The notes beneath the pieces were generated by a model. It had not been told where the DNA came from, did not search any database, and saw nothing but the letters and a program-made list of their open reading frames with translations. A stretch of 64,000 bases of DNA from an uncultured virus (IMG/VR IMGVR_UViG_3300009507_000010) (lineage: Duplodnaviria; Heunggongvirae; Uroviricota; Caudoviricetes): IMG/VR virus record IMGVR_UViG_3300009507_000010, one strand, 5' to 3'. A program made the position numbers and the translations under genes. Positions within the stretch are counted from its first letter, which is position 1, and every line of letters begins with the position of its first letter. Positions 1-64,000 of the stretch are shown here, one piece after another.

Positions 1-417
1 AATTGTTTTATATAAAATATGAAAACAATTCTTTGCGCAAATGTAAAACACATTTGAATTCAAAAACTCTCCTTCAAATCGTAACGTTTTATTTGTTGAG
101 TTTATGTATATCATATTCTTACATGATGCTGTAGGAATTTTGTAAAAAGAATGTTCTGTTGTAATAGATATATCTGTGTTAATTTTTTCAATTACAAAAT
201 TATCACCTAACTGCACTACAGTATAATTGTGTTTAAGTATGTCACCATTAAGAAATTTTTCCGCTAGACTCTCACTGATATTAATAGAGTTGTCTGGAGC
301 ATCTCCCGAATGAGAAAAGACAGCCGTTATTCTATTTTCACTATCGTATGACACATAGTATTTTAATGTACGAGCTAACATCTGATGACGACGAATGTCG
401 TCTAATATACTACTCAT
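1..417 (-). CDS. Hypothetical protein, partial (runs off window start)
   Basis: Read manually: ATG at 417 overlapping the end of the upstream gene, open to position 1 (MSSILDDIRRHQMLARTLKYYVSYDSENRITAVF...); absent from the ORF track because no stop lies in the window. Confidence 0.8.
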   Translation of the reverse strand, partial: MSSILDDIRRHQMLARTLKYYVSYDSENRITAVFSHSGDAPDNSINISESLAEKFLNGDILKHNYTVVQLGDNFVIEKINTDISITTEHSFYKIPTASCKNMIYINSTNKTLRFEGEFLNSNVFYICAKNCFHILYKTI

Positions 418-1186
418 TGAACAACTCCTTTACGTCTGTTGGTAAGAAATCGTCTTCAACATAATGTAATATATCATTCAACATATACGAATCTAACATA
501 ATTTTTCCGTGAAACGTGTAAACTGGAATTCTATTAGTTACAGTATCTGACGGTGTATTCCAATCTTGCATTTTGGGTTTTAAATGTATAAAGGTAGGCA
601 CTGTTGTATTATCAGTAGTAGCACTCTCTAGTCCTAATATTTTTATAGCAAGTGCCATGTTTAAATCAATACTTTGTCCAGACTGGTATGTGTTCTTTAA
701 AAACTTACTATAATAAGATTTCCAATTAAGCGTAATATCTTTCAATAGCTCAAACACTAATTTAGAAGTAGGTGTCTTTTTAAAATAATAAAATGCTGTG
801 TATAAATTAGGCAAACTATTCTTTACAAAAGTTTTTCTATAATAGTCGCTTGTTGCAATAGTATTTCTATAGGTTAAAACATTAGTTGTAAAAAACATAT
901 CATGATGTGAAAACTTATCCCACCAATGGTCTACGTTTCGACAAAATACCATATCAGCATCAAGTACAATTGTTTCTTCATAAGGAGACATCTCATATGC
1001 TCGCCAGCGATTCTCTATTTTCCATTCACTGTCTTTTGCGTAATCGTCTTTAATGTCTTTATCAGTAATAATGGTTACGTTGTTTATGCTATTAAATTTT
1101 TTAATACTTGCTGCTAACAATTCTGCTTGTTTTACATAATCAGTCTTACCGTTGTTTTGTGCGAAAATGACATAGCCTTTACTCAT
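410..1186 (-). CDS. Putative GT-A fold (GT8-like) nucleotide-sugar glycosyltransferase
   Basis: 258 aa; N-terminal GYVIFA strand, Y..A..LA.SIK helix, AYEMSPYEETIVLDAD DxD motif, late FIHLK His motif; paralogue of 1179-2039. Confidence 0.65.
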   Translation of the reverse strand: MSKGYVIFAQNNGKTDYVKQAELLAASIKKFNSINNVTIITDKDIKDDYAKDSEWKIENRWRAYEMSPYEETIVLDADMVFCRNVDHWWDKFSHHDMFFTTNVLTYRNTIATSDYYRKTFVKNSLPNLYTAFYYFKKTPTSKLVFELLKDITLNWKSYYSKFLKNTYQSGQSIDLNMALAIKILGLESATTDNTTVPTFIHLKPKMQDWNTPSDTVTNRIPVYTFHGKIMLDSYMLNDILHYVEDDFLPTDVKELFNE

Positions 1187-2039
1187 TTACAAACTCCTTG
1201 TCGATTAGATCATTTAAGTGAAGTTTATTCATAATGTGTATATTCATACCTTCAACCGAGACTATGTTAACTTTGTCTATTCTTGATTTTTGTCCTAAAA
1301 CAAACGTATACTTTCCATCTTTAATAGTTAGCAAGTCATCTTGAGGACTAGTATATAACATTTTGCCAGGTAACTGACACGGCCAATTAGTTTCTTGGTA
1401 TCCGTTGAGCATATGCAATGCTATACTAAAGGCGTAATCATTTCTATAAAGTTTTAGAGGTATACGATACAATGTCCTAAAATAATGATAATGTTCTTTA
1501 ATATAATTTACTAGTTCAAATAGTTTTTTAGTTCGTTCAGTTTTCTTAAAAACTAATACAGTTGCCCACCAAAAATCAATAGCTTCATCGGATATTTTGT
1601 CAAAGCCTTTTATATTTCTTTTATATGCAATATCGCAACTATCTCTAAACATAAACAAATCTGATGGCTGATCTAATACTTTTAGGAAACTGCTATTATT
1701 GATTAAGTAATCTGTATCTATTACAATAGTAGTGTCAAATGGAGTTATGTCATAAGCACTTGCCCGATTTACATTTTTCCATTCTGCACGTATACTGTGA
1801 TGTTCACCGCCGAAAAATTCTCTATTTTGAAAGTTAGATTCCCGTGGCATTTGAAAAATTACATCATCTACGTATTTTTTATACCATGGATATGTTTTTT
1901 CAAGATAACTTACACTGTCAGTCACAATAACTACAGGCAATTTTAAATGCTGTTTTACTAGCTTTGCGTTATATATTGCTTGTTTAACATAGTCTATTGC
2001 AGTGTTGTTATATGCAAACAAGAGTACTCCTGTTGTCAT
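1179..2039 (-). CDS. Putative GT-A fold glycosyltransferase
   Basis: 286 aa; GVLLFAYNN...DYVKQA, AYDITPFDTTIVIDTD DxD motif, YRNDYAFSIA, HIMNK; overlaps both neighbours. Confidence 0.65.
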   Translation of the reverse strand: MTTGVLLFAYNNTAIDYVKQAIYNAKLVKQHLKLPVVIVTDSVSYLEKTYPWYKKYVDDVIFQMPRESNFQNREFFGGEHHSIRAEWKNVNRASAYDITPFDTTIVIDTDYLINNSSFLKVLDQPSDLFMFRDSCDIAYKRNIKGFDKISDEAIDFWWATVLVFKKTERTKKLFELVNYIKEHYHYFRTLYRIPLKLYRNDYAFSIALHMLNGYQETNWPCQLPGKMLYTSPQDDLLTIKDGKYTFVLGQKSRIDKVNIVSVEGMNIHIMNKLHLNDLIDKEFVNE

Positions 2040-2380
2040 AGAGATAGCAAATCCTCTAACTTTCGAGATTTCAAAATTGCATCTTCATACTGCAAAAAAT
2101 ATGTCTCCGTTGCAGACTTGTATGTGTCAGTAACTAATTTTAAAAATTCTATAATATTAGTAATTTTTATAGGAATGTCGTTGTCATCTGTAATAACACT
2201 AATTTCATTTTCAAATGCTGTTTGTAAAAATGCAATTAGTTCTTTATTAGCAGTAAACTTTCCACCATTGAAGAATACAATGATTGCTTCTTGAAACTGT
2301 TCTTTCAGTAGCCGCTTTTGATTGTTAATAGTGTCAATATGATGTATATCTTCTAATACTGTCTTTAATCGTTGATCCAT
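2036..2380 (-). CDS. Hypothetical protein
   Basis: 114-aa ORF with GGAG RBS, first gene after a sigma70-like promoter, 4-nt overlap with the next gene. Confidence 0.8.
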   Translation of the reverse strand: MDQRLKTVLEDIHHIDTINNQKRLLKEQFQEAIIVFFNGGKFTANKELIAFLQTAFENEISVITDDNDIPIKITNIIEFLKLVTDTYKSATETYFLQYEDAILKSRKLEDLLSL

Positions 2381-2402
2381 TTAGACTCCGCCTTTATAGT
2401 AT

Positions 2403-2431
2403 ATATTACACTATAAAGTTAAAGTTGTCAA
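2403..2431 (-). promoter_or_regulatory. Sigma70-type (early/middle) promoter
   Basis: TTGACA-N17-TAATAT with TG just upstream of the -10, about 20 nt before the 2380 start. Confidence 0.7.
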
Positions 2432-2440
2432 GAGCGATTT

Positions 2441-3976
2441 TTAAGCAAATCCAGCAAAGGTTGGTTCTACTATAACAGTAGTGCTTGTAGATGCGTCTAC
2501 TGAACTAACATAGCTTGTAAATTCAACGGTGTAGTCTTGAGCGGCTGCACCAGTTTTTAGCAATGTTGCTTCCCAGTTAATATTAACGGCTGCTGAACTG
2601 TTTCCAGTAAGAATGCCACTGTTATACAATACCGTTCCCGAAGTGTTTGAACCTTGGAAAATACGTATTCGAAGTGTACCTGCAATGTCAGGACTTCCTC
2701 TAAGCAATCCAAAGAATGTCCAATTAGAAGCACCGGCTTTTGATGCGACACCTCTAACTTTTACCGACCAGTTGTCTGCAGGTATAGTAAATGTTTTTGT
2801 CCAAGCAGTACCGTTAGTGTCTCCGGAACTAAATGGCCCAATAGTAGGTATAGCAGGACTAGATACTAGCGGCGGGATGTCTGTGATTTCTGAAACTGTC
2901 CAGGTAGGATTAGTTACATTAGTTACTGACGGATTAGCCCCAACCGTATTAAATAAAGGGTTAGTGCCAGCTGTAATTGTTTTTACAGAAACCCAAGAAG
3001 CTACTCCGGCGTTTACATTTTCATCTCGAGGATCGTCTGGCCAATTTTTTAATGATCGATCATAATCCGAACACGTTACTTTTGCTGTGATTACTGTATT
3101 AGCAGCATTACGTTTAAGTTCTACTTTAGTCTGATTCATTTCATATAATGCATCGGTTGAATCAAGTTTTAAGACAAATTGTGCATAATCAGTTCCAAGT
3201 ACATTAAAAATAGAACGGTCAACTCGAAAATCTATAGGGTTAGATACATTTAAATGATTATACCACCAGTTTCTCTTGGCTTGCGTTCGAGGACTAGTAT
3301 ACGGAACTCCTGAACTATTAGTTAGTCTAATAGAAAAGATTAACTCTCCCCCCATATCAAAAAATCTATCTCTATTTGCAGTCGAGCTAAATGTAATAGA
3401 AAATTCTCTAGATATTCTACCCCTAGCGTTGTCGCCTGCTTGTTGATCGCCAGTTTTGCCTTCGTCAACTTCAATGTCTGATCCGCCGCCCCAGTCAGTT
3501 GGACTAACATCTCCAGCTTGGGCACTGGTAGCGGGATTAGTAAATTGATTAGCGGCGTGTACGCCTGCCATACCTTCTGCAATTTCTAATGAAAGTTGAA
3601 GGTCATTATATCCGGTAATAGTATCTCTAGGTCCTGAAATATCTCCATTTTCATCATATACATATCCGTCACCTGCTAGAATAGCATCGCCTTCGTTGTA
3701 TTCTGTAAATGATGGTTGGCTAGTGGGAAGTCCTACATCAGCGCTGCCTAGTTGATGAACTCTTAACCAATAATAGATTGCAAATGCTTTATCAAAATGA
3801 ACATTATTAAGTGTTTCGCCTGCTGTTACTGCATCAAATGATCCTTCGGCTCCTAGGTACGTATTGATCATAGTAGTACTGACGCCGTATGTACCTGCTA
3901 GAGCTATTATTCTAGTTCGTAAATCATTGTAATGTGCTGCGGTAATCTCGTCACCGACTGATACTACTTCTCCCAT
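2441..3976 (-). CDS. Putative virion structural protein (tail/fibre associated)
   Basis: 511 aa, Gly/Thr/Ser/Asn-rich; shares ITA..(Y/F)N.LR, VHQ.G and F..GGEL motifs with adjacent 3993-4991, plus an extra C-terminal beta-rich domain. Confidence 0.6.
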   Translation of the reverse strand: MGEVVSVGDEITAAHYNDLRTRIIALAGTYGVSTTMINTYLGAEGSFDAVTAGETLNNVHFDKAFAIYYWLRVHQLGSADVGLPTSQPSFTEYNEGDAILAGDGYVYDENGDISGPRDTITGYNDLQLSLEIAEGMAGVHAANQFTNPATSAQAGDVSPTDWGGGSDIEVDEGKTGDQQAGDNARGRISREFSITFSSTANRDRFFDMGGELIFSIRLTNSSGVPYTSPRTQAKRNWWYNHLNVSNPIDFRVDRSIFNVLGTDYAQFVLKLDSTDALYEMNQTKVELKRNAANTVITAKVTCSDYDRSLKNWPDDPRDENVNAGVASWVSVKTITAGTNPLFNTVGANPSVTNVTNPTWTVSEITDIPPLVSSPAIPTIGPFSSGDTNGTAWTKTFTIPADNWSVKVRGVASKAGASNWTFFGLLRGSPDIAGTLRIRIFQGSNTSGTVLYNSGILTGNSSAAVNINWEATLLKTGAAAQDYTVEFTSYVSSVDASTSTTVIVEPTFAGFA

Positions 3977-3992
3977 ATATAACTCCTATCTA

Positions 3993-4991
3993 TTAAAGCG
4001 TGTTGCCGTTTAGAAAAGTGATACTCGGAGAAGGTGCTGTTACATATTCAGTATCAGCACGATACTCAGAAAGTTTAATAATTGTTCCCGGTTGCACAGT
4101 TTCGTCTACTGGAATAGGAGGAGTAAAAGACTGACCGTCTCCAACATCTGCATCTACACATGTTACTTTTAAGTAAACTATTTGCGAGTTTCCGTTACTA
4201 TTTAAAACTTGGTCACACTTTGCTTGTATTGTTATATAGTTCTCTGCATATAACGAGTTTGTATTTGTGGCCCAATAACCTACTTGCTGGTAAGAATTAG
4301 TAAGCCCTGACCATCCTTCGTTAATAAGACTAGCTGTACCAGCTGATTGACGAGCTTTTAAATAATAACTAAAGTTAGACATAATGTCTCGCCAATGCAC
4401 ATTTTTAGCATCAGAAGTATCAATGTGCTGACCAGTTATTCTAAGCTCGCCGCCTGTATTCCAAAAACGTCTAGCTGCTGCCGGTGTACCGAAATCAATT
4501 TTAAATTCGCAATCAATACTTGCCGTTGTTGCAGAATTTCCCCAAACTGCCGACCTAGTTGTACTTAACTTATCGTATTCATTTCTTGACCCTAGTGCAT
4601 GAAGTCCATTATTTAACGCAACTTTAGCTCTAGTAATTTCTAATTCTAAATCTTCGTATCCTGCAAGTTCGTCGTCAAGAACAACATCTCCTAATTCATT
4701 TAATCGATATGTTGCATCGTCGCCGACAATATCTGCTGGGTCGATTTGAGAAAGTGTAGTTGGCAATGCGCCAGTTTGGTGTACACGAGCAGCAACAATA
4801 GCATTATACAATTGCCTATGTTCTGTTGCGCCAATAACTCCGCCTCTTGCAGCAGGATTAATTATATAATTCTGCCCGTATCCACCGAAGTTAATATTTA
4901 ATTCCGGATTGCTATTAAAATCATTATTGTTAACAACATTTAATATCTGAGTACGTAATCTATTAAACGCTTCTGCCGTAATACTCGCCAT
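3993..4991 (-). CDS. Putative virion structural protein, paralogue of 2441-3976
   Basis: 332 aa; shared motifs (ARVHQTG, RRFWNTGGELRI, YAENYITI); within the tail-fibre operon. Confidence 0.6.
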   Translation of the reverse strand: MASITAEAFNRLRTQILNVVNNNDFNSNPELNINFGGYGQNYIINPAARGGVIGATEHRQLYNAIVAARVHQTGALPTTLSQIDPADIVGDDATYRLNELGDVVLDDELAGYEDLELEITRAKVALNNGLHALGSRNEYDKLSTTRSAVWGNSATTASIDCEFKIDFGTPAAARRFWNTGGELRITGQHIDTSDAKNVHWRDIMSNFSYYLKARQSAGTASLINEGWSGLTNSYQQVGYWATNTNSLYAENYITIQAKCDQVLNSNGNSQIVYLKVTCVDADVGDGQSFTPPIPVDETVQPGTIIKLSEYRADTEYVTAPSPSITFLNGNTL

Positions 4992-4994
4992 AAT

Positions 4995-6488
4995 TTACAC
5001 CTTTAGTACACATTCAACTAGCTTTTCATCTTCGTCACTATTTGATTCTAGTGCTATCCCTACTAGTGCATTTGTTGCTGTAGTAGTACTTACGCCGTCT
5101 GTCATTGCATAAACTGCTTGACCTTTGCGCACAGCACCTTTTACTCTTACTGGAACACGCCCTTTAAGTGCAATATATTGTCCATCTGCTTCGCTATTCA
5201 TTTTAAATGCAGGATCAGTTGAAACTACTCCTACACAAAAGTCTTGTGCAGCAGCTAGATCTACTTCGTGGTCTGGATGATCACATACTGCTACTGCTGT
5301 ACCTGCTGGTAATTCTTCTGCTGTTGTATATTTCTCTGCCAAGTCAGCGTATTGTGCTTCAGTTGCAACACCTGCAAATTTTGTAGCATTAATTGTACCT
5401 TGTGCATCTCTAACCGGAATAGTTAACGGATTGTCGGCTACTGTTGCTCTTGCAAACAAGCCACTTCCCTGTCCATTATATTCAACTTCCTGTGATTGTG
5501 TAACCACACCGTCGAATGTATCAGCATACACAGTTCTAAATTTAATAGTATTTGTTCCTAAGTCGCTTGTACTATCTGTTTCTGGTCTAAAAGTATTAGC
5601 ACTAACTCTAAAACGTATTGAACTACTGTCTTGGAACGCAATATCTGTTCCGCCGTTGTTATTAACTACTGCAATGTTTCCGTTATTAAATAGCTTAAAC
5701 GTGTCAGCCGAACCAATTGTTAAACCACCACTTGCTCCTTCTGCACGAATATTAGTTTGTGCAAGCATTTCTGGGGAATTTTTCTGAACAAACTCTGAAG
5801 AGTCAAATACAGTTCCGTCAACAACAAGTTTTTCAGCAGCACTAGCAGTACCCCAGAACCTTGTTGGTCCTGATGTGTAGCCTGTTGAGTTTGTATTTCT
5901 TAGAGTAAGTCCTGATTTAACTTCAGTGTAGTTAGCAAGGTCTAAGTTTTCAGCTTCTGCTGTATTAATGGGGAACGATTCTTGAGAAACAGTAAAAATA
6001 ACATCGCCGTTTACATAAGCTCTTACAATAGGTTTTAGGGATCCGTCATAAGATGATTTAGCAAAGCCTGTTTCTAGCTGTGTTACTTGTCCTTGTGATG
6101 TAGTCTGCGGACCTACAAGGATATATTCTGAACCAGTGTATACAAACACTTGATCGTTTGCACTATCTAACCAAAAATCGCCTGCTGTTTGGCCTTCTGG
6201 CTGGAGTGTAGATACTTCAGCACCAGAAGCTGGGCGGAAGCGTTGTCCATCGTAGAACCTAATTCTATTCTCTGTTGCATCGTACCAAATCATACCAGTC
6301 ACTTTACGTGCTGGTTCTCCTGTACCTGCAAAGTTTTCTAACAAGTGATAAAAATTTTCATTTTGTAACTCGCCGTAACCAGCATAGTTTTTACCAATCA
6401 TCTTCAATGCTGTTGATTGATTAACTGTGCCGTCCTCAATAGTGATGTCGCTGTTGACACCAGTAAAACTGTTTATTGTATAAGCCAT
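4995..6488 (-). CDS. Tail fibre protein with C-terminal peptidase G2-like autocleavage/chaperone domain
   Basis: 497 aa; N-terminal IGKNYAGYGE..NENF.HLLENFA module; C-terminal YADLAEKY...GVVSTDPAFKMN...IALKGRVPVRVKG. Confidence 0.7.
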   Translation of the reverse strand: MAYTINSFTGVNSDITIEDGTVNQSTALKMIGKNYAGYGELQNENFYHLLENFAGTGEPARKVTGMIWYDATENRIRFYDGQRFRPASGAEVSTLQPEGQTAGDFWLDSANDQVFVYTGSEYILVGPQTTSQGQVTQLETGFAKSSYDGSLKPIVRAYVNGDVIFTVSQESFPINTAEAENLDLANYTEVKSGLTLRNTNSTGYTSGPTRFWGTASAAEKLVVDGTVFDSSEFVQKNSPEMLAQTNIRAEGASGGLTIGSADTFKLFNNGNIAVVNNNGGTDIAFQDSSSIRFRVSANTFRPETDSTSDLGTNTIKFRTVYADTFDGVVTQSQEVEYNGQGSGLFARATVADNPLTIPVRDAQGTINATKFAGVATEAQYADLAEKYTTAEELPAGTAVAVCDHPDHEVDLAAAQDFCVGVVSTDPAFKMNSEADGQYIALKGRVPVRVKGAVRKGQAVYAMTDGVSTTTATNALVGIALESNSDEDEKLVECVLKV

Positions 6489-6526
6489 TTCTTTCGAACC
6501 CCTAAATGTTTTGTTCTTCTATGTAT

Positions 6527-9500
6527 TTATTTGTTTTCTAACTTTGCTAGACGAGCTTCGAGATCATCTATCTTGTTAAGTGCATTTTGCAATGCGCCAG
6601 TAAGTAAAGGTACTAATTTACTATGATCTAGCTGCTGTGCTTTAACTCTGCCATCATCTTCAACTGCATCTTTTTCTCCGTACACTGCTTGTGGTACAAC
6701 TTCTTGCACTTGGTGTGCTAAGAAACCGTCGTGTACATTTTCATTTTCATCTGCAATATATGTAAACTTAATTGGTTTCAGAGCTTTTACACGATCAGCA
6801 GCATCAGACATATCGCCTACAACTTCTTTTAATCTATAATCAGAAGTTGTGTTGTATGCTGTAGTTGATCCATCAGTTGTAACAGAACCAATTGTGCCGT
6901 TGGCATTTTTAAAGCTAATTACGTCACGAAGTGCAGTAGTATTTGTACCAAACTCCATATCGCCACTAGTTGTAATCATTACACGGTTGGCTGTAGGACT
7001 AAATGCTCCGCCGCCAACGATGAATTGACTACTGTTCATTCTCATTACTTCTGATAGACCGCTTTCAAAGTATACAGAAGCAGAGTTAGATCCACCAATA
7101 TAAGTATCTGGGTTACCTTTAAATCTGCCGCCTTTGCCGGTGCCACTACCAATACCTTGGAATAATGCATCTCCGTTTGACGTACTTTGGACTCTTGCTT
7201 CTTGGTCAGCTGTGCCTGAAATATGCAGTTCTGCAGACAATGAAGTGTTTAAACCAATGCCTAATCCGGAACTGAAATAACCAGTACGGAAATTGTTAAT
7301 CTGTGAACCCACGTCATAAGTTGCATTAGTGTTAGGAAATACTGATCCACTAACATTTGCAAGTTTTGTCTGTACTCTTGCATCAGTGTAGTACAAGTTT
7401 AGACCTTCGCCTAAGTTTGTAGTTGATTTATTTCCAAAAGCAGTGTCAAAACGTGATTGTGTATAGTATAAGTTAGTTCCTTCTGCAACAACAGTTGAGC
7501 TAATAGATTGCCAAGTAGCTGCTCCTAGTCCGTTAGTAATAAGAGCTTGGTTTGCCGATCCATCTGTTGCTGGAATTGTAAATGCATTTGCAAATTTAGA
7601 AACGCCTGTACTTGAGTTAACACTGTATAGTTCTGTTCCGGAGTTATTAATAACTTTAAAGTATTCATTTGCACCGTTTGAAACGTCAGTATCTAGTCGT
7701 ACTGTAATGCCACCTTGTGAACGCATCTCTGAACCGTCAATAACCATAGAACTTGTATTATCACTAAATGTAACACTACCGTTCATAGCATGATTTGATG
7801 CATATGTCAAGTCGCCAAGTGTTGCCGAGCCGTTGATCTGTAGTTGTCCAGTAGCAGCATAATCAACAATGTTTGTTAAACTTCTAGCTGCGGTAATAAC
7901 TTCAACACTTCCGATACCAAGGTTGCCATTAATATCTAAACGCTGCACCGGACTCTGTGTACCAAAGCCAACATTACCGTCTGCGCCGTTAACAAACAGT
8001 GCATCAGGTGCGCCGTTGCCTTCAATTCGGAAGTTAACATCTGCGCCCGTCTCGTTGAACACAACTTCATTGTTACCAAACGAATGCTCTACATAAACGT
8101 TGTTTTTGTAGTTTTCAAAAATAGTGCGTGACGCTTTGGTTGATGCTGTAAAGTCTAAAATCTGTGATCTTATTCTACTAAATGCAGTTTCGTTGCCTAA
8201 GTTGTCATTGCCAGTTAACTGTATACCACCAATAAAGTCACTATCTGCAGGGTTTGCAGAATCTCTGTACACATTAAAGTACGGACCTGCATCAGTTGTT
8301 GATTCTGTATTTTTAATTCTAGCAACTACAAGATCTGAAACTCCATCAACATCAAGTTTATATGTTGCAGGTCTAGGAGTTGCTCCGTAAATCACAGGAT
8401 CGTACCCAATACCTAGTTTTCCATTTGGAATGTAAATATCGCCTGTGCCTTGTGGCCTTAGTTCAATATCTGCATTACTATCTATTGTACTAATTACGTT
8501 ATCTCTAAAGTTAAGAGTTCCGCCAATTGTTAACTCGTTAACATTAAGCGAAGCTGTATCAACTGCTAGTGCTTTAACAGTACCGTTAACATCGAGCAAT
8601 GCTTGTGCAGTTGTTTTACCAATTGCAACACGACCTTGCGTATCAGTTCCTAATGGTTGAATTGCTAAGTTACGTCCGCCTTGACTCAATTCCTTTGCTT
8701 CAATAAATGCAAAGTCTGCGTTTGTTTCGTAACCCATACCAAGTACAAAATTAGTATTAGTTGACCCTGTAACTTTTAGTTGTGCATCTTGTGCATAGTT
8801 AACTGTATTAAGATCCTTAGCAACAGTTGCATTGCCGGCAGTATCTAGTGTGCCAGTAAGTGTTAGATTATTAAACTGTACATCAGAATTTGTTTCAACT
8901 GGCTGACCTATTGCGATTTGTCCGCTAGCATTATCATATGTAACACCTGTGCTGCCTGCTAAACTTAGTCTTGCTCTTGCTTCTGTAAAATATCTATTAT
9001 TATTTCCTTCAGATATTTCATTTGAAGTTAGTGTAACTACTCCAGTTAAACCGTTAACACTGTCTACAGGCGAATCAATTGTGATAATACCTGTGCCGCT
9101 GTTGTAAGTACCGTCGCCAGTTACACTAATAGCTGCTCTTGCTCTAGCATCTGTAAAGTATAAGTTTGACGTGCCTTCTGCTAAAGCGTTTGTTGTAGTA
9201 CTCGATAGTGATGCTGCAAACCTAGAGTTAGTATAGTAGAAGTTAGTTATTCCTTCGCTTAGATCATCTGAATCTTTTGCACCAAATGCCGTATCAAATC
9301 TACCTTGAGTATAATATACATTAGTTGATCCTTCAGATAACGCATCAGTAGATTCTGCTATTGGAAAATATCCAGCGCCATCATTTGTTGCTTCCCATCT
9401 GTCTGACGATTCGTTCCAGCGTATTAATACATTAGTTAATGAACCTCGTTCAACTTCAATACCTGCATTGAGTGTAGGAAGAGTTGTTTGGTTTGAATTG

Positions 9501-12442
9501 AGTGTAATAATATTATCTGCAATATTAACTGTTGTCGAATTAACTGTAGTAGTTGTGCCTGTAATAGTTAAGTCGCCTTCGACAATCATTCCAGTTAGTA
9601 CACGAACACTGCCGCCACCAAATGCATCAAGTTCTAGATCTGAACTAGAAACTGCTGTACGTATTTTGTTTCCTTCTATAAACAATGCATCAGTAGTAAA
9701 CCTTGCACTATAAATGTCAGTACCTTGTACAGGACTAAAGAAGTCAATAAAGCCACCCGGAGTTGCGCCAATTTGGATATTTCCAGGAGTATTAACTTGT
9801 GTAATTGTGTTTCCGCTGATACTAATGTCGCCAATGTCAGCTGCCGTGTTTACATCTAAGTTTTCTAATAAAGCAAGTCCTGTAGTTGTTAAACCAACAA
9901 ACTGAGGCGATGCTGATTGTGCAACATCTTGACCAATTGCAATAGAACCAGTTGTATTATTATATGTTACGCCTGTGCTGCCACTTAGTGCAGCTCTTGC
10001 TCTCGCATCTGTATAGTAAAGATTAACAACGCCTTCCGGAACACCGTCTGTTGTTCCAGTAAACACACTAGCACTACCTAACGGAGTATATGTTATACCG
10101 TTGTTTGAAAATTCCCATTGATCATTAGTTTCATTCCAACGTATACCTACGTTGTTTGCTGATCCACGTTCAACTGTAAAGTTAATATCCTGCGTTGGAG
10201 CAGCAGTTTCATCAGAATTCATTAACAATGTAAGGCCTGCATAACGCAAGTTTGTTGAGTTAATCTGTGTTGTTGAGCCGCCTAATGTTGTGTTACCTGT
10301 GGTTATTAATCCACCAAATGTAGGAATTGCTGTAGGAGCAACATCTTGACCAATTGCAATAGTACCTGTAGTATTGTTGTATGTAACACCGTTTGCACCT
10401 GTTAATGATTGTCTAGATCTTAGAGCAGTAAAGTATAAATTAACAGTACCTTCAGTTAAATCATCAGTATCAAATACTGTCATATCAACACGCACTTCGT
10501 TAGCTGTTGCTATAATACCATTACCAGCAGCAACGTTAATAGTAACATCTCCTGTTAGCTGTGTATTACCTGCGTCCACTAATCCTGCACCAGCAAATAC
10601 GTTTACGCCTGCGCTAATACGAGTTGCAACTTCTGCATCAACATACGCTTTGAAGTTTGGATTATTATCAATACTTGCTGCAATTTCTGATAACGTATTC
10701 ATACTAGAAATAGGAGCCGGAGTTCCAAGAATGTTATCACGAATTGTGTTTACATAGGTAGTAGTTGTGTAGTTGTTGGCTGTTAAGTACGACTGAACAC
10801 GTTCGTTAGTATAGTATTTTCTATTTAAATCAGCACTTATGCCGTCTAGCCCATTAGTATAAACTGCATCTGCCCATTCAGCACCATTCCAAAATACAGC
10901 ATCGCCCTGTGTGCCTTCTGGCAATCTGTTAGAGTCAACTCGAACAGTGCCGCCCAGTCCTTGAACTGTGTTAACACCGGCGTTTGCTGCAACAAGCAAA
11001 TCAACATAATTTTTAGTTGTAGCATCTGTACTAGAAGTCGGTTCAGACATGTTTTTAATTTGTACTGTTCTTACTCCAGCTTGTCCTAATAAAAGAACTC
11101 CGCTAGTTGTATCGATAGTTATTGGACTAGACGAAGCAATTGTGCTATTTTGTAAATATAACCCACTTACTGAACTAATAAGTAAGTCTTCTAAAATACC
11201 TACATTAGTTAAGTTAGAGTTTACAACACTATTACCTAAAGTGTCTGCACTCAAAATCATTTGTTTGTTAATTGAGTATTTTTTGCCGCTAGGTAGATCG
11301 AAGTCTTGATTTGATCTCCAATATCCGCTATCAGAAGAATCGTAAGTTAAGCTGGCATTAGCACCAGAAAGTGTAATGCCGCCACCGTTTACGTCACCTG
11401 CACTAATAGCGCCACTGCCTAATGTTAGATTACTGTCTTCAACCACAACTTCCGTAGTTGAAATAGTTGTTAATTCTCCATCAACTCTTAAATTACCTGT
11501 AATACGGGCATCGCCGCCAACATCAAGTGTATATTCTGGGGATGAAGAAAATATACCAACTGATCTGTTAGGCGTATTAATTGTAATGGCGTTTTCTCTA
11601 ATGCCGTCAACACTAACACTAATTGCCATTGTTTGGTTACTTCTAGTATTAGTAATGTTGTAGCGATCAGATTCCATAGTATGTGTTACCTGACCTTGTG
11701 CGCCTAGAACAACACCGTTATTTGAGGCAACTGTTAATCTACCATTAATTGTTCCAGAAGTATAAGTTGACAAAAACTGCGAAGCATCTCTACGTACACC
11801 ACTAGCGTCCAATAAGAACTTTGCAGTATCAACTGTTACGTTATTGTTAGTAAATGTCTGCGCAGTACTAGCATTAAAGCCGGTATATAAGTTGTCACCT
11901 AGTTCTGGAATTTGGCCAGCTAATGGAACAAAATTCTTTGGAGAGTACGCACCTAGCATTACACCATCTGTAAATATCTTAGTAATAGTTACCGGCTGTA
12001 GCTGATCATCTCTAATTGTTTCAGTAACAAATCCGCTTGTGTTTTGTGACTTACTGTAAATAGGTCCTGCTAATGTAAGGTCAGTTCCATCATAAAAGTA
12101 CATTTGGTTTTCTTTCGAATCCATCCAAATGTCGCCTGCAACAAGTGCAGTTGGCTGTGTTTCTGAAACAATTGGGCCAGCGCCTGCTCTAAATGTACTA
12201 CCATCGTAAATTTTAAGTCTATTTTCGTTTTTATCATACCACAACTGACCTTGCAACGGATTGCGCGGACTTGTAGAACTTGCAAAGTTTTCAAGCAACT
12301 TAACAAAGTTTTCGTTTAGTATCTCACCAAACCCTGCATAGTTTCTACCTATCAGTGTAATGTCGATACTATTACTGTCAATAGTACCGTCAATTACTTC
12401 TGTAATCAGCGTCCCATCTGTTCTATTGATTCTATATGCCAT
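6527..12442 (-). CDS. Long tail fibre protein with C-terminal intramolecular chaperone (peptidase S74-like)
   Basis: 1971 aa; shared N-terminal fibre module; about 8 T..L.EG..NLY(Y/F)T..R repeats; C-terminal TSDYRLKE...GFLAHQVQEVVP...LVPLL + coiled coil. Confidence 0.8.
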   Translation of the reverse strand: MAYRINRTDGTLITEVIDGTIDSNSIDITLIGRNYAGFGEILNENFVKLLENFASSTSPRNPLQGQLWYDKNENRLKIYDGSTFRAGAGPIVSETQPTALVAGDIWMDSKENQMYFYDGTDLTLAGPIYSKSQNTSGFVTETIRDDQLQPVTITKIFTDGVMLGAYSPKNFVPLAGQIPELGDNLYTGFNASTAQTFTNNNVTVDTAKFLLDASGVRRDASQFLSTYTSGTINGRLTVASNNGVVLGAQGQVTHTMESDRYNITNTRSNQTMAISVSVDGIRENAITINTPNRSVGIFSSSPEYTLDVGGDARITGNLRVDGELTTISTTEVVVEDSNLTLGSGAISAGDVNGGGITLSGANASLTYDSSDSGYWRSNQDFDLPSGKKYSINKQMILSADTLGNSVVNSNLTNVGILEDLLISSVSGLYLQNSTIASSSPITIDTTSGVLLLGQAGVRTVQIKNMSEPTSSTDATTKNYVDLLVAANAGVNTVQGLGGTVRVDSNRLPEGTQGDAVFWNGAEWADAVYTNGLDGISADLNRKYYTNERVQSYLTANNYTTTTYVNTIRDNILGTPAPISSMNTLSEIAASIDNNPNFKAYVDAEVATRISAGVNVFAGAGLVDAGNTQLTGDVTINVAAGNGIIATANEVRVDMTVFDTDDLTEGTVNLYFTALRSRQSLTGANGVTYNNTTGTIAIGQDVAPTAIPTFGGLITTGNTTLGGSTTQINSTNLRYAGLTLLMNSDETAAPTQDINFTVERGSANNVGIRWNETNDQWEFSNNGITYTPLGSASVFTGTTDGVPEGVVNLYYTDARARAALSGSTGVTYNNTTGSIAIGQDVAQSASPQFVGLTTTGLALLENLDVNTAADIGDISISGNTITQVNTPGNIQIGATPGGFIDFFSPVQGTDIYSARFTTDALFIEGNKIRTAVSSSDLELDAFGGGSVRVLTGMIVEGDLTITGTTTTVNSTTVNIADNIITLNSNQTTLPTLNAGIEVERGSLTNVLIRWNESSDRWEATNDGAGYFPIAESTDALSEGSTNVYYTQGRFDTAFGAKDSDDLSEGITNFYYTNSRFAASLSSTTTNALAEGTSNLYFTDARARAAISVTGDGTYNSGTGIITIDSPVDSVNGLTGVVTLTSNEISEGNNNRYFTEARARLSLAGSTGVTYDNASGQIAIGQPVETNSDVQFNNLTLTGTLDTAGNATVAKDLNTVNYAQDAQLKVTGSTNTNFVLGMGYETNADFAFIEAKELSQGGRNLAIQPLGTDTQGRVAIGKTTAQALLDVNGTVKALAVDTASLNVNELTIGGTLNFRDNVISTIDSNADIELRPQGTGDIYIPNGKLGIGYDPVIYGATPRPATYKLDVDGVSDLVVARIKNTESTTDAGPYFNVYRDSANPADSDFIGGIQLTGNDNLGNETAFSRIRSQILDFTASTKASRTIFENYKNNVYVEHSFGNNEVVFNETGADVNFRIEGNGAPDALFVNGADGNVGFGTQSPVQRLDINGNLGIGSVEVITAARSLTNIVDYAATGQLQINGSATLGDLTYASNHAMNGSVTFSDNTSSMVIDGSEMRSQGGITVRLDTDVSNGANEYFKVINNSGTELYSVNSSTGVSKFANAFTIPATDGSANQALITNGLGAATWQSISSTVVAEGTNLYYTQSRFDTAFGNKSTTNLGEGLNLYYTDARVQTKLANVSGSVFPNTNATYDVGSQINNFRTGYFSSGLGIGLNTSLSAELHISGTADQEARVQSTSNGDALFQGIGSGTGKGGRFKGNPDTYIGGSNSASVYFESGLSEVMRMNSSQFIVGGGAFSPTANRVMITTSGDMEFGTNTTALRDVISFKNANGTIGSVTTDGSTTAYNTTSDYRLKEVVGDMSDAADRVKALKPIKFTYIADENENVHDGFLAHQVQEVVPQAVYGEKDAVEDDGRVKAQQLDHSKLVPLLTGALQNALNKIDDLEARLAKLENK

Positions 12443-14535
12443 TATGTTATTTCCCCAGCGTAAATGATAAAGTTGAGAGACATGTAAGGGTTAAGTACAT
12501 TTAAAGGTGTGCCTGTTTGTACTTCAGTGCCATCAGGACCGACTACACTACCTGCATTTGAAGATAGTTGTCCACCGTCTGTGACTGTTCCTGATGAAGT
12601 AATTGACATTCCGTTTCCTGTTTGCCCGTCATTGTAATCTCTGTAAGCATAGAAAGGATCACCTGTTGTGCTTTCCATGTTATGCGAGTGTTCTGGTAGG
12701 TTGCTAGCACTTAAAGTTCTTGACTCTGCGCCGCCTGTTCTACCCACTGCCGAAGCAGCATTATTTGACACGCGGTTAGCTGCGCCGCCACCAGTGCCTT
12801 CTAAGTTATTCATACTATCTACACCAAGGACCATACGGCCTCTTAAGTCTGGTAGATAAAAATTACCAGGCTGTGGATCATCTAGCTGTGGATATAAATT
12901 GCTTGCTCCGCCGAGTACAGTATATAATTGATTAAATTTTGTTTGACTTACCTGACTTCCGTCACATAGTAGCCATCCTGCAGGTCTTGTTGCTACAACA
13001 CTCCAATCACCTGCCCAAGGCGTAATACTCCCCACTGGCAAAGTTGGTACTAAACTTAATAAATCATTAACTGTGGTTTTTCTTAAAGCGTTGCCAACGT
13101 CATTGATTAAAAGTTCGTCTGCTTCTCTATTAATATCTGCTCTAGGTAATAAACTTTTATTACCAATAAGTTCTGGTCCAAGTGTAGTTTCAAATTCTTG
13201 AACAAACTGGCCTGTTCCAGCATTTGCAGTACCGTCGTATTCAACTTCGGTGCTTGTAACATCTCCTACTAATCTAAATGTAGTTGAGTTAGCAAGCGAA
13301 GTTGCACTTTCAACGTTACCTTCAATTGTTAGGTTACTACCAGTAATGGTTTCTGCATTTAATACTGTAGTATAAACTGTATTTGTATAAAGATTTCTGT
13401 ACTTATTAGATGCACTACCGATGTCATGAATGCCTTGACCTTCGGTAACAAGATTTGTAGTTGTTAAGTTTCCATTAACTTTTACAATGTCGTTAAAATA
13501 AGACTGCCCAGCAACACCAATGCCACCCGCTGTTCTTATAGAACCTGTTTGACTGTTGGTGCTTGCTTCTGTTCCTGTAACAACTACTGCTGTTGCATTG
13601 CTATTAATGACAGTACTGTTTCCAGTTACTACTATGTTTCCAGCGTTGGATATAGTAACCGGAGTTGTTTGTATTCCAGCATTATTAACTTGGAATTTGA
13701 TGTCGGCGCCGTCAACGTTATTAGTTAAAATTCCGTCGCCGCCAGCAACTCGAACATTAAATGTACCTTCTTCGCCTAAGAATACGCCCGCATCTGCTTT
13801 AACACGCAAATTGCCTTGTATTGCTCCGCTAATATCATTTCTTAAAAATTTATCAGCACTAATAGTACTGCCAGCAATACTTAACGCTTCAGCACGTTCG
13901 GCTGTTCCGTAGTATTTAAATGCTAAACCAGATGTTGCATTTTTAAGGGTAATTCCTTTGTACAATAAATCAAATCCTGGAATTTTAGTTCTTGGTCTAA
14001 TGTAAGGAATACCTGTTGATTCTTCAGCAGAGTTAATAACTGCAATTAATTCGTTTGCAATGAATACTTTAATAACAAAATAAGTGTTGTTGTTAACATC
14101 AACAACTTCTTCTGCAATAATACCTGTTTTATTGCCTTCGCTATAGTTTGGTCCTACTAAGATCCAAGCACCATTAGCAAACAAGTACAATGTTTTATTT
14201 TGCGAGTCAACCCATAGATCGCCTTCTTGTGTTTCTGCCGCTGTCGGTTTCGTATTTGATTTTTTAAGGCCGCCAATTTCAACCCACTGTGTACTATCAA
14301 ATACGTACATAACGTTTGTTGTGGTATTATACCATATTTGTCCTTCAACAGGATTATTTGGAGCATCGATATTAGCAAAGTTTTCTAATAAGTGCAAAAA
14401 GTTTTCGCCAGTTGCAACTGCATAACCGGCAGTATTTTTACCAATAAACTTTAAATCAGTTTGTTCATTAATAGTAAGATCATCTACAACAATAGGTTCT
14501 TTAGTAGTATCACTAAATGTAATAGTATATGGCAT
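12442..14535 (-). CDS. Tail fibre protein with phage tail collar domain
   Basis: 697 aa; shared N-terminal module; PVGSITPWAG...GWLLCDGS...LPDLRGR...GGAE..TL...NLPEHSH...NPYMSLNFII collar signature. Confidence 0.8.
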   Translation of the reverse strand: MPYTITFSDTTKEPIVVDDLTINEQTDLKFIGKNTAGYAVATGENFLHLLENFANIDAPNNPVEGQIWYNTTTNVMYVFDSTQWVEIGGLKKSNTKPTAAETQEGDLWVDSQNKTLYLFANGAWILVGPNYSEGNKTGIIAEEVVDVNNNTYFVIKVFIANELIAVINSAEESTGIPYIRPRTKIPGFDLLYKGITLKNATSGLAFKYYGTAERAEALSIAGSTISADKFLRNDISGAIQGNLRVKADAGVFLGEEGTFNVRVAGGDGILTNNVDGADIKFQVNNAGIQTTPVTISNAGNIVVTGNSTVINSNATAVVVTGTEASTNSQTGSIRTAGGIGVAGQSYFNDIVKVNGNLTTTNLVTEGQGIHDIGSASNKYRNLYTNTVYTTVLNAETITGSNLTIEGNVESATSLANSTTFRLVGDVTSTEVEYDGTANAGTGQFVQEFETTLGPELIGNKSLLPRADINREADELLINDVGNALRKTTVNDLLSLVPTLPVGSITPWAGDWSVVATRPAGWLLCDGSQVSQTKFNQLYTVLGGASNLYPQLDDPQPGNFYLPDLRGRMVLGVDSMNNLEGTGGGAANRVSNNAASAVGRTGGAESRTLSASNLPEHSHNMESTTGDPFYAYRDYNDGQTGNGMSITSSGTVTDGGQLSSNAGSVVGPDGTEVQTGTPLNVLNPYMSLNFIIYAGEIT

Positions 14536-14537
14536 TC

Positions 14538-15149
14538 TTAGACCTCACTTCCGCCACTTAGACTTTGAATTCTAACTGTATAATCAATTTGAATAAGTCT
14601 GTTCAGTGACTTTTGTACTGGGTGGAAAATAACATGAGTAACAAGTAAGTTATCGCCTGTAGTGCGCTTTGCTTTTAGACCAAGTTCGTCAAATACAAAT
14701 AATGCTTCGGTATCGGTAGAGTTATCAAAAGCATCTTGACCTTCTGGTTCGCCGTAGTCTAGTAAACAACTTACAACAATATCAGTATAATTAACACCGG
14801 TAACATGGCGAGTTTCAATTCTGTTTCTTAGCGGGTCAGTGTTTTCAGTACTGCGATCGTCAACAACCTTACTAAATGTTTGATTGTACAAACTTGCATT
14901 GGTTCCTGTTGAGTTAGGAGTTAAGTAAGTGATAATGCCTGTTGGGTCAACCGCAGTTCCTCCATTACCAAAGCTCATTTCATATATGTTACCTTGGCCA
15001 GCATTAGCAATACTTTCAGCTAACGCAATACTCATGTTCTCATAGTGAATAGCATTTCGCTTATTCACATAGACTTCCTTAGTTTCCGGATCATATATTT
15101 TAATATGCCCTTCTACGTGTATCCCACTCGGTTCATTAATTTTTGTCAT
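14538..15149 (-). CDS. Conserved phage baseplate/tail-fibre-base protein (putative)
   Basis: 203 aa between giant baseplate protein and fibres; FDELGL...LLVTHVIFHPVQKS...IQIDYTVRI pattern typical of baseplate/fibre adaptor proteins. Confidence 0.55.
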   Translation of the reverse strand: MTKINEPSGIHVEGHIKIYDPETKEVYVNKRNAIHYENMSIALAESIANAGQGNIYEMSFGNGGTAVDPTGIITYLTPNSTGTNASLYNQTFSKVVDDRSTENTDPLRNRIETRHVTGVNYTDIVVSCLLDYGEPEGQDAFDNSTDTEALFVFDELGLKAKRTTGDNLLVTHVIFHPVQKSLNRLIQIDYTVRIQSLSGGSEV

Positions 15150-15173
15150 ATTTTTCTCTCTACCATATTGTAT

Positions 15174-18100
15174 TTATTTAGGAAACGAAACTGTTTGGGC
15201 ACGTAAGAACTTGCCTATTGCATTTTCTGTATCTGATAAACTTTCTCCACGATTCTGCCATATTACACCTTGTTTACGCTTGATTACTATCTTTGCGCCT
15301 ACTTTTGGAGCAACTGTTAAACGCACAGACGGTGTTCCATTAACACTAAAATCTGCAGGTAACCCGCTGTCACCTAACGGACTTAGCTGGTCTTTGTCTG
15401 GGTTATATAATGTGCATGGCGCTTTGTTCATTCTCTTACCCTCTACAAAAACTTCAATATCATCTGCTTGTCCATATGTCTCAGGAATTGATGTTGCAGT
15501 TGGGTCAAATTCGTTATTTCTGTTCCAACCGTTGTTTGCTCTTACTGTAGCTGTATTTAACTTCGGAGTGTATGGAAGCGAATATTCTTGTGTTATTCCG
15601 TCACCGTAAAATACTTCAGTAAGCTCTGTGTCAAGATAATCAATTGTTAAACTCTTACCTTGATTTAGAACTTCTGTCGCAGCATGATAAATTTCTTTAG
15701 TAGCAGTGCCATACGTTCCTCTTCTTAGTTGTGATAGTATATTTCCTTCTTTCTTCATGTACTCAATACGTTCTGATCCAACGAATATAATTCCTGGAAC
15801 GTTTTGTCTTACAATTGGATCGTCTAATACACTAGCATCATCTACCTCAATACTGCTGTCATACCAATTTAGTAATGTAGTTAACTTTGTTGACTTTTCA
15901 GTATTAACTGCTTTGTAATGAGTTCTATTCAAGTTATCAGTAAACTGTCTAAATGCAAAACTCTTTTCAACTGGATCATAATCAAATATAACAATACTAA
16001 ATGTATCAGTGCTGTTAATATTACGAGCAATATCAACTTGTACTGCGGTGCCGCCTTCGATTAGTGTGTAATCTCTGTGAGGAGTTAACAAAGAACCGTT
16101 GATTGCAACTAGTACGTAGTTTGCATTTGAAACTGGTGTGCTTAGAAGAATAATTCCGGCATTGCCTGCAACACTACTACGGTACCATTTGCTTGCAGGA
16201 GTTAATGTACGTCTACTTAGTACGCTCTTAGATTTATGCTGAGTGTCAAACACATCAGTGTTGTAAAAACTCATAATCATCAAGTTTGTGCCGCTCGGTA
16301 ATGCAGTAGGAGTTACTAACTTTCCGTTCATCACATAGTATTGTGCATTTGTCATGATGAATACTTTTATCTCTTGACCTAATTTAAGTTTACCAGCAAT
16401 GAAAGCAATTGTGTTAGATCCAAAATCAATTTGGTAATCAACCCCTAGTTCTTTAATTATACCGTCTACATAAACTTCTGTGTGTCCTGAACTAAACTCG
16501 CCATATTCAAAGTCACTTAGGTCAACTTGAAAGTCGTCTGCGCCGTTAGCTGTAAACACCTGTGTGTATCCGCCATTTAACATTTTGTCATCAGCAAATA
16601 CTACTAAGAAGTTAGCACTTGGAGAAGCACCATACGGAGTGTCATCAAGATCAAACTGTGTTGTACTACCGTCAGCTGTTTCTAGCTGCTTTTGTATGTA
16701 ACTATAATCTGGAGACTCGTCGTTATATACTGTGTATTTGATGTCAGCGTTAGTTGGCGGAGTTGGATCAAAATCTAGACCTAGTCTGTTAGATTCTTGG
16801 TAAGAATCATCTGTTACAAGCAATCTTGGCTTAACTCGTTTGCCATTAACTGTTGCAAATACTCTTAGGTCTTTAGTATATTTCAATGGAGTAATAAATT
16901 CGCTTGTACTTCCGTCGCCAGTAAATCCGTCAATTAAAATAATATCATTGCCGTTTGTACCAAATGTCATAATAGTAACAACATCGTTTACGCTTGGTAC
17001 TGTATTCAATATTATAGTTTTACCTGGATTAATCAGGTAATCATTTAACGACTGTATATTAACATCTAACTCTGCTACTTCACTAGTTAGCAATGTTTTT
17101 TGTGGTTGCAAAGTAGATAGTTCTGTTGTATAATCACTAATAGCTATAGATAGTTGTGATTCAGTTTCTACTAGTGCAGCAAGGTCTACTGTTTCTTGAC
17201 TAAACTGACTATTGTAACCCGACAACTGACCTTGCAGAACACTAATCTGGCTTAGTAAACTAGCTAGCTGACTTTCGTAAGTAGGACTCTGAGGACTAAG
17301 CGATGCAACCTGTGACTCTAATGAAGCAATTTGAGACTGTGTAAAGAGTATACTATTTTCAATTGCATCTAGTAACGACTGCTGATTGATTATTTCAACT
17401 GCAATGTCATCTAATTGTGTTTCTAATGGAGCAATTAATACCTGTAGTTCGTCAATTCTAGACGAAACTATAGTAAGCTGTTCTTCTTTAATAGCCTTGT
17501 TACTTTCGTATGCTGTTAAGAAGTCAGTGTACGCTGCAAAGTTTGGAGTATACTGATACTGGTTTGGACGCAGGATCTTATTATTAACTTTTATTATTAG
17601 CGCATCTTTACTTTGCGGATCTGCAATATAAGCAAAACTCTTAGTGCTTCCATCTGCTACGTAACTAATGCTGTTAATCTGTGGGCCGCCACTACGTGAC
17701 AAGCTATAAACAAACATGTCAATAGATTCCGAAACGTGCCCCGGAACTTGCTCTTCTAAGCCGCCGCTTGTAGTTGGTGTAACAAATCCGTCGCCATCCA
17801 TTGTGATATCTTCTGGATTATACCCAGTAGCTTGAGCATATCCTAGATCGCCGCCGTTAACAATACTATCAATATCAACGCCTACTGGGATGAAGCTGCC
17901 ATCACTTGTTGATTTTCTTAAGATAACTTGTTCTTGTCCTGCATCACCTAATATAACACTTGACAAATTCTGTAACGGAATAGTAAAGTCTGTTGTTTCT
18001 CCGTCACCTGCAATAGTTTGCATTACTGCATTTGTATTCGTTATGCCTGTTCCTACATTCCAGTTAGTATCATCAATACGAACTCCGTTTACATAAACGT

Positions 18101-21100
18101 TCCATATGTCATCAACCGCAGGTGCAGTTGCAAATGTATAAGTTAGCTCAGTAGCATCATTGTAAAGTGTGATATCTGTAAATGTTTCGTCACTACCTTC
18201 CCAAGTTACGTTGTCCCAACTTGTTCCGTCTGTGCCCCAACCGCCTGAAGGTTCAAATCCAAAACCTGTTACGCTTACACCGCCATAGTCTACGCCTGTC
18301 ATTAACGCAGCCGGGTCTTTTGCAAGTTGTCCAACAGTTGGGTTGTAATAATAGTTAATTCTATCATAGGCCCTTAAGAACGAAATGTCTTTTTTGTATT
18401 CAATAGTTAAAGTTTCGGTTGCTTCTGCTGCTATTAATATTTCTAAATGTCCGAACAACTTAGTTAGTCCGTCGACTTTAGTAGTAGCATTTCCTAAACT
18501 ATATTCGCTGTCTAGCAATTCCTCGCCATTAATTTTAACAGTAGTTAAACCTTTTCTTAAATCAGCTGGCCACTTTAGCGCAAATGTTGTTTGCACGCCT
18601 GTGCCTAAAAATGTTTCTGTAACATCTAAATTTAGTACTTCTGATTGACCTAGTGTCCTATCAAATTTAATTGTTATGTCGTTTTTACGAATTGTATTAT
18701 TATCAATGATAGCAATAAGTGTAGCAGTTTCGCCTGTATCATCAACTGAGCCGTTAATAATTACATCAGGTCTTGAGTAATACCCAGTTCCTGAATTAGT
18801 TACCACAACATTAGTGATTTTTCCGCCACTACCGATATATGCTTTAGCTGTTGCGCCGCGGCCGCCGCCACCGCTGATTGTTAACTCAGGTGCTGTTTGA
18901 TAACCTATACCGGCATTTTGTATTTGTATATCACTTACACCGTATGTGTGGTTATCTTTCCAACTCTGATCTGGATATATATCCAACGATGTATTTCCAT
19001 CTAATACTAGATCGTTATTAAACACTTTAATGTTATTTGTTGATTTTAAATCAAAGTCAGTGGTTAGTGTGCTAACTACTTCAGTTTTGTTATAGCTACT
19101 TACAAATTCCCTTACTTTAGTTCTATATGGTTTTACTTCGTTGATGTAATCTTGATAAGAAGTTAAACTATCATTTTTATATGTAATTCTCTGTTCTAGT
19201 TCTCCTACATTGTGTTTTGCCTTTACAAAACTTGTTTTAAAGATCCAGTCAACTGGTGTCTGTTCAGTTAACACATAGCGAACACTGTTAAAGAATAAGT
19301 TGTTAAATTCTACTTGTAAGTTATCAATAAAGATATTATTACGGATAGCATCAAGAATGATTCTTGCTTCTTGAGTCGGAATACTATCGTAGTTTACTTC
19401 TTCATAACTAATACCGTCATATCCTAATACGTTTTGATCAAAATCATATAATGCTGAACTTAATTCTATAGTTGCCTTTTCTCTTCCAACTACAGTATAG
19501 TTTAAGTTGATATCACTTTCATTAGTTTCATTATTTCTCTTTAATAGTAACCAAGTTCCGCTACTGCCGACATTGGTAATTTTTACTATTTGTCCAGGGC
19601 GCGGCGAAATATTTAATAATTGGTATGACCCGTCAATTAAGAAATCAATCGGTGTATTTGCAGTTACGCCAGATGAATACCAATCTCTGTAAGTCCAGTA
19701 ACTTGACACATCATACGATTGTATTCTAGTTAGCTGCCAGTTCTTGTTTCTAGTATCGTAAACATATAGTCCCCACTTGTTAGTATTATTAACGTTTGTA
19801 CTTAGAACTGTATATTGTCTAACTACTGCATAAGTATCGTCTATATATCCAGTACCTGGGTTAACAATAGAGACGCTGTCTATTCTACCAAATGCATCAA
19901 TAGTTGCTTCTAATACTGCATCTTTACCTTGGCCTACTACCGTGATGTCCGGTGCTTGTAAATATCCTCTACCAGGATTGTCAATAACAACATCTGTTAT
20001 GTTGCCGTTTTCAATTCTTAAACTAATATCAGCAGTAGTAAGTTTACCAGTAGCAATAAAGTTTAACTCTAAGTCATCGGATATTTCTATGTCAAACAGT
20101 TTTGATTCTGCTGTTGGTACTAATTCTTTCTCAAAGAACGGTGATATGTCGAAGTCGTCAACAAGTATGTTTTTAGAGAATACATAGTTAATGTATTCAA
20201 TTGCTTGTTTCATTGCTTCGATTCTATTTTTAAACATGCCCTGTCTTGGCTTATTTAAAATACCGTAGCGTTGCTTTTCTCCTAGATTTGGATTTGGCAC
20301 TGGATAACCATCAGTTGTAAATCCAACTAAACTATCATACCACTTTTTAATTAATAGGTCATTAGGTATACTAATATCTAAACCTTCAGAGATAATTTGG
20401 TATTGTCTATGTATGTTAGTATCAGTTTTGTCTGTTGTCCAGAATCTAATATTAACTGCAATGTCTGCATCATTTAGATATTGTTTGGCATTATATAGTA
20501 CAAAACTATTATTACTGGTTATTGCTATGTAGCTATATCCCTGTCCGCTCGGATCTTTAATTAGATTAGCAATAGACGCAACATCGATTGCTCTTCCGTC
20601 TTTCTGAGGCACAGTTGTTTTATTTTTAACCCAGAACATATATTTGTTTGTAAATATTTTTGCTATCGGATCGTACTCTTTAGCAATTACATAAGAAGTA
20701 TCTCCGTATTTTGATGTTCCGGTAATACCTAGTGCAGGGCCTTCGTCTGATGCAGATAGCTCATCGTATACACTTGGTTTGTACTTTGAACTTACCCATT
20801 CGTACACATCAATACTGCCATATTGGTTTAATTTACTCCAATTGTTAGCTCTATATAATGCTGAGTTTTGATGATAGTTTACAAAGCGTGAAGTTGTTAA
20901 GTCCCACCATACATCGCCTACATTAGTTGCGTCCCAGGCTCCAACTTCATCAATGTTTACACTATCGTCACCAACAGTATAAACTGCTGGATCCCAGAAT
21001 GTTTTATATTTTATTTCTTGATCAGCAGGTCCTGCAATTTTTCCTTGTAAAGGATCAATAATGTCTAGTTCTTTTACTAACACATTTGTTCTAGTATTGT

Positions 21101-24100
21101 ACAAGAACGCACTTTTAATTTTTGATACATCAGCCGGAGCAACTGCCTGTCTACGAGTATTCCAGCTAGTAACATTACTTGTTCTATAAAAGTCGATTAT
21201 TGCGCCGTTTCTGTTGTTGTAGTTAGGCACACCTGCAATTACATGATTTTTATTTGCAAGAACATTTGTTCCTAGATTAATAACATCTCTGTCAGCTAGT
21301 ACAATTGAATCTTCGTAGGTAAACTTGCCGTCATATCTGTAGTATACATCTATTTTTCCTGTATCTTTAAATATGTTTGATAAGTGGGTTGCATTAGAGT
21401 CAAAAGTTGTATTATCCGATAGTGGAGTTCGTTCAACTTGATCTCCACGACGTGAACCTATAACTAGATTATTATCTGAAATACTTACTTTGTTTCCAAA
21501 TTCTTGATTTGCAGAAGATCTAACTTCAATCGTTTGCTCAATAACAAAATTAGCAGCATTACTTGACACAGCTTCTTGATTATTTAGAACAAAAACTTTA
21601 CCAGTATCAAGTTTGTCAACGCTGTCATATTTTGGCGAGCCAATTACTAGTGTTTGTGCATCTTCAGTTAAACTAATACTGTGTCCAAACACGTCTCCGG
21701 ATGCATCGTTATCGCCAAGTGTGCTTGAAGATATCGTTTGTACAAGATTGTATACATCATTTTCGTAAGTATAAACAAATACCTTTCCGTAAACACCAGT
21801 AGTATCTACTGCAATTTCTTCCCAGTTAGGAGCTGCTGGAGCAGTACCAGCACTTGCTGTTGTTAATTTTTTCCAATATAGCCCATTATACTTAACTGCT
21901 TCATTGATAGCATAAGTTGCAGTATTAATATATTCGCCTTTAAAGTTTTCAACAATTGCACTGTTTGCAAAAGGCGCATTAACTGTGAGTATGTTGCCGT
22001 TGTCTGATAATTCAACATCGACACCAAAGTCCATTGAAGCGTTAATTACTTCAACAGTGTTACTTCCAGTAGCAGCAAGGGGTAAAGACTTAGTAGGAGC
22101 CCATTGCCATTTGCCGCCTGTGCTTAGATTCCAGTCAAACACATAAACTTTACCAATACCGTCATGTCCAGGTGCCGACACAAACATTCTGTAGTCTAAC
22201 TTTCCTACTTCTTTAATAGTAATGTTTTCGCCAAAACGCTGACCCGGCTGTGGTTCAGGAGACTGCATAATAAACAATAAGTTAAAGTTGCCGCTGCCGG
22301 TTCTTACATATACCGACACCCAGCCTTGATTTGTAATACCTGATGTAGCTGTTGATTTTCCTTCAACTTCGTTGTAACCTAATTCAACCCAATCGCTTAC
22401 TAAGTTCGGCGGTGTAGCATTTAAACCGTTAACAATTGCTTTGTAGAATTTATCTTGGTAAACAACAACATCTTCTTGAACATAATTTGCGCCGGCATTC
22501 CATTCGCCTGTAAAATATGTAGGAACATCGCTGGCATTTGGTACACCAACTGCTAAAAACTTTGTATCCGGAGACAGTGAAAGCACTTGTCCAAAGCCGC
22601 CGTATAATGGTGATGTTTCACTTACACCATAAGCTGGACTAAACTCTGTTTTGGTTAGCGATGTAGGAAGCTCAATGGTTTGTATTAACCTATGTTCAGT
22701 TAAATCATTTGCTCTAGCATATACATATACTGCTGCATCTGAGGTTGTAATAACCTTTTGCAATACATCAGTATCTTGATCACGCTGTTCTATACTTGTA
22801 GTCGAATATGCAGGATCACCTACTACAAAATCTCTATTATATCTGTCAACTGCCACACTTGTGCCGTATGTGCCAGTTGTATCAAAAGTATTTGAAATTA
22901 TATTTTTCTGATAAACTTTATTTTTTTCTAATACTTTCCAGTTGTTGTTTATTCCATCAACCCAGACAAGCTCGCCTTGTGAAAAGCCGTCGATAGGAGT
23001 AATAACATTTATTTCGTTAGTATCTGAAATTCTAGCATGAACAAAATTGTAAAGAATTCCTTGACTGCTATCTTCAACTGTAACATCGTCGTCTAGTTTC
23101 TTATCACTTTCAACTGTAACATCATAACTGTTAATTGATTTAATTTTATAGAATTTATCAACATCTGGGGAAACGTTCTTAACGCCAATTACATCTCCAA
23201 CTTCTGCAACAAGCAATTCGTTAGTTCTTAAAATAATGTCTGTGCCGCTGCCTCTTTTTGCCGACAACACATTTATTTTTGCATCTTGCATTCTTAGTAC
23301 GGTCCAAGAAGCATTATAGAAACTTACCCAAACAGTTGAGCCTACATTAAAATCATCAATATTTAATGCTGCAATGTCATCTACGTATTTTACACTAAAA
23401 TCAACATCATTTTCATCTACGTTGCCTGCTGTTCTAATAAAAGAAGGTATTTTAGTAGTAGCTTTGAACGGAGCATGATTGTAACCGTCATATGTTACAT
23501 ACGCTTGATCCGGAGTATATCTATAAACCAAGTCAGTTGTATTAGAATCAATAACCGATACTAGCTCAAACGGCTGTGGTTCAAGTCTAACAAATTCTTC
23601 ATCAATTTTATATTCAACTTCAACAAAGCTATCTACTGCGCCATAATCGCCTGATCTGATAGCCCACTCTTCATAAAAGTTAAGACTTTCTTTATCAGCT
23701 GCGCCGAGCTTGTCAAACATTTTGTTTAGTACATTTTTTGTACCTTTGTCAAGAATCATACCTTGATAAAACTTATACTGACTCACATCGTCATTAATAA
23801 TGTTTTCTAGGTATCTGCGTTTTTGGTAACCAATGGTATGCTGTGCTAACCGCTGCTGCTCTGTGTCAAAGTTGTCTGTGTCTAGATCAAAGAAATCTGT
23901 AAACTGTTCGGCTCTGTAATCAAAGTTTGGAATTAAAGTACTTTGTTGAATTCCAGATAGGCGTTTCCAATTTTCTTCGTTAAATACTTCTCCAGAAACT
24001 ATTTTATCTTCTGCACTATAATAAAACTCTTTATGTTTTACTACGTCACCAATTTGGAACTGTGTAAACGGTGTCCAAGATTTAACAGTAACTTCATCAA

Positions 24101-27100
24101 AGATAAATCCCGGAGTAGTTAATCCACCATCCCATAAAACAGTTTTGTATCCCAATACCTTTACACGATCTTGTCTGTAACCTGCCGGTTTGTCGTACAA
24201 CGTATCAGCAAACACTGTTGTATTGTCTATTAAAAGTACATGTTCTGTTTGTACTAAGTGTAGTCTAGCAAAATAAATGCCGTCATCGCCTAAAGTTTCT
24301 AGTGTGAATTTATTATTTGCTCTAGTAACATCTAGATCGTTTATCGATATACGAGTTCCTGCACTATTGTATATTTCATAGTCATAAAAGTCATTTAGTA
24401 AACTATCAACATTAGTATAGTCAACATTGATTGTAAATGTTTTTGCACCTGGGCTAAGTGCAATAACAGTGCCTTCTGACCAATTCTGTGTTGTCCAGTA
24501 TACAAACTCTTTAACCGAAGTGTCCCAGTCTTGTAGTATAGAATTTTCGTTATCATAGTTGTCAAATACAAAACCAGCTTCAGCTAGGTAAGCACCGTAT
24601 CCATACATAAAGTCAACAACAGCTTGTACAGTAGGTAATATTGTACCGTAATCTAATGTGTAATATGCACTGGTATCGAAGTTGCTTCTATAAAAATAGC
24701 TGTTGCCGCCGACTGACGGTAAGGAAGGTAATTTAACAAATTTATCAGAATCAAAAGTATCACTACTAAAGTGATCTTCACGACATCTGTAATAGATTCC
24801 GTTATACTCAACAATTTTACCTTGGATATAAGTTTTTTCACTATCCCAAGAAATAAATGACTCGCTAACTGCGCCTATTGTTATTTGGCTGTCGTTTTGA
24901 GAAGTTATTATTCTACGATGTTGGAAGTATGGAAACTTTTGATCATATCCCTTTATTAAGAATCCGTTGGTTCTTTTTTCAACTATAACGCCACTGTACG
25001 ATAATACGTCCACAGGGCTACTTGTGTTTAACACAATTTGATAGTTTTCTTCTGGAATGAAAACATTTCCTTCATTCAAAGGAGTACGACTATCTAGTAT
25101 TAATCTAAATTTAGACTTTTCTGTATATCCTGCAAGTTTTGCACCTAGCTGGTTATTTGCATTTTTTAAATTAAAAGAATAATCAGTAACAAACGACTCG
25201 CCTGTTTGATATAGCCAATTGTTAACATAAGAAATCAAACCGCTTGCAAGTGCAGTATTAGACACTTTATCTGCAAGACCCGAAAGTGTTGGATATTCTC
25301 CCGCATATTTAATAATGCCACTGACGTCACGGGAAGTATGAGCGCGATCTAAATATACTCCAAATATTTGTGCAGGCTTAGTTAAGAACCAAGCGCACAG
25401 CAGTGAGAAGCGATAACTACTTGATCGTCTCCAAGCGTTTTCAACTGGTGATTGATCGCCAAACGCATATTCTGCACCGAACTCAGCTGATTCGTAATTT
25501 TGTGCAATATTTGCTTCAATAGGATCTCTAAGTCTTCCGTTTGCATCTACTGGAATGATATCCAATAAGCCAGGACGACTAAAGTCATTGTTAATTCTAT
25601 TATTACCAGGTTCTTTAATACGGCCTACTTCTAAGTCTCTCCACATTAGTAAGTTTTCACTAGTGTACGGAGCCGGGCCGTATTCATCTTCCCACCAACT
25701 TGGCATGATGCTGAAGCCTAGCATCTCCCAAGGCGTTAAATGAGGTCTGTCAGTATCGTACCAATAGTTGTATATGCCTCTCCAAAATCCTGGAAGCTGT
25801 TTATCTTTATACGAACCAGTCTTATAGTTATAGGTAAACTGATTACCAGTCTCGAACCAAACATTATCAGTGTAAGACACATTAAGATTTTTATGCCATT
25901 TTAAAAACAAAGGTCTTAAAATGTTATCTATTTCTTTTAGACTATATTCGCCTGTTCTATTAGCGCCTGGCTTAAAGGAATAAAAATCAACAAGGTCGTT
26001 AGTATATTCAATTTTAATATTGTTATATATTCTACGTTCTAGTTCAATGATTAAGTCATCTCTGTAATCATTAAATGCCAGTATTACACTTCCGTCGTGT
26101 CCTTGAATTACATTCTGCGGAGTTTGTAAAGTAGTGTCTAAATATTTTTTAGGCTCATACTTAGGCAACAATCCTAATCTAGCAGGAGTAGGAGCAATAT
26201 AGTTACCTACTAGTGTGCTATACTCTCGAATAACAATAACATCGTCGACTTCTTTTGCTACATTAATTTTAACAAAATTATCATTAATGAACTCGTACTC
26301 TGATCCTAGTAACAGTTGTGTATCGTTTAGATAAACTAATATCGCTTTGTCTTGATGCTTGTATGGTTCAAAAATTTCTGTAATACCGTAAAGTTCAAAC
26401 GTTGGGTCAATTACAGTATGTCTAATTTCGTTAAATGCTCTAAAAGGAACCATGCCACTATTATAGAAGCTATCAGTCTCTTTGTTTTCTGCTGTGATAC
26501 TTTCTAAAATAGTATCAACATCTATATTAGGCGTTCCTAAAATTTCGTCTGTAGAAATTTTATCTAAGAATGTCTTTTGAAACTTGTCATAACTTTTTGC
26601 AGCATAATCAAGAGATTTAATAATGTTTGTATCCTTGTTAGTCAAGTGATACATCGCTATGTTAATCGGTCCAGAATGCTTAACAAAGCGGCTGCCGTAA
26701 GCACTAACTGTTCCTAGGTCTCTAATATTAGAAATTCCTGGGAATGTTCCTTCAACTGCTGGTGCTGCATTAAATATAGTCTCAACGTGATCAGTAATTT
26801 CGCCTAGCGTAATTTGTGTAGGATCTTCGTTATTAGGATTGTTTTGCAAGTTCAATGGAAACTCGTAATACCCATTTTCATTTTTGTTTGCAAGACTATG
26901 TGTTTTAATAATAACGCTTGAATTTTCGTTCAAGTCATTTGCAAAATGAACATATAATCTATTGTTCTGTGTTACTAATGTAAAATGATTAGTAATTTTG
27001 TTGTTTACAAATACTTTAACATCTAAATCAGTTAATAGTGCAGCATCATTGTATACATCAATCTCAAAATCGTTTCTATTTAAGTCAGCAATATAGTGTC

Positions 27101-29087
27101 TAATGACTTGCTGAACACTATGAGACGCCGCACGTTCCCACGCACTGTGATATCCAAAGTTGCCAAGTCTATTGTAAACTTTAATATAGCTGTCTTTTGC
27201 AATGATCGAATACTTTTTCTCATTTTTAATATAGTCATATGTGTCTGTTAGAATATTAGAGCTAAACAAAATATCACCAATATTACTAATACTCAAATAC
27301 TTAATAGGAAATCCTAAAACTGTATCTGGAGCTCCGTTGCCGGTTTGATAAGAGAACACATAGTTCCCTTTGAAGCTAGTTGAACCATACTTTGTAGTGT
27401 CACTCAGTGATTCACCGTCAGCATCAAATAGATCAAATAACGGAAACTGGTTAGGTTCTGTTTTCTGCTGTGCTTCAGTCCATTTTGTTCCGTCAAACCA
27501 GAACTGCTTACCTTGATTTAATTTTCCGGATTTAACTACTAATGTGTCGCCTACTACATTGTTCTGTACATCTGGAATTAATGTTATGATTCGTTCATTA
27601 TTAAATCTAACAAAATTCACAGTAAACACTTTATCACGAATTAGTAAATCGTTATCAGCAGTAAAAATAACTCGCATGCCTTCAATAAGATTAATGTTAT
27701 CAACGTAATATCCTGTTGTTCCTTCAATCTCCGACATAATATCTGTTGTCACTGTGTCAACTAGATCAATATCTCCAACACGGTTCCAGCCATTATTAAA
27801 CAACTGAATTCCTGGAATAAATTCGATAATCGGTCTACTTGCTCTTGCTGATTGATCTAATATCGGAGTGGTGCCAGAAATTTCATAACTAGTTTCAATA
27901 ACAGATTTATGTATCCATCTGTTTGCACGGCTCCAATGGTTGCCGTCGTATGCTGCGCGGTTAATTGTAATATAGTCTTTATCTTTTTCTGAGTTTTGAT
28001 CAAACGGATTAACGTCGAATCCAATATCATCAAACTGCAATTCTTCTAATGCTTGGCCGGGATATAAAGTTTCTAATTCTTGTTCACTTATTAGAATAAT
28101 TTCTTTACCAACACCTTCAACATACCAGTTACCTTTAGAATACTTTTCAGGAGTAACATCGCCTAAGAAGTTTACTTTCATTCCGTTACTTAACTGATGT
28201 CCAGTCTTTAGCTGGTATTCTTTTTTGCCAACTAACTCTTTATCAATATCAATTTCAGTATTTTGATCAATTGACAGTACTTGAATAAGTCCAGACGAAT
28301 CTAAATCATTTGTGTTTACATAATGTAAAATATCAGGAGTGTTTTGATCAATAGTAATTGTAACTGTACCTACTTCAGTACCATTGTTATCAATTTTTTC
28401 GTTATATTCGAATCCTGTTTTTGTCTTTTTTGTTTTAATCCAAAAAGGATTATTTTTTTGATTTACTTCAAATTTATATGTTAGACCTCTATAAAGTTTA
28501 ATAGTAGGATTTCTAGTAAGTCCGTCAGGATTGAATACAAACGCATTACTGTCGCCGTCGTTAACAATCTTAACAGTGTATGTACTTGTAACACCTTTTT
28601 CTTGGCCTGCAATACTTATAGCAACAGGGCCCTGGCTTACCCAGTAATACTCTCTATAGTTTACTAACTTGTCCCAATCAACTCGAGGATCCCAAGAATA
28701 ATATTCTTGAGAATTTAGTCTGTTATGATTAGTTGTGTTAGCGCCGAAAGCACGTAATTGGTTAATATAATCATTATAGTCTTTGTAGTATACTACATTA
28801 TCATTGTTGTCTTTAACAATTAATGCAGGCTCTAATTGATAATTTTGACGATCGTCAGATATATCTGGAATATAGTTATCATCGGTGGAAAACGCCTTAG
28901 ATGTTTTTCTACCTAGATATCCATTTATTTTTTCAATAACACCGTCTTGAATTAACGGGTCTAATGTAGCGGACAAAAACTTTTTATTAGTATTGGACCT
29001 AAAATATTTAGGTAACAGATCTAACGATGTTTTTCTTTGTTCGTTGTTTTCGCCTGGAAGATTAATTTCTTCTTGATCTTTTGCCAT
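15174..29087 (-). CDS. Giant multidomain baseplate wedge / fibre-network protein (gp7-like position)
   Basis: 4637 aa directly after the gp6-like gene; CBM5/12-like aromatic repeats, FG-GAP-like FG..V.LS repeats, G.GY..AP.ITI.GG motifs, repeated DG.T..F / VYV.G beta modules. Confidence 0.7.
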   Translation of the reverse strand: MAKDQEEINLPGENNEQRKTSLDLLPKYFRSNTNKKFLSATLDPLIQDGVIEKINGYLGRKTSKAFSTDDNYIPDISDDRQNYQLEPALIVKDNNDNVVYYKDYNDYINQLRAFGANTTNHNRLNSQEYYSWDPRVDWDKLVNYREYYWVSQGPVAISIAGQEKGVTSTYTVKIVNDGDSNAFVFNPDGLTRNPTIKLYRGLTYKFEVNQKNNPFWIKTKKTKTGFEYNEKIDNNGTEVGTVTITIDQNTPDILHYVNTNDLDSSGLIQVLSIDQNTEIDIDKELVGKKEYQLKTGHQLSNGMKVNFLGDVTPEKYSKGNWYVEGVGKEIILISEQELETLYPGQALEELQFDDIGFDVNPFDQNSEKDKDYITINRAAYDGNHWSRANRWIHKSVIETSYEISGTTPILDQSARASRPIIEFIPGIQLFNNGWNRVGDIDLVDTVTTDIMSEIEGTTGYYVDNINLIEGMRVIFTADNDLLIRDKVFTVNFVRFNNERIITLIPDVQNNVVGDTLVVKSGKLNQGKQFWFDGTKWTEAQQKTEPNQFPLFDLFDADGESLSDTTKYGSTSFKGNYVFSYQTGNGAPDTVLGFPIKYLSISNIGDILFSSNILTDTYDYIKNEKKYSIIAKDSYIKVYNRLGNFGYHSAWERAASHSVQQVIRHYIADLNRNDFEIDVYNDAALLTDLDVKVFVNNKITNHFTLVTQNNRLYVHFANDLNENSSVIIKTHSLANKNENGYYEFPLNLQNNPNNEDPTQITLGEITDHVETIFNAAPAVEGTFPGISNIRDLGTVSAYGSRFVKHSGPINIAMYHLTNKDTNIIKSLDYAAKSYDKFQKTFLDKISTDEILGTPNIDVDTILESITAENKETDSFYNSGMVPFRAFNEIRHTVIDPTFELYGITEIFEPYKHQDKAILVYLNDTQLLLGSEYEFINDNFVKINVAKEVDDVIVIREYSTLVGNYIAPTPARLGLLPKYEPKKYLDTTLQTPQNVIQGHDGSVILAFNDYRDDLIIELERRIYNNIKIEYTNDLVDFYSFKPGANRTGEYSLKEIDNILRPLFLKWHKNLNVSYTDNVWFETGNQFTYNYKTGSYKDKQLPGFWRGIYNYWYDTDRPHLTPWEMLGFSIMPSWWEDEYGPAPYTSENLLMWRDLEVGRIKEPGNNRINNDFSRPGLLDIIPVDANGRLRDPIEANIAQNYESAEFGAEYAFGDQSPVENAWRRSSSYRFSLLCAWFLTKPAQIFGVYLDRAHTSRDVSGIIKYAGEYPTLSGLADKVSNTALASGLISYVNNWLYQTGESFVTDYSFNLKNANNQLGAKLAGYTEKSKFRLILDSRTPLNEGNVFIPEENYQIVLNTSSPVDVLSYSGVIVEKRTNGFLIKGYDQKFPYFQHRRIITSQNDSQITIGAVSESFISWDSEKTYIQGKIVEYNGIYYRCREDHFSSDTFDSDKFVKLPSLPSVGGNSYFYRSNFDTSAYYTLDYGTILPTVQAVVDFMYGYGAYLAEAGFVFDNYDNENSILQDWDTSVKEFVYWTTQNWSEGTVIALSPGAKTFTINVDYTNVDSLLNDFYDYEIYNSAGTRISINDLDVTRANNKFTLETLGDDGIYFARLHLVQTEHVLLIDNTTVFADTLYDKPAGYRQDRVKVLGYKTVLWDGGLTTPGFIFDEVTVKSWTPFTQFQIGDVVKHKEFYYSAEDKIVSGEVFNEENWKRLSGIQQSTLIPNFDYRAEQFTDFFDLDTDNFDTEQQRLAQHTIGYQKRRYLENIINDDVSQYKFYQGMILDKGTKNVLNKMFDKLGAADKESLNFYEEWAIRSGDYGAVDSFVEVEYKIDEEFVRLEPQPFELVSVIDSNTTDLVYRYTPDQAYVTYDGYNHAPFKATTKIPSFIRTAGNVDENDVDFSVKYVDDIAALNIDDFNVGSTVWVSFYNASWTVLRMQDAKINVLSAKRGSGTDIILRTNELLVAEVGDVIGVKNVSPDVDKFYKIKSINSYDVTVESDKKLDDDVTVEDSSQGILYNFVHARISDTNEINVITPIDGFSQGELVWVDGINNNWKVLEKNKVYQKNIISNTFDTTGTYGTSVAVDRYNRDFVVGDPAYSTTSIEQRDQDTDVLQKVITTSDAAVYVYARANDLTEHRLIQTIELPTSLTKTEFSPAYGVSETSPLYGGFGQVLSLSPDTKFLAVGVPNASDVPTYFTGEWNAGANYVQEDVVVYQDKFYKAIVNGLNATPPNLVSDWVELGYNEVEGKSTATSGITNQGWVSVYVRTGSGNFNLLFIMQSPEPQPGQRFGENITIKEVGKLDYRMFVSAPGHDGIGKVYVFDWNLSTGGKWQWAPTKSLPLAATGSNTVEVINASMDFGVDVELSDNGNILTVNAPFANSAIVENFKGEYINTATYAINEAVKYNGLYWKKLTTASAGTAPAAPNWEEIAVDTTGVYGKVFVYTYENDVYNLVQTISSSTLGDNDASGDVFGHSISLTEDAQTLVIGSPKYDSVDKLDTGKVFVLNNQEAVSSNAANFVIEQTIEVRSSANQEFGNKVSISDNNLVIGSRRGDQVERTPLSDNTTFDSNATHLSNIFKDTGKIDVYYRYDGKFTYEDSIVLADRDVINLGTNVLANKNHVIAGVPNYNNRNGAIIDFYRTSNVTSWNTRRQAVAPADVSKIKSAFLYNTRTNVLVKELDIIDPLQGKIAGPADQEIKYKTFWDPAVYTVGDDSVNIDEVGAWDATNVGDVWWDLTTSRFVNYHQNSALYRANNWSKLNQYGSIDVYEWVSSKYKPSVYDELSASDEGPALGITGTSKYGDTSYVIAKEYDPIAKIFTNKYMFWVKNKTTVPQKDGRAIDVASIANLIKDPSGQGYSYIAITSNNSFVLYNAKQYLNDADIAVNIRFWTTDKTDTNIHRQYQIISEGLDISIPNDLLIKKWYDSLVGFTTDGYPVPNPNLGEKQRYGILNKPRQGMFKNRIEAMKQAIEYINYVFSKNILVDDFDISPFFEKELVPTAESKLFDIEISDDLELNFIATGKLTTADISLRIENGNITDVVIDNPGRGYLQAPDITVVGQGKDAVLEATIDAFGRIDSVSIVNPGTGYIDDTYAVVRQYTVLSTNVNNTNKWGLYVYDTRNKNWQLTRIQSYDVSSYWTYRDWYSSGVTANTPIDFLIDGSYQLLNISPRPGQIVKITNVGSSGTWLLLKRNNETNESDINLNYTVVGREKATIELSSALYDFDQNVLGYDGISYEEVNYDSIPTQEARIILDAIRNNIFIDNLQVEFNNLFFNSVRYVLTEQTPVDWIFKTSFVKAKHNVGELEQRITYKNDSLTSYQDYINEVKPYRTKVREFVSSYNKTEVVSTLTTDFDLKSTNNIKVFNNDLVLDGNTSLDIYPDQSWKDNHTYGVSDIQIQNAGIGYQTAPELTISGGGGRGATAKAYIGSGGKITNVVVTNSGTGYYSRPDVIINGSVDDTGETATLIAIIDNNTIRKNDITIKFDRTLGQSEVLNLDVTETFLGTGVQTTFALKWPADLRKGLTTVKINGEELLDSEYSLGNATTKVDGLTKLFGHLEILIAAEATETLTIEYKKDISFLRAYDRINYYYNPTVGQLAKDPAALMTGVDYGGVSVTGFGFEPSGGWGTDGTSWDNVTWEGSDETFTDITLYNDATELTYTFATAPAVDDIWNVYVNGVRIDDTNWNVGTGITNTNAVMQTIAGDGETTDFTIPLQNLSSVILGDAGQEQVILRKSTSDGSFIPVGVDIDSIVNGGDLGYAQATGYNPEDITMDGDGFVTPTTSGGLEEQVPGHVSESIDMFVYSLSRSGGPQINSISYVADGSTKSFAYIADPQSKDALIIKVNNKILRPNQYQYTPNFAAYTDFLTAYESNKAIKEEQLTIVSSRIDELQVLIAPLETQLDDIAVEIINQQSLLDAIENSILFTQSQIASLESQVASLSPQSPTYESQLASLLSQISVLQGQLSGYNSQFSQETVDLAALVETESQLSIAISDYTTELSTLQPQKTLLTSEVAELDVNIQSLNDYLINPGKTIILNTVPSVNDVVTIMTFGTNGNDIILIDGFTGDGSTSEFITPLKYTKDLRVFATVNGKRVKPRLLVTDDSYQESNRLGLDFDPTPPTNADIKYTVYNDESPDYSYIQKQLETADGSTTQFDLDDTPYGASPSANFLVVFADDKMLNGGYTQVFTANGADDFQVDLSDFEYGEFSSGHTEVYVDGIIKELGVDYQIDFGSNTIAFIAGKLKLGQEIKVFIMTNAQYYVMNGKLVTPTALPSGTNLMIMSFYNTDVFDTQHKSKSVLSRRTLTPASKWYRSSVAGNAGIILLSTPVSNANYVLVAINGSLLTPHRDYTLIEGGTAVQVDIARNINSTDTFSIVIFDYDPVEKSFAFRQFTDNLNRTHYKAVNTEKSTKLTTLLNWYDSSIEVDDASVLDDPIVRQNVPGIIFVGSERIEYMKKEGNILSQLRRGTYGTATKEIYHAATEVLNQGKSLTIDYLDTELTEVFYGDGITQEYSLPYTPKLNTATVRANNGWNRNNEFDPTATSIPETYGQADDIEVFVEGKRMNKAPCTLYNPDKDQLSPLGDSGLPADFSVNGTPSVRLTVAPKVGAKIVIKRKQGVIWQNRGESLSDTENAIGKFLRAQTVSFPK

Positions 29088-29089
29088 TC

Positions 29090-32000
29090 TTAGCTATCTC
29101 CGTTAAATGCTGCTGATGTAATATTAGTTGCACCTGATGCTGCATATGTAATCTTACTACTTGCTTTTATTTTTTCTGCTGTAATTTCGTCTATAATCTC
29201 GATAGTATCAACAGTTGCTCCGCTTTTAAATATTTCATTGTTTTCACTGTTAACTTGGAATAAGTTACCGAACACTCCTGCTGCATCCAATGGTACAATA
29301 ACAACACTTACAATGTCAGGTGCAAGGTTGTATGTAATGTATGCACTTAGTTCGCTCCAATAAAATATATCGCCAAAGTCCCAGTTCTGTAAGTCAAAAA
29401 ACTCATCGATAGCAACAACAATTCTAGTTTTAATATCGTTGTCGCTTACTACTGATTCTTCATTTTTAACAACCTTAATACTTGCTTGTAATGCTGATTC
29501 TGCTTTGCTGCCAAATAGCACTTTGTAATTTACCGGATGATAAACTATTTCGTCACTTATAGATTTAATGTTGTTCAACTGTTTTCCGTAATCAAACTGC
29601 ATTTGATTAGAACTTGGTGGAAGCGGCTTAGTTTCACTTAGACCCTTTAACCAACGAGTAAATTCAACATCGTAATTTCTTGTTAATAAGTAGCAATCAA
29701 TAATATTACTTGCACTCGGATCAATACGTTGGTTATAGTCTGCAACATGCACATAATGGAATTTAAGACCTTTGCGGCCAACAAATGCTCTATAATTATT
29801 AGTAATAGTCATACGTGCATTTATTGTATTAAGTGTTTTAAAAACATTAGTTTGTGTAAAGTAAAACAGTTGATTATTAGTATAACTTGTAACCGTTTGC
29901 ATTTCTAATTCGTTAGAAAGAATTATTATACCTTCAGCTGTTGGATCAATAAAACTCCACTCTTCAACTTTGTCGATATTACTGCGGCGTTTTTGTATAA
30001 CAAATTTGTTTAACGGATTTGTTGCAGGTTTAACTAATTGTACAAATACGTCTGGATCGTCAACTACACCATCGTCGTCGCTGTCAAAGAATGTTACTTC
30101 GATCTTTTTAGTATCAACATATCCTGTAGGTTCTTTGTATTCTGCAACTATTTCCAAGTCATGATTAATAGTAAACGGCATTGTTGCTTCTGGCAATGTA
30201 TTAATGTTTAGCACACTAATTTTGTCTTTAATAACTTTACCTGTTTTACTATCGTAAACTTTATCACTACTATCAAAGAAGAATCTAGTTTCTTCTTCGC
30301 TTTCGAATATATAACGGAGATTTCTATAGGTAACAGTGTACTTTGTTCCACTTGTTTCAAATAGTATTAACCAACTTGAATCAAGATTTTGATTGGACGA
30401 ATCTCCTGCTTTACCTAAACTAAATGGATCTGCCGAATTTAAATTGTCACTTGTTATGATTTTCCAAGTAGCAGTTGTTACATCATATCTTAAACCAAAA
30501 GTTCTATAAGCAAAAATAAGATCAATTGCTTTATTAGCAACATCAGTTATTAGGCCTTGAGATAACTTTGTAATAATCTTTTGAAGTATCGCACCAGTTG
30601 GAATCGTATCGTTAACTTGTATAGCACCCTGGCTGTTAATAATCCCAGTGCCGTTTGATGTACCATCGCCTTGTACATTAATAATTTTTGTCCACTTGTA
30701 TGTTGTTGCTCCAAACACATTTGCTGGATCACCTTGTACAAGGTCGTAATTATTATTACTATCAAAGTAGTAACCTTCAGGTGAAACAAATTTACACATT
30801 GCGCCTGGTTGGATAAATTTAAAGTTACCGCCGGTATATGCCGGACCTACCTTATACAAACTATTATCGTTAGTATTAATAAAGTATCCGGTTGACATAT
30901 TTGTTTCATTAGTAACTTGTACAAACTCTGTGTTGTACGAGATCATGTCTGTTTGTGGAAAGTTTTTGTAAAAGTAGTTTCTCAATTTTTTACTTCTAAT
31001 AATAGGAGTAATAGTATTGTAGATTATATCTTCAACTTCGGTTTTGTTAGTAAAGCTAAATTCTGTTTTTTCTAAAAACTCATCTCTATAAATGATGCCA
31101 TCGTTGCCGTAAATGTTAGTATTAGAATATTTTCCCGTTGCATCTTTAAGATCAAAGTATCTACTAAATCCACTTGAAACACGGTTAACTGATTTCACTT
31201 TAACAATATCTTGACTTACAGCTAGAGGAGCAATATTATAGTCTTCCCCAGTGATCATTCTGTTCTGTGTATAATAAAGTGCAGGAGCATTTACTTTGAT
31301 ATCTGCATTTGATTCAGACGTAGCTGCATTAGACACTGTAGTTGTAAGCTGTAGATTTAAACTTAATGTTTCAATCTTTCCTGAAGAACTAACATACGGA
31401 ATGCTAATAGAAACATTTCTAATATTCTTTGGTGTAATACTGTATGCAGAGTTTTGCGAAACTCTGTAATACGCACGGAAGTTACCTTTTGGTAAATTTC
31501 CAAATACGCCATCACTAAACACAAGATTTACTCTGTCTCCCAAACGTGTTTGCGGAAAGTAAATGTTTCTTAGGTTTTTGCTTAGTGAATTGTAAACAAC
31601 ATTGTTACCTTCAACTGCGTCAACTTTTGACCATAAGTTTTGCTCACTGCCATTTGAATCTAATTGATACAGCCACAAGTCATCATGGTTGATATTTTCT
31701 ACATCAAGAGCAACAACTTGGTTATTGCTAGGATTCTCTACTGCAAAGTCTGCATTTTGTAAAGAGCCTTGACGGAAGTGAACAAAGTATCCAGTGTTTG
31801 CACTGCCTGGTCCTGAGCCGTCATCTCTATAAAGTACACTCATGTTGTTGCCTGGTAACGGATTTTCTTCTACAATCGAACCTTCTTCTAGTTTACAACT
31901 TGTAACTTCAAAGTTTAAATTTCTACCATCAACATTTTTATTAAAAGTAAAGATAGGAACTTTTCTATTGTTTGCATTTACTTTGTAAGTGCTAGTTTTA

Positions 32001-32545
32001 ACATTACCCACTGTGCCTTGTTGAATAGGTGTACCGATTGGATTACGCTTTGTAAATCCAGCATTTAAGACTTTAGTAAACTGTTCGTTCCAGTCTGGAT
32101 TAGAACTGTCGTTCCATTCAATAGTAACATTACTTAAATTAGTACCGTTGTTATCAAAGATGTTTTCTGTTGTTTGCACTGTTGACAACCTCAACAGACC
32201 ATTTGATGCTTTATTTCTTTTAGGATTGTAAGAAAGCATTCTAGCAATTCGGAGAACTGATTCTCTACGATCTGCTAGTTCTAAAAAGTTATCTCTTGCG
32301 TTAAGGTCGATGCGGAAAGAAAGGTTTTGACCCAAGAAAGCAATAAGGTCAATTAGTGCAAGATACTCACTCGATTCGATATAGTCATTAAAATCTTCCG
32401 CATAATTTTTACGGAGATAATTAATCATTGAACGTCTTAGATTGTCAAAGTCGTAACTTTTAAAATCTGCATTTTGGTAGCTTTGATAGATACGTTTCCA
32501 ATCTTCTGCTACTAGTAATCTGTTTTGTCTGTTGGTTGTTGACAT
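29090..32545 (-). CDS. gp6: Baseplate wedge subunit, T4 gp6-like
   Basis: 1151 aa; DFKSYDFDNLR..MINYL...FNDYIESSE...LIDLIA...FLELA.RRESVLRIARMLSYNPKR, ESNADIKVNAP..Y.TQNRMITGEDY. Confidence 0.85.
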   Translation of the reverse strand: MSTTNRQNRLLVAEDWKRIYQSYQNADFKSYDFDNLRRSMINYLRKNYAEDFNDYIESSEYLALIDLIAFLGQNLSFRIDLNARDNFLELADRRESVLRIARMLSYNPKRNKASNGLLRLSTVQTTENIFDNNGTNLSNVTIEWNDSSNPDWNEQFTKVLNAGFTKRNPIGTPIQQGTVGNVKTSTYKVNANNRKVPIFTFNKNVDGRNLNFEVTSCKLEEGSIVEENPLPGNNMSVLYRDDGSGPGSANTGYFVHFRQGSLQNADFAVENPSNNQVVALDVENINHDDLWLYQLDSNGSEQNLWSKVDAVEGNNVVYNSLSKNLRNIYFPQTRLGDRVNLVFSDGVFGNLPKGNFRAYYRVSQNSAYSITPKNIRNVSISIPYVSSSGKIETLSLNLQLTTTVSNAATSESNADIKVNAPALYYTQNRMITGEDYNIAPLAVSQDIVKVKSVNRVSSGFSRYFDLKDATGKYSNTNIYGNDGIIYRDEFLEKTEFSFTNKTEVEDIIYNTITPIIRSKKLRNYFYKNFPQTDMISYNTEFVQVTNETNMSTGYFINTNDNSLYKVGPAYTGGNFKFIQPGAMCKFVSPEGYYFDSNNNYDLVQGDPANVFGATTYKWTKIINVQGDGTSNGTGIINSQGAIQVNDTIPTGAILQKIITKLSQGLITDVANKAIDLIFAYRTFGLRYDVTTATWKIITSDNLNSADPFSLGKAGDSSNQNLDSSWLILFETSGTKYTVTYRNLRYIFESEEETRFFFDSSDKVYDSKTGKVIKDKISVLNINTLPEATMPFTINHDLEIVAEYKEPTGYVDTKKIEVTFFDSDDDGVVDDPDVFVQLVKPATNPLNKFVIQKRRSNIDKVEEWSFIDPTAEGIIILSNELEMQTVTSYTNNQLFYFTQTNVFKTLNTINARMTITNNYRAFVGRKGLKFHYVHVADYNQRIDPSASNIIDCYLLTRNYDVEFTRWLKGLSETKPLPPSSNQMQFDYGKQLNNIKSISDEIVYHPVNYKVLFGSKAESALQASIKVVKNEESVVSDNDIKTRIVVAIDEFFDLQNWDFGDIFYWSELSAYITYNLAPDIVSVVIVPLDAAGVFGNLFQVNSENNEIFKSGATVDTIEIIDEITAEKIKASSKITYAASGATNITSAAFNGDS

Positions 32546-32603
32546 GTGCTTCTCTTACCTTAACTTAGTATAATGTATTTATTTGATTGAGATATCTGCG
32601 TAC

Positions 32604-33044
32604 TTAATCTAGTAAGCCGTTAGATTCGTCAAACTTTAACACCAGCTGTTCAGATATATTGTAAGGTAAGTATGTTAATTCACATTCAATTATTATGCCA
32701 GATTCGTACTCGTCTATAAAAATATTCTCAGCTTGTATTCTCGGGTCGTAATTAATAATTTCTGTTACATTAGTAGCAATTGCTTCTTTTAACTCGTCAG
32801 TGAGCGGTTCAAATAAAAGGTCCCAGATTATTGTTCCAAAGTTTGGATTTTCTAATTTTTCACCCTGACGTATATGCAAATGGTTTACTAGATCTTGCTT
32901 AATAAGTTCAAGATCGTATACTACTGCATCACTAATTGTTCTTCCGACACTAGACACTCCTCTATAAGCCCTACTAGTAATAGGAGCTTGGGGTCTCTTT
33001 GGTGTGTTTACAACAACCTCTTTATATATTCTCTGATCTGCCAT
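32604..33044 (-). CDS. gp25: Baseplate wedge subunit, T4 gp25-like
   Basis: 146 aa; DLELIKQDL.NHL..RQGEKLENPNFGTIIWDLLFEP...I..YDPRI. Confidence 0.85.
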   Translation of the reverse strand: MADQRIYKEVVVNTPKRPQAPITSRAYRGVSSVGRTISDAVVYDLELIKQDLVNHLHIRQGEKLENPNFGTIIWDLLFEPLTDELKEAIATNVTEIINYDPRIQAENIFIDEYESGIIIECELTYLPYNISEQLVLKFDESNGLLD

Positions 33045-33061
33045 AACGTATTTAGCCCTCT

Positions 33062-33373
33062 TTATTCACCGTCTGCATACACCGTGGTTTGTGTAACTTC
33101 TTTTACATATGCAGTACAATCGTAGGTGTCAGCTAGGCGTGCAACTGCTAAATTATTTGCAAATACTGTTGGACTAGCATTATTAATAAGTGTACTGTAT
33201 ACCGGCGGACAGTGTGTATGAGGAGTGTTTGTATCAGTTAGTCTGTGAATAGGCTCTTCGCATACAAAAACATTGTCGCTTCCACTTAACGTAGCAATAT
33301 CAGCAGGCACAACGCAGACTGCGTGTCCTGTGTTTACTACATCTACTCCGTTTCCTCGTGCTACTAATGGCAT
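33062..33373 (-). CDS. PAAR-repeat spike tip protein (gp5.4-like)
   Basis: 103 aa; MPLVAR..D..TGH..C, GSDNVF...PIHR..D..TPH.HC, SPTVFANNLAVARLAD..DC; follows the spike gene. Confidence 0.85.
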   Translation of the reverse strand: MPLVARGNGVDVVNTGHAVCVVPADIATLSGSDNVFVCEEPIHRLTDTNTPHTHCPPVYSTLINNASPTVFANNLAVARLADTYDCTAYVKEVTQTTVYADGE

Positions 33374-33379
33374 ATTGTT

Positions 33380-34900
33380 TTACCTCTTAAATGTATCTGA
33401 TATCGTTGGGAACGCTGGTGGCTCTTCTGGGAATCTAGTTTCGTCAAGATTTGCGATTTCGCTTTCTCGAGTTGTTCCTTCAATTTCGCTAGTTTCTTCA
33501 CCTTCACCTACTGATGCTACTGTTGCATCAGGAGTTGCTGCTTCTGGATCTAGATGTTCATGACCGAACCACGGTTCGTGTAACGGAACACGCACGGGTT
33601 TGTTTGCAGATCCTGCTTGTGCTGCTGTTGCTGCTACTGGTCCATTCATATGAATTGGATCTGCTGTTTCGTAATGTCCTGAGCTATTAATATTTGTTGT
33701 GCCGCCAGCTGTAATCATAGTGTCGCCGGCACTATAAGTGTTTACTGTACCCTGTGCTGTAAGTAATCCATTGCCTTCTGCTCTTACACTCCAGTTAGCA
33801 CCTGCTTGACTCGAAATATTATTTCCTGCACTAATATTAACATCATTTCCTGCTTCAATATTAACATCTCGTCCTGCTTTAAAGTTAAAGTCATTTTCTG
33901 TATGGATGCTAACGCTGTCTTGTGCATAGATATCAATCTTACCGTTACTGGTCATTTCAATCCAACTAGTGCCTCTAGCATTGCCAATATAGATTAAGTC
34001 TTCTGAGTTGTGAAGCAATATCTGATGACCTGTTCTGGTGCGAATTCTAAATAATTCATTATGAGGAATATTAGTCTTGTTATCTGGTGCATATTCCGGA
34101 GGGCCTTCGCCTGCAGGAGTTTTTCTAACAAGAGTTTCATCGCCGTCATCCATTACTAAACTAGATCCGCCCAGTCTAGATGTATGACGTTGAATATTAT
34201 CGTCTTTAGTTCCATACGGTCCCTTAGGTCCAGTTTTATCTAACGGTCCAGGGCTACTAAATCCAAATACCATACTAGGCATATCTCGTCTTGCACTCGA
34301 AGTTGTTGTTCCTCTAACCCAGTCTTCTATTAATCCTTGCTCTTGTAAAAATGCAGCTTGATGCGGGTGATACGGACGCTTAGTTTTAGTAGGATCACTA
34401 TTAGGTTTATTATCTTCTAGTAATGTATTAATTTCACCCGAAGGCAATCTAAACCCTGTTATGTCGCCCGGTTCATCATCTTTCCAGCGTGTGTCTGTTG
34501 CCGGTGCAACACCAGGAACTTGCATATTGATAAAGTCATCTTGAATACAACCTATCCAAAAACATTCTTTAGTTGTTCCTTCTACAAATACAACTAACAC
34601 TTCTGTACCTGGATCTGGTGGAACCATAAAAAATCCGTAACTGTTTTGAGTACTAGCATAATCTTTATTTTTCTTAAGATGACGCTTTCCTGTTGTTCCG
34701 TAGAACGGACTTAGATATTTTGCATTATACATAGTGCTACCTTCGCCCACAGCATCGCCTGATGCTGTTTCTTTTTTCAGCTGCACTACTATAGTGCCCA
34801 TATAGGTACTATCAAGCGTTTTTACAACAGTTGCTCGATATGGTCCCGGATCTTTTGGTGCTACTGATTGTGCTGCTGGTGTTCTAGACTCTTGTGGCAT
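33380..34900 (-). CDS. gp5: Baseplate central spike, gp5/VgrG-like (OB fold + beta-helix)
   Basis: 506 aa; YGFFMVPPDPGTEVLVVF...CFWIGC OB-fold motif, RIRTRTGHQILLH, C-terminal AG.DVNI.AG beta-helix repeats; followed by PAAR. Confidence 0.8.
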   Translation of the reverse strand: MPQESRTPAAQSVAPKDPGPYRATVVKTLDSTYMGTIVVQLKKETASGDAVGEGSTMYNAKYLSPFYGTTGKRHLKKNKDYASTQNSYGFFMVPPDPGTEVLVVFVEGTTKECFWIGCIQDDFINMQVPGVAPATDTRWKDDEPGDITGFRLPSGEINTLLEDNKPNSDPTKTKRPYHPHQAAFLQEQGLIEDWVRGTTTSSARRDMPSMVFGFSSPGPLDKTGPKGPYGTKDDNIQRHTSRLGGSSLVMDDGDETLVRKTPAGEGPPEYAPDNKTNIPHNELFRIRTRTGHQILLHNSEDLIYIGNARGTSWIEMTSNGKIDIYAQDSVSIHTENDFNFKAGRDVNIEAGNDVNISAGNNISSQAGANWSVRAEGNGLLTAQGTVNTYSAGDTMITAGGTTNINSSGHYETADPIHMNGPVAATAAQAGSANKPVRVPLHEPWFGHEHLDPEAATPDATVASVGEGEETSEIEGTTRESEIANLDETRFPEEPPAFPTISDTFKR

Positions 34901-34912
34901 TCTGCTATTCCT

Positions 34913-37549
34913 TTATGTGGCATCTACTGGCGGTACTACATCAGTATTCGGACGTGGATCTTTAGATGTTATTAATCCGCCTCCGCTAGAACCAGCTGAT
35001 ACAGTCGGCGACGATAAATCAGATTGATTTCTTCGTCGAGTTAATGACAATCGTTGTTTAAATTCACCTTGATTAAATTCGTTAGTAACTGCGGTAACCA
35101 TATAAAGTCCACTAAATGGAGACACTGGAACTGAATCACTTAACATTTCTATATATCCGCCTTGGCCACCATAGTCCAACGGTGTCCTAAAGTTTACTAC
35201 AATGTCTATTTCATGTCTTTGATGATCCATAGTGCCATCTGCTGTTGCAGTAGTAGTCGGACCAAGATCAGCAGTATAATTTCCAAAGCCAGTATCTGAC
35301 ATAAAATACGGATCGCCTAAGATTGTCATATCCAACGTAACCATATCTGCTTGGCTATCTAATATTGCTTGATGGAACATTCTAGCATTTCTTATAGGGG
35401 CAGTTTCTTGACCAGCACCTACTGGCGCTACTGCACCGTTATATGTCGGACTAGTTTTTATTTCACTTGCGCCTTCTGCAGGAGTTTCGCCGCCGGCTGG
35501 GCTAACTGTGTTTCCGTCTTTATCTTCAACAGTTGTTTGTCCTGCATTTGCGTTTGCTCGGTTACCAAAGTCTGCTTGAAGCACAGTATGGAATGCCATT
35601 TCAAACTCAATATTAAAATCTATAATATCTATGTTTTTGCCTGTGTAAATATAATTGTATACCTTAGTTACATTAGGAGCAATGGATCCGTATCCTTTAG
35701 GTTGCTGCGTAGGCGCCATAAATTTACTAGAATGTACTTTAGTAGGAATAACTCTATAAACATACACTTTGCTTTCGCCGCCTTTTGCAGTATCAGATGC
35801 TTTACCTACTAGATATACTTGCGGATCAATTGTAAACCAATCAACCATTCCTTGATCGTCTACTCTTTCAGCAAATTCTTGTCCATACTTTGAAGATAAA
35901 ATAACTTCTTCAATGATCTTTGTAATTTTAACGCCAGCTGGAAACGAAAACTCTCGTCTGTTTGCTGAAATAGTAGTGTTTCCACGTTTGAATACATTGT
36001 TGTCTTTATCCCACGCTTCTGCAATTCCAGCTGGAGCCTGCGGAACATTTCCTCCACTAGTTTGATCAAATCCCATCAAGCTAGATCCAATGTCGTTTAA
36101 GCTAGCTTCGCCTTGCACTAAACTGTTAGTTTCACCTTCACGTGATGCTTGGACGCCGCCAATTTGGAACCCGTCAGCTGTTGCTTGTGCAGCCGATACT
36201 GCTGCTTCACCTTCAGAAGCACGTTCTTTAGCGGCTCCTAATGATTTTGGAGACGGTAATCCAGGTATTCTACTAAATGCATTTGAAAGTACTGAGCCAA
36301 TTTCACCCGGAAGTGCTGCTAGATTATTAATAGTATCAATTGCTTGGCTAGCTATTTGATTAGCATTGTTTAGGTCTTGTTGTAAATTTTGCAGAGCAGG
36401 TGCGTTGACTCCCCATTGAGATAACGCACTAGATACTTCTCCAACTGCACCTTGTGTTACTGATGCTGCTTGGTTTATTGTTCCTAATAAAGTAGTTGCA
36501 GATTCAGCTGCTGATGATAATTTATCTAAGCCTCCTGTAACTGCACCTAGTCCCATTCCTGCGCCGCCAGCGCTATCTTTTGGAAATACTATGAATATTT
36601 CTTCAACTGGAGTTGATGGATTGTCTTTAACCCTTGCTGCATATGCTTTGTTTATTACTGCGGTAAGACTATTGTCACCTTTTTGTAACATTTCTTGAAC
36701 CGATCCAGTTCCTTCTTCAGGTCCTGATATAGTAATTGCACCTTGCGATTTGTTTACTTGGTCTGATGTTGCTTGCTCATTGTAAGGATATGCTCTGACA
36801 GCATACACGGTCCCTGCTTCGCTAACTCGCATCTTGGCTTCGTACAGTCTAATAGGTATAAATCTTTTTGCATCTGGAATATTCACTGTTTGGTCTTGGT
36901 CTGTATGTCCTACAAACTCAACAGTTAACAAGAACGGTGCCATTAAGTAGTTAGAATATCCACATGCTAGTGCTGCACTTTGTAAACTTTGTAAAAATAA
37001 ACCCATTGATAGCGGTTCAGTTACTTCAAATGATATACCGTGTGCATTTGTAGTTCCTGTTAACGCTGTATTTGCCATGTGCGCTGCTATTTCAACGTTA
37101 TCAATAAAGTATTCAACTTTGCCGTTTGATTCCCAGGAAGTAGTTGCTTTAGGGTTTGCTCCGCCGCCGCTTCTTAATATAACTTGCCTAGCGCCATTAA
37201 ACCTATATGTAGCATTGTTATACGAGTCACGTGTTAAGCAGCTAAGTTCAAAAATACAATTAAAACTTCTAAACTGATTTAATATGTTTGGCTTTGCCCC
37301 GGAAAAAACATTTCCAGTTGATAAAAAATTATTTAACGAACTGCCTTTAAACAGTTCTCCATTGAGTAATGATTTTGCATCAGAAACAATTGCTTTAGAA
37401 GCTGAAGCAATATTATTTCCTAGTTGTTTAATGTCGTCTACTACTTGGACTGCTTCATTCCAAGTTTGTTGAGCTTCTTCAATTCTCTGGACGCCACTTT
37501 CTACTCGATTTATTCCCTCGAGTAATTTATCAACTGTAGGTCTTGCCAT
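34913..37549 (-). CDS. Putative baseplate hub protein (gp27-like)
   Basis: 878 aa between gp53-like and gp5-like genes; C-terminal LDMTILGDPY...FSGLYMVTAVTNEFNQGEFKQRLSLTR typical of hub proteins. Confidence 0.6.
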   Translation of the reverse strand: MARPTVDKLLEGINRVESGVQRIEEAQQTWNEAVQVVDDIKQLGNNIASASKAIVSDAKSLLNGELFKGSSLNNFLSTGNVFSGAKPNILNQFRSFNCIFELSCLTRDSYNNATYRFNGARQVILRSGGGANPKATTSWESNGKVEYFIDNVEIAAHMANTALTGTTNAHGISFEVTEPLSMGLFLQSLQSAALACGYSNYLMAPFLLTVEFVGHTDQDQTVNIPDAKRFIPIRLYEAKMRVSEAGTVYAVRAYPYNEQATSDQVNKSQGAITISGPEEGTGSVQEMLQKGDNSLTAVINKAYAARVKDNPSTPVEEIFIVFPKDSAGGAGMGLGAVTGGLDKLSSAAESATTLLGTINQAASVTQGAVGEVSSALSQWGVNAPALQNLQQDLNNANQIASQAIDTINNLAALPGEIGSVLSNAFSRIPGLPSPKSLGAAKERASEGEAAVSAAQATADGFQIGGVQASREGETNSLVQGEASLNDIGSSLMGFDQTSGGNVPQAPAGIAEAWDKDNNVFKRGNTTISANRREFSFPAGVKITKIIEEVILSSKYGQEFAERVDDQGMVDWFTIDPQVYLVGKASDTAKGGESKVYVYRVIPTKVHSSKFMAPTQQPKGYGSIAPNVTKVYNYIYTGKNIDIIDFNIEFEMAFHTVLQADFGNRANANAGQTTVEDKDGNTVSPAGGETPAEGASEIKTSPTYNGAVAPVGAGQETAPIRNARMFHQAILDSQADMVTLDMTILGDPYFMSDTGFGNYTADLGPTTTATADGTMDHQRHEIDIVVNFRTPLDYGGQGGYIEMLSDSVPVSPFSGLYMVTAVTNEFNQGEFKQRLSLTRRRNQSDLSSPTVSAGSSGGGLITSKDPRPNTDVVPPVDAT

Positions 37550-37550
37550 A

Positions 37551-37859
37551 TTAAACTCCTAGTGCTCTTAGTAAGTTATCTTTTTTTGGCAAAAATATTC
37601 GAACACCTGGCTTAAAATCAAAAATAGGATCTTGTAATACGTCCATATTTCTCTGTGCAAAAACCCACCACAGTTTAGGAGTACCGTAAATGTCAAACGA
37701 TAGTAAATCTGGTCTATATATGTACTGTGGTTCTAGTTCATAGAGTATATCATCTGATTCAGACGGAATTGTTCTAATTTCAAAGTAGCTTAAATTACCC
37801 GACCCTGAAAATTTTGTATTTGACCAAGGACTTGATTTTGAATATTGTGCTGATGCCAT
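37551..37859 (-). CDS. gp53: Baseplate wedge protein, gp53-like (LysM-like)
   Basis: 102 aa; YRPDLLSFDIYGTPKLWWVFAQRN...DPIFDF.PG..I.LP. Confidence 0.8.
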   Translation of the reverse strand: MASAQYSKSSPWSNTKFSGSGNLSYFEIRTIPSESDDILYELEPQYIYRPDLLSFDIYGTPKLWWVFAQRNMDVLQDPIFDFKPGVRIFLPKKDNLLRALGV

Positions 37860-38725
37860 TAAATGTAACCTCCGCCTTTAACAAGATCGCCGTTGACGAA
37901 TCCTCTAAGACTAAATTTCTCTTGTTCTCTTCTACTATAGGATGGTACTAATGTAATACTAACCATACTTGATACCGGAACGTGTACATTACCATTTCCT
38001 GGTCTTGGAATTGCTCCTCCTGATACTTGAGATGCAATATTTGCTGCACTTGCTAGTGAACTAGATGCACCGTCGGTGCTAATTGAAATATAATCAGTGT
38101 CTGGCGATAAATCTAGTGTAAAGTTACTAACTACAACCGGAACATTGTTGAAAACATAATCACCGTATCCGCTAAATCTTAATACAGGCGGCGGCGATCC
38201 TTGCTCTGAACCATTATCTGAACCATATGCCATTTTAGTTACACTTCTTAGATAGTGCAACATTCCTAGCCAATACAATCCTTCTTCAGCTGTTTCATTA
38301 AAAAACTGACCTGATACTGTAATCTGCTCCACAGCACTATTACGGTATGCTTGAATAGGATATATACTATGTGTAGGTGATATTGCATTGTAATTTGCAC
38401 TGTGTACTATGTTAACTGTAGGAGTAAAAGGAAAGACTAAGCCGTTTGTTTTACGTAGCGGTGCTATTAAAGGACTAGATAAAAAAGCTGACGTTGATGG
38501 CATTGATAATCTAACTCGCCAATCGCCGGAACTTGGAAAATTTGCAGTAGCTGATCCACCGCTTGCAGATCCATTTAATAATCCTAACAAAGATCTACTA
38601 GTTCTAAGGACACGCCCGATGTTTCCGGATTGTATATCCTGTCCTAACTGCGCAGTTGTTCGCAATCCTGTGCTAACTGTATTAGCTGTTTGCTGAACTG
38701 TGTTGAGTACTTTTCTAAATGACAT
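37859..38725 (-). CDS. Baseplate tail-tube initiator/cap protein (gp48/gp54-like, CIS tube-initiator type)
   Basis: 288 aa; GLVFPFTP.V...HSANY, PPPVLRFSGYGDYVFNNVPVVVSNFT motif; first gene of the baseplate operon. Confidence 0.6.
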   Translation of the reverse strand: MSFRKVLNTVQQTANTVSTGLRTTAQLGQDIQSGNIGRVLRTSRSLLGLLNGSASGGSATANFPSSGDWRVRLSMPSTSAFLSSPLIAPLRKTNGLVFPFTPTVNIVHSANYNAISPTHSIYPIQAYRNSAVEQITVSGQFFNETAEEGLYWLGMLHYLRSVTKMAYGSDNGSEQGSPPPVLRFSGYGDYVFNNVPVVVSNFTLDLSPDTDYISISTDGASSSLASAANIASQVSGGAIPRPGNGNVHVPVSSMVSITLVPSYSRREQEKFSLRGFVNGDLVKGGGYI

Positions 38726-38744
38726 AATGCGTTCTCCTATACAT

Positions 38745-38750
38745 TATTTA
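38745..38750 (-). promoter_or_regulatory. Late promoter (TAAATA) for the baseplate operon
   Basis: TAAATA on the minus strand 19 nt upstream of the 38725 ATG, followed by AGGAG RBS; the same motif precedes many structural genes. Confidence 0.65.
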
Positions 38751-38751
38751 G

Positions 38752-38780
38752 TTGACTTTATTAACAGAGTATATTATACT
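38752..38780 (+). promoter_or_regulatory. Sigma70-type promoter for the late sigma factor gene
   Basis: TTGACT-N17-TATACT followed by AGGAG RBS and ATG at 38805. Confidence 0.75.
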
Positions 38781-38804
38781 AGTAGTTGAACCCTAGGAGA
38801 TCCA

Positions 38805-39632
38805 ATGAAAAGAGTAAATTATCTTAACAACAAGGACATACTGTCCGAAATACATAAGTCAAAGGCAACTTTTTGCTCTTATGTAGACCCAGATTACAAT
38901 CAGTTTGACATAATTTTGCCAAGTACTGATAAAATTAATCATCTTACTATCGCAGAAGCAAAGCGCAACAAAGTAAAACGCCTTAGCACTGCTGAGTATG
39001 ACCGACGTAAAGCTAATGGCGAGAAGGTCAAGCAAGCTGAATGTGAAGTAGACTATAAAAGTATTACAAAGGAAGAATTAATCTTCCGTATCATGACGTT
39101 TGATCACATTCCAGACGAACCCGGAAGAAAGAAAAATCCAAAAACAGATGCAGACCGTAAAGTAAAGTTAAACTTTCCGCCATTTCAGCATTACAAGTTT
39201 GACGACGAAGGAAACCTTGTGTGTGTAGGAAAATCACACTGGGAAGGCGGTATGGAGAATGGTTGCTTTAATCATAAACACGGTAAAGCTACAAATAAGT
39301 TAGCTCTTATGTGGATGAAGCTGTGTGATCGGTATGCTACTCGCGGTAATGTACGTGGATACACTTACAATGATGAGATGCGCGGACAAGCTATCCTACA
39401 GTTAGCACAGATTGGTTTGCAGTTTGACGAATCAAAGTCTAATAATCCGTTTGCATACTATACTGCTGCTGTTACTAACAGTTTTGTACGTGTTATCAAC
39501 ATTGAAAAGCGTAATCAAAACATTCGAGATGATATCTTAGAAGCAAATGGCATGAATCCGAGCTTTACACGAACTGGTAATGCAGAATGGGAAGCTAGTT
39601 TGGCAAGAGACGCCAACAATGCCCCCGATTAA
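38805..39632 (+). CDS. gp55: Sigma factor for late transcription, T4 gp55-like
   Basis: 275 aa; NYLNNKD, N.RGYTYNDEMRGQAI...FDESKSNNPFAYYT....NSF.R.INIEKR; precedes gp47/gp46 as in T4-like phages. Confidence 0.85.
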   Translation: MKRVNYLNNKDILSEIHKSKATFCSYVDPDYNQFDIILPSTDKINHLTIAEAKRNKVKRLSTAEYDRRKANGEKVKQAECEVDYKSITKEELIFRIMTFDHIPDEPGRKKNPKTDADRKVKLNFPPFQHYKFDDEGNLVCVGKSHWEGGMENGCFNHKHGKATNKLALMWMKLCDRYATRGNVRGYTYNDEMRGQAILQLAQIGLQFDESKSNNPFAYYTAAVTNSFVRVINIEKRNQNIRDDILEANGMNPSFTRTGNAEWEASLARDANNAPD

Positions 39633-39635
39633 TGG

Positions 39636-39664
39636 TTGACTTTACTGCTAAAGTGTAGTATTAT
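39636..39664 (+). promoter_or_regulatory. Sigma70-type promoter for gp47-gp46
   Basis: TTGACT-N17-TATTAT upstream of AGGAG RBS and TTG start at 39695. Confidence 0.7.
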
Positions 39665-39694
39665 TAATGTATTAAATTATAGGAGAAGTCTGAC

Positions 39695-40705
39695 TTGTTT
39701 AAGAAAGCAGCAGTTTTTACAGATATCCACTTTGGATTAAAAGGCAACAGTCGAACACACAATGACGACTGTGAAGAATTTGTAGATTGGTATATTGAAC
39801 AGGCAAAAGCTAACGGTTGCGAAACTGGTATCTTCTGCGGAGACTGGCATCACAATCGCAATAGCTTAAATCTTACAACTATGGACGCTACTATTAGGTC
39901 TTTAGAAAAACTAGGTAAAGCATTTGACAAGTTCTATATGTTTGTTGGCAACCATGACTTGTACTACAAAGACAAGCGTGACGTAACATCAACCATGTTC
40001 GGACGTCATATTCCAGGGATTACTATCGTAGACGAGATGTATGAAGAGGACGATGTTGCACTTGTTCCGTGGCTAGTAGGCGATGAGTGGAAGAAAATTC
40101 AAAAGTGCAAAGCAAAATATATGTTTGGACACTTTGAACTTCCTAACTTTTATATGAACGCACTTGTAAAGATGCCTGATCACGGTGAACTGCGTCCAGA
40201 AAACTTTGCTAATCAAAAATATGTATTCAGTGGACACTTCCATAAGCGTCAAGTACAAGGATCAATTCATTACATCGGCAATGCATTTCCACACAACTAT
40301 GCAGATGCGTGGGACGATGATCGCGGTATGATGATTCTTGATCGACAAAACGATGCAGAGCCCGAATACATTAATTGGCCCAACTGTCCTAAGTATCGTA
40401 CAATTAAACTAAGCAGACTAATTGACGAACAAGATACATTTATTAAGAGCAAGATGTATCTTCGTGTTGAATTAGATCTTCCTATCAGCTTCGAAGAAGC
40501 AAGTTTTATTAAAGAAACTTTCTTAACAGGCTATGACTGTAGAGAGATTACTTTAATTCCGCAGAAGCAGTTAGAAGAAATATCAACTGAACTAGACATT
40601 GCACAATTTGAAAGTGTTGATCAAATTGTTGCAGGTGAGATTTCTGCACTAGACACTGAAAACTTTAATAAGAAGATGCTACTTGACATCTATAACGAGC
40701 TATAA
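39695..40705 (+). CDS. gp47: Recombination endonuclease subunit, gp47 (Mre11/SbcD-like metallophosphoesterase)
   Basis: 336 aa; TDIHFG, GDWHH, GNHD, GHFE, SGHFH motifs. Confidence 0.92.
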   Translation: MFKKAAVFTDIHFGLKGNSRTHNDDCEEFVDWYIEQAKANGCETGIFCGDWHHNRNSLNLTTMDATIRSLEKLGKAFDKFYMFVGNHDLYYKDKRDVTSTMFGRHIPGITIVDEMYEEDDVALVPWLVGDEWKKIQKCKAKYMFGHFELPNFYMNALVKMPDHGELRPENFANQKYVFSGHFHKRQVQGSIHYIGNAFPHNYADAWDDDRGMMILDRQNDAEPEYINWPNCPKYRTIKLSRLIDEQDTFIKSKMYLRVELDLPISFEEASFIKETFLTGYDCREITLIPQKQLEEISTELDIAQFESVDQIVAGEISALDTENFNKKMLLDIYNEL

Positions 40706-42478
40706 ATGATTAAAATTAAAGACTTAACCGTAAAGAATTTTATGAGCGTGGGCAATCAAACCCAAGCAGTTGCTTTTAACAAAGAGCAACTTACGCTTGT
40801 ACTAGGCGAGAATTTGGACCAAGGTGGTGACGATACAGGATCACGTAATGGTACAGGTAAAACTACTATCATTAATGCTCTGTCATATGCGCTGTACGGA
40901 CAGGCACTTACAAACATTAAACGCAACAATTTAATTAACAAAACTAACTCAAAAGGCATGCTAGTTACACTGCACTTTGAAAAGAACGGTGTTGATTATC
41001 GTATTGAACGCGGACGTTCTCCTAACGTACTCAAGTTCTTCATCAACGGCGAAGAGCAAGCAATGATCGACGAGTCACAGGGTGACAGTCGCAAGACACA
41101 AGAAACAATTAACGAGTTGTTGGACATGTCGCACGATATGTTTAAACATATTGTTGCACTTAACACATACACTGAACCGTTCCTTAGTATGCGTACTAAT
41201 GATCAAAGAGCTATTATCGAGCAGTTGCTTGGTATTACTATCCTTTCTGAAAAGGCAACTAATCTTAAAGATCAAATCCGTGTAACTAAAGATGCCATCA
41301 CGAGCGAAACTCTTAAAATTGATGCGATACAAACTGCTAATAGTAAAATTGAATCAACTATTAATAGTTTAGGTCGTACACAACGTGCTTGGCTGTCTAA
41401 AAAAGAACAAGACTGTGCAAAATTGTTGCAAGGTATTACAGAATTAGAGAAACTTGATATCGAAGTTGAACTTGAATCGCATGAAAAGTTGTCTAACTGG
41501 ACGCAACATAACAACGCTATTATGGCTCTTAAAAAAGAATTAAGCACATTAGAGCCAGCACTATTACGTGCCGACAAGTCTGTTGAAAAAGCCAAAAAAG
41601 ACATCGCAGATCTTGAAGATGCAACATGTTATACATGCGGACAAGAACTTCACGCAGATAAAAAAGCAGAGATTGCAGCTCGCAAAGACAAAGAACTTGT
41701 CGACGCTAAATCATATGCTGAAGAAATTACAGGAAAAGTAAAAGAAGTTGCGTTTGCACTTGAAGAGATTGGTGACATCAATGGCAAGCCTACAACGTTC
41801 TATGAAAGTGCCAAAGAAGCATATGACCATAGACAAAATGTTGACAGTTTGAAGCAAGCACTGTCAAACAAACAACAAGAAACTGATCCGTATCAAACAC
41901 AAATTGACGAGCTAAACAATAGTGCAATGCAAGCAATTGATTGGTCAGCTGTTAATGAACTGACAGAGTTTAAAGAGCATCAAGAATTTTTACTTAAACT
42001 TCTAACTAACAAAGATAGTTTTATTCGTAAAAAGATTATTGATCAAAACTTAGCATATCTTAACAACAGACTTACATATTATCTTGACAAGCTAGGACTG
42101 CCGCATCAAGTTCAATTCTTAAATGATTTGAACGTAGAAATTACACAGCTAGGACAGGACTTAGACTTTGATAACCTGTCAAGAGGTGAGCGCAACAGAC
42201 TTATCTTAGGCCTGAGCTTTGCATTCCGTGACGTTTGGGAATCATTGTATCAAGGTGTTAACTTATTATTCATTGATGAACTTATCGACTCGGGCATGGA
42301 CACAGCCGGTGTTGAAAGTGCGTTGAGCGTACTTAAAAAGATGGGACGTGAACGAGATAAGAATGTATTCCTTATTTCACATAAAGACGAGCTTATCGGA
42401 CGAGTTAATCATGTTATGAGAGTTGTAAAAGAAAACGGATTTACAAACTATGAAAACGATATTGATATTGTTGAATAA
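40706..42478 (+). CDS. gp46: Recombination endonuclease ATPase subunit, gp46 (Rad50/SbcC-like)
   Basis: 590 aa; Walker A NGTGKTT, coiled coil with CYTC zinc hook, LSRGE signature, LLFIDE Walker B, ISH. Confidence 0.93.
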   Translation: MIKIKDLTVKNFMSVGNQTQAVAFNKEQLTLVLGENLDQGGDDTGSRNGTGKTTIINALSYALYGQALTNIKRNNLINKTNSKGMLVTLHFEKNGVDYRIERGRSPNVLKFFINGEEQAMIDESQGDSRKTQETINELLDMSHDMFKHIVALNTYTEPFLSMRTNDQRAIIEQLLGITILSEKATNLKDQIRVTKDAITSETLKIDAIQTANSKIESTINSLGRTQRAWLSKKEQDCAKLLQGITELEKLDIEVELESHEKLSNWTQHNNAIMALKKELSTLEPALLRADKSVEKAKKDIADLEDATCYTCGQELHADKKAEIAARKDKELVDAKSYAEEITGKVKEVAFALEEIGDINGKPTTFYESAKEAYDHRQNVDSLKQALSNKQQETDPYQTQIDELNNSAMQAIDWSAVNELTEFKEHQEFLLKLLTNKDSFIRKKIIDQNLAYLNNRLTYYLDKLGLPHQVQFLNDLNVEITQLGQDLDFDNLSRGERNRLILGLSFAFRDVWESLYQGVNLLFIDELIDSGMDTAGVESALSVLKKMGRERDKNVFLISHKDELIGRVNHVMRVVKENGFTNYENDIDIVE

Positions 42479-42489
42479 AGAGAATGTAG

Positions 42490-42693
42490 ATGGACGACAA
42501 CGACACACACGATAAGTTAACGCAAATGTATTTAGAATACTTCAAGGCAAATGAAAAATTCGAAGCTCGCAACTCCGTACGTACTCATAGAGAAGTACGG
42601 AGATGCCTTCGAGACATGAGACAGCTTGCTAAAGAGCGTTCTGAAGAAATACATATTAAGCATAATACTACAAGAAAAACCAAGACCGACTAA
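42490..42693 (+). CDS. Small hypothetical protein
   Basis: 67-aa helical ORF in operon position after gp46. Confidence 0.7.
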   Translation: MDDNDTHDKLTQMYLEYFKANEKFEARNSVRTHREVRRCLRDMRQLAKERSEEIHIKHNTTRKTKTD

Positions 42694-42721
42694 GGCAATT
42701 AAGGCAAATGTTAAGTACATT

Positions 42722-43156
42722 ATGCATTGGACTTATGAAGGAAAACAAATTGAAGAACTGCCAGAAGGCTGCGAAGCATTTGTTTATCTTATCACAAACA
42801 AGACTAATGGCATGATGTACGTAGGCAAAAAACTAGCAAAGTTTAAGGTAACTAAACCACCGCTCAAAGGCAAAAAGAATAAGAGACGTTCAACAAAAGA
42901 AAGTGATTGGAGAGATTACTGGGGTTCCAGTGATAGACTTAACGCAGACGTTGAACGGTTAGGCGCAGAAAATTTCACAAGAGAAATATTACATATTTGT
43001 CCGAGCAGAGGCATAGCAAGTTATTTAGAGGCCCGCGAACAGTTTGAACGCAGAGTACTTGAAACAGATCAATACTACAACGGTATTATCAATGTACGAG
43101 TCGGCGGTTCAACTATTCTCAAAGAACATCTCAAAAACAATCCACCACAGGCATAA
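42722..43156 (+). CDS. Short GIY-YIG family nuclease-like protein
   Basis: Likely start ATG 42722 (MHWTYEG, 144 aa) rather than 42626; FVYLITN.TNGMMYVGKK, YWGSS, FTREIL, YLEAREQ, YYN motifs of Seg-like GIY-YIG domains. Confidence 0.8.
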   Translation: MHWTYEGKQIEELPEGCEAFVYLITNKTNGMMYVGKKLAKFKVTKPPLKGKKNKRRSTKESDWRDYWGSSDRLNADVERLGAENFTREILHICPSRGIASYLEAREQFERRVLETDQYYNGIINVRVGGSTILKEHLKNNPPQA

Positions 43157-43545
43157 TCAATACAGCACATAAGGTTAGCGGGCCAGTTTGTAATACCGCT
43201 GTGGAAAAGGTCCCCTGAGAAGGACACACGTAACATATTGATCGACTACCCAGAGGTAGGAAGCCATCAAACAAATTGGGCTCACTGGTTGATATAGATT
43301 GATTGCTGTCAGTCGAAAAACTGCAAATTACACATAAAAACTCTTTAGCAATAGGAACGAAGCGAGAGGTAGTTGGAAACAACGATGTCGACGTAGGTTG
43401 GGAAAGGTCAGAGCCCATTGTGTAGCAGTATAACAAACACCTACTTCCAATGTCTAGGCTGGATAAGACTCACATGAAGCTTTTCTTTTAGACGACGGGG
43501 CCGTAACAGGTTCCGTCTGACTGAAACGATCTACATGAAACTTAA
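43157..43545 (+). ncRNA. Candidate large structured non-coding RNA (family unidentified)
   Basis: No credible ORF in an otherwise tightly packed genome; many local hairpins (e.g. GTTG-GAAA-CAAC, CTACC-CAGA-GGTAG, GACGGGGCC-GTAACA-GGTTCCGTC) and several 6-7 bp long-range complementarities; boundaries approximate. Confidence 0.6.
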
Positions 43546-43546
43546 A

Positions 43547-43568
43547 CATTATTACATTCGTAATAATG
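43547..43568. repeat. Perfect 9-bp inverted repeat (possible terminator or origin hairpin)
   Basis: CATTATTAC-ATTC-GTAATAATG. Confidence 0.6.
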
Positions 43569-43636
43569 CAATTATATCATATATTAAATCATTTAAATTA
43601 AACGAAGTGATGTAGTTTGAGCGTTAGCGATAACTA

Positions 43637-43656
43637 AAATGAGCTTTAGCTCATTT
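43637..43656. repeat. Perfect 9-bp inverted repeat
   Basis: AAATGAGCT-TT-AGCTCATTT just upstream of the TAAATA at 43663. Confidence 0.6.
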
Positions 43657-43698
43657 CTAACATAAATACATTTAAGTAATAGCTTATTAGGACATCTC

Positions 43699-44733
43699 AT
43701 GAAAGTATTTGACATTGTAAACGAAACAAGATATCGAGTTAGTGAATTCCCTGGATTTGTTTGGGATGACGCAGCTGAGATGTTAACTCGTCCTGATGGC
43801 ACAACAGTAAAAGCTACTAGTGCTGATGATGCAAGAAGAGCCGCAAGAACCTGGAATGCCAGAACAGCTAGACTACAATCGCCAAATGCTAAGTGGAGAA
43901 ATTTTAAGCGAAGTGCTAATAATCCAGCTCTCAAGTTGGAAAACATGGATAATGCTTTTGCAAAATGGTCAACACGTTTACAACGTATACCTGGCATTGG
44001 TAAAATTAAATGGATATTCTTATTAAATGATCTGTTTGCTGATATGGCCGGGATTGCTACAGCCGTCATTGAAGAAGAAAATGAACGTGCAGAAGCAGCA
44101 GGCGAAGAATTTGACACAGTAGAAGTTACTAGTTTAATTTCAGCAGCTATATGGACACACCTTAAAGAAGTATTTCCTGCGATAGCAAGATCAGCAGCAG
44201 TGTTTATTACAACTATATGGGCAAGTACAAAAATATTGACAAGAGTTATTAACTCAATTATGTGGGTAGTTAGAGGATTTGGTCTTGCAACTGGACCTGG
44301 CGCTCCGATAGTTTGGTTAGGAACTTTTGCTGCACAGATTGGCCTAAGTTGGTTTATGACAACTGATTACGGCAAACAAAAAATGCGTGACGCATGGATT
44401 TGGACACTTGAAGCATTGCTTCCAGGAGTAATAGGTTTAGCAGCGTCTATAGCAGTTAAAGCAGGGTTCGAATCTGCTGAAGGACTGTCAGATGCGGCTC
44501 GTGCAGCTAGCGAAACTGTAGCAGATACACTAAAAACTCAAATGGAATCACAAGCTGAAACTATACTAAACGGTATGGATGAATTTGGTGGCGGAGTAAG
44601 TGAAGACGATGTTCAAGACATGCCGCAGGAAATTCAAGATAGACTTAATCAACAAGAACAACCAGATGCTGCACCAACTCCAGCAGCAGCAAATCAAAGT
44701 TTTAAAGACATTGTAGGCGCTGGTACTTGGTAA
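43699..44733 (+). CDS. Hypothetical late protein with hydrophobic segments (possible internal/ejected protein)
   Basis: 344 aa; TAAATA at 43663 and AGGA RBS; hydrophobic stretches (WVVRGFGLATGPGAPIVWLGTFAAQIGLSWF, ALLPGVIGLAASIAV); acidic tail. Confidence 0.7.
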   Translation: MKVFDIVNETRYRVSEFPGFVWDDAAEMLTRPDGTTVKATSADDARRAARTWNARTARLQSPNAKWRNFKRSANNPALKLENMDNAFAKWSTRLQRIPGIGKIKWIFLLNDLFADMAGIATAVIEEENERAEAAGEEFDTVEVTSLISAAIWTHLKEVFPAIARSAAVFITTIWASTKILTRVINSIMWVVRGFGLATGPGAPIVWLGTFAAQIGLSWFMTTDYGKQKMRDAWIWTLEALLPGVIGLAASIAVKAGFESAEGLSDAARAASETVADTLKTQMESQAETILNGMDEFGGGVSEDDVQDMPQEIQDRLNQQEQPDAAPTPAAANQSFKDIVGAGTW

Positions 44734-44734
44734 T

Positions 44735-44974
44735 TTAAATTAACGGCATTCCGGCCTTATTGGTATTTTCCCAATTTTCTTTGATAATTTTATTAAGAAT
44801 AGCCTTGTCGGCTACATCGATATAATACATTAGGTCTTGATACTGGACACCGCCTCGCATATACCATACCAATCGGTACATTTCGTCTTTGAGGCTTTTT
44901 TCTGTTTCTTCGTACTGTTCAAGAACTGCTTCGATATCAGAGACTTCGAGATTACCTATTAGCTTCCGAAAAAA
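44735..44974 (-). CDS. gp51-like baseplate hub assembly chaperone segment, probably expressed by -1 frameshift from the gp26-like ORF
   Basis: Manually read open frame FFRKLIGNLEVSDIEAVLEQYEETEKSLKDEMYRLVWYMRGGVQYQDLMYYIDVADKAILNKIIKENWENTNKAGMPLI*; no ATG until 44881; begins at slippery T-TTT-TTC. Confidence 0.7.
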   Translation of the reverse strand, partial: FFRKLIGNLEVSDIEAVLEQYEETEKSLKDEMYRLVWYMRGGVQYQDLMYYIDVADKAILNKIIKENWENTNKAGMPLI

Positions 44975-45786
44975 CTTGAATCATCCATTGTGAACAACTG
45001 CGTGTAACCTTTAGCGCACTCACCGCACTTGACCTCTAGCGGTTTTATTTGCTGATCTTCGTTATTTTTTTCAATTGTCTTTTTTAACAGTTCAAAATAT
45101 TCTCTATCACTTGTTAAAATAAAATCTCTTATTTGTGCTGGATCGTATTCTGAACCATCAGGTGTGATAATTTCAACAACTTGTCCTGCAATACTTTCTT
45201 CAATTACTTGATTTAGTTTTTTATATGCAGTGTATTCAATTTCTCGCTGTTGTTCAACAGTTAGGTCTTTTTGGCTAGCAGTTTGTGCTATCAAACGCTG
45301 AGTTTCAAAAGATACTTTTTCTATAGCAGTGTATGCATCGTAAGTTAACGGATTAAGTTTAAAAGTTAGCTCGTGCATTTTAACAGTTTCTAAATACTTG
45401 CGATCACTAAGACTTTCTAAGATGTGTCCTAAAATTACTTCGTGTTTGTTTCCCTCACCACAATGTGGACAAGAACTGTGTTGATTATATTTTTCTCCGT
45501 AGGATGCTATGCGTATTGCTACTAACAAAAATTCGATGTCTATTATAGAAATATTGCCTGGCTCAACAATACTAGGAATACATGACTTAATTAGATTCTT
45601 AGTTGCTAGTCCACTTAACAATGCTTCTGGATTTTTCATCATAAGTTCATCAGCACCCGACATTGAGTAAATCGGTACTTCTTTGAATGTACTATTACTA
45701 GTGCCTTCTTTTACAAATCTAAATTGTGATGGAATATCAACAAAGATTTTTGGCTGTCTTTTGTGCTTGGTTAAAACCGAACTCAT
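44959..45786 (-). CDS. gp26: Baseplate hub assembly protein, T4 gp26-like
   Basis: 275 aa; DELMMKNPEALLSG, IDIEFLLVAIRIASYGE, CPHC and CGEC Zn motifs, ends SSFFGS. Confidence 0.75.
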   Translation of the reverse strand: MSSVLTKHKRQPKIFVDIPSQFRFVKEGTSNSTFKEVPIYSMSGADELMMKNPEALLSGLATKNLIKSCIPSIVEPGNISIIDIEFLLVAIRIASYGEKYNQHSSCPHCGEGNKHEVILGHILESLSDRKYLETVKMHELTFKLNPLTYDAYTAIEKVSFETQRLIAQTASQKDLTVEQQREIEYTAYKKLNQVIEESIAGQVVEIITPDGSEYDPAQIRDFILTSDREYFELLKKTIEKNNEDQQIKPLEVKCGECAKGYTQLFTMDDSSFFGS

Positions 45787-45805
45787 CGTGTAATTCTCCT
45801 AAGGA

Positions 45806-45825
45806 TAAATATATAAAAGTATTTA
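45806..45825. promoter_or_regulatory. Pair of face-to-face late promoters (TAAATA + strand 45806-45811; TAAATA - strand 45820-45825)
   Basis: Both motifs lie in the 84-nt gap between the divergent gp26-like and tape measure genes. Confidence 0.6.
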
Positions 45826-45870
45826 TGCGACATAAAGTACGCATATATCATTACTGATTAAGGAAAATTT

Positions 45871-47862
45871 ATGTCAGACGCAGCAGACAGTCAAGCACAA
45901 CAAGACGACATTCGTAAAAATACTAGAGCTATTCAAGGTTGGACTAGTGCGCTGTCGGGCGCAGTTACTGGCGCTAGTCAGTTTGCTGGCGCTCTTGTAT
46001 CCGGGTCTACAAAGATCGCAGACTACACTGGTGCGCTTGGAACTATGGCAAAGGCACTTCCTATTCCAGGAATGGGCGCTCTATCTGATGGATTAAACAA
46101 AGCAGCATCAGTTATAGACGAGATGAATGCTGGCTACAAATCACTTAGTAGATCAGGATTTTCTTTAAGAGGCTCATTGTCGGGCACAGCACTTGCAGCA
46201 TCAGATGCTGGATACAGTGTAGCAGAATTAGGCAAGTTTGCAGAAGCTAATGCTAAACAGTTAAGAATAATGGGCGGAACAGGCGGCCGCGCAACAGCAA
46301 TGTTTGCACGAATGAGTGGTGACTTTGCAAACAGCTCAGAAAATTATGTAAAAGGTCTATCAGCAATTGGCTACAGCAACGAAGAAATAAACGAATCTCT
46401 AGTTAATTTTGCATCAATTAATAGATTGCAGTTTTTAGAAAACGTAAGAACTGGAACTAGTCAAAATAGATCAGCTATGGCCTTTGCAGTGTCGATGGAT
46501 AGAATGGCAACGCTAACTAACCAAAGTAGAAAAGAACTTGCAAAGAAAATGGAAGAAGATAGACGCAATGGTCGAGTGCAAGCATTCCTTGCTGGTCTAA
46601 ATAAAGAGCAACAAGTAGTGTTTAACGAAGGCCTGCAAATGGCAAAACAAAACGGACCGTTAGCAGCAAAAGCATACGAAGATATGATGATGCAAGCATC
46701 TCTAACAGGAGAAAGTGCAAATGCAGCAGCAGTGTATGGTAGCGAGTATATAGACAATTTAGCAGGACTACGTCAGCGATTGTTTAGTATTGAAGCAGGA
46801 GACAAAGCTGCCGGCGAAGCGTTTAGAACACAATCATTAGTCGTACAAGGCGAAGCAATGGATGCATTGCGTAGTCAAGGTAATATACAATTAGGTATGC
46901 TTAGAGGGAATGGTGGGATAATAAAAGATATCCAAGATGCCCTTGCCGGAAGCGTAGACATGTATGATCAAATTTCGTTAGTACAAGCACAATCTAGTAC
47001 ATCACTAACTAGCGCACAAGCTAGACTTCGAATGATGCAAATGACTGACCAAGAGTTAAGACAAGCAGGATTAACTAAAGATGCAGAAGGTAACATTAAA
47101 GTAGCAGGAGCAGCTGATGCTGCAACAGATGCAGTTAGCTCGTTTGAATCGACGATGGCAACTGCTTCTCGAGCAGTACGAACAGAATTAATAACTACAC
47201 TGTTAGGACCAGCAGGAGTTGGTGAAGAACTACGAGAATTTGCTAGAGATTTAGATTCGACTAGAGTAAAAGTTACTGCCGAAATTACAAAGTTTGGTAC
47301 TACCTTTAGAGATGAAGCTACTAGGATAGCAGGTGCATATAACACTCCTAACGTCGAAGCTGGAGTATTAACTGGTCAAGCAGCAGTGCAAGCAGCAACT
47401 AATCGAGGTAATAGTCAAGAAGCTAACCAAACTGGCAGTATACCGAACAACGAAACAAGTAACGGAGCTCGTCCAAATAATCCTAGTACTGATAACAATA
47501 TGTTTGGCGGCATGATGGATGCACTAAGACCAAGTATAGTAGGCGAGCGTGGACCTGAGTTTCTTATCCCAAAAGGTGCTAACAATTTAATTGCAACTGC
47601 TCAAACAATGGCAAAACAAATTGCACCACAGATGCAACAAATGGCAGAACAGATGCGTCCACAAATGGAACAGATGGCTGCACAATTTGAGCCACAATTA
47701 AAACAAATGGCAAGTCAATTTCAACAGAGCTCTCCAGAAATGGGCCAGCAGATGGAAGTTATGATGACACAACTAAACGGCAAGTTTGATCAATTGTTGA
47801 ATGCATACAAAGACAACACACGCGAAATCAGACGAAGCGGCGGAAACGTATATAGGACATAA
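45871..47862 (+). CDS. Putative tail tape measure protein
   Basis: 663 aa, Ala/Gln/Met-rich helical; IVGERGPEFLIP motif common near tape measure C-termini; adjacent to tail chaperone genes. Confidence 0.65.
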   Translation: MSDAADSQAQQDDIRKNTRAIQGWTSALSGAVTGASQFAGALVSGSTKIADYTGALGTMAKALPIPGMGALSDGLNKAASVIDEMNAGYKSLSRSGFSLRGSLSGTALAASDAGYSVAELGKFAEANAKQLRIMGGTGGRATAMFARMSGDFANSSENYVKGLSAIGYSNEEINESLVNFASINRLQFLENVRTGTSQNRSAMAFAVSMDRMATLTNQSRKELAKKMEEDRRNGRVQAFLAGLNKEQQVVFNEGLQMAKQNGPLAAKAYEDMMMQASLTGESANAAAVYGSEYIDNLAGLRQRLFSIEAGDKAAGEAFRTQSLVVQGEAMDALRSQGNIQLGMLRGNGGIIKDIQDALAGSVDMYDQISLVQAQSSTSLTSAQARLRMMQMTDQELRQAGLTKDAEGNIKVAGAADAATDAVSSFESTMATASRAVRTELITTLLGPAGVGEELREFARDLDSTRVKVTAEITKFGTTFRDEATRIAGAYNTPNVEAGVLTGQAAVQAATNRGNSQEANQTGSIPNNETSNGARPNNPSTDNNMFGGMMDALRPSIVGERGPEFLIPKGANNLIATAQTMAKQIAPQMQQMAEQMRPQMEQMAAQFEPQLKQMASQFQQSSPEMGQQMEVMMTQLNGKFDQLLNAYKDNTREIRRSGGNVYRT

Positions 47863-47870
47863 GTAATAAC

Positions 47871-49616
47871 ATGAGCTGGAAAAAATATTTTACACCTGTA
47901 CCAACAGGAAATCAAGAAGGAACATATAGCCCGTTAGGTAACGGCGCTAATGCTAGTCGACCAGGGCCGGCACGTTCAAATTATTCAAGCTACTTACCAG
48001 ATGTATATACTGGTAGTCCAAATCGTGTTGAACGCTATGGTCAGTACGAAACAATGGACAGCGACAGTGAAGTTAATGCTGCACTAGACATTTTAGCAGA
48101 ATTTTGCACACAAAAGAATACAAGCAATAAAACTCCATTTGCTTTAGACTTTAAAGAAAAAGCTACGAATTCTGAAATTAGAATTCTAAAGCAGTACTTA
48201 CAGCAATGGAGTAAGTTACAAAACTTCGAAACTCGCATTTTCCGTATATTACGTAATGTATTCAAATACGGTGATGCATTTTTTATTAGAGATCCAGAAA
48301 CTAAAAAATGGTTTTATGTTGATCCAGCAAAAGTTACTAAAATCATTGTTAATGAAAGTGAAGGCAAAAAGCCTGAGCAGTATGTTGTTAAAGACCTTAA
48401 CATTAATTTTGGCAACTTAGTTGCTACTACACTAAGCACTGATCCGGGCGGATCAACTAGTTCTGGTCATTCAGGATACTTCCAAGGCGGCGCGAAAGGT
48501 ATGGCAGGTTCTGCTCCAAGTAGCGCATCAACTGGTTCACGTTTTGAAACATCACAACAAGAAGTTGCAGTTGATGCTGAACACGTTGTGCATTTAAGTT
48601 TATCAGAAGGACTAGACAACAACTATCCATTTGGTAACAGTTTACTTGAAACAATCTTTAAAGTATACAAGCAAAAAGAATTGCTTGAAGATGCTATTAT
48701 TATCTATCGTGTACAACGTGCGCCAGAACGTAGAGTATTTTATGTAGACGTAGGCAACATGCCAAGTCACCTTGCTATGAACTTTGTTGAACGTGTTAAG
48801 AACGAAATTCATCAAAGACGTATTCCGTCACAAACAGGCGGCGGCACTAATGTTATTGACAGTAGTTACAATCCGTTGTCAATCAACGAAGACTACTTCT
48901 TTCCACAAACAGCTGAAGGACGTGGTTCTAAAGTTGAAACACTGCCGGGCGGTACTAACCTTGGAGAGATTGACGATCTCAAATACTTTACTAACAAACT
49001 AGTACGTGGACTGCGTATTCCTAGTAGCTACTTACCTACAGCAGCAGATGACGGACAAAGTCAGTTTAGTGACGGTCGTGTAGGAACAGCATACATTCAA
49101 GAGCTACGCTTTAATACCTACTGCGAACGCTTACAGAGCTTAGTACAAAGCAAGTTTGATGAAGAATTTAAATTATATATTCTTGAAAAAGGCGTAAATG
49201 TTGATACTAGTGTGTTTGAACTAGGATTTCAACCTCCTAAGAACTTTGCAAGCTATCGTCAAGCAGAACTAGATAACAACCGTATTGGTACATTTACACA
49301 GTTACAACAGATTCCTTATATGAGCCAACGTTTTGCACTACAGCGTTTCTTAGGTCTTAGCGACGAAGAAATTGCAGAAAATGAAAGACTATGGCGAGAA
49401 GAAAATGATGAAAATCTAAATCTTCCAACTGATGCTAGCGGTGAACTAAGAAGCGCAGGCATCAGTGCAGGTGCTATTAGTGCAGACTTAGGAGCAGCCG
49501 AAACAGCAGCACCTGATGCAGAAGCAGCACCTGAAGCTGGCGCACTAGGTGATACAGGTGAAACTCCAGCAGCTGGCGCAGCGCCAACAGGTCCTGGCCC
49601 TGGCGAAAACGTATAA
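47871..49616 (+). CDS. gp20: Portal vertex protein, T4 gp20-like
   Basis: 581 aa; LLEDAIIIYRVQRAPERRVFYVDVGNMP, EDYFFP..AEGRGSKVETLPGGTNLGEIDD.KYF..KL.RGLRIPSS. Confidence 0.95.
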   Translation: MSWKKYFTPVPTGNQEGTYSPLGNGANASRPGPARSNYSSYLPDVYTGSPNRVERYGQYETMDSDSEVNAALDILAEFCTQKNTSNKTPFALDFKEKATNSEIRILKQYLQQWSKLQNFETRIFRILRNVFKYGDAFFIRDPETKKWFYVDPAKVTKIIVNESEGKKPEQYVVKDLNINFGNLVATTLSTDPGGSTSSGHSGYFQGGAKGMAGSAPSSASTGSRFETSQQEVAVDAEHVVHLSLSEGLDNNYPFGNSLLETIFKVYKQKELLEDAIIIYRVQRAPERRVFYVDVGNMPSHLAMNFVERVKNEIHQRRIPSQTGGGTNVIDSSYNPLSINEDYFFPQTAEGRGSKVETLPGGTNLGEIDDLKYFTNKLVRGLRIPSSYLPTAADDGQSQFSDGRVGTAYIQELRFNTYCERLQSLVQSKFDEEFKLYILEKGVNVDTSVFELGFQPPKNFASYRQAELDNNRIGTFTQLQQIPYMSQRFALQRFLGLSDEEIAENERLWREENDENLNLPTDASGELRSAGISAGAISADLGAAETAAPDAEAAPEAGALGDTGETPAAGAAPTGPGPGENV

Positions 49617-49632
49617 GAGGATAAATAATTAC

Positions 49633-49872
49633 ATGATACTTAGAGAACTCTTTTACTTTGATAAAGACACATTAGAAATGAGTAATGACGGACGTTATAC
49701 TCCTGAAAACGATTCTGATGTGATCAAAAAAAGTGACACACGCAAAACACGATTAACTCTAGAACAGATTAATCAATTGCGTGTTGCTTCTGACCTACAC
49801 GAACAAGAAAAAGAAGCAGAGCTAGAGTTTGTTAGACAAATGTACGGCGTACCAGCACAGCCAGGTATGTAA
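49633..49872 (+). CDS. Small conserved head-cluster protein
   Basis: Likely start ATG 49633 (MILRELFYFD..., 79 aa) just after the portal stop and a TAAATA; DTRKTRLTLEQINQLR motif. Confidence 0.7.
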   Translation: MILRELFYFDKDTLEMSNDGRYTPENDSDVIKKSDTRKTRLTLEQINQLRVASDLHEQEKEAELEFVRQMYGVPAQPGM

Positions 49873-50474
49873 TGTTATCCTTTGTATTAGGTAACGGAAA
49901 CTCACGAAAAGAATTTAATGTAAAGCACTACAAGCAATATGGAAACATATATGGCTGTAATGCAATTTATCGCGACGAATTAGTTGACTATCTAGTTGCA
50001 GTAGATCCACCCATGGTTCAAGAGATAATTGACAATAAGGCTCATCTTTTAACCAAGTTCTATACTAGAGAACATAGGCGCTTTACTGAAATTCCCAATA
50101 TAAACATTATTCCAAAACGACTAGGATGGAGTAGCGGTCCTACAGCATTATGGCTTGCTAGTCATAATAAATCATCAAGTATCTGTTTAGTAGGATTTGA
50201 TTTTCAAAGTAATATAAATACTATTAATAACATATACAGCGGAACTAAAAACTACAAGCCTACAGAAAGCCCAGCAACCTATTTTGGCAACTGGATTAAG
50301 CAGGTACAACTAACTGTTAGGGATAATCCTAACATAAATTATTATAGGTTAATAACGAAAGAACATAGGTTTACACCCCCGGAATTATTAAGATATCCTA
50401 ATTTTTCCAATATCACATACGAAAAATTGCTTGAAAAATTTAAAATGGCTCGTTTTGAGCCTATTTCAGAGTAG
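49872..50474 (+). CDS. Putative transferase with sialyltransferase/MptE(DUF115)-like Rossmann fold
   Basis: 200 aa; FVLGNGNSR, YGCNAIYRD..D.LVAVD, WSSGPTAL.LA, ICLVGFD, NNIY.GT.NY. Confidence 0.5.
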   Translation: MLSFVLGNGNSRKEFNVKHYKQYGNIYGCNAIYRDELVDYLVAVDPPMVQEIIDNKAHLLTKFYTREHRRFTEIPNINIIPKRLGWSSGPTALWLASHNKSSSICLVGFDFQSNINTINNIYSGTKNYKPTESPATYFGNWIKQVQLTVRDNPNINYYRLITKEHRFTPPELLRYPNFSNITYEKLLEKFKMARFEPISE

Positions 50475-50540
50475 TTTATTGTATAGATAGTAAATACTTA
50501 TTGACAGCCTTGTAATATTACGAACATATAGGAGAGAACA

Positions 50541-51311
50541 ATGACTGATCGTACAAAATTTGAAAAAATGCTTGAACTCCTTATCAACGAAGACCGTGAC
50601 GCAGCTGAAGAGCTATTTCACGAGATTGTTGTAGAGAAATCAAGAGATATTTATGAAGGTCTACTAGAAACTGATCTAGAAGACGAAGACATCGACGAAG
50701 CTACTGATGAAGAAGCGGATGAAGATGAAGAAGCAGTTGAAGAATCAACTGACGAAGAATTAGACGAATTTGAAATCGAAGCTGGAGATCCAGCAGACGA
50801 TATGATCGCTGACATCGAAATGGGTGATGGCGATGATGAAGAGGCAGATATGGACGACGAAGGCGACGAAGGCGAAGAAGCTGGAGAAGAAGAAATCGAA
50901 GACCGTATTGAAGACCTCGAAGATGCCCTAGACGAGCTATCAAGAGAATTCCAAGCAATGCTCGGCGGTGACGAAGAAGCACCAGCTGATGACATGGAAG
51001 GCGACATGGCAGACATGGGCGACGAAGCAGGTGAAGATGACATGGAAGAAGAATCTTTCGAGTTTGAATCAACTGAAACAGACGGCGAACAGCTAGACGA
51101 GTACACGCAAAAAGTTGCTGAGCCAAAAGGCGAAGACAACAAAGCAACATCACCAGTAGCTAAAAAGAACGATATGGGCGGCACTGCTGCAAACATCGCA
51201 AAAGGTTCTGCAGAAGAAAAGGGCAGCAAAGCTGCTGCTGCTAAAGTAGACGATGCTGGCAATGTAAATAAATCAGGTAACGCAAAAGCACCTGGTTACT
51301 CAAAAGCGTAA
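50541..51311 (+). CDS. Highly acidic prohead core/scaffold-like protein
   Basis: 256 aa, long Asp/Glu tracts; TAAATA at 50491 and AGGAG RBS; between portal and prohead protease. Confidence 0.65.
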   Translation: MTDRTKFEKMLELLINEDRDAAEELFHEIVVEKSRDIYEGLLETDLEDEDIDEATDEEADEDEEAVEESTDEELDEFEIEAGDPADDMIADIEMGDGDDEEADMDDEGDEGEEAGEEEIEDRIEDLEDALDELSREFQAMLGGDEEAPADDMEGDMADMGDEAGEDDMEEESFEFESTETDGEQLDEYTQKVAEPKGEDNKATSPVAKKNDMGGTAANIAKGSAEEKGSKAAAAKVDDAGNVNKSGNAKAPGYSKA

Positions 51312-51330
51312 GCCTAAGGAGAACTTGAAG

Positions 51331-51954
51331 ATGAATGTACTCCAAGAGAATTTGACATTTGATCAAGCGAATATGATCGTTGAGACTGCTGAAGAAGGAA
51401 AAGATCTTCACATGAGCGGTATCTTCATCCAAGGTGGTGTAAGAAATGCCAATCAGCGTGTTTATCCTGTAAACGAAATCGGCAGGGCTGTCAAAACTCT
51501 TAACGAGCAGATCGAGGGGGGATATTCAGTTCTTGGCGAAGTAGATCATCCGCAAGGTCTTAATGTAAACTTAGATCGTGTAAGCCATATGATCACAAAA
51601 ATGTGGATGGATGGCCCAAACGGTTATGGAAAACTAAAACTTATTCCAACACCAATGGGGTCTCTAGTAAAAACAATGCTAGAGGCCGGTGTTAAACTTG
51701 GTGTAAGTTCGAGAGGTTCCGGGAACGTAAGTGAAGACGGTTCCGGAGAGGTTAGCGACTTTGAAATTATTACAGTTGATGTAGTTGCTCAACCAAGTGC
51801 TCCAGGTGCCTACCCTACACCAATTTATGAGCATCTTATGAATACCACGGGTGGGTATAAGGCATTTAGAACAGCACAAGAACTTAGGGAAGATACTAAG
51901 GCACAACAATATCTTAAGAATCAGTTGGTGAATATCATCAACGGGCTCCGATAA
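51331..51954 (+). CDS. gp21: Prohead core protease, T4 gp21-like
   Basis: GIFIQG.VRNANQRVYP, LGEVDHP, VSHMI, GVSSRGSG, DVVAQPSAPGAY; ATG 51331 fits RBS spacing better than TTG 51325. Confidence 0.93.
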   Translation: MNVLQENLTFDQANMIVETAEEGKDLHMSGIFIQGGVRNANQRVYPVNEIGRAVKTLNEQIEGGYSVLGEVDHPQGLNVNLDRVSHMITKMWMDGPNGYGKLKLIPTPMGSLVKTMLEAGVKLGVSSRGSGNVSEDGSGEVSDFEIITVDVVAQPSAPGAYPTPIYEHLMNTTGGYKAFRTAQELREDTKAQQYLKNQLVNIINGLR

Positions 51955-51968
51955 ACGAGGAGAAACAC

Positions 51969-53066
51969 ATGTTGGACGCATTAAAATCACTATTTGAAAA
52001 CAATGTTGTTTCCGAAAGCGTGAGAGCGGAAATTGAAGAAGCGTGGAATGCAAAAGTTTCAGAAGCAAAGCAAAGTGCAGTGTCAGAACTGCGTGAAGAG
52101 TTTGCTCAGAAATATGCGCATGACAAGAACGTTATGGTAGAAGCTATCGATAAGTTAGTTGAAGACCGTCTTCAAATTGAAATTTCAGAGTTTGCAGAAG
52201 ACCGCAAACAGTTAGCTGAAGCAAAAGCAAAGTATGCAGTAGCAATGCGTGAAAACGCAGATCTACTAAAAGGCTTTGTAGTAGAATCACTAACTAAAGA
52301 AGTTTCAGAGTTACACGAAGATCAGAAAGTTATGGCTGAAAAATATGGTCAACTTGAAGAATTTGTAGTAGAAGCTCTAGCTAAGGAAATTGCAGAATTT
52401 CATACAGACAAAAAAGATCTAGCAGAAACTAAAGTTGCATTGATAAGAGAAGCGAAGGCTCAGTTTGCAAAAGTAAAAACTACTTTTGTTAAAAAGAGTT
52501 CAGCTCTTGTTGCAGAAACAGTGGCAAAATCACTTAACAAAGAGATTAAAACACTGAAAGAAGATATCGATTCAGCACGTAGTAACGACTTCGGTCGTAA
52601 GATCTTTGAAGCGTTTGCATCAGAATACAATAACAGCTACCTTAATGAGAAATCAGAGGCAGCTAAACTTCTTAGAGTACTAAGTAAAAAAGACTTAGAG
52701 CTTGCAGAAGCGAAAGCAGCTATTGTAGAAAAAACTGCTTTGGTTGAAAGCAAACAGCGAGAAATTGCAGAAGCTAACAGCCAAATGATGCGAAAAGAAA
52801 AGCTTCAAGAACTCCTAGGCCCACTTAACGGTGAGCAAAAGGAAATTATGACAGACTTACTGGAATCAGTTCAGACTGCACGCCTAACAGCACAGTTTGA
52901 AAAGTACCTACCGGCGGTAATTGACGGTAAAACTCCAGCGAAGAAGAAGGCACTGACAGAAGGCAAAGAAATCACAGGCAACAAAGTTAATACTAGTATC
53001 AGTAGTGCAAAAGGCGAAACAGAAAATAATATTTTCGATATTCGTCGATTAGCAGGAATCAAATAA
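51969..53066 (+). CDS. gp22: Prohead scaffolding protein, gp22-like
   Basis: 365 aa coiled-coil, Glu/Lys/Ala-rich, many L-x-E sites, between protease and major capsid gene. Confidence 0.8.
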   Translation: MLDALKSLFENNVVSESVRAEIEEAWNAKVSEAKQSAVSELREEFAQKYAHDKNVMVEAIDKLVEDRLQIEISEFAEDRKQLAEAKAKYAVAMRENADLLKGFVVESLTKEVSELHEDQKVMAEKYGQLEEFVVEALAKEIAEFHTDKKDLAETKVALIREAKAQFAKVKTTFVKKSSALVAETVAKSLNKEIKTLKEDIDSARSNDFGRKIFEAFASEYNNSYLNEKSEAAKLLRVLSKKDLELAEAKAAIVEKTALVESKQREIAEANSQMMRKEKLQELLGPLNGEQKEIMTDLLESVQTARLTAQFEKYLPAVIDGKTPAKKKALTEGKEITGNKVNTSISSAKGETENNIFDIRRLAGIK

Positions 53067-53079
53067 GGAGAACATGAAA

Positions 53080-54246
53080 ATGTCAGAACTACTAGAAAGC
53101 CGCTGGTCGGACACTAAATCAGCACTGCTCGAAGGCCTAGAAGGCAATCGTAAGTCAGTAATGGCTGTTACACTTGAAAATACTCGCAAGTATTTGTCAG
53201 AGAGTGCTACAGCAGGTGCTACCTCCGCCGGTAACGTCGCAACTCTTAACAGAGTTATTTTACCCGTCATCAGACGTGTAATGCCAACAACAATCGCAAA
53301 CGAATTAGTTGGTGTTCAGCCTATGACAGGACCAGTGGGCCAAATCCACACACTAAGAGTACGCTATGCTGATTCAGCAACAGGTGTAACAGCAGGTGAA
53401 GAAGCTCTATCACCATTCAAGATTGCTCAAGGTTACTCAGGTAACGATGCAGCTGATCCAGATGGTAAAGCTAACAACACTGCAACACTTGAAGGTGCAG
53501 CAGGTAAGCGTATGTCAATTCAGATCTTGAAACAGACTGTTGAAGCAAAGTCACGCAAGCTATCAGCTCGCTGGACATTTGAAGCAGCTCAAGACGCACA
53601 GTCAATGCAAGGCATTGATGTCGAAGCTGAAATCATGGCAGCTCTTGCACAAGAGATTACAACTGAAATTGATCAGGAAATCTTAAACAGTCTACGTTCA
53701 TTAGCAGGAACAGCTTCAGAGACCTTTAACCAGGCTGCTGTAAGTGGTACTGCTACTTTCGTTGGTGACGAGCATGCTGCATTAGCTGTTCTAATCAACC
53801 GTCAGGCTAACAAAATCGCACAACGCACTCGTCGTGGTGCAGGTAACTTTGCTGTTGTATCGCCATTCGCGTTAACAGTATTGCAGTCTGCAACTACTTC
53901 TGCGTTTGCACGTACTACTGAAGGTACATTTGAAGCACCAACAAACACTAAGTTCGTTGGAACATTGAACAATGCAATGAAAGTATATGTTGATACATAC
54001 GCTTCTGATGCAACTGACGTTCTTGTTGGCTACAAAGGTTCTTCAGAATCTGATGCTGCTGCATTCTACTGCCCATACATCCCATTGATGTCAAGCGGTG
54101 TTGTACTAGATCCAGATACATTCGAGCCAGTAGTTAGCTTCATGACACGTTATGGTTATGTTGAACTAAACAACACTGCATCGTCACTAGGCAATGCAGC
54201 AGACTACGTCGAGCGTGTTGCGATTTCGAACGTAAGCTTCAGCTAA
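53080..54246 (+). CDS. gp23: Major capsid protein, T4 gp23-like
   Basis: LPVIRRVMP..IANELVGVQPMTGPVGQIHTLR, VEAKSRKLSARWTFEAAQD, AAFYCPYIPL, FMTRYG; ATG 53080 (alternative 53074). Confidence 0.96.
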   Translation: MSELLESRWSDTKSALLEGLEGNRKSVMAVTLENTRKYLSESATAGATSAGNVATLNRVILPVIRRVMPTTIANELVGVQPMTGPVGQIHTLRVRYADSATGVTAGEEALSPFKIAQGYSGNDAADPDGKANNTATLEGAAGKRMSIQILKQTVEAKSRKLSARWTFEAAQDAQSMQGIDVEAEIMAALAQEITTEIDQEILNSLRSLAGTASETFNQAAVSGTATFVGDEHAALAVLINRQANKIAQRTRRGAGNFAVVSPFALTVLQSATTSAFARTTEGTFEAPTNTKFVGTLNNAMKVYVDTYASDATDVLVGYKGSSESDAAAFYCPYIPLMSSGVVLDPDTFEPVVSFMTRYGYVELNNTASSLGNAADYVERVAISNVSFS

Positions 54247-54266
54247 GTTTTATTTTATATAAAACG

Positions 54267-54295
54267 AAAATAGCACCTTCGGGTGCTATTTTTTT
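54267..54295 (+). terminator. Rho-independent terminator after the major capsid gene
   Basis: AAAATAGCACC-TTCG-GGTGCTATTTT followed by further Ts. Confidence 0.9.
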
Positions 54296-54343
54296 GACTA
54301 AATTTTAATGATTTTACGGATGACTTTTAGGTACAAATATGTT

Positions 54344-54349
54344 TAAATA
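54344..54349 (+). promoter_or_regulatory. Putative late promoter for pqqA
   Basis: TAAATA between the capsid terminator and the pqqA RBS. Confidence 0.45.
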
Positions 54350-54392
54350 GTAATGTAGTAAATTTTTATTAACTTAATTTATGGAGTACACT

Positions 54393-54464
54393 ATGTGGAC
54401 AACACCGAAAGCAACAGAGATGAGATTCGGCTTCGAAGTAACGATGTATGTGATGAACAAGTAA
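54393..54464 (+). CDS. pqqA: Pyrroloquinoline quinone precursor peptide PqqA
   Basis: Manual translation MWTTPKATEMRFGFEVTMYVMNK (23 aa) with the W..P and GFEVTMY (E-x-x-x-Y) PqqA signature; GGAG RBS at 54383-54386. Confidence 0.93.
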   Translation: MWTTPKATEMRFGFEVTMYVMNK

Positions 54465-54525
54465 CAACATTACCAGAAGTAGATATGAGCAAGCTAATAG
54501 AAACATTAGATTGTGAGTAAAACAT

Positions 54526-54550
54526 AGCCCGCATATTAGCGGGCTTTTTT
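54526..54550 (+). terminator. Rho-independent terminator after pqqA
   Basis: AGCCCGC-ATATTA-GCGGGCT followed by TTTTT. Confidence 0.85.
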
Positions 54551-54581
54551 GTCTGCATATAATGCTTTCAGTCGATATGGA

Positions 54582-54671
54582 TAAATACTTTTGTTATAGA
54601 GATATCCTCTATTGCGAGGAATTATGCGGAAACCCGCCGCGTAGACCTAGAACGTCAAAAAGGAGAAAACA
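54582..54671 (+). promoter_or_regulatory. Late promoter plus structured 5' leader
   Basis: TAAATA 54582-54587; hairpins TCCTC/GAGGA, TATGCGG/CCGCGTA and GAC-CTAGAAC-GTC directly before the AGGAG RBS. Confidence 0.55.
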
Positions 54672-55088
54672 ATGGGACGTCCACTTAATAAAAGATACTT
54701 CGGAGAACCAACTGCCGGAGGAAACGAAATCAAAGTACAATTTCACAATGGAACAGCTAGTGTAAACGGCTGGATCGTTAAACAAAAAGGTTCAAAAAAA
54801 TTCTTATGCTCAGACGGAACTGTCGAAGCAACATGTGTACTAGTTGACAAAGCATCAGGCGCAGTAGCAGCTGGTGAAATGACTATTACAGTACTTGACG
54901 GTGCAACACCACGTCAGGTAACAAAGATTGCTGCACACAAAGTAACAATGGATAACGGTTTAACTATTAACTGGGACTTCACTGGAACTGGTGCAACTGT
55001 TGAAATGGAAGAAGCAGGCGATGATGCTGTTATCGACAATGTAGGCGTTGATGAAGACGACTTCGAAGGCGATGACCCAGCACCATAA
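54672..55088 (+). CDS. Hypothetical virion protein (possible head decoration)
   Basis: 138 aa, strong AAGGAG RBS, late promoter; MGRPLNKRYFG...GWIVKQKGSKKF. Confidence 0.6.
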   Translation: MGRPLNKRYFGEPTAGGNEIKVQFHNGTASVNGWIVKQKGSKKFLCSDGTVEATCVLVDKASGAVAAGEMTITVLDGATPRQVTKIAAHKVTMDNGLTINWDFTGTGATVEMEEAGDDAVIDNVGVDEDDFEGDDPAP

Positions 55089-55116
55089 GCTGATATTTTC
55101 AATATAAGGAATCATA

Positions 55117-56199
55117 ATGTTAAGACTAGTTAGTGTACCCGATGGCGACTATAAATTAAAAACTAAACCAGGTGGAAAGATCACACTCGATCCAGGCGCA
55201 TCTGGTAACGTAGTCGTTGATGGTAATTTAACTGTAACAGGTAACACTACTACAGTTAATTCTACTATCACAACGATTAAAGACCCTATAATAACTTTAA
55301 ACGAAGGTGATCCGGGCACACAAGGAGCTATAAGTTTTAGAAAAGCCGGTTTGCACATTAATAGAGGTAATGGCATTCCGGACACTTATATAGTCCACGA
55401 CGAAGACGTAACATTCACTGATCCTTATACTGGAGCACAATCATACGGTGTTATTAACTTTTTCCAAGAATCGTTTACAGGCGGCGGAACAAGAATAGAA
55501 ACTTCTGTTCCATTAAAGACACAAAGTATTGTTATTACCCCTGGAACTAAATTTTTATTCCAAGGTCTAGGTAGTACAGGTGTACTTGAAGTAGATAGTG
55601 CAGCATATGCAGAATCTATTGATCCTAGAGCATCGGGTTGGTTTACAAACGATGACGATAAAATACTTGCTAACAAAGGTTATGTAGATTGGAAAATTGT
55701 TGACTATCTAAACATAACTGGTGTACCTACAATTTCTAGTACGCTTGCTGATCCAATTACATTTGCACCAATCTCTACTACTGCGATAACAGTTAAACAA
55801 GAAGGTGTTAACTGGACGCAGAATAGTGAAATTGAAATGACTATCGATGATGTTTCTGCTTTTAGAGCATCGAATGAAGATGGTTTTGAATTTTACAATG
55901 CTATTGATGCACAAGGACTTAGAATAAAAGGTTACGATAGCGGAACATTAATCGAAAGTATGGGATCAAACTCGGATCTTACACTAACAGTTAGTGGTTC
56001 AGGAAGCATACGCATACTAGATGATTTATTAATGGTTAAGAATAGCAGCGAGCCTGCACTTCCTCCTCCGGGCACTGGAACTAAGTTATACGGTGGAGAA
56101 ATAGGCGGAGGCGGCACTGGCTTGTATGCTGCAACTGAAGAAGGCAGAGACGAGTTAGCAAGCAGACGAAAGGCAATCATTTACGGATTGTTGTTTTAA
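55117..56199 (+). CDS. Putative virion structural/fibre protein
   Basis: 360 aa; GNLTVTGNTTTVNS...IKDPIITLN fibre motif also present in the 1971-aa fibre. Confidence 0.6.
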   Translation: MLRLVSVPDGDYKLKTKPGGKITLDPGASGNVVVDGNLTVTGNTTTVNSTITTIKDPIITLNEGDPGTQGAISFRKAGLHINRGNGIPDTYIVHDEDVTFTDPYTGAQSYGVINFFQESFTGGGTRIETSVPLKTQSIVITPGTKFLFQGLGSTGVLEVDSAAYAESIDPRASGWFTNDDDKILANKGYVDWKIVDYLNITGVPTISSTLADPITFAPISTTAITVKQEGVNWTQNSEIEMTIDDVSAFRASNEDGFEFYNAIDAQGLRIKGYDSGTLIESMGSNSDLTLTVSGSGSIRILDDLLMVKNSSEPALPPPGTGTKLYGGEIGGGGTGLYAATEEGRDELASRRKAIIYGLLF

Positions 56200-56210
56200 G
56201 GGATATAAAA

Positions 56211-56543
56211 ATGGCTATAAAAAATGTAAGAATAAGCACTACTAACGCAACAGAAGTTTTGCTCAATGATCAAGCTGTAGGCGGCGGTAATGATATAGCT
56301 GTTACTATAATGATTTTGTGCAATACATCTGCTAGCACAGACGTAACAGTTGATCTACACGTTGTTGCTGCTGGTGATGCAGCAGGAGAAGACAATCAAA
56401 TAATGAAAGATTTGTCGATTCCAGCAGGCGAAAGTTTTAGTTTAGATACTGAAAAATTTGTTATGGAAGAGAATGACGGAATTCAAGTTGTTGCTAGTAC
56501 TGCAAACGTAGTTACAGTGACCTCTAGTTACGTGAGGGTATAA
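56211..56543 (+). CDS. Small beta-rich virion structural protein
   Basis: 110 aa; ILCNT...VTVDLHVV...LSIPAGESF...EKFVMEEND.I.V. Confidence 0.55.
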   Translation: MAIKNVRISTTNATEVLLNDQAVGGGNDIAVTIMILCNTSASTDVTVDLHVVAAGDAAGEDNQIMKDLSIPAGESFSLDTEKFVMEENDGIQVVASTANVVTVTSSYVRV

Positions 56544-56546
56544 AGA

Positions 56547-59500
56547 ATGAAGTTTTTAAAACGTAATACACTTGCTTCTAAAAATGTAAAAGACGAAGCA
56601 TTAAAGATTAATAGATATGGTGAAGTAACTTCAGACAGTAAAATGTCTATTGGTAAATCTTCGCGTCCAATTGTAGAATTAGATGTCAACGGAAGTGCAA
56701 ATGTATCTGATACACTTAACGCTAACGTATTGCAAGCAACTGTATTAGAACCACAGTTCTCAAATGGCGACTTATCTATACGTGCAAGTGGTACTGGTAA
56801 TGTTGTTATTAACAACTTGCTTACCGTTGGCGAAACTGCAACTACTTTTACAGGCGAAGTTGTTAACATCAACAACTTGAGACTAGATGGCGACGGCGGT
56901 CGCACAGGTATATCAGCAATTGATTCAAATACCGGACTTTATTTAGATAGTGCCGGTACAGAAGGAATTTATGCTAACGGTGTAGACATTACTAAAACAG
57001 AAGGTAATGTAATTTGGGTTACTGCAAATGGTAGTGACGGCAATACAGGCGAAAGTATGCAAGACGCACTTGCAACTGTTAGACAAGCTCTTATTATTGC
57101 ACGTAACGGAGATACTGTTAAAATCGGAACAGGGACATTTGAAGAAATCTTTCCATTAACTGTATATCCCGGCGTGTCTATTAACGGACAAGGAATACGC
57201 TCTACACAAATTAAACCAACTGCTGCGACACGTGATCAAAACTGTTTCCAGTTTAGAGGCGGCGCATCAGTTAAAGACTTGACTGTTCGAGAAATGGAAT
57301 ATAATAGCATAGCTGATAGAGGTTATGCTTTCTGTTACGATGAGTCAACAACAGCAACATTTACTCGTGGTCCTTACATTATGAACGTAACTGTTCTTAA
57401 CTTCGGATCAACAGTACGTTTAGGCATTAACTCACCGGATGATCCATACGGATATAGTGCAGGTGATGCAGGCCGTGGTATTAAAGCTGACGGCAGATAC
57501 GTTAATAGAAATTCTATAGAACCAAGTTTCCTTGTAAACGAAGCTACATTCTTTTGCCCAGGACAAACTGCTATTGTACTGACAAACGGTACACGTATGG
57601 AGTATTTAAACTCATTTGTTTACCTAGCAGACAAAGCAATACATGCAACTACAGGAACACAAGGCTGGGGCGGCACTGGGCAAACTTATGTCATTGTTAA
57701 CAATGTCACCGGCGGAAACTTTATTCCGGGCGAAACAGTACGTTACACTTCAACAGATGGTTCAACAGTAGCACAGTTCCAAATATCAAGCTGGGACGTA
57801 TCAACTCAAACATTGTCAATTACAGGACTATATACTGGACTCGACGGAGTTGACTTTACACCGCAATATGGTCAAGGTGGTTCAATTATTGGTACAGTTT
57901 CTGGTGTACAAGCAGAAAATATTGTAGAAGTTACAAAGTTTGAGTTTGGCGCAGAACTAAGAGCAATTGGCTCCGCAATGGTATACGGTAACACAGGTGT
58001 TGTTGCTGATGGACCAGGTGTAAGTTTGCGCTTAATTGGACACAACTTTGCATACATTGGCGCAGGCAAACTAACATCTAACCGTGCTTCGGATGCAATA
58101 CAAGCAAACGAAGTTGTTGAAACTAACGGTGCTAAAGTTCGCTATACATCAACTGACCATTTAGGCGACTTCCGTGTAGGCGATCTGTTTTATGTATCAC
58201 AAGAAACAGGGGAAGTGCAAATTGACGGCAGTGGGCTTAATTTTGGTGCGCTAGCAGGTGGATTAGTATTTGATGACGGCGCAGGAAACAAGAGTAGTAT
58301 TACTGCTACTGAACTAACAACTGGATTTTTAACTTTCACAAGCAACGCTATTGGATCAACTGATATACTAGAAATTGATTCGTTAGATGCAATGACATTG
58401 TATGCTGCTGAAGGTGACATATCAATCAATGCAGCTGACGGAACACAGCAACTAGAAATCACTGGTGGGCCAATTATTTTACGAGGAGAAATCCAACTTG
58501 GTACTGATCCGCTATTACAAGGTGATGACTTTCCTCATGTAACTAAATTTAAATCGTTTGTTGAAAGCAACATACAGCCAGCTCCTGAATTTACAGGGAT
58601 ATGGGACTTAGGACAACCTGACGCAGTCTGGGCAACACTGTATGCAAGTGCAGTGCAAGTAGATGACATACGTTTAGAAGATAATAAAATCTCAGTTAAT
58701 AATACTAACTCTGATTTAGAAATTATACCAAGCGGTGCAGGTAGTGTTCTCATTGGAGGTACAACTTATCTTAAAGTACCAGTAGGTAATACACCCGAAC
58801 GTGGTCCAAATGCACAAGCAGGTGCTATCCGATTCAACACACAAATTCAGCAGTTTGAAGGTTATCAGGGAACAGCATGGAGCTCACTAGGCGGCATTAA
58901 AGACATTGACGGTAATACATATATTACTCCAGAAGTATCTCCAGGGTCTAACGATGATAGGTTTGATATATACGCTGGCGGAACATTAATCGGACAGTGG
59001 GATTTTGATGATCTTACAGTAAATTCTACTAGATTTAATAACAACAACTTTACGTTTGAAAATAATGTCATGAAAATGACAGACATTGATACTAACTATC
59101 GTTTTGAAATAACTCCAGGTGGAACTGGTGAATTCTTCTTTAACAAAACAGTTCATATTGAAGGCGACATTGTATTGCCAGGCGGCACTATTAGTGCGCC
59201 TAATGCAACGCTATCTATTACAAGTTTAGCAGCACAAAATTTTGCAAGTGATATTATTCCTGACGTTAATATGGCGTATGACATTGGTCATACAACTTCG
59301 ATGTTTAGTGCAGCGTACATTGCAGAAGTTAACACATCAGATTTTAGATTATTTCAAAATAGAATTAGCACTATAAACACAAATGCTGATTTTGAAATTC
59401 AAGCAGCTGGCAGCGGTCAAGTTAGAATCATCGGCGATTCGGCATTAGTAATACCAGTTGGCGGCAATTCTGTAAGACCTGCAGGAGAACTTGGACAAGT

Positions 59501-61049
59501 ACGCTTTAATACTGATACTAATCAGTATGAAGGATACAACGGTATTGCATGGAGTTCATTAGGCGGCGTTCGTGATGTAGACGGCGACACTTACATAATT
59601 CCAGAAACAAGTCCAGGATCTAACGAAGACACATTGTTCTTCTATGGCGGCGGCATTGAGTTACTAAGACTTAACAATCAAGGCTTCCAAGGCGGAATAT
59701 TAATTGATGGCAATTTAAGCATTGAAGGCAATGCAATTAAAACACTACAGTCAAACTCCGATATTGACATTATGCCAAACGGCACAGGCGAAGTTAATCT
59801 TGATGCAAATACAAACGTTACTGGTGTTTTAAATGCAAGCAATTGGGTAACTACTCCTAGAGCATTTATTACAGGCGAACTAATAAACAGAATTGCATAC
59901 ATTGACTTTCAAAATGAAATACAAACTAGTGACAACTTGCAGTTTGATGACACTGAATTAACAGTAAATGTTCCTACAAATATTAACGGAAACACTACTA
60001 TTGATGGCATACTAAACATCACAGCAAATATTAACACCCCTGAAGTATTTTCGGATTTCTTAACTGTTGCTGAAGATGCATACTTCCTAAAGAATGTTTA
60101 CTTTGACGAAGTTGGAGTGTTTGGTACACGAATAGCTACACTTAATACAAATGCTCCGTTGCAACTTGATGCAGCAGGCAACGGTAGAATTGTTTCAATG
60201 AAAAACATGACCGTTGAAGGTGAGTTGTTTATTGAAGGTGACTTATACGGTAGTTTAACTACTCAGAATGTCTTTAACACAACAGCTACTACTATAAATG
60301 CATTCGGTCAAGCAACAAACATTAGTTTTGGTAATGCAGCAGGTACAACTAGATTTAATTCTAACACCGGATCGTTAGCATATAATAGCGGCGCTGTTGT
60401 TATTGGCGGCGGATTGGGAGTCGGAGAAAATATTAATGTACTCGGAGACCTAGCTGTACAAGGCGGTGAAATCCGTACTGCACAAGAAAACTTTGATCTT
60501 CTTAGAGATAACATACAGTTCTTAAGAGCATTTAACAGTGCAATTAGTATTGAATTTGGCGCAACAACTGGACAAACTTCCTTTGAGTCAACAGACTCTA
60601 GCACTAGTGTACTAACAGGTGGTGCAATATTTAAAGGCGGCATCGGTGTTGCTGAGAACGTTTATGTCGGCGGCATTATTAATGCTACCAATACAGTAGA
60701 TTCTACAAGTGCAGCAACTGGTGCAATAGTAACTGAAGGCGGAGTCGGTATTGGCAAAGCACTTTATGTTGCAGGCCTTACAAGACTTGAAGATCCAACT
60801 AGTTCTACATCTAGTACAACAGGAGCGTTATTAGTAACCGGCGGTGTTGGCATTGCTGAGAATATAAACGTTGCTGGCATTATGCAAATCGAATCAACTA
60901 CTGAGTCGGGAAGTACTACTTCCGGAGCATTAGTAGTAGAGGGCGGAGTTGGCGTTGGTAGAGATATCTACGTTGGACAAGATTTAGAAGGCGCTGGAAT
61001 TGATTTAAGTTACATTAATAACTTCACAATTGATGGCGGCACATTCTAA
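56547..61049 (+). CDS. Large fibre/spike protein with pectin-lyase-like beta-helix region and repeats
   Basis: 1500 aa; VIWVTANGSDGNTG...ALATVRQAL...GDTVKIGTGTFEE motif; duplicated G..RFNT...(F/Y)EGY.G.AWSSLGG module; STS..TGA.V..GGVG repeats; C-terminal IDGGTF. Confidence 0.7.
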   Translation: MKFLKRNTLASKNVKDEALKINRYGEVTSDSKMSIGKSSRPIVELDVNGSANVSDTLNANVLQATVLEPQFSNGDLSIRASGTGNVVINNLLTVGETATTFTGEVVNINNLRLDGDGGRTGISAIDSNTGLYLDSAGTEGIYANGVDITKTEGNVIWVTANGSDGNTGESMQDALATVRQALIIARNGDTVKIGTGTFEEIFPLTVYPGVSINGQGIRSTQIKPTAATRDQNCFQFRGGASVKDLTVREMEYNSIADRGYAFCYDESTTATFTRGPYIMNVTVLNFGSTVRLGINSPDDPYGYSAGDAGRGIKADGRYVNRNSIEPSFLVNEATFFCPGQTAIVLTNGTRMEYLNSFVYLADKAIHATTGTQGWGGTGQTYVIVNNVTGGNFIPGETVRYTSTDGSTVAQFQISSWDVSTQTLSITGLYTGLDGVDFTPQYGQGGSIIGTVSGVQAENIVEVTKFEFGAELRAIGSAMVYGNTGVVADGPGVSLRLIGHNFAYIGAGKLTSNRASDAIQANEVVETNGAKVRYTSTDHLGDFRVGDLFYVSQETGEVQIDGSGLNFGALAGGLVFDDGAGNKSSITATELTTGFLTFTSNAIGSTDILEIDSLDAMTLYAAEGDISINAADGTQQLEITGGPIILRGEIQLGTDPLLQGDDFPHVTKFKSFVESNIQPAPEFTGIWDLGQPDAVWATLYASAVQVDDIRLEDNKISVNNTNSDLEIIPSGAGSVLIGGTTYLKVPVGNTPERGPNAQAGAIRFNTQIQQFEGYQGTAWSSLGGIKDIDGNTYITPEVSPGSNDDRFDIYAGGTLIGQWDFDDLTVNSTRFNNNNFTFENNVMKMTDIDTNYRFEITPGGTGEFFFNKTVHIEGDIVLPGGTISAPNATLSITSLAAQNFASDIIPDVNMAYDIGHTTSMFSAAYIAEVNTSDFRLFQNRISTINTNADFEIQAAGSGQVRIIGDSALVIPVGGNSVRPAGELGQVRFNTDTNQYEGYNGIAWSSLGGVRDVDGDTYIIPETSPGSNEDTLFFYGGGIELLRLNNQGFQGGILIDGNLSIEGNAIKTLQSNSDIDIMPNGTGEVNLDANTNVTGVLNASNWVTTPRAFITGELINRIAYIDFQNEIQTSDNLQFDDTELTVNVPTNINGNTTIDGILNITANINTPEVFSDFLTVAEDAYFLKNVYFDEVGVFGTRIATLNTNAPLQLDAAGNGRIVSMKNMTVEGELFIEGDLYGSLTTQNVFNTTATTINAFGQATNISFGNAAGTTRFNSNTGSLAYNSGAVVIGGGLGVGENINVLGDLAVQGGEIRTAQENFDLLRDNIQFLRAFNSAISIEFGATTGQTSFESTDSSTSVLTGGAIFKGGIGVAENVYVGGIINATNTVDSTSAATGAIVTEGGVGIGKALYVAGLTRLEDPTSSTSSTTGALLVTGGVGIAENINVAGIMQIESTTESGSTTSGALVVEGGVGVGRDIYVGQDLEGAGIDLSYINNFTIDGGTF

Positions 61050-61117
61050 AAAATCCGTATCCTTCTCAAAGAAATAAATACATATACAAGAATATCGTAA
61101 CTGGGAAGTAACCAATA

Positions 61118-64000
61118 ATGGCAAATAAAATATTACACAAACGAAATAATGTTAGCGGACAAGAGCCTCTTGCAGAGCAATTAGACCTAGGCGAAATTGC
61201 TATTAACACTGCTGATGGTAAAATGTTTATTAAACAGTCCGACGGCAGTATTAAAGATGTAACACAACAAATTGAAAAAGGTGACACACGAGTTGTAGTA
61301 AACGACCAAGGAAATGGCGTTGTTACAATGGAAGTCGACGGCATTGAAAAATTACGTGTAGACGGTACAAAGGTTTATGTATCCGATGATTTAGAAATTG
61401 ATGATCAAGGATCGATTAAATTAAAAGAACTTGGACAATTTGGTAGTAGTTCAGTTAATATTAAAGCACCGCCAGAATTGGAAGAGTCTTATGATATTAT
61501 ACTTCCAGATACCGATGCTCGCAAAGGACAAATTTTACAGAATCTAGGCTTTGGCCAAACTAAATGGAGTGACCCAGGCTCCTTAGGTGGTAACAGAGTC
61601 TACGTAAGTGCAGAGTACGGTGACGATACAAATGACGGACGCACAGGCGCCGTTAAAACAATTAAACGTGCTGCACAAATTGCATCCGACGGTATTTTTA
61701 CACCAGTTGTTGATCCAGGTGAAAGTGCATATGCAGCTAAAGACTTATTAGAAGTAAACAGAACTTTCTTGCAAACAGAAGTTCTAAACTTTAGTACTAA
61801 AGCATTTAACATTACTTATGATCAAGCTAAGTGTGAACGAGATGTTGGCTTAATTATTGATGCAATTGAAAATGACTTGCGCTTTGGCGGCGATGCAGCT
61901 ACCTCACACGCAGGTGCAGCATATTCATTAGAAAGTTCTGCACTAGTTAAACAAGCTCAAGATGTTGCTACATCATACGGTTTACAACGTGCTAGAGATC
62001 TTGCTAAATCAGTTGTTACTAACACGCCTATTATTGATACAACACAAGTAGCAGTAGCGCAGCAATTTGACGGTACAAAAACTGCAACAGCAAGCGAAGC
62101 AGCAACAGTTGAATCACTAGGACAAAAAGTTGTCGACTTTTACGACAACGGCGTTGGCGAAGCTCCTAACGAAACTCAAACACAAGATGTTGGTCTACTA
62201 AATGCTGAAACATTAATTGACAACAACAAAACCTTTATTCAAAACGAAGTTATTGCTTTCTTAAATAATAAGTACAGCGGATTTAGTTTTGATGCAGCTA
62301 AATGTTCTCGAGATACTGGGTATATTGTTGACGCTGCAAATTTTGACTTACTATACAGTGGTAATGCAGAATCTCATTATGCAGGTATAACTTACTTAAA
62401 TGCAACAGCATCTTTAGTACGTTCGGATCAAAAACAAGAAACACTTGCAGGCATTGACTATGCTAGATCTCTAGCAGAAAAAGTTGTATTAGGCCAGCAA
62501 GTTGATTACTTGTATCAAACAACAGTGGCACAAAACACTGAATTAACTCCTGGTACGCAAACTGAAGCAACAACAGTCTTTAATAACATTAGCAAAGTTT
62601 ATTCAATCCTAAACAACGGTATTGGTACTGCTAACGGAGTAGTAACGACTGATGCAGGCAAGTTAAATTCAGAAACACTTATTGATCAAAACCAAGACTT
62701 TATTAAAGAAGAAGTTATTGGATACTTAACTACAACTTATCCAGGCTTTTCATACGATCAGAACAAGTGTCGTAGAGATGTAGGATATATTTTAGATGCT
62801 ATTAGTTACGACTTAACACATGGCGGTAACAATGAAAGTATTCAAGCAGCACTAGCGTATTACCAGTGGACTGCAAAAGATGCAGTTAACTTGCAATTGG
62901 CAGAAACAAGAGCAGGAATTACATATGCAATTGATCTTGCTAAACTTGTTATTGTTAACCAAGATCCTGCTACTAGTTATCAAGGTATATTTGCACAGTT
63001 TAAAGACGCAGGCAATCCAGGCGATGCAACTTCACAAACTATACTTACTGGATTAGGCAGCTTAATTGACGATATCATCACAGATGGCGATAGTACTACT
63101 ATTGGCCTAGACATTGATCCTAATAACTCTGTACCAAGTGCAGTTCAAGATACAGTAAATGCTAATGCAATTCTTGCAGCAAACAAAGAATTTATTCAAG
63201 CTGAAGTTGTAGCGTTTATTGAAGAAAACTTTGGCAACTTTAATTACGATCCAGTTGCATGTGAAAGAGATGTTGGCTTAATTGTTGATGCAGTTAAGTT
63301 TGATATTGAACACGGTGGCGATGCTGAAAGTATTTTTGCAGGGATAAGTTATTACAACAATGTAACAACTGGCACTGGGGAAATCACAGGCGATGCTATT
63401 GAAGTTCTAAGAAAGCAACTACAGCCTACATTAGACGCTGTAGAATATGCTAGAGATTTGCTTGCAAACGTTGTATTACAAAATGCAGTATCAAATCTTT
63501 ACCAAAGTGGAACAACGCAAACATTCGACGGCACAAATCCAAGCACAACAAGTGTAGCACAAACAGTTTTTAATCGTGCTAATACTATATTAACTATTCT
63601 TAAGAATGGGTTAGGTACAACTAACAGCTTTACAAAAACTACCGGAATTGGTGCGTTAAACACTGAAGCATTGTTGCAAGCAAACACTGCATTTTTGCAA
63701 GAAGAAGTACTTGGGTATATTAATAATCAATATCCTGGACTAACATATGACCAAGCTTCATGTCGCAGAGACGTTGAATTAATTGTTGATGCTATTGCGT
63801 ATGACTTAACACACGGCGGTAATACAAATAGTATTGCAGCAGGTACAGCATACTATAGACAAGCAGCAGCACTTGTAGTCACTGGACAAAGTACAGAAAC
63901 TTTAGCAGGCCTAGTGCATCTAAAAGAACTTGCACAAAAAGTTGTTCGTAACGTAACAGTTGACGTTACATATAGTGCAACACCTCAAGTATTTGACGGT
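61118..64000 (+). CDS. Very large virion protein, partial (runs off window end), with tandem ~160-aa C-x-R-D repeats
   Basis: Manually read from ATG 61118 (MANKILHKRNNVSGQEPLAEQLDLGEIAINTADGKMFIK), TAAATA at 61075; RVYVSAEYGDDTNDG motif; five in-frame C-x-R-D repeats; absent from the ORF track, consistent with no stop in the window. Confidence 0.85.
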   Translation, partial: MANKILHKRNNVSGQEPLAEQLDLGEIAINTADGKMFIKQSDGSIKDVTQQIEKGDTRVVVNDQGNGVVTMEVDGIEKLRVDGTKVYVSDDLEIDDQGSIKLKELGQFGSSSVNIKAPPELEESYDIILPDTDARKGQILQNLGFGQTKWSDPGSLGGNRVYVSAEYGDDTNDGRTGAVKTIKRAAQIASDGIFTPVVDPGESAYAAKDLLEVNRTFLQTEVLNFSTKAFNITYDQAKCERDVGLIIDAIENDLRFGGDAATSHAGAAYSLESSALVKQAQDVATSYGLQRARDLAKSVVTNTPIIDTTQVAVAQQFDGTKTATASEAATVESLGQKVVDFYDNGVGEAPNETQTQDVGLLNAETLIDNNKTFIQNEVIAFLNNKYSGFSFDAAKCSRDTGYIVDAANFDLLYSGNAESHYAGITYLNATASLVRSDQKQETLAGIDYARSLAEKVVLGQQVDYLYQTTVAQNTELTPGTQTEATTVFNNISKVYSILNNGIGTANGVVTTDAGKLNSETLIDQNQDFIKEEVIGYLTTTYPGFSYDQNKCRRDVGYILDAISYDLTHGGNNESIQAALAYYQWTAKDAVNLQLAETRAGITYAIDLAKLVIVNQDPATSYQGIFAQFKDAGNPGDATSQTILTGLGSLIDDIITDGDSTTIGLDIDPNNSVPSAVQDTVNANAILAANKEFIQAEVVAFIEENFGNFNYDPVACERDVGLIVDAVKFDIEHGGDAESIFAGISYYNNVTTGTGEITGDAIEVLRKQLQPTLDAVEYARDLLANVVLQNAVSNLYQSGTTQTFDGTNPSTTSVAQTVFNRANTILTILKNGLGTTNSFTKTTGIGALNTEALLQANTAFLQEEVLGYINNQYPGLTYDQASCRRDVELIVDAIAYDLTHGGNTNSIAAGTAYYRQAAALVVTGQSTETLAGLVHLKELAQKVVRNVTVDVTYSATPQVFDG

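Follow-up and report, generated by a model that had tools for sequence, protein, structure and literature searches.

The window analysed here is a stretch of 64,000 nucleotides from an uncultured virus (IMG/VR IMGVR_UViG_3300009507_000010; Caudoviricetes) and is contained in a 127,344-nt virus record (G000) that is 36% complete according to CheckV. Judged from its sequence, the source phage is a marine relative of the GAP32/PA5oct-type jumbo phages. Its nearest cultured relatives, based upon two proteins (36–52% identity), are PA5oct, Atu_ph07 and the GAP32/BF/121Q jumbo phages, and the gene content of G000 includes a T4-type portal, a late sigma factor, gp47/gp46, SSB, UvsX/Y/W and a DnaE-like fragment. 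The latter (188 aa; G000 125630–126196, L209:11631–12194) shows 52% identity to proteins from PA5oct and Atu_ph07. Elsewhere, approximately ten ORFs of 300–400 aa with CxxxCxxC-like motifs (radical-SAM-like by eye) lie beside a 3920-aa protein (G000 73642–85438), and a freshwater-2 RNA (RF02980, 52.1 bits) is found at window positions 54604–54674 (+), after the capsid gene and upstream of an ORF at 54672.

The element described in this work lies in the ORF-free gap 43157–43698. At 542 nt this is the largest such gap in the window, the second largest being 425 nt; that no gap in the window is larger had been noted in a first-pass annotation made from the sequence alone. The features of this locus are as follows (A1 is the alignment of homologues described below).

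42490..42693, + strand: Hc1-like histone/nucleic-acid-binding ORF, 67 aa (ESM Atlas best matches PF07432, score 0.90)
42722..43156, + strand: stand-alone SegE-type GIY-YIG nuclease gene, 144 aa (PF19835, E 4e-33)
43149..43540, + strand: structured RNA, whole (A1 pair counts; ends inferred from conservation)
43162..43314, + strand: 5' domain, an exchangeable module (A1 pairing tests), with a pseudoknot 43162–67/43304–09 within hairpin 43297–301/43310–14; helices 43178–81/43196–99, 43200–03/43227–30, 43210–13/43222–25 and 43235–43/43287–95; and an optional helix 43246–50/43255–59
43320..43444, + strand: core (A1 pairing and alignment-free test), with long-range helices 43320–24/43425–29 and 43329–34/43419–24, crossed with 43393–98/43439–44 (pseudoknot); an A-tract; hairpin 43341–49/43362–68 with an invariant GGAACGA loop; variable hairpin 43369–86; and hairpin 43399–402/43414–17
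43472..43478, + strand: repeat copy 1 with the sequence ACATGAA, an internal element predicted to act as a guide to the template strand of copy 2 (parallel covariation)
43494..43522, + strand: last GC-rich hairpin (43494–517; 98.6% paired) and TGACT, the predicted partner of loop GGTCA 43406–10
43533..43539, + strand: repeat copy 2, ACATGAA, after a conserved ATCT; predicted RNA 3' end and hybrid start (parallel covariation)
43541..43698, no strand assigned: AT-rich tract, 75% AT, a predicted DNA-unwinding/loading region (mini-hairpin count), with mini-hairpins ACGAAGT 43602–08, GCGTTAGC 43621–28 and TGAGCTTTAGCTCA 43640–53

Genes adjoining the RNA

The order gp46, Hc1-like gene, GIY-YIG nuclease gene and RNA is constant in the marine phages, and the 5' motif of the RNA, AGGCA, overlaps the final codons of the nuclease gene. 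The Hc1-like gene is present upstream of the RNA in 95 of 104 loci. The 67-aa ORF matched no Pfam or PHROG family; it is a syntenic neighbour of the element. The protein has a hypervariable loop between its helices, and the loop type loosely follows the repeat allele of the RNA.

The GIY-YIG gene is located immediately upstream of the RNA in 153 of the 154 motif-selected loci with sufficient flank (75/76 and 78/78). It is nevertheless a fixed neighbour in the marine phages rather than an obligate partner, because the RNA and the gene each occur alone. The RNA is found without the nuclease gene at locus L123 (CM E 3e-17), and no PF19835 gene was found in BF, PA5oct, 121Q or Atu_ph07. Conversely, no RNA was present in the bases read at nine of the 80 protein-selected nuclease loci, and Melnitz carries the nuclease gene with no match to the RNA. 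In a quick tree based upon 146 columns, nrdAB-linked nuclease copies lacking the RNA were the sister group of the window's nuclease clade (97% SH-aLRT), and the RNA types switched at least 25 times across this tree. At L007–L009, L011, L013, L017 and L019, a nuclease that is 85–88% identical to that of the window follows nrdA/nrdB in another phage type with no RNA after it, and the next ORF resembles an AdoMet decarboxylase gene. At another locus (L047:3420–4100) a duplicated nuclease 3' end and an unrelated antisense ORF piece are inserted between the gene and a type-D RNA. By analogy, the nuclease beside gp46/47 could have a role like that of T4 EndoII.

A pseudoknotted RNA fold supported by covariation

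Homologues were collected from 80 loci via the nuclease protein and from 120+3 and 84 loci via RNA motifs, and alignment A1 contains 69 homologues out of 82 non-redundant type-A sequences. A model of 77 base pairs was 96.2% paired on A1 as compared to 85.8% after column shuffling, a control that ignores relatedness, and 33–44% in slid controls, which are lenient since the model was drawn from A1 itself. Double-sided (compensatory) changes were seen in 40 of the 77 pairs, many of which include G-U, and the covariation score was 0.312 versus 0.141 for shuffled columns and at most 0.065 for the slid controls. Independent pair types are so numerous and so widely spread (107 further types) that this structure is hardly in doubt. 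Additionally, the G-U pairs are consistent on one strand only, which indicates the plus strand and favours RNA. The interval 43149–43540 is thus a real, heavily folded and pseudoknotted plus-strand RNA structure. Folding of the single sequence was no better than chance (MFE -96.8 versus -94.1 +/- 4.8 for shuffles, z -0.56), an outcome that the first-pass annotation had named as unfavourable to it, and the structure rests upon covariation.

The first-pass annotation had proposed a large tertiary-structured RNA of no assignable family and had drawn twelve pairings. All of the strings that it quoted are correctly placed, and upon examination in A1 eight of the pairings hold and four fail. Strong support was obtained for ACAGCA/TGCTGT (43162–67/43304–09; 100% paired, 51 compensatory cells), TACACA/TGTGTA (43329–34/43419–24; 96%, 86 cells), GTCC/GGAC (43210–13/43222–25; 86%, 83 cells) and CTACC/GGTAG (43246–59; 89%, 53 cells), the last of these helices being optional. 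GTAGGT/ACCTAC (43393–98/43439–44) was 100% paired with two compensatory cells, the strands GACGGGGCC/GGTTCCGTC of the hairpin 43494–517 were 99% paired with six, and GTTG/CAAC (43372–83) forms a variable helix in which covariation is seen in the outer two pairs. Of TAGCGG/CCGCTG (43176–81/43196–201) the inner four base pairs stand, whereas the outer part does not, positions 43200–03 pairing better with 43227–30. The remaining pairings need to be redrawn or removed. ATCAA/TTGAT (43266–70/43289–93) was 81% paired and its TTGAT belongs within the helix ATATTGATC 43235–43/GGTTGATAT 43287–95, while CAGT/ACTG (43310–23) was 57% paired, the true partners being GATTG 43297–301 with CAGTC 43310–14 and ACTGC 43320–24 with GCAGT 43425–29. 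TGGGCTC/GAGCCCA (43277–83/43411–17) was 73% paired with no compensatory cells, its CCCA pairing locally with TGGG 43399–402, and GCCAGT/ACTGGT (43182–87/43284–89) was 70% paired. The loop 43271–88, supposed to pair with two distant segments, is a variable insert that is missing in many homologues, and the double pairing is not real. Of the two arguments given for the plus strand, that from G-U pairs is upheld, but the GAAA loop is not conserved. The overall proposal is borne out by the covariation, at least two covarying pseudoknots and the lack of an Rfam match; the homologue search and covariation analysis recommended in that annotation yielded 69 strongly covarying homologues, and the comparison with Rfam, which could have removed the novelty, left it intact. 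The features most telling on function, viz. direct repeats that covary in parallel and a downstream AT-rich tract of mini-hairpins, had been overlooked.

Two pseudoknots covary. In one, positions 43162–67 pair into the loop of hairpin 43297–314, and in the other helix 43329/43424 crosses helix 43393/43444. A third pseudoknot, between loop 43406–10 and 43518–22, is plausible, its columns being invariant or changed on one side in type A and its pairing amounting to 76% in type C. Helix 43320/43429 was also recovered in an alignment-free test, in which it could form in 82.5% of 80 sequences as compared to 59% (maximum 67.5%) with shuffled partners. The invariant GGAACGA loop (43354–43360) could pair with the invariant TTCC/TCG (43445–48, 43388–90) flanking helix 43393/43444, all of these columns being fixed. 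No U-tract followed the last hairpin in any of 145 loci.

A search of Rfam at gathering thresholds across the window detected nothing except for the freshwater-2 RNA at 54604, and with E-values up to 10 there was no meaningful match over 43000–43800, including to group I introns or RNase P; 16 loci of other subtypes also gave no Rfam match. ARAGORN predicted no tRNA or tmRNA genes in the window, blastn with the window RNA as query found no match in 50,697 phage records, and no description of the RNA was found in a search of literature available outside subscription.

Direct repeats that change in parallel

Sequence conservation ends at repeat copy 2. A direct 7-mer stands on either side of the last hairpin, and the two vary in step; among the column pairs ranking highest in mutual information are 43478:43539 (same letter in 97%) and 43476:43537 (in 100%). 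The repeats could be parsed in 238 of 251 loci, corresponding to 145 non-redundant loci, using a pattern that fixed two of the seven positions. The 7-mers were identical in 136 of these 145 loci, in 13 alleles (mean 59.3 and maximum 75 in 2000 shuffles), and in 51 of the 60 loci with a non-majority repeat; of the nine discordant loci, eight have an A/T mismatch at position 7. Related phages share alleles, yet the presence of 13 alleles requires at least 12 joint changes or module transfers. The same rule, with other words, is observed in the BF family (CGTCAG in 8/8, CGTCAAG in 5/5) and in a chromosomal island (L386), where both copies read CGACAA.

Parallel identity of this kind does not arise from ordinary pairing within a strand, and it therefore calls for a partner located on the opposite strand or, alternatively, for a single protein that reads the two copies. 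The repeats have no same-strand partner, because an exact reverse complement within 900 nt was absent from 53 of 54 listed loci (those with non-majority repeats and the window). Mutual pairing of the repeats, or their pairing to a third segment of that strand, was rejected on this basis and in view of the non-palindromic alleles. A role as genome-wide regulatory boxes was likewise rejected, CT(C)ACATGAA occurring only at this site in 127 kb, as was a Box C/D or K-turn reading, since several alleles lack GA. The spacing of the repeats (53–68 nt) runs smoothly without helical phasing, and copy 1 always has one extra base ahead of the repeat, unlike duplex iterons. Of 139 loci with G at position 8 of copy 1, 137 carry A or G in copy 2, a weak trend in the direction permitted by rG:dT wobble. 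Copy 1 is complementary to the template strand at copy 2, and from the parallel covariation the two are predicted to pair.

The repeat type moderately follows lineage (AUC 0.75–0.82 for Hc1 and 0.69–0.72 for gp46, as compared to 0.55–0.58 for the nuclease). However, identical GIY-YIG, Hc1 and gp46 C-termini co-occur with different repeats (L058/L291); these three proteins are therefore excluded as readers of the repeats, while other phage proteins remain.

The downstream AT-rich tract

In 139 loci, the 160 nt following copy 2 contained 70% AT as compared to 57% in the RNA, and the tract of the window has 75% AT versus 62% for the genome. Mini-hairpins of the form C-GNA-G or C-GNNA-G, loops of the C-GNA-G type being extra-stable in DNA, occurred in these loci at 2.52 per 160 nt versus 0.20 in shuffled sequences, with 234 on the plus and 116 on the minus strand. 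The tract is the first-ranking mini-hairpin cluster of G001, and four of the five BF copies are in the top ten of the BF genome; the window's own tract is outside the top ten of G000.

Distribution in marine phages, cultured phages and chromosomal islands

The marine phages carry variants of the RNA, which we label types A to E, at the same locus, and one subtype motif alone is estimated to occur in about 790 IMG/VR records. G000 and G001, both of which are genome fragments, contain one copy each by the profiles used. The 5' domain is exchangeable: types B and C have an unrelated 5' module, and one module is found with both A/B and C cores. Types A/B are linked to type C by nhmmer (E 2e-7 to 4e-10) and by CM in four of four cases (E 3e-4 to 0.02, the range within which the type-A/B CM reaches types C and D), and type C to types D and E by CM (E 4e-6 to 0.04); all CM E-values are rough. 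The same type-B locus is present on two large contigs of one MAG (L206 and L207) binned as Neomarinimicrobiota; both contain phage helicase and primase genes and represent phage contigs in a bin.

At the syntenic position in PA5oct and BF, gp46 is separated from the baseplate hub by a promoter and a long stretch poor in ORFs; such a stretch is missing from this locus in Atu_ph07 and Vibrio phage 2.275.O. Matches to the BF stretch extend to 62 phage records, with identities as low as 65%. Serratia phage BF contains five copies of the element, at 30, 93, 174, 259 and 335 kb, all on the plus strand, 63–85 kb apart and each preceded by a TG-N-TATAAT promoter; three copies are detected in PA5oct by BLAST. 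The text examined of the CBB genome paper does not mention such intergenic repeats (PMC5259590).

The relationship of these elements to the window RNA was assessed by a type-C CM built solely from 17 marine type-C sequences. In a blind search of 1.18 Mb its best matches, after its own type-C locus, were the BF copies at 335.7 kb (E 6e-4, full length) and 30.7 kb (E 0.085), followed by one chance match and then the window RNA (E 2). Unfiltered, it placed eight of nine BF-family loci as expected (E 4e-5 to 1.6). For the copy at 13 kb in PA5oct it reached only E 0.13, and the PA5oct copy at ncRNA004 was not matched. A descriptor of the marine RNA gave three matches in BF, including two of the five true copies (shuffles, 0–1 per genome), and no true copy in PA5oct. 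The BF family also retains a helix-TA-hairpin-AAT-helix motif with covarying strands, and the parallel repeats in 13/13. A sequence-only HMM gave no link to BF or PA5oct, and the type-A/B CM detected nothing in BF, PA5oct, G001, Melnitz and four RNA-less loci, its default filters also missing the known type-C copy in G001. As the type-A/B CM does not reach BF and PA5oct directly, the link to them is a chain via a sister subtype. On this evidence the window RNA is probably related to the BF elements and, with somewhat less confidence, to those of PA5oct.

One copy of the element is also carried by enterobacterial chromosomal islands (L383–L389; seven GTDB matches), six of which were matched by the type-C CM at the right place (E 0.03–0.28). 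In five of the seven, a tyrosine or serine recombinase gene directly adjoins the element, and a CI/Ner-like pair, a resolvase and defence genes (nSTAND3, Kiwa, Hachiman or ADP-ribosylglycohydrolase) are nearby. No replication-initiator family was found among the 21 island proteins scanned, and ParB-like genes were present in one island. The island copy had no match in 72,556 plasmids, so it does not represent a host-only ColE1-type replicon, and two E. coli chromosomes matched it over 27% of the query.

Promoters and expression

A TTGACA-N17-TATACT promoter is located between the nuclease stop codon and the RNA at L003, L004, L124 and L138 (and by eye at L024, L032 and L054), and the RNA can therefore be transcribed alone. 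No promoter was detected directly upstream of the RNA in the window. A minus-strand promoter-like site (43456–43427) that might give an RNA I-like antisense transcript was rejected, as it is not conserved by eye. Words of the stretch were found in 20 RNA runs from 17 studies, and the four runs that were mapped, out of 23, cover the element as contigs, indicating presence in RNA libraries and not strand, ends or level. The summed contig depth over the RNA exceeded that of the flanks in four of four metatranscriptomes, although contigs are not convertible to an expression level, and RNA-library contigs of relatives continue beyond 43540.

In PA5oct, the interval of ncRNA004, published solely as a transcribed ORF-free interval (Lood et al., 2020; PMC7318152 Table 1), overlaps the paralogue at the syntenic gp46/baseplate-hub locus. 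This paralogue is expressed early and at a low level (0.08/0.03/0.02% of phage reads versus 0.22% expected by length; PMC7318152 Table 1), 30- to >100-fold below the abundant ncRNA001/002. It has TTGACA at 246070–75, copy 1 (CATAAG) at 246666–71 and copy 2 at 246729–34, and the listed 3' end of ncRNA004 (246734) is the last base of copy 2. This agreement is suggestive, but it is one coincidence and RNA-seq boundaries are imprecise.

Possible function as a transcription-primed origin

The fold, the parallel-covarying repeats, the tract, the occurrence of single or multiple copies per genome and the independence from the nuclease are established. By analogy with known systems, the element may well serve GAP32/PA5oct-type jumbo phages as a cis-acting origin at which replication is primed by transcription (R-loop), with a folded pre-primer, a reading that we hold tentatively and at slightly less than even confidence. 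According to this proposal, RNA polymerase would transcribe the element, by read-through from the gp46 operon in the window and, in other copies, starting at a sigma-70-type promoter belonging to the element, and the folded body would keep repeat copy 1 unpaired. When the polymerase passes copy 2, copy 1 would pair with the template strand there and nucleate a persistent RNA:DNA hybrid, comparable to the rG/dC stretch of ColE1 RNA II. The RNA would be cut at copy 2, by RNase H or by itself, to provide a 3'-OH primer, and the opened AT-rich tract would fold GNA mini-hairpins on both strands, where the phage helicase and primase could load.

What suggests origin anatomy is the combination of a promoter or read-through, a folded RNA, an internal copy of its 3' end, no terminator, an AT-rich hairpin tract, evenly spread same-strand copies and early weak expression. 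The parallel repeats with their missing same-strand partner and unphased spacing, the occurrence of different repeats beside identical protein C-termini, the mini-hairpins on both strands of the tract, the weak early expression and listed 3' end of the PA5oct paralogue, the five same-strand BF copies, each with a promoter, and the islands carrying one copy without a replication initiator among the scanned proteins are counted in its favour, and precedents exist in the rG/dC requirement of ColE1 and the promoter-plus-DUE origins of T4, according to the consulted parts of these sources (PMC4412123, PMC5043065, PMC3016281). Fourfold-site GC skew showed no flip at the element in four genomes, and the minimum of the cumulative skew is about 5 kb upstream, coinciding with a gene-strand switch. 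The T4 precedent also leaves the ornate fold unexplained, because T4 R-loop origins need neither folded RNA nor specific sequence (PMC3016281, in the text consulted). Also weighing against the proposal are the nine loci with discordant repeats, the indirect link to the cultured phages, the missing gap in Atu_ph07 and Vibrio phage 2.275.O, the lack of a plasmid match, the position of the window's own tract outside the top ten of G000, the moderate tracking of Hc1 lineage by repeat type, and the extension of RNA-library contigs past 43540. An argument that the phage lacks its own replisome and hence uses a host-type origin was rejected, since G000 is 36% complete and relatives encode a DnaB-like helicase (4/5 records) and a primase (3/5).

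Other explanations account for parts of these results. In the main rival reading, the RNA could act in trans as an RNP, scaffold or decoy (GOLLD/ROOL-like or CsrB/ToxI-like), the repeats being twin sites of one co-evolving protein and the islands borrowing the RNA to jam or sense the phage. Such a protein would likewise cause the repeat type to track the Hc1 lineage, and it explains the twin sites equally simply; twin single-stranded motifs are typical of protein-titrating RNAs. The ornate fold with its invariant loops, the tracking of phage lineage by repeat type (AUC for Hc1 and gp46 above), the copies in islands with nSTAND3, Kiwa and Hachiman genes, and the contig depth over the RNA, which is not an expression level, are also consistent with it. 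However, the PA5oct paralogue is of below-average abundance and far under ncRNA001/002, a trans-acting RNA has no need of a conserved AT-rich DNA-hairpin tract, and identical neighbouring proteins occur with different repeats, and we consider this explanation unlikely, if deserving serious attention. A site acting solely as DNA, be it an origin or a packaging/recombination site, with iteron-like duplex repeats, single-stranded DNA structure and an incidental transcript, would suit the DNA-type mini-hairpins on both strands, and the consulted text on T4 describes iterons, of unknown role, at oriE (PMC3016281). Many conserved G-U pairs on one strand only, the unphased repeat spacing, and the element's own promoters, inserted or present directly upstream of it (L003/L004, BF and PA5oct copies), argue against it and make it the least probable of the readings considered.

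A ribozyme, or RNA-guided DNA cutting with a pseudoknotted core that either is itself catalytic or directs a nuclease (GIY-YIG in the marine phages), so that copy 1 as a guide directs a nick or cut at copy 2 and leads to recombination-dependent replication, is suggested by crossed helices in P3/P7-like order, by parallel covariation that looks guide-like and does not depend upon protein sequence, and by the nuclease directly upstream in nearly all motif-selected loci. It is improbable in view of BF, PA5oct and 121Q, which lack the PF19835 gene, of L123 with its RNA alone, of the closest nuclease relatives, which are nrdAB-linked in other phages with no RNA after them, of the repeated changes of RNA type on the quick nuclease tree, and of the absence of a group I or RNase P match. 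A mobile nuclease-RNA cassette was rejected, as the synteny is fixed. Lastly, the element might control transcription of neighbouring genes in cis, as a processive antiterminator like put/EAR or as a leader or 3' stabiliser. The BF copies are promoter-proximal, co-directional with most transcription and followed by same-strand genes in four of five cases, but the first downstream ORF runs convergently in 37 of the 100 marine loci, as it does at the syntenic copies of BF, GAP32, CBB and 121Q; in these four phages the upstream gene is divergent, and there is therefore no mRNA to stabilise. We regard this possibility as very improbable.

A bolder form of the origin reading is a superfamily of ornate phage RNAs, each with an internal 7-nt guide that is programmable and directed at its own DNA, in which the RNA would open the duplex, process its own 3' end and prime replication without an initiator protein, and which defence islands would have stolen in order to replicate upon jumbo-phage infection. 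We view this form as a speculative and rather unlikely one. If true, it would represent a ribozyme-like, RNA-specified replication initiator.

Comparison with known systems and significance

The element resembles ColE1 RNA II in being a promoter-driven, folded non-coding RNA of several hundred nt without a terminator at the origin, in which an upstream stretch of RNA matches the template strand further down, an rG/dC stretch in the case of ColE1 (PMC4412123, consulted in part). It differs in showing no sequence or Rfam similarity, in having a short variable 7-mer in place of a G-run and a pseudoknotted core, and in its phage and island context with no plasmid match; no conserved antisense RNA I was seen, and priming by the element is a prediction. 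With T4 oriF/oriG it shares a promoter and a downstream AT-rich element (predicted unwinding) and the presence of several such sites spread over the genome; the phage encodes UvsW, and relatives encode helicase, primase and RNase H (CBB, in the text examined of PMC5259590). In contrast to the T4 origins, which according to the consulted part of PMC3016281 have no common motif or folded RNA, it consists of a conserved 300–600-nt fold with repeats.

The likeness to GOLLD, ROOL and HEARO RNAs suggested by the first-pass annotation holds for size and complexity and for nothing beyond these. GOLLD, ROOL and OLE RNAs are similar in size, many helices, pseudoknots, phage carriage and unknown function (PMC12286853), whereas the element has no Rfam match at gathering or E<=10, is weakly expressed in PA5oct and is followed by a conserved DNA tract. 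Like HEARO/omega RNA (IS200/IS605) it is a structured RNA adjoining an endonuclease gene, but this gene is GIY-YIG rather than HNH/RuvC, the synteny is that of a fixed core-genome locus and not of a transposon, and RNA and gene each occur alone. It is unlike a group I intron in that there is no Rfam match up to E 10, the upstream gene ends at its own stop codon and there is no 3' exon; the crossed helices 43329/43424 and 43393/43444 recall P3/P7, but the G-binding site and P4–P6 motifs were not recognised by eye. The GCTCTG..GAAA..AGA hairpin motif of the window RNA recurs in PA5oct ncRNA004, which also has a hairpin enclosed by two direct repeats as well as the tract; the two are linked through synteny, shared motifs and a succession of models, with no direct match. 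On the features tested, the element is outside the ColE1, GOLLD/ROOL, HEARO and group I families and is most likely R-loop pre-primer-like.

These results describe a hitherto undescribed large structured RNA family of jumbo phages with many marine carriers. Few large phage RNAs have a function that can be tested, and the literature searched gave no account of how replication starts in GAP32/Rak2/PA5oct-type jumbo phages. Because related copies are present in cultured coliphages and PA5oct, the function of this family can be tested in laboratory strains. If the origin reading proves to be wrong, an undescribed large RNA family remains; if it is true, the element would provide a natural RNA-specified origin, a target for cryo-EM and a clue to how defence islands lacking Rep might parasitise jumbo phages.

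Follow-up and report, generated by a model that had tools for sequence, protein, structure and literature searches.

The window analysed here is a 64,000-nucleotide stretch of DNA from an uncultured virus (IMG/VR record IMGVR_UViG_3300009507_000010) and belongs to a linear contig of 127,344 nt that is estimated to be ~36% complete. Directly behind the major capsid gene it carries a short unit built around pqqA, the gene for the PQQ precursor peptide, with the following features.

53074-54246, plus strand: major capsid protein gene, Gp23 family (PF07068, E = 7e-101)
54270-54295, plus strand as read from the sequence: terminator-like hairpin and T run of the capsid gene
54305-54321, plus strand: host-type "pqq box", a 17-bp imperfect palindrome and predicted operator of a host regulator
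54344-54349, plus strand: TAAATA, a predicted T4-late-like promoter element
54383-54386, plus strand: Shine-Dalgarno sequence GGAG, 6 nt before the ATG and 8 nt before the GTG
54393-54464, plus strand: pqqA, 23 aa, E15-x3-Y19 core intact (TIGR02107, PF08042)
54395-54520, plus strand: overlapping -1-frame ORF, 41 aa, starting at the GTG inside ATGTGG and ending in LIETLDCE
54489-54514, plus strand: weak RNA hairpin across the end of the -1-frame ORF
54526-54550, plus strand: intrinsic terminator of the pqqA cassette (terminator prediction and sequence)
54582-54674, plus strand: boundary with the next unit, TAAATA and an Rfam freshwater-2 RNA before a 138-aa gene

The 23-residue product of ORF 54393-54464, read from the sequence, is MWTTPKATEMRFGFEVTMYVMNK. 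A longer frame-0 version starting at 54381 (27 aa) was rejected because no Shine-Dalgarno sequence lies ahead of it. An earlier, sequence-only reading had described the cassette as a self-contained unit placed between the capsid terminator and the next late promoter element, and this description holds: TAAATA, GGAG, the pqqA ORF and the terminator are all in place, and the downstream unit opens with a TAAATA at 54582-54587. The same reading overlooked both the upstream box and the overlapping ORF. Terminator prediction flagged 54270-54295 on the minus strand only. Exact contigs from four RNA runs, compared over 53000-55200, cover 54140-54295, 54455-54661 and 54468-54777; none of those listed spans the body of pqqA, and the contigs show neither level nor strand.

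The surroundings of the cassette are those of a large tailed phage, with portal, prohead protease and Gp23 capsid genes upstream of pqqA and a capsid protein that is 69-72% identical to those of jumbo phages of 285-470 kb, e.g. GAP32 and PA5oct. The gene sits between phage genes and is not host contamination, as expected of an auxiliary metabolic gene; the same locus was found on two other, near-identical contigs (L582 and L614). TAAATA is enriched upstream of structural genes, as T4-type late promoters are, and the copy at pqqA is a predicted promoter. Intergenic positions account for 23 of the 110 TAAATA sites (3.6 expected), 25 sites lie within 120 nt of a start in the sense orientation versus 9 antisense, and the element is retained upstream of pqqA in 26/27 related loci. 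A sigma-70 scan found no promoter at the pqqA locus. The freshwater-2 RNA of the next unit (54604-54674, plus strand) scores 52.1 bits against a gathering threshold of 49.9 and forms the leader of the 138-aa gene; a weaker match was seen in the relatives L043/L045.

The peptide scores 39.9 bits against TIGR02107 (cut-off 20) and 40.9 bits against PF08042 (cut-off 21.1), in each case over the full model, and retains the Trp-x2-Pro leader (W2, P5) as well as the Glu-x3-Tyr core (E15, Y19). Because both curated cut-offs are passed over the full model, a chance match is ruled out and the ORF is shown, at the level of sequence, to encode PqqA, as had been claimed. Its close resemblance to Methylophilaceae PqqA, noted in the earlier reading, is also borne out. 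The phage peptide is identical to the Methylopumilus universalis and Methylotenera copies at 22/23 residues, and the commonest best-matching bacterial peptide departs from it at position 6 only, where the phage Lys is rare (1/108 viral and 0/60 host alleles) and phages vary among themselves. The core pattern MRFGFEVTMY retrieved 126 bacterial loci from the first 5 of 64 database parts. The VMNK tail occurs in 67 bacterial loci, of which 59 bear the name Methylophilaceae or that of a member genus in their titles, six are named at a higher rank only and two come from one Acidovorax-labelled MAG. The copies of Methylophaga, Methylomonas and Burkholderiales have other tails. With this core and tail, the phage allele is shown to be of the Methylophilaceae type.

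Compared with 108 distinct viral alleles, the phage gene gives a pN/pS of 0.11 (pS 0.79, pN 0.08; range 0.11-0.14), rising to ~0.29 when the codons compared are for the most part those that the search pattern does not cover. Divergence from host copies is strong at synonymous sites (pS 0.88, pN 0.07). The upstream DNA is 36% identical while pqqA is under purifying selection, and the nearest DNA neighbours of the phage gene are all viral.

No other pqq gene accompanies it, which agrees with the sequence-only reading for the window and extends it to the whole 127-kb contig. Searches there found no PqqC, PqqE or PQQ alcohol dehydrogenase, with M. universalis as a positive control, a Pfam scan of 83 other ORFs found no PqqD or further Pqq family, and PF08042 matched once in the 127,344 nt. 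Linked pqqB-E, as in a pqqABCDE operon, are missing; the neighbours are the capsid gene and an unnamed gene. A near-identical 160-kb contig has no dehydrogenase gene. The orphan state is general among pqqA-bearing viral records, 10 of which are at least 90% complete: PqqC was found in 0/50 and PqqE above the cut-off in 0/49, with a positive host control, and a PQQ dehydrogenase in 1/49. As a separate observation, a putatively viral stretch of a pqqA-bearing jumbo-phage fragment (G005; L833 5990-14787) encodes a PQQ methanol-type dehydrogenase and a formate dehydrogenase alpha subunit, together with a SoxYZ-like carrier and a CsgG-like gene, all four in a row. Among Methylophilaceae genomes, 59/61 have at least two pqqA matches, with a median of 4.

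Viral copies proved common. Extrapolation from 4 of 64 parts of IMG/VR puts matches to the core pattern at ~2,300 stretches, and extrapolation from 2 of 64 parts puts matches to a generic PqqA pattern at ~3,900, both figures counting stretches and not species. All of the first 120 generic viral matches, which are not a random sample, were short PqqA-like ORFs; in equally non-random sets of first matches the strict Methylophilaceae type made up 63/120 viral versus 11/120 GTDB hits. Neighbours of viral pqqA come from phage modules unrelated to one another and include RecE/Erf, a different capsid family, T4-like RegA/clamp loader genes, terminase and ribonucleotide reductase. The position beside the capsid gene, stressed earlier, is real here and not essential elsewhere, most viral copies lying in other contexts: pqqA follows the capsid gene in 3/67 capsid relatives with at least 400 nt downstream (80 relatives in all), twice in inverted orientation. 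Other cargo was noted in this post-capsid slot, namely a glutamine riboswitch before pqqA in L057 (4237-4284) and, beside an inverted pqqA, a manA-like RNA below the gathering score (L043 4443-4643; L043/L045). A further 19/114 viral pqqA loci (e.g. L336, L345, L347 and L354) are of an alphaproteobacterial type ending YACAE[KILV]; similar pqqA is found in L512, a marine alphaproteobacterial genome that is rich in AT and has five pqqA copies and pqqC.

The peptide matched 12 of 50,697 GenBank phage records. Nine are cultured Methylophilales/Methylophilaceae phages (MEP301, P19250A, Venkman, MEP401, MEP402 and four Melnitz records), and the remaining three comprise one uncultured phage and two weak Acinetobacter-phage matches at E 0.4. 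Five of the records carry no feature at the pqqA site, and the Melnitz record inspected has an overlapping CDS on the opposite strand. The matches take in each of the five marine OM43 phages that PMC10580990 lists as isolates, along with P19250A from freshwater, and the gene is never annotated as pqqA.

A Methylophilaceae (methylotroph) host is likely because of the allele type and the cultured pqqA phages with known hosts. Out of 20 runs, those containing half or more of the region's words were marine, seawater or estuarine, which would favour an OM43-like host over Methylopumilus; one run may be the source of the DNA. The earlier proposal of a methylotroph host resembling OM43 or Methylopumilus is thus likely in its first part, with the OM43-like option favoured in its second. 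Independent host markers were found neither among the scanned ORFs of the contig (83 in the Pfam scan, plus others) nor among 49 ORFs in the extra 37 kb of the 160-kb contig (G056).

Related loci share a motif upstream of TAAATA, and its reverse complement is the top 8-mer upstream of host pqqA (23/62). A 17-bp matrix trained on 72 host pqqA upstream regions reached the threshold of at least 10 bits in 68 of these training regions and in 58/105 viral upstream regions, with 0/105 viral downstream regions and 2/105 shuffles as controls. The site at 54305-54321 is the best on the whole 127-kb contig (15.6 bits), and the box recurs in 28/28 related loci as well as in P19250A, Melnitz and MEP301; it is not convincing in MEP402, and was found in 0/19 viral pqqA of the alphaproteobacterial type. 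M. universalis has the box ahead of each of its three pqqA copies and ahead of pqqB of the pqqBCDE operon, and it is not found ahead of the methanol dehydrogenase gene. As the box matches the motif upstream of host pqqA and pqqBCDE, phage pqqA is probably wired to the PQQ regulator of the host. It was also found upstream of 28/43 other bacterial pqqA, so the box marks a PQQ regulon and not a host family. The five exact sites in M. universalis lie ahead of pqqA (two), a rhodopsin gene, a cytochrome b561-like gene and one unclear locus; the rhodopsin and cytochrome genes, named by eye (L825 1501-1515; L828 1501-1515), hint at a wider energy regulon. By eye, the box resembles the core of the Fur consensus. 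It could be a repressor site; as an activator site of the host it would be oddly paired with the phage late element next to it.

The second overlooked feature is the -1 frame. A short motif behind the pqqA stop recurred in two relatives, and a search for it returned 53 viral loci, every one directly behind pqqA; 29/53 lie behind this capsid family, and two others inspected precede a single-strand binding protein gene. With a looser pattern, 53/69 matches were beside pqqA, the added 16 being unrelated ORF ends; the stricter pattern gave 4 presumably unrelated matches in GTDB. The frame that starts at the GTG is open in 27/28 distinct related loci versus 4/145 other viral and 4/130 bacterial pqqA. 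The 22 distinct spacers come in ten lengths, yet every one preserves the frame and is free of in-frame stops; in the other two frames 14 and 11 of them contain one. Within pqqA itself, T-ending synonymous codons are used at 2/93 sites where they would create a -1-frame stop versus 74/272 where they would not; Phe12, for instance, is TTT in 14/26 sequences and Phe14 in 1/26. As in an overprinted gene, the frame is open beyond chance and its indels preserve it, in loci that are related, so that these counts overstate independence. PqqA is conserved in the loci with the overlap.

When viral pqqA genes were chosen only for stop-free codons at four sites, 81/111 had a frame ending Asp-Cys-x-stop, in several tail families and with TAA, TAG or TGA as the stop. 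The ending was found in 0/125 frame-selected and 0/224 unselected bacterial copies; one bacterial-control locus with a closed frame has an Asp-Cys-x-type triplet. The tail is present in jumbo, T4-like and 55-kb phages, in 8/162 unselected viral loci and in 0/4 cultured loci. Four of those eight are closed upstream and have an ATG of their own, three by TAATG coupling, the frame being as short as 8 residues. The locus L627, with two in-frame stops and no ATG, may be decaying. Thirteen relatives of the -1-frame ORF have been gene-called (public protein records P0003-P0015), none with a Pfam domain, and such calls may hide pqqA in annotations. Family searches of the ORF in NCBIfam, Pfam, the ESM Atlas and GenBank phages gave no match.

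Several accounts of this frame were considered and set aside. Entry by programmed -1 frameshifting was rejected, as a slippery X XXY YYZ heptamer occurs in 0/26 coding sequences and -1-frame stops are avoided from codon 3 onward. Starting from the inner ATG at 54485, the ORF would be 11 aa long, and this shorter version is not general as the sole form: many relatives are without the inner ATG and the spacers stay in frame. The tail hairpin has 81% of cells paired versus 75% in shuffled sequences, 25 two-sided changes versus 13 and a mean z of -2.2 in 46 segments, with compensatory changes at the third positions of the Asp and Cys codons; RNAalifold returned no consensus fold for the tail. A purely RNA-based explanation was also rejected, as the hairpin is unable to explain stop avoidance inside pqqA.

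In E. coli reporters, AUGUG sites can start both frames (Kohl et al., PMC9841429), with clear dual use at spacings of 12/14 and mostly AUG with little GUG initiation at 13/15. By our own calculation the spacing at the phage site is 13/15. The site shares with those reporters an AUG and a GUG two bases apart behind one Shine-Dalgarno sequence; dual use was shown there in E. coli, and the passages on it describe no conserved product of this kind. Our best guess, held with as much doubt as belief, is that reading of the -1 frame would act in cis, affecting the hairpin and the 3' end of the mRNA. This role is preferred because the frame can do without its N-terminal part and its tail forms base pairs; a small peptide as its product is somewhat less probable.

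What is observed here is the gene with its family, its conservation and its lack of pqq partners, together with a box shared with hosts and a second frame that stays open. On this basis, the likely role of the stand-alone phage pqqA is to top up the precursor so that the host, probably a member of the Methylophilaceae, keeps making PQQ for methanol oxidation. The regulator of the host pqqA copies and of pqqBCDE would also recognise the phage box, and the TAAATA element would let the phage late machinery transcribe the unit. PQQ would arise through cross-linking of Glu15 to Tyr19 by PqqD/PqqE of the host, followed by the action of its proteases and of PqqB and PqqC (pathway as summarised in passages of PMC12997753 and PMC12124388). 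In this phage group, a minority of ribosomes would start at the GUG of AUGUG and read to the Asp-Cys-x stop just before the terminator. The peptide would be the only part worth carrying because it is consumed once per PQQ and the enzymes turn over, and the same logic would account for the median of four copies in the hosts. In a PQQ-producing Hyphomicrobium, expression of pqqA is highest when PQQ is synthesised fastest; the same source considers that PqqB and PqqC may be the steps that limit the rate, and in Methylovorus it found overexpression to bring only a limited gain (PMC9851590). A boost of host PQQ late in infection, as earlier proposed, would be plausible. A wider reading, which we entertain with slightly more doubt than belief, would make the unit a portable cassette, with a host operator and two AUGUG products (the precursor, and a phage-invented Asp-Cys-x micropeptide or a ribosome-controlled hairpin), passed among jumbo, T4-like and small phages, its 72-nt gene serving generally to mark phages whose hosts are aquatic bacteria that make PQQ.

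Other uses of the same gene can be envisaged. PQQ could be made as above and the benefit lie elsewhere, exported PQQ acting as an antioxidant or closing an importer that serves as phage receptor, which would exclude superinfection or lessen adsorption of progeny to debris. An E. coli phage that targets PqqU is indeed blocked by PQQ, and producers secrete the cofactor (PMC12124388); a dehydrogenase, moreover, occurs in 1/49 pqqA phage records. This is nevertheless unlikely, the gene being carried by unrelated types of phage that would hardly have one receptor in common. It is very unlikely in our view that the cassette is a decoy that lowers host PQQ-linked activity, either by drawing the host regulator to the box or by occupying PqqD/PqqE with the peptide. 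Both the leader and the Glu/Tyr core are undamaged and nearly the same as in the host, and the box is present in single copy, mostly 85-120 nt from the start, as befits a promoter element more than a sponge. In favour of a decoy are the conservation of the box, a regulator that may be of either sign, and the similar M. universalis sites before the rhodopsin and cytochrome b561-like genes. Recent, neutral acquisition of host DNA would fit the patchy distribution (3/67 capsid relatives, both orientations), yet is largely refuted and scarcely credible given the strong synonymous divergence from hosts (pS 0.88, pN 0.07), the viral nearest neighbours in DNA, the phage-type signals and the many lineages involved.

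Two further readings turn on the second frame or on other phage genes. Should the Asp-Cys-x ORF be the selected product, pqqA would mainly lend it a promoter and a start site, and the open frame in 27/28 loci, the avoidance of stop-creating codons (2/93 versus 74/272) and the 22/22 in-frame spacers would follow; we judge this very unlikely, because the ending is found in only 8/162 unselected and 0/4 cultured loci and PqqA is kept in all, including those that bear the overlap. It is also highly improbable that radical-SAM enzymes of the phage take the place of the host pathway and turn PqqA, or the Cys peptide that overlaps it, into some different product. A radical-SAM cluster with weak similarity to peptide maturases does lie ~20-30 kb away on the contig, and a connection between viral radical-SAM genes and PQQ was drawn by Coutinho et al. 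(PMC7678222). Against this, the contig has no PqqE match, no cluster protein reaches the cut-off of a named maturase family, with one just touching that of the generic SPASM domain, and a complete 55-kb phage with pqqA and the Asp-Cys-x frame has no radical-SAM gene. Precursor supply to the host pathway is the preferred reading.

Phage pqqA is not reported here for the first time. Coutinho et al. 2020 (PMC7678222) described PqqA in the Lake Baikal T4-like phage population VP_266, with a predicted Methylophilaceae host, and proposed that it boosts PQQ and methanol oxidation. VP_266 also encodes methanol dehydrogenase, whereas none was found on the partial genome studied here, and the passages on it give no prevalence, promoter box or second frame. 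The same source says that P19250A has none of these genes, in contrast to the unannotated pqqA found here. Viral pqqA, pqqD and pqqE are listed from reservoir sediments (PMC13188868), and a single mention of PqqA elsewhere concerns a host gene whose expression goes together with that of defence systems (PMC11118758). A term search of the available main texts on Melnitz, MEP401/402, MEP301 and Venkman returned no pqq gene, and PQQ once, as a medium additive. Searches of mostly open-access main texts found no report of the pqq box in phages, of the second frame or of the prevalence of phage pqqA, and both the box and the frame appear to be undescribed so far.

Phage pqqA is a known kind of auxiliary gene, and the captured box and overprinted frame make up the new part. 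With the orphan, multi-copy pqqA of Methylophilaceae it has in common 22/23 residues, the stand-alone unit and the upstream box; it differs in being viral, in the TAAATA element, in the -1 frame ending Asp-Cys-x and in the distance from box to start, ~88 nt in the phage versus mostly 110-145 nt in Methylophilaceae. Cyanophages with psbA likewise carry, out of a whole energy pathway of the host, just the component that turns over fast. The parallel would be one of principle, the pqqA product being a ribosomal peptide substrate and not a protein subunit. Although phage pqqA is known, records treat it as a one-off. The cultured pqqA phages are systems in which to test whether a cofactor can be raised by its consumable peptide alone, and because the allele type points to a host group, thousands of viral contigs could be matched to hosts with its help. 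In the shared box there is a handle on the uncharacterised PQQ regulator of Methylophilaceae, and the second frame is a small, testable example of how a captured host gene is overprinted.

Additional gene clusters were observed on the same contig (G000), outside the window. Positions 72884-85438 hold about nine radical-SAM-like ORFs, three with Pfam matches, together with cupin and 2OG-Fe(II) genes, and are preceded by two similar ORFs of 124 and 127 aa that belong to no family. The 160-kb contig contains a second radical-SAM cluster (L832 807-15907), with four members above the N_Twi_rSAM cut-off and FolE- and QueE-like genes nearby. At 122844-124300 of G000, adjacent DAHP-synthase-family and cytidylyltransferase genes, presumably KdsA/KdsB-like, lie amid glycosyl- and methyltransferase genes.
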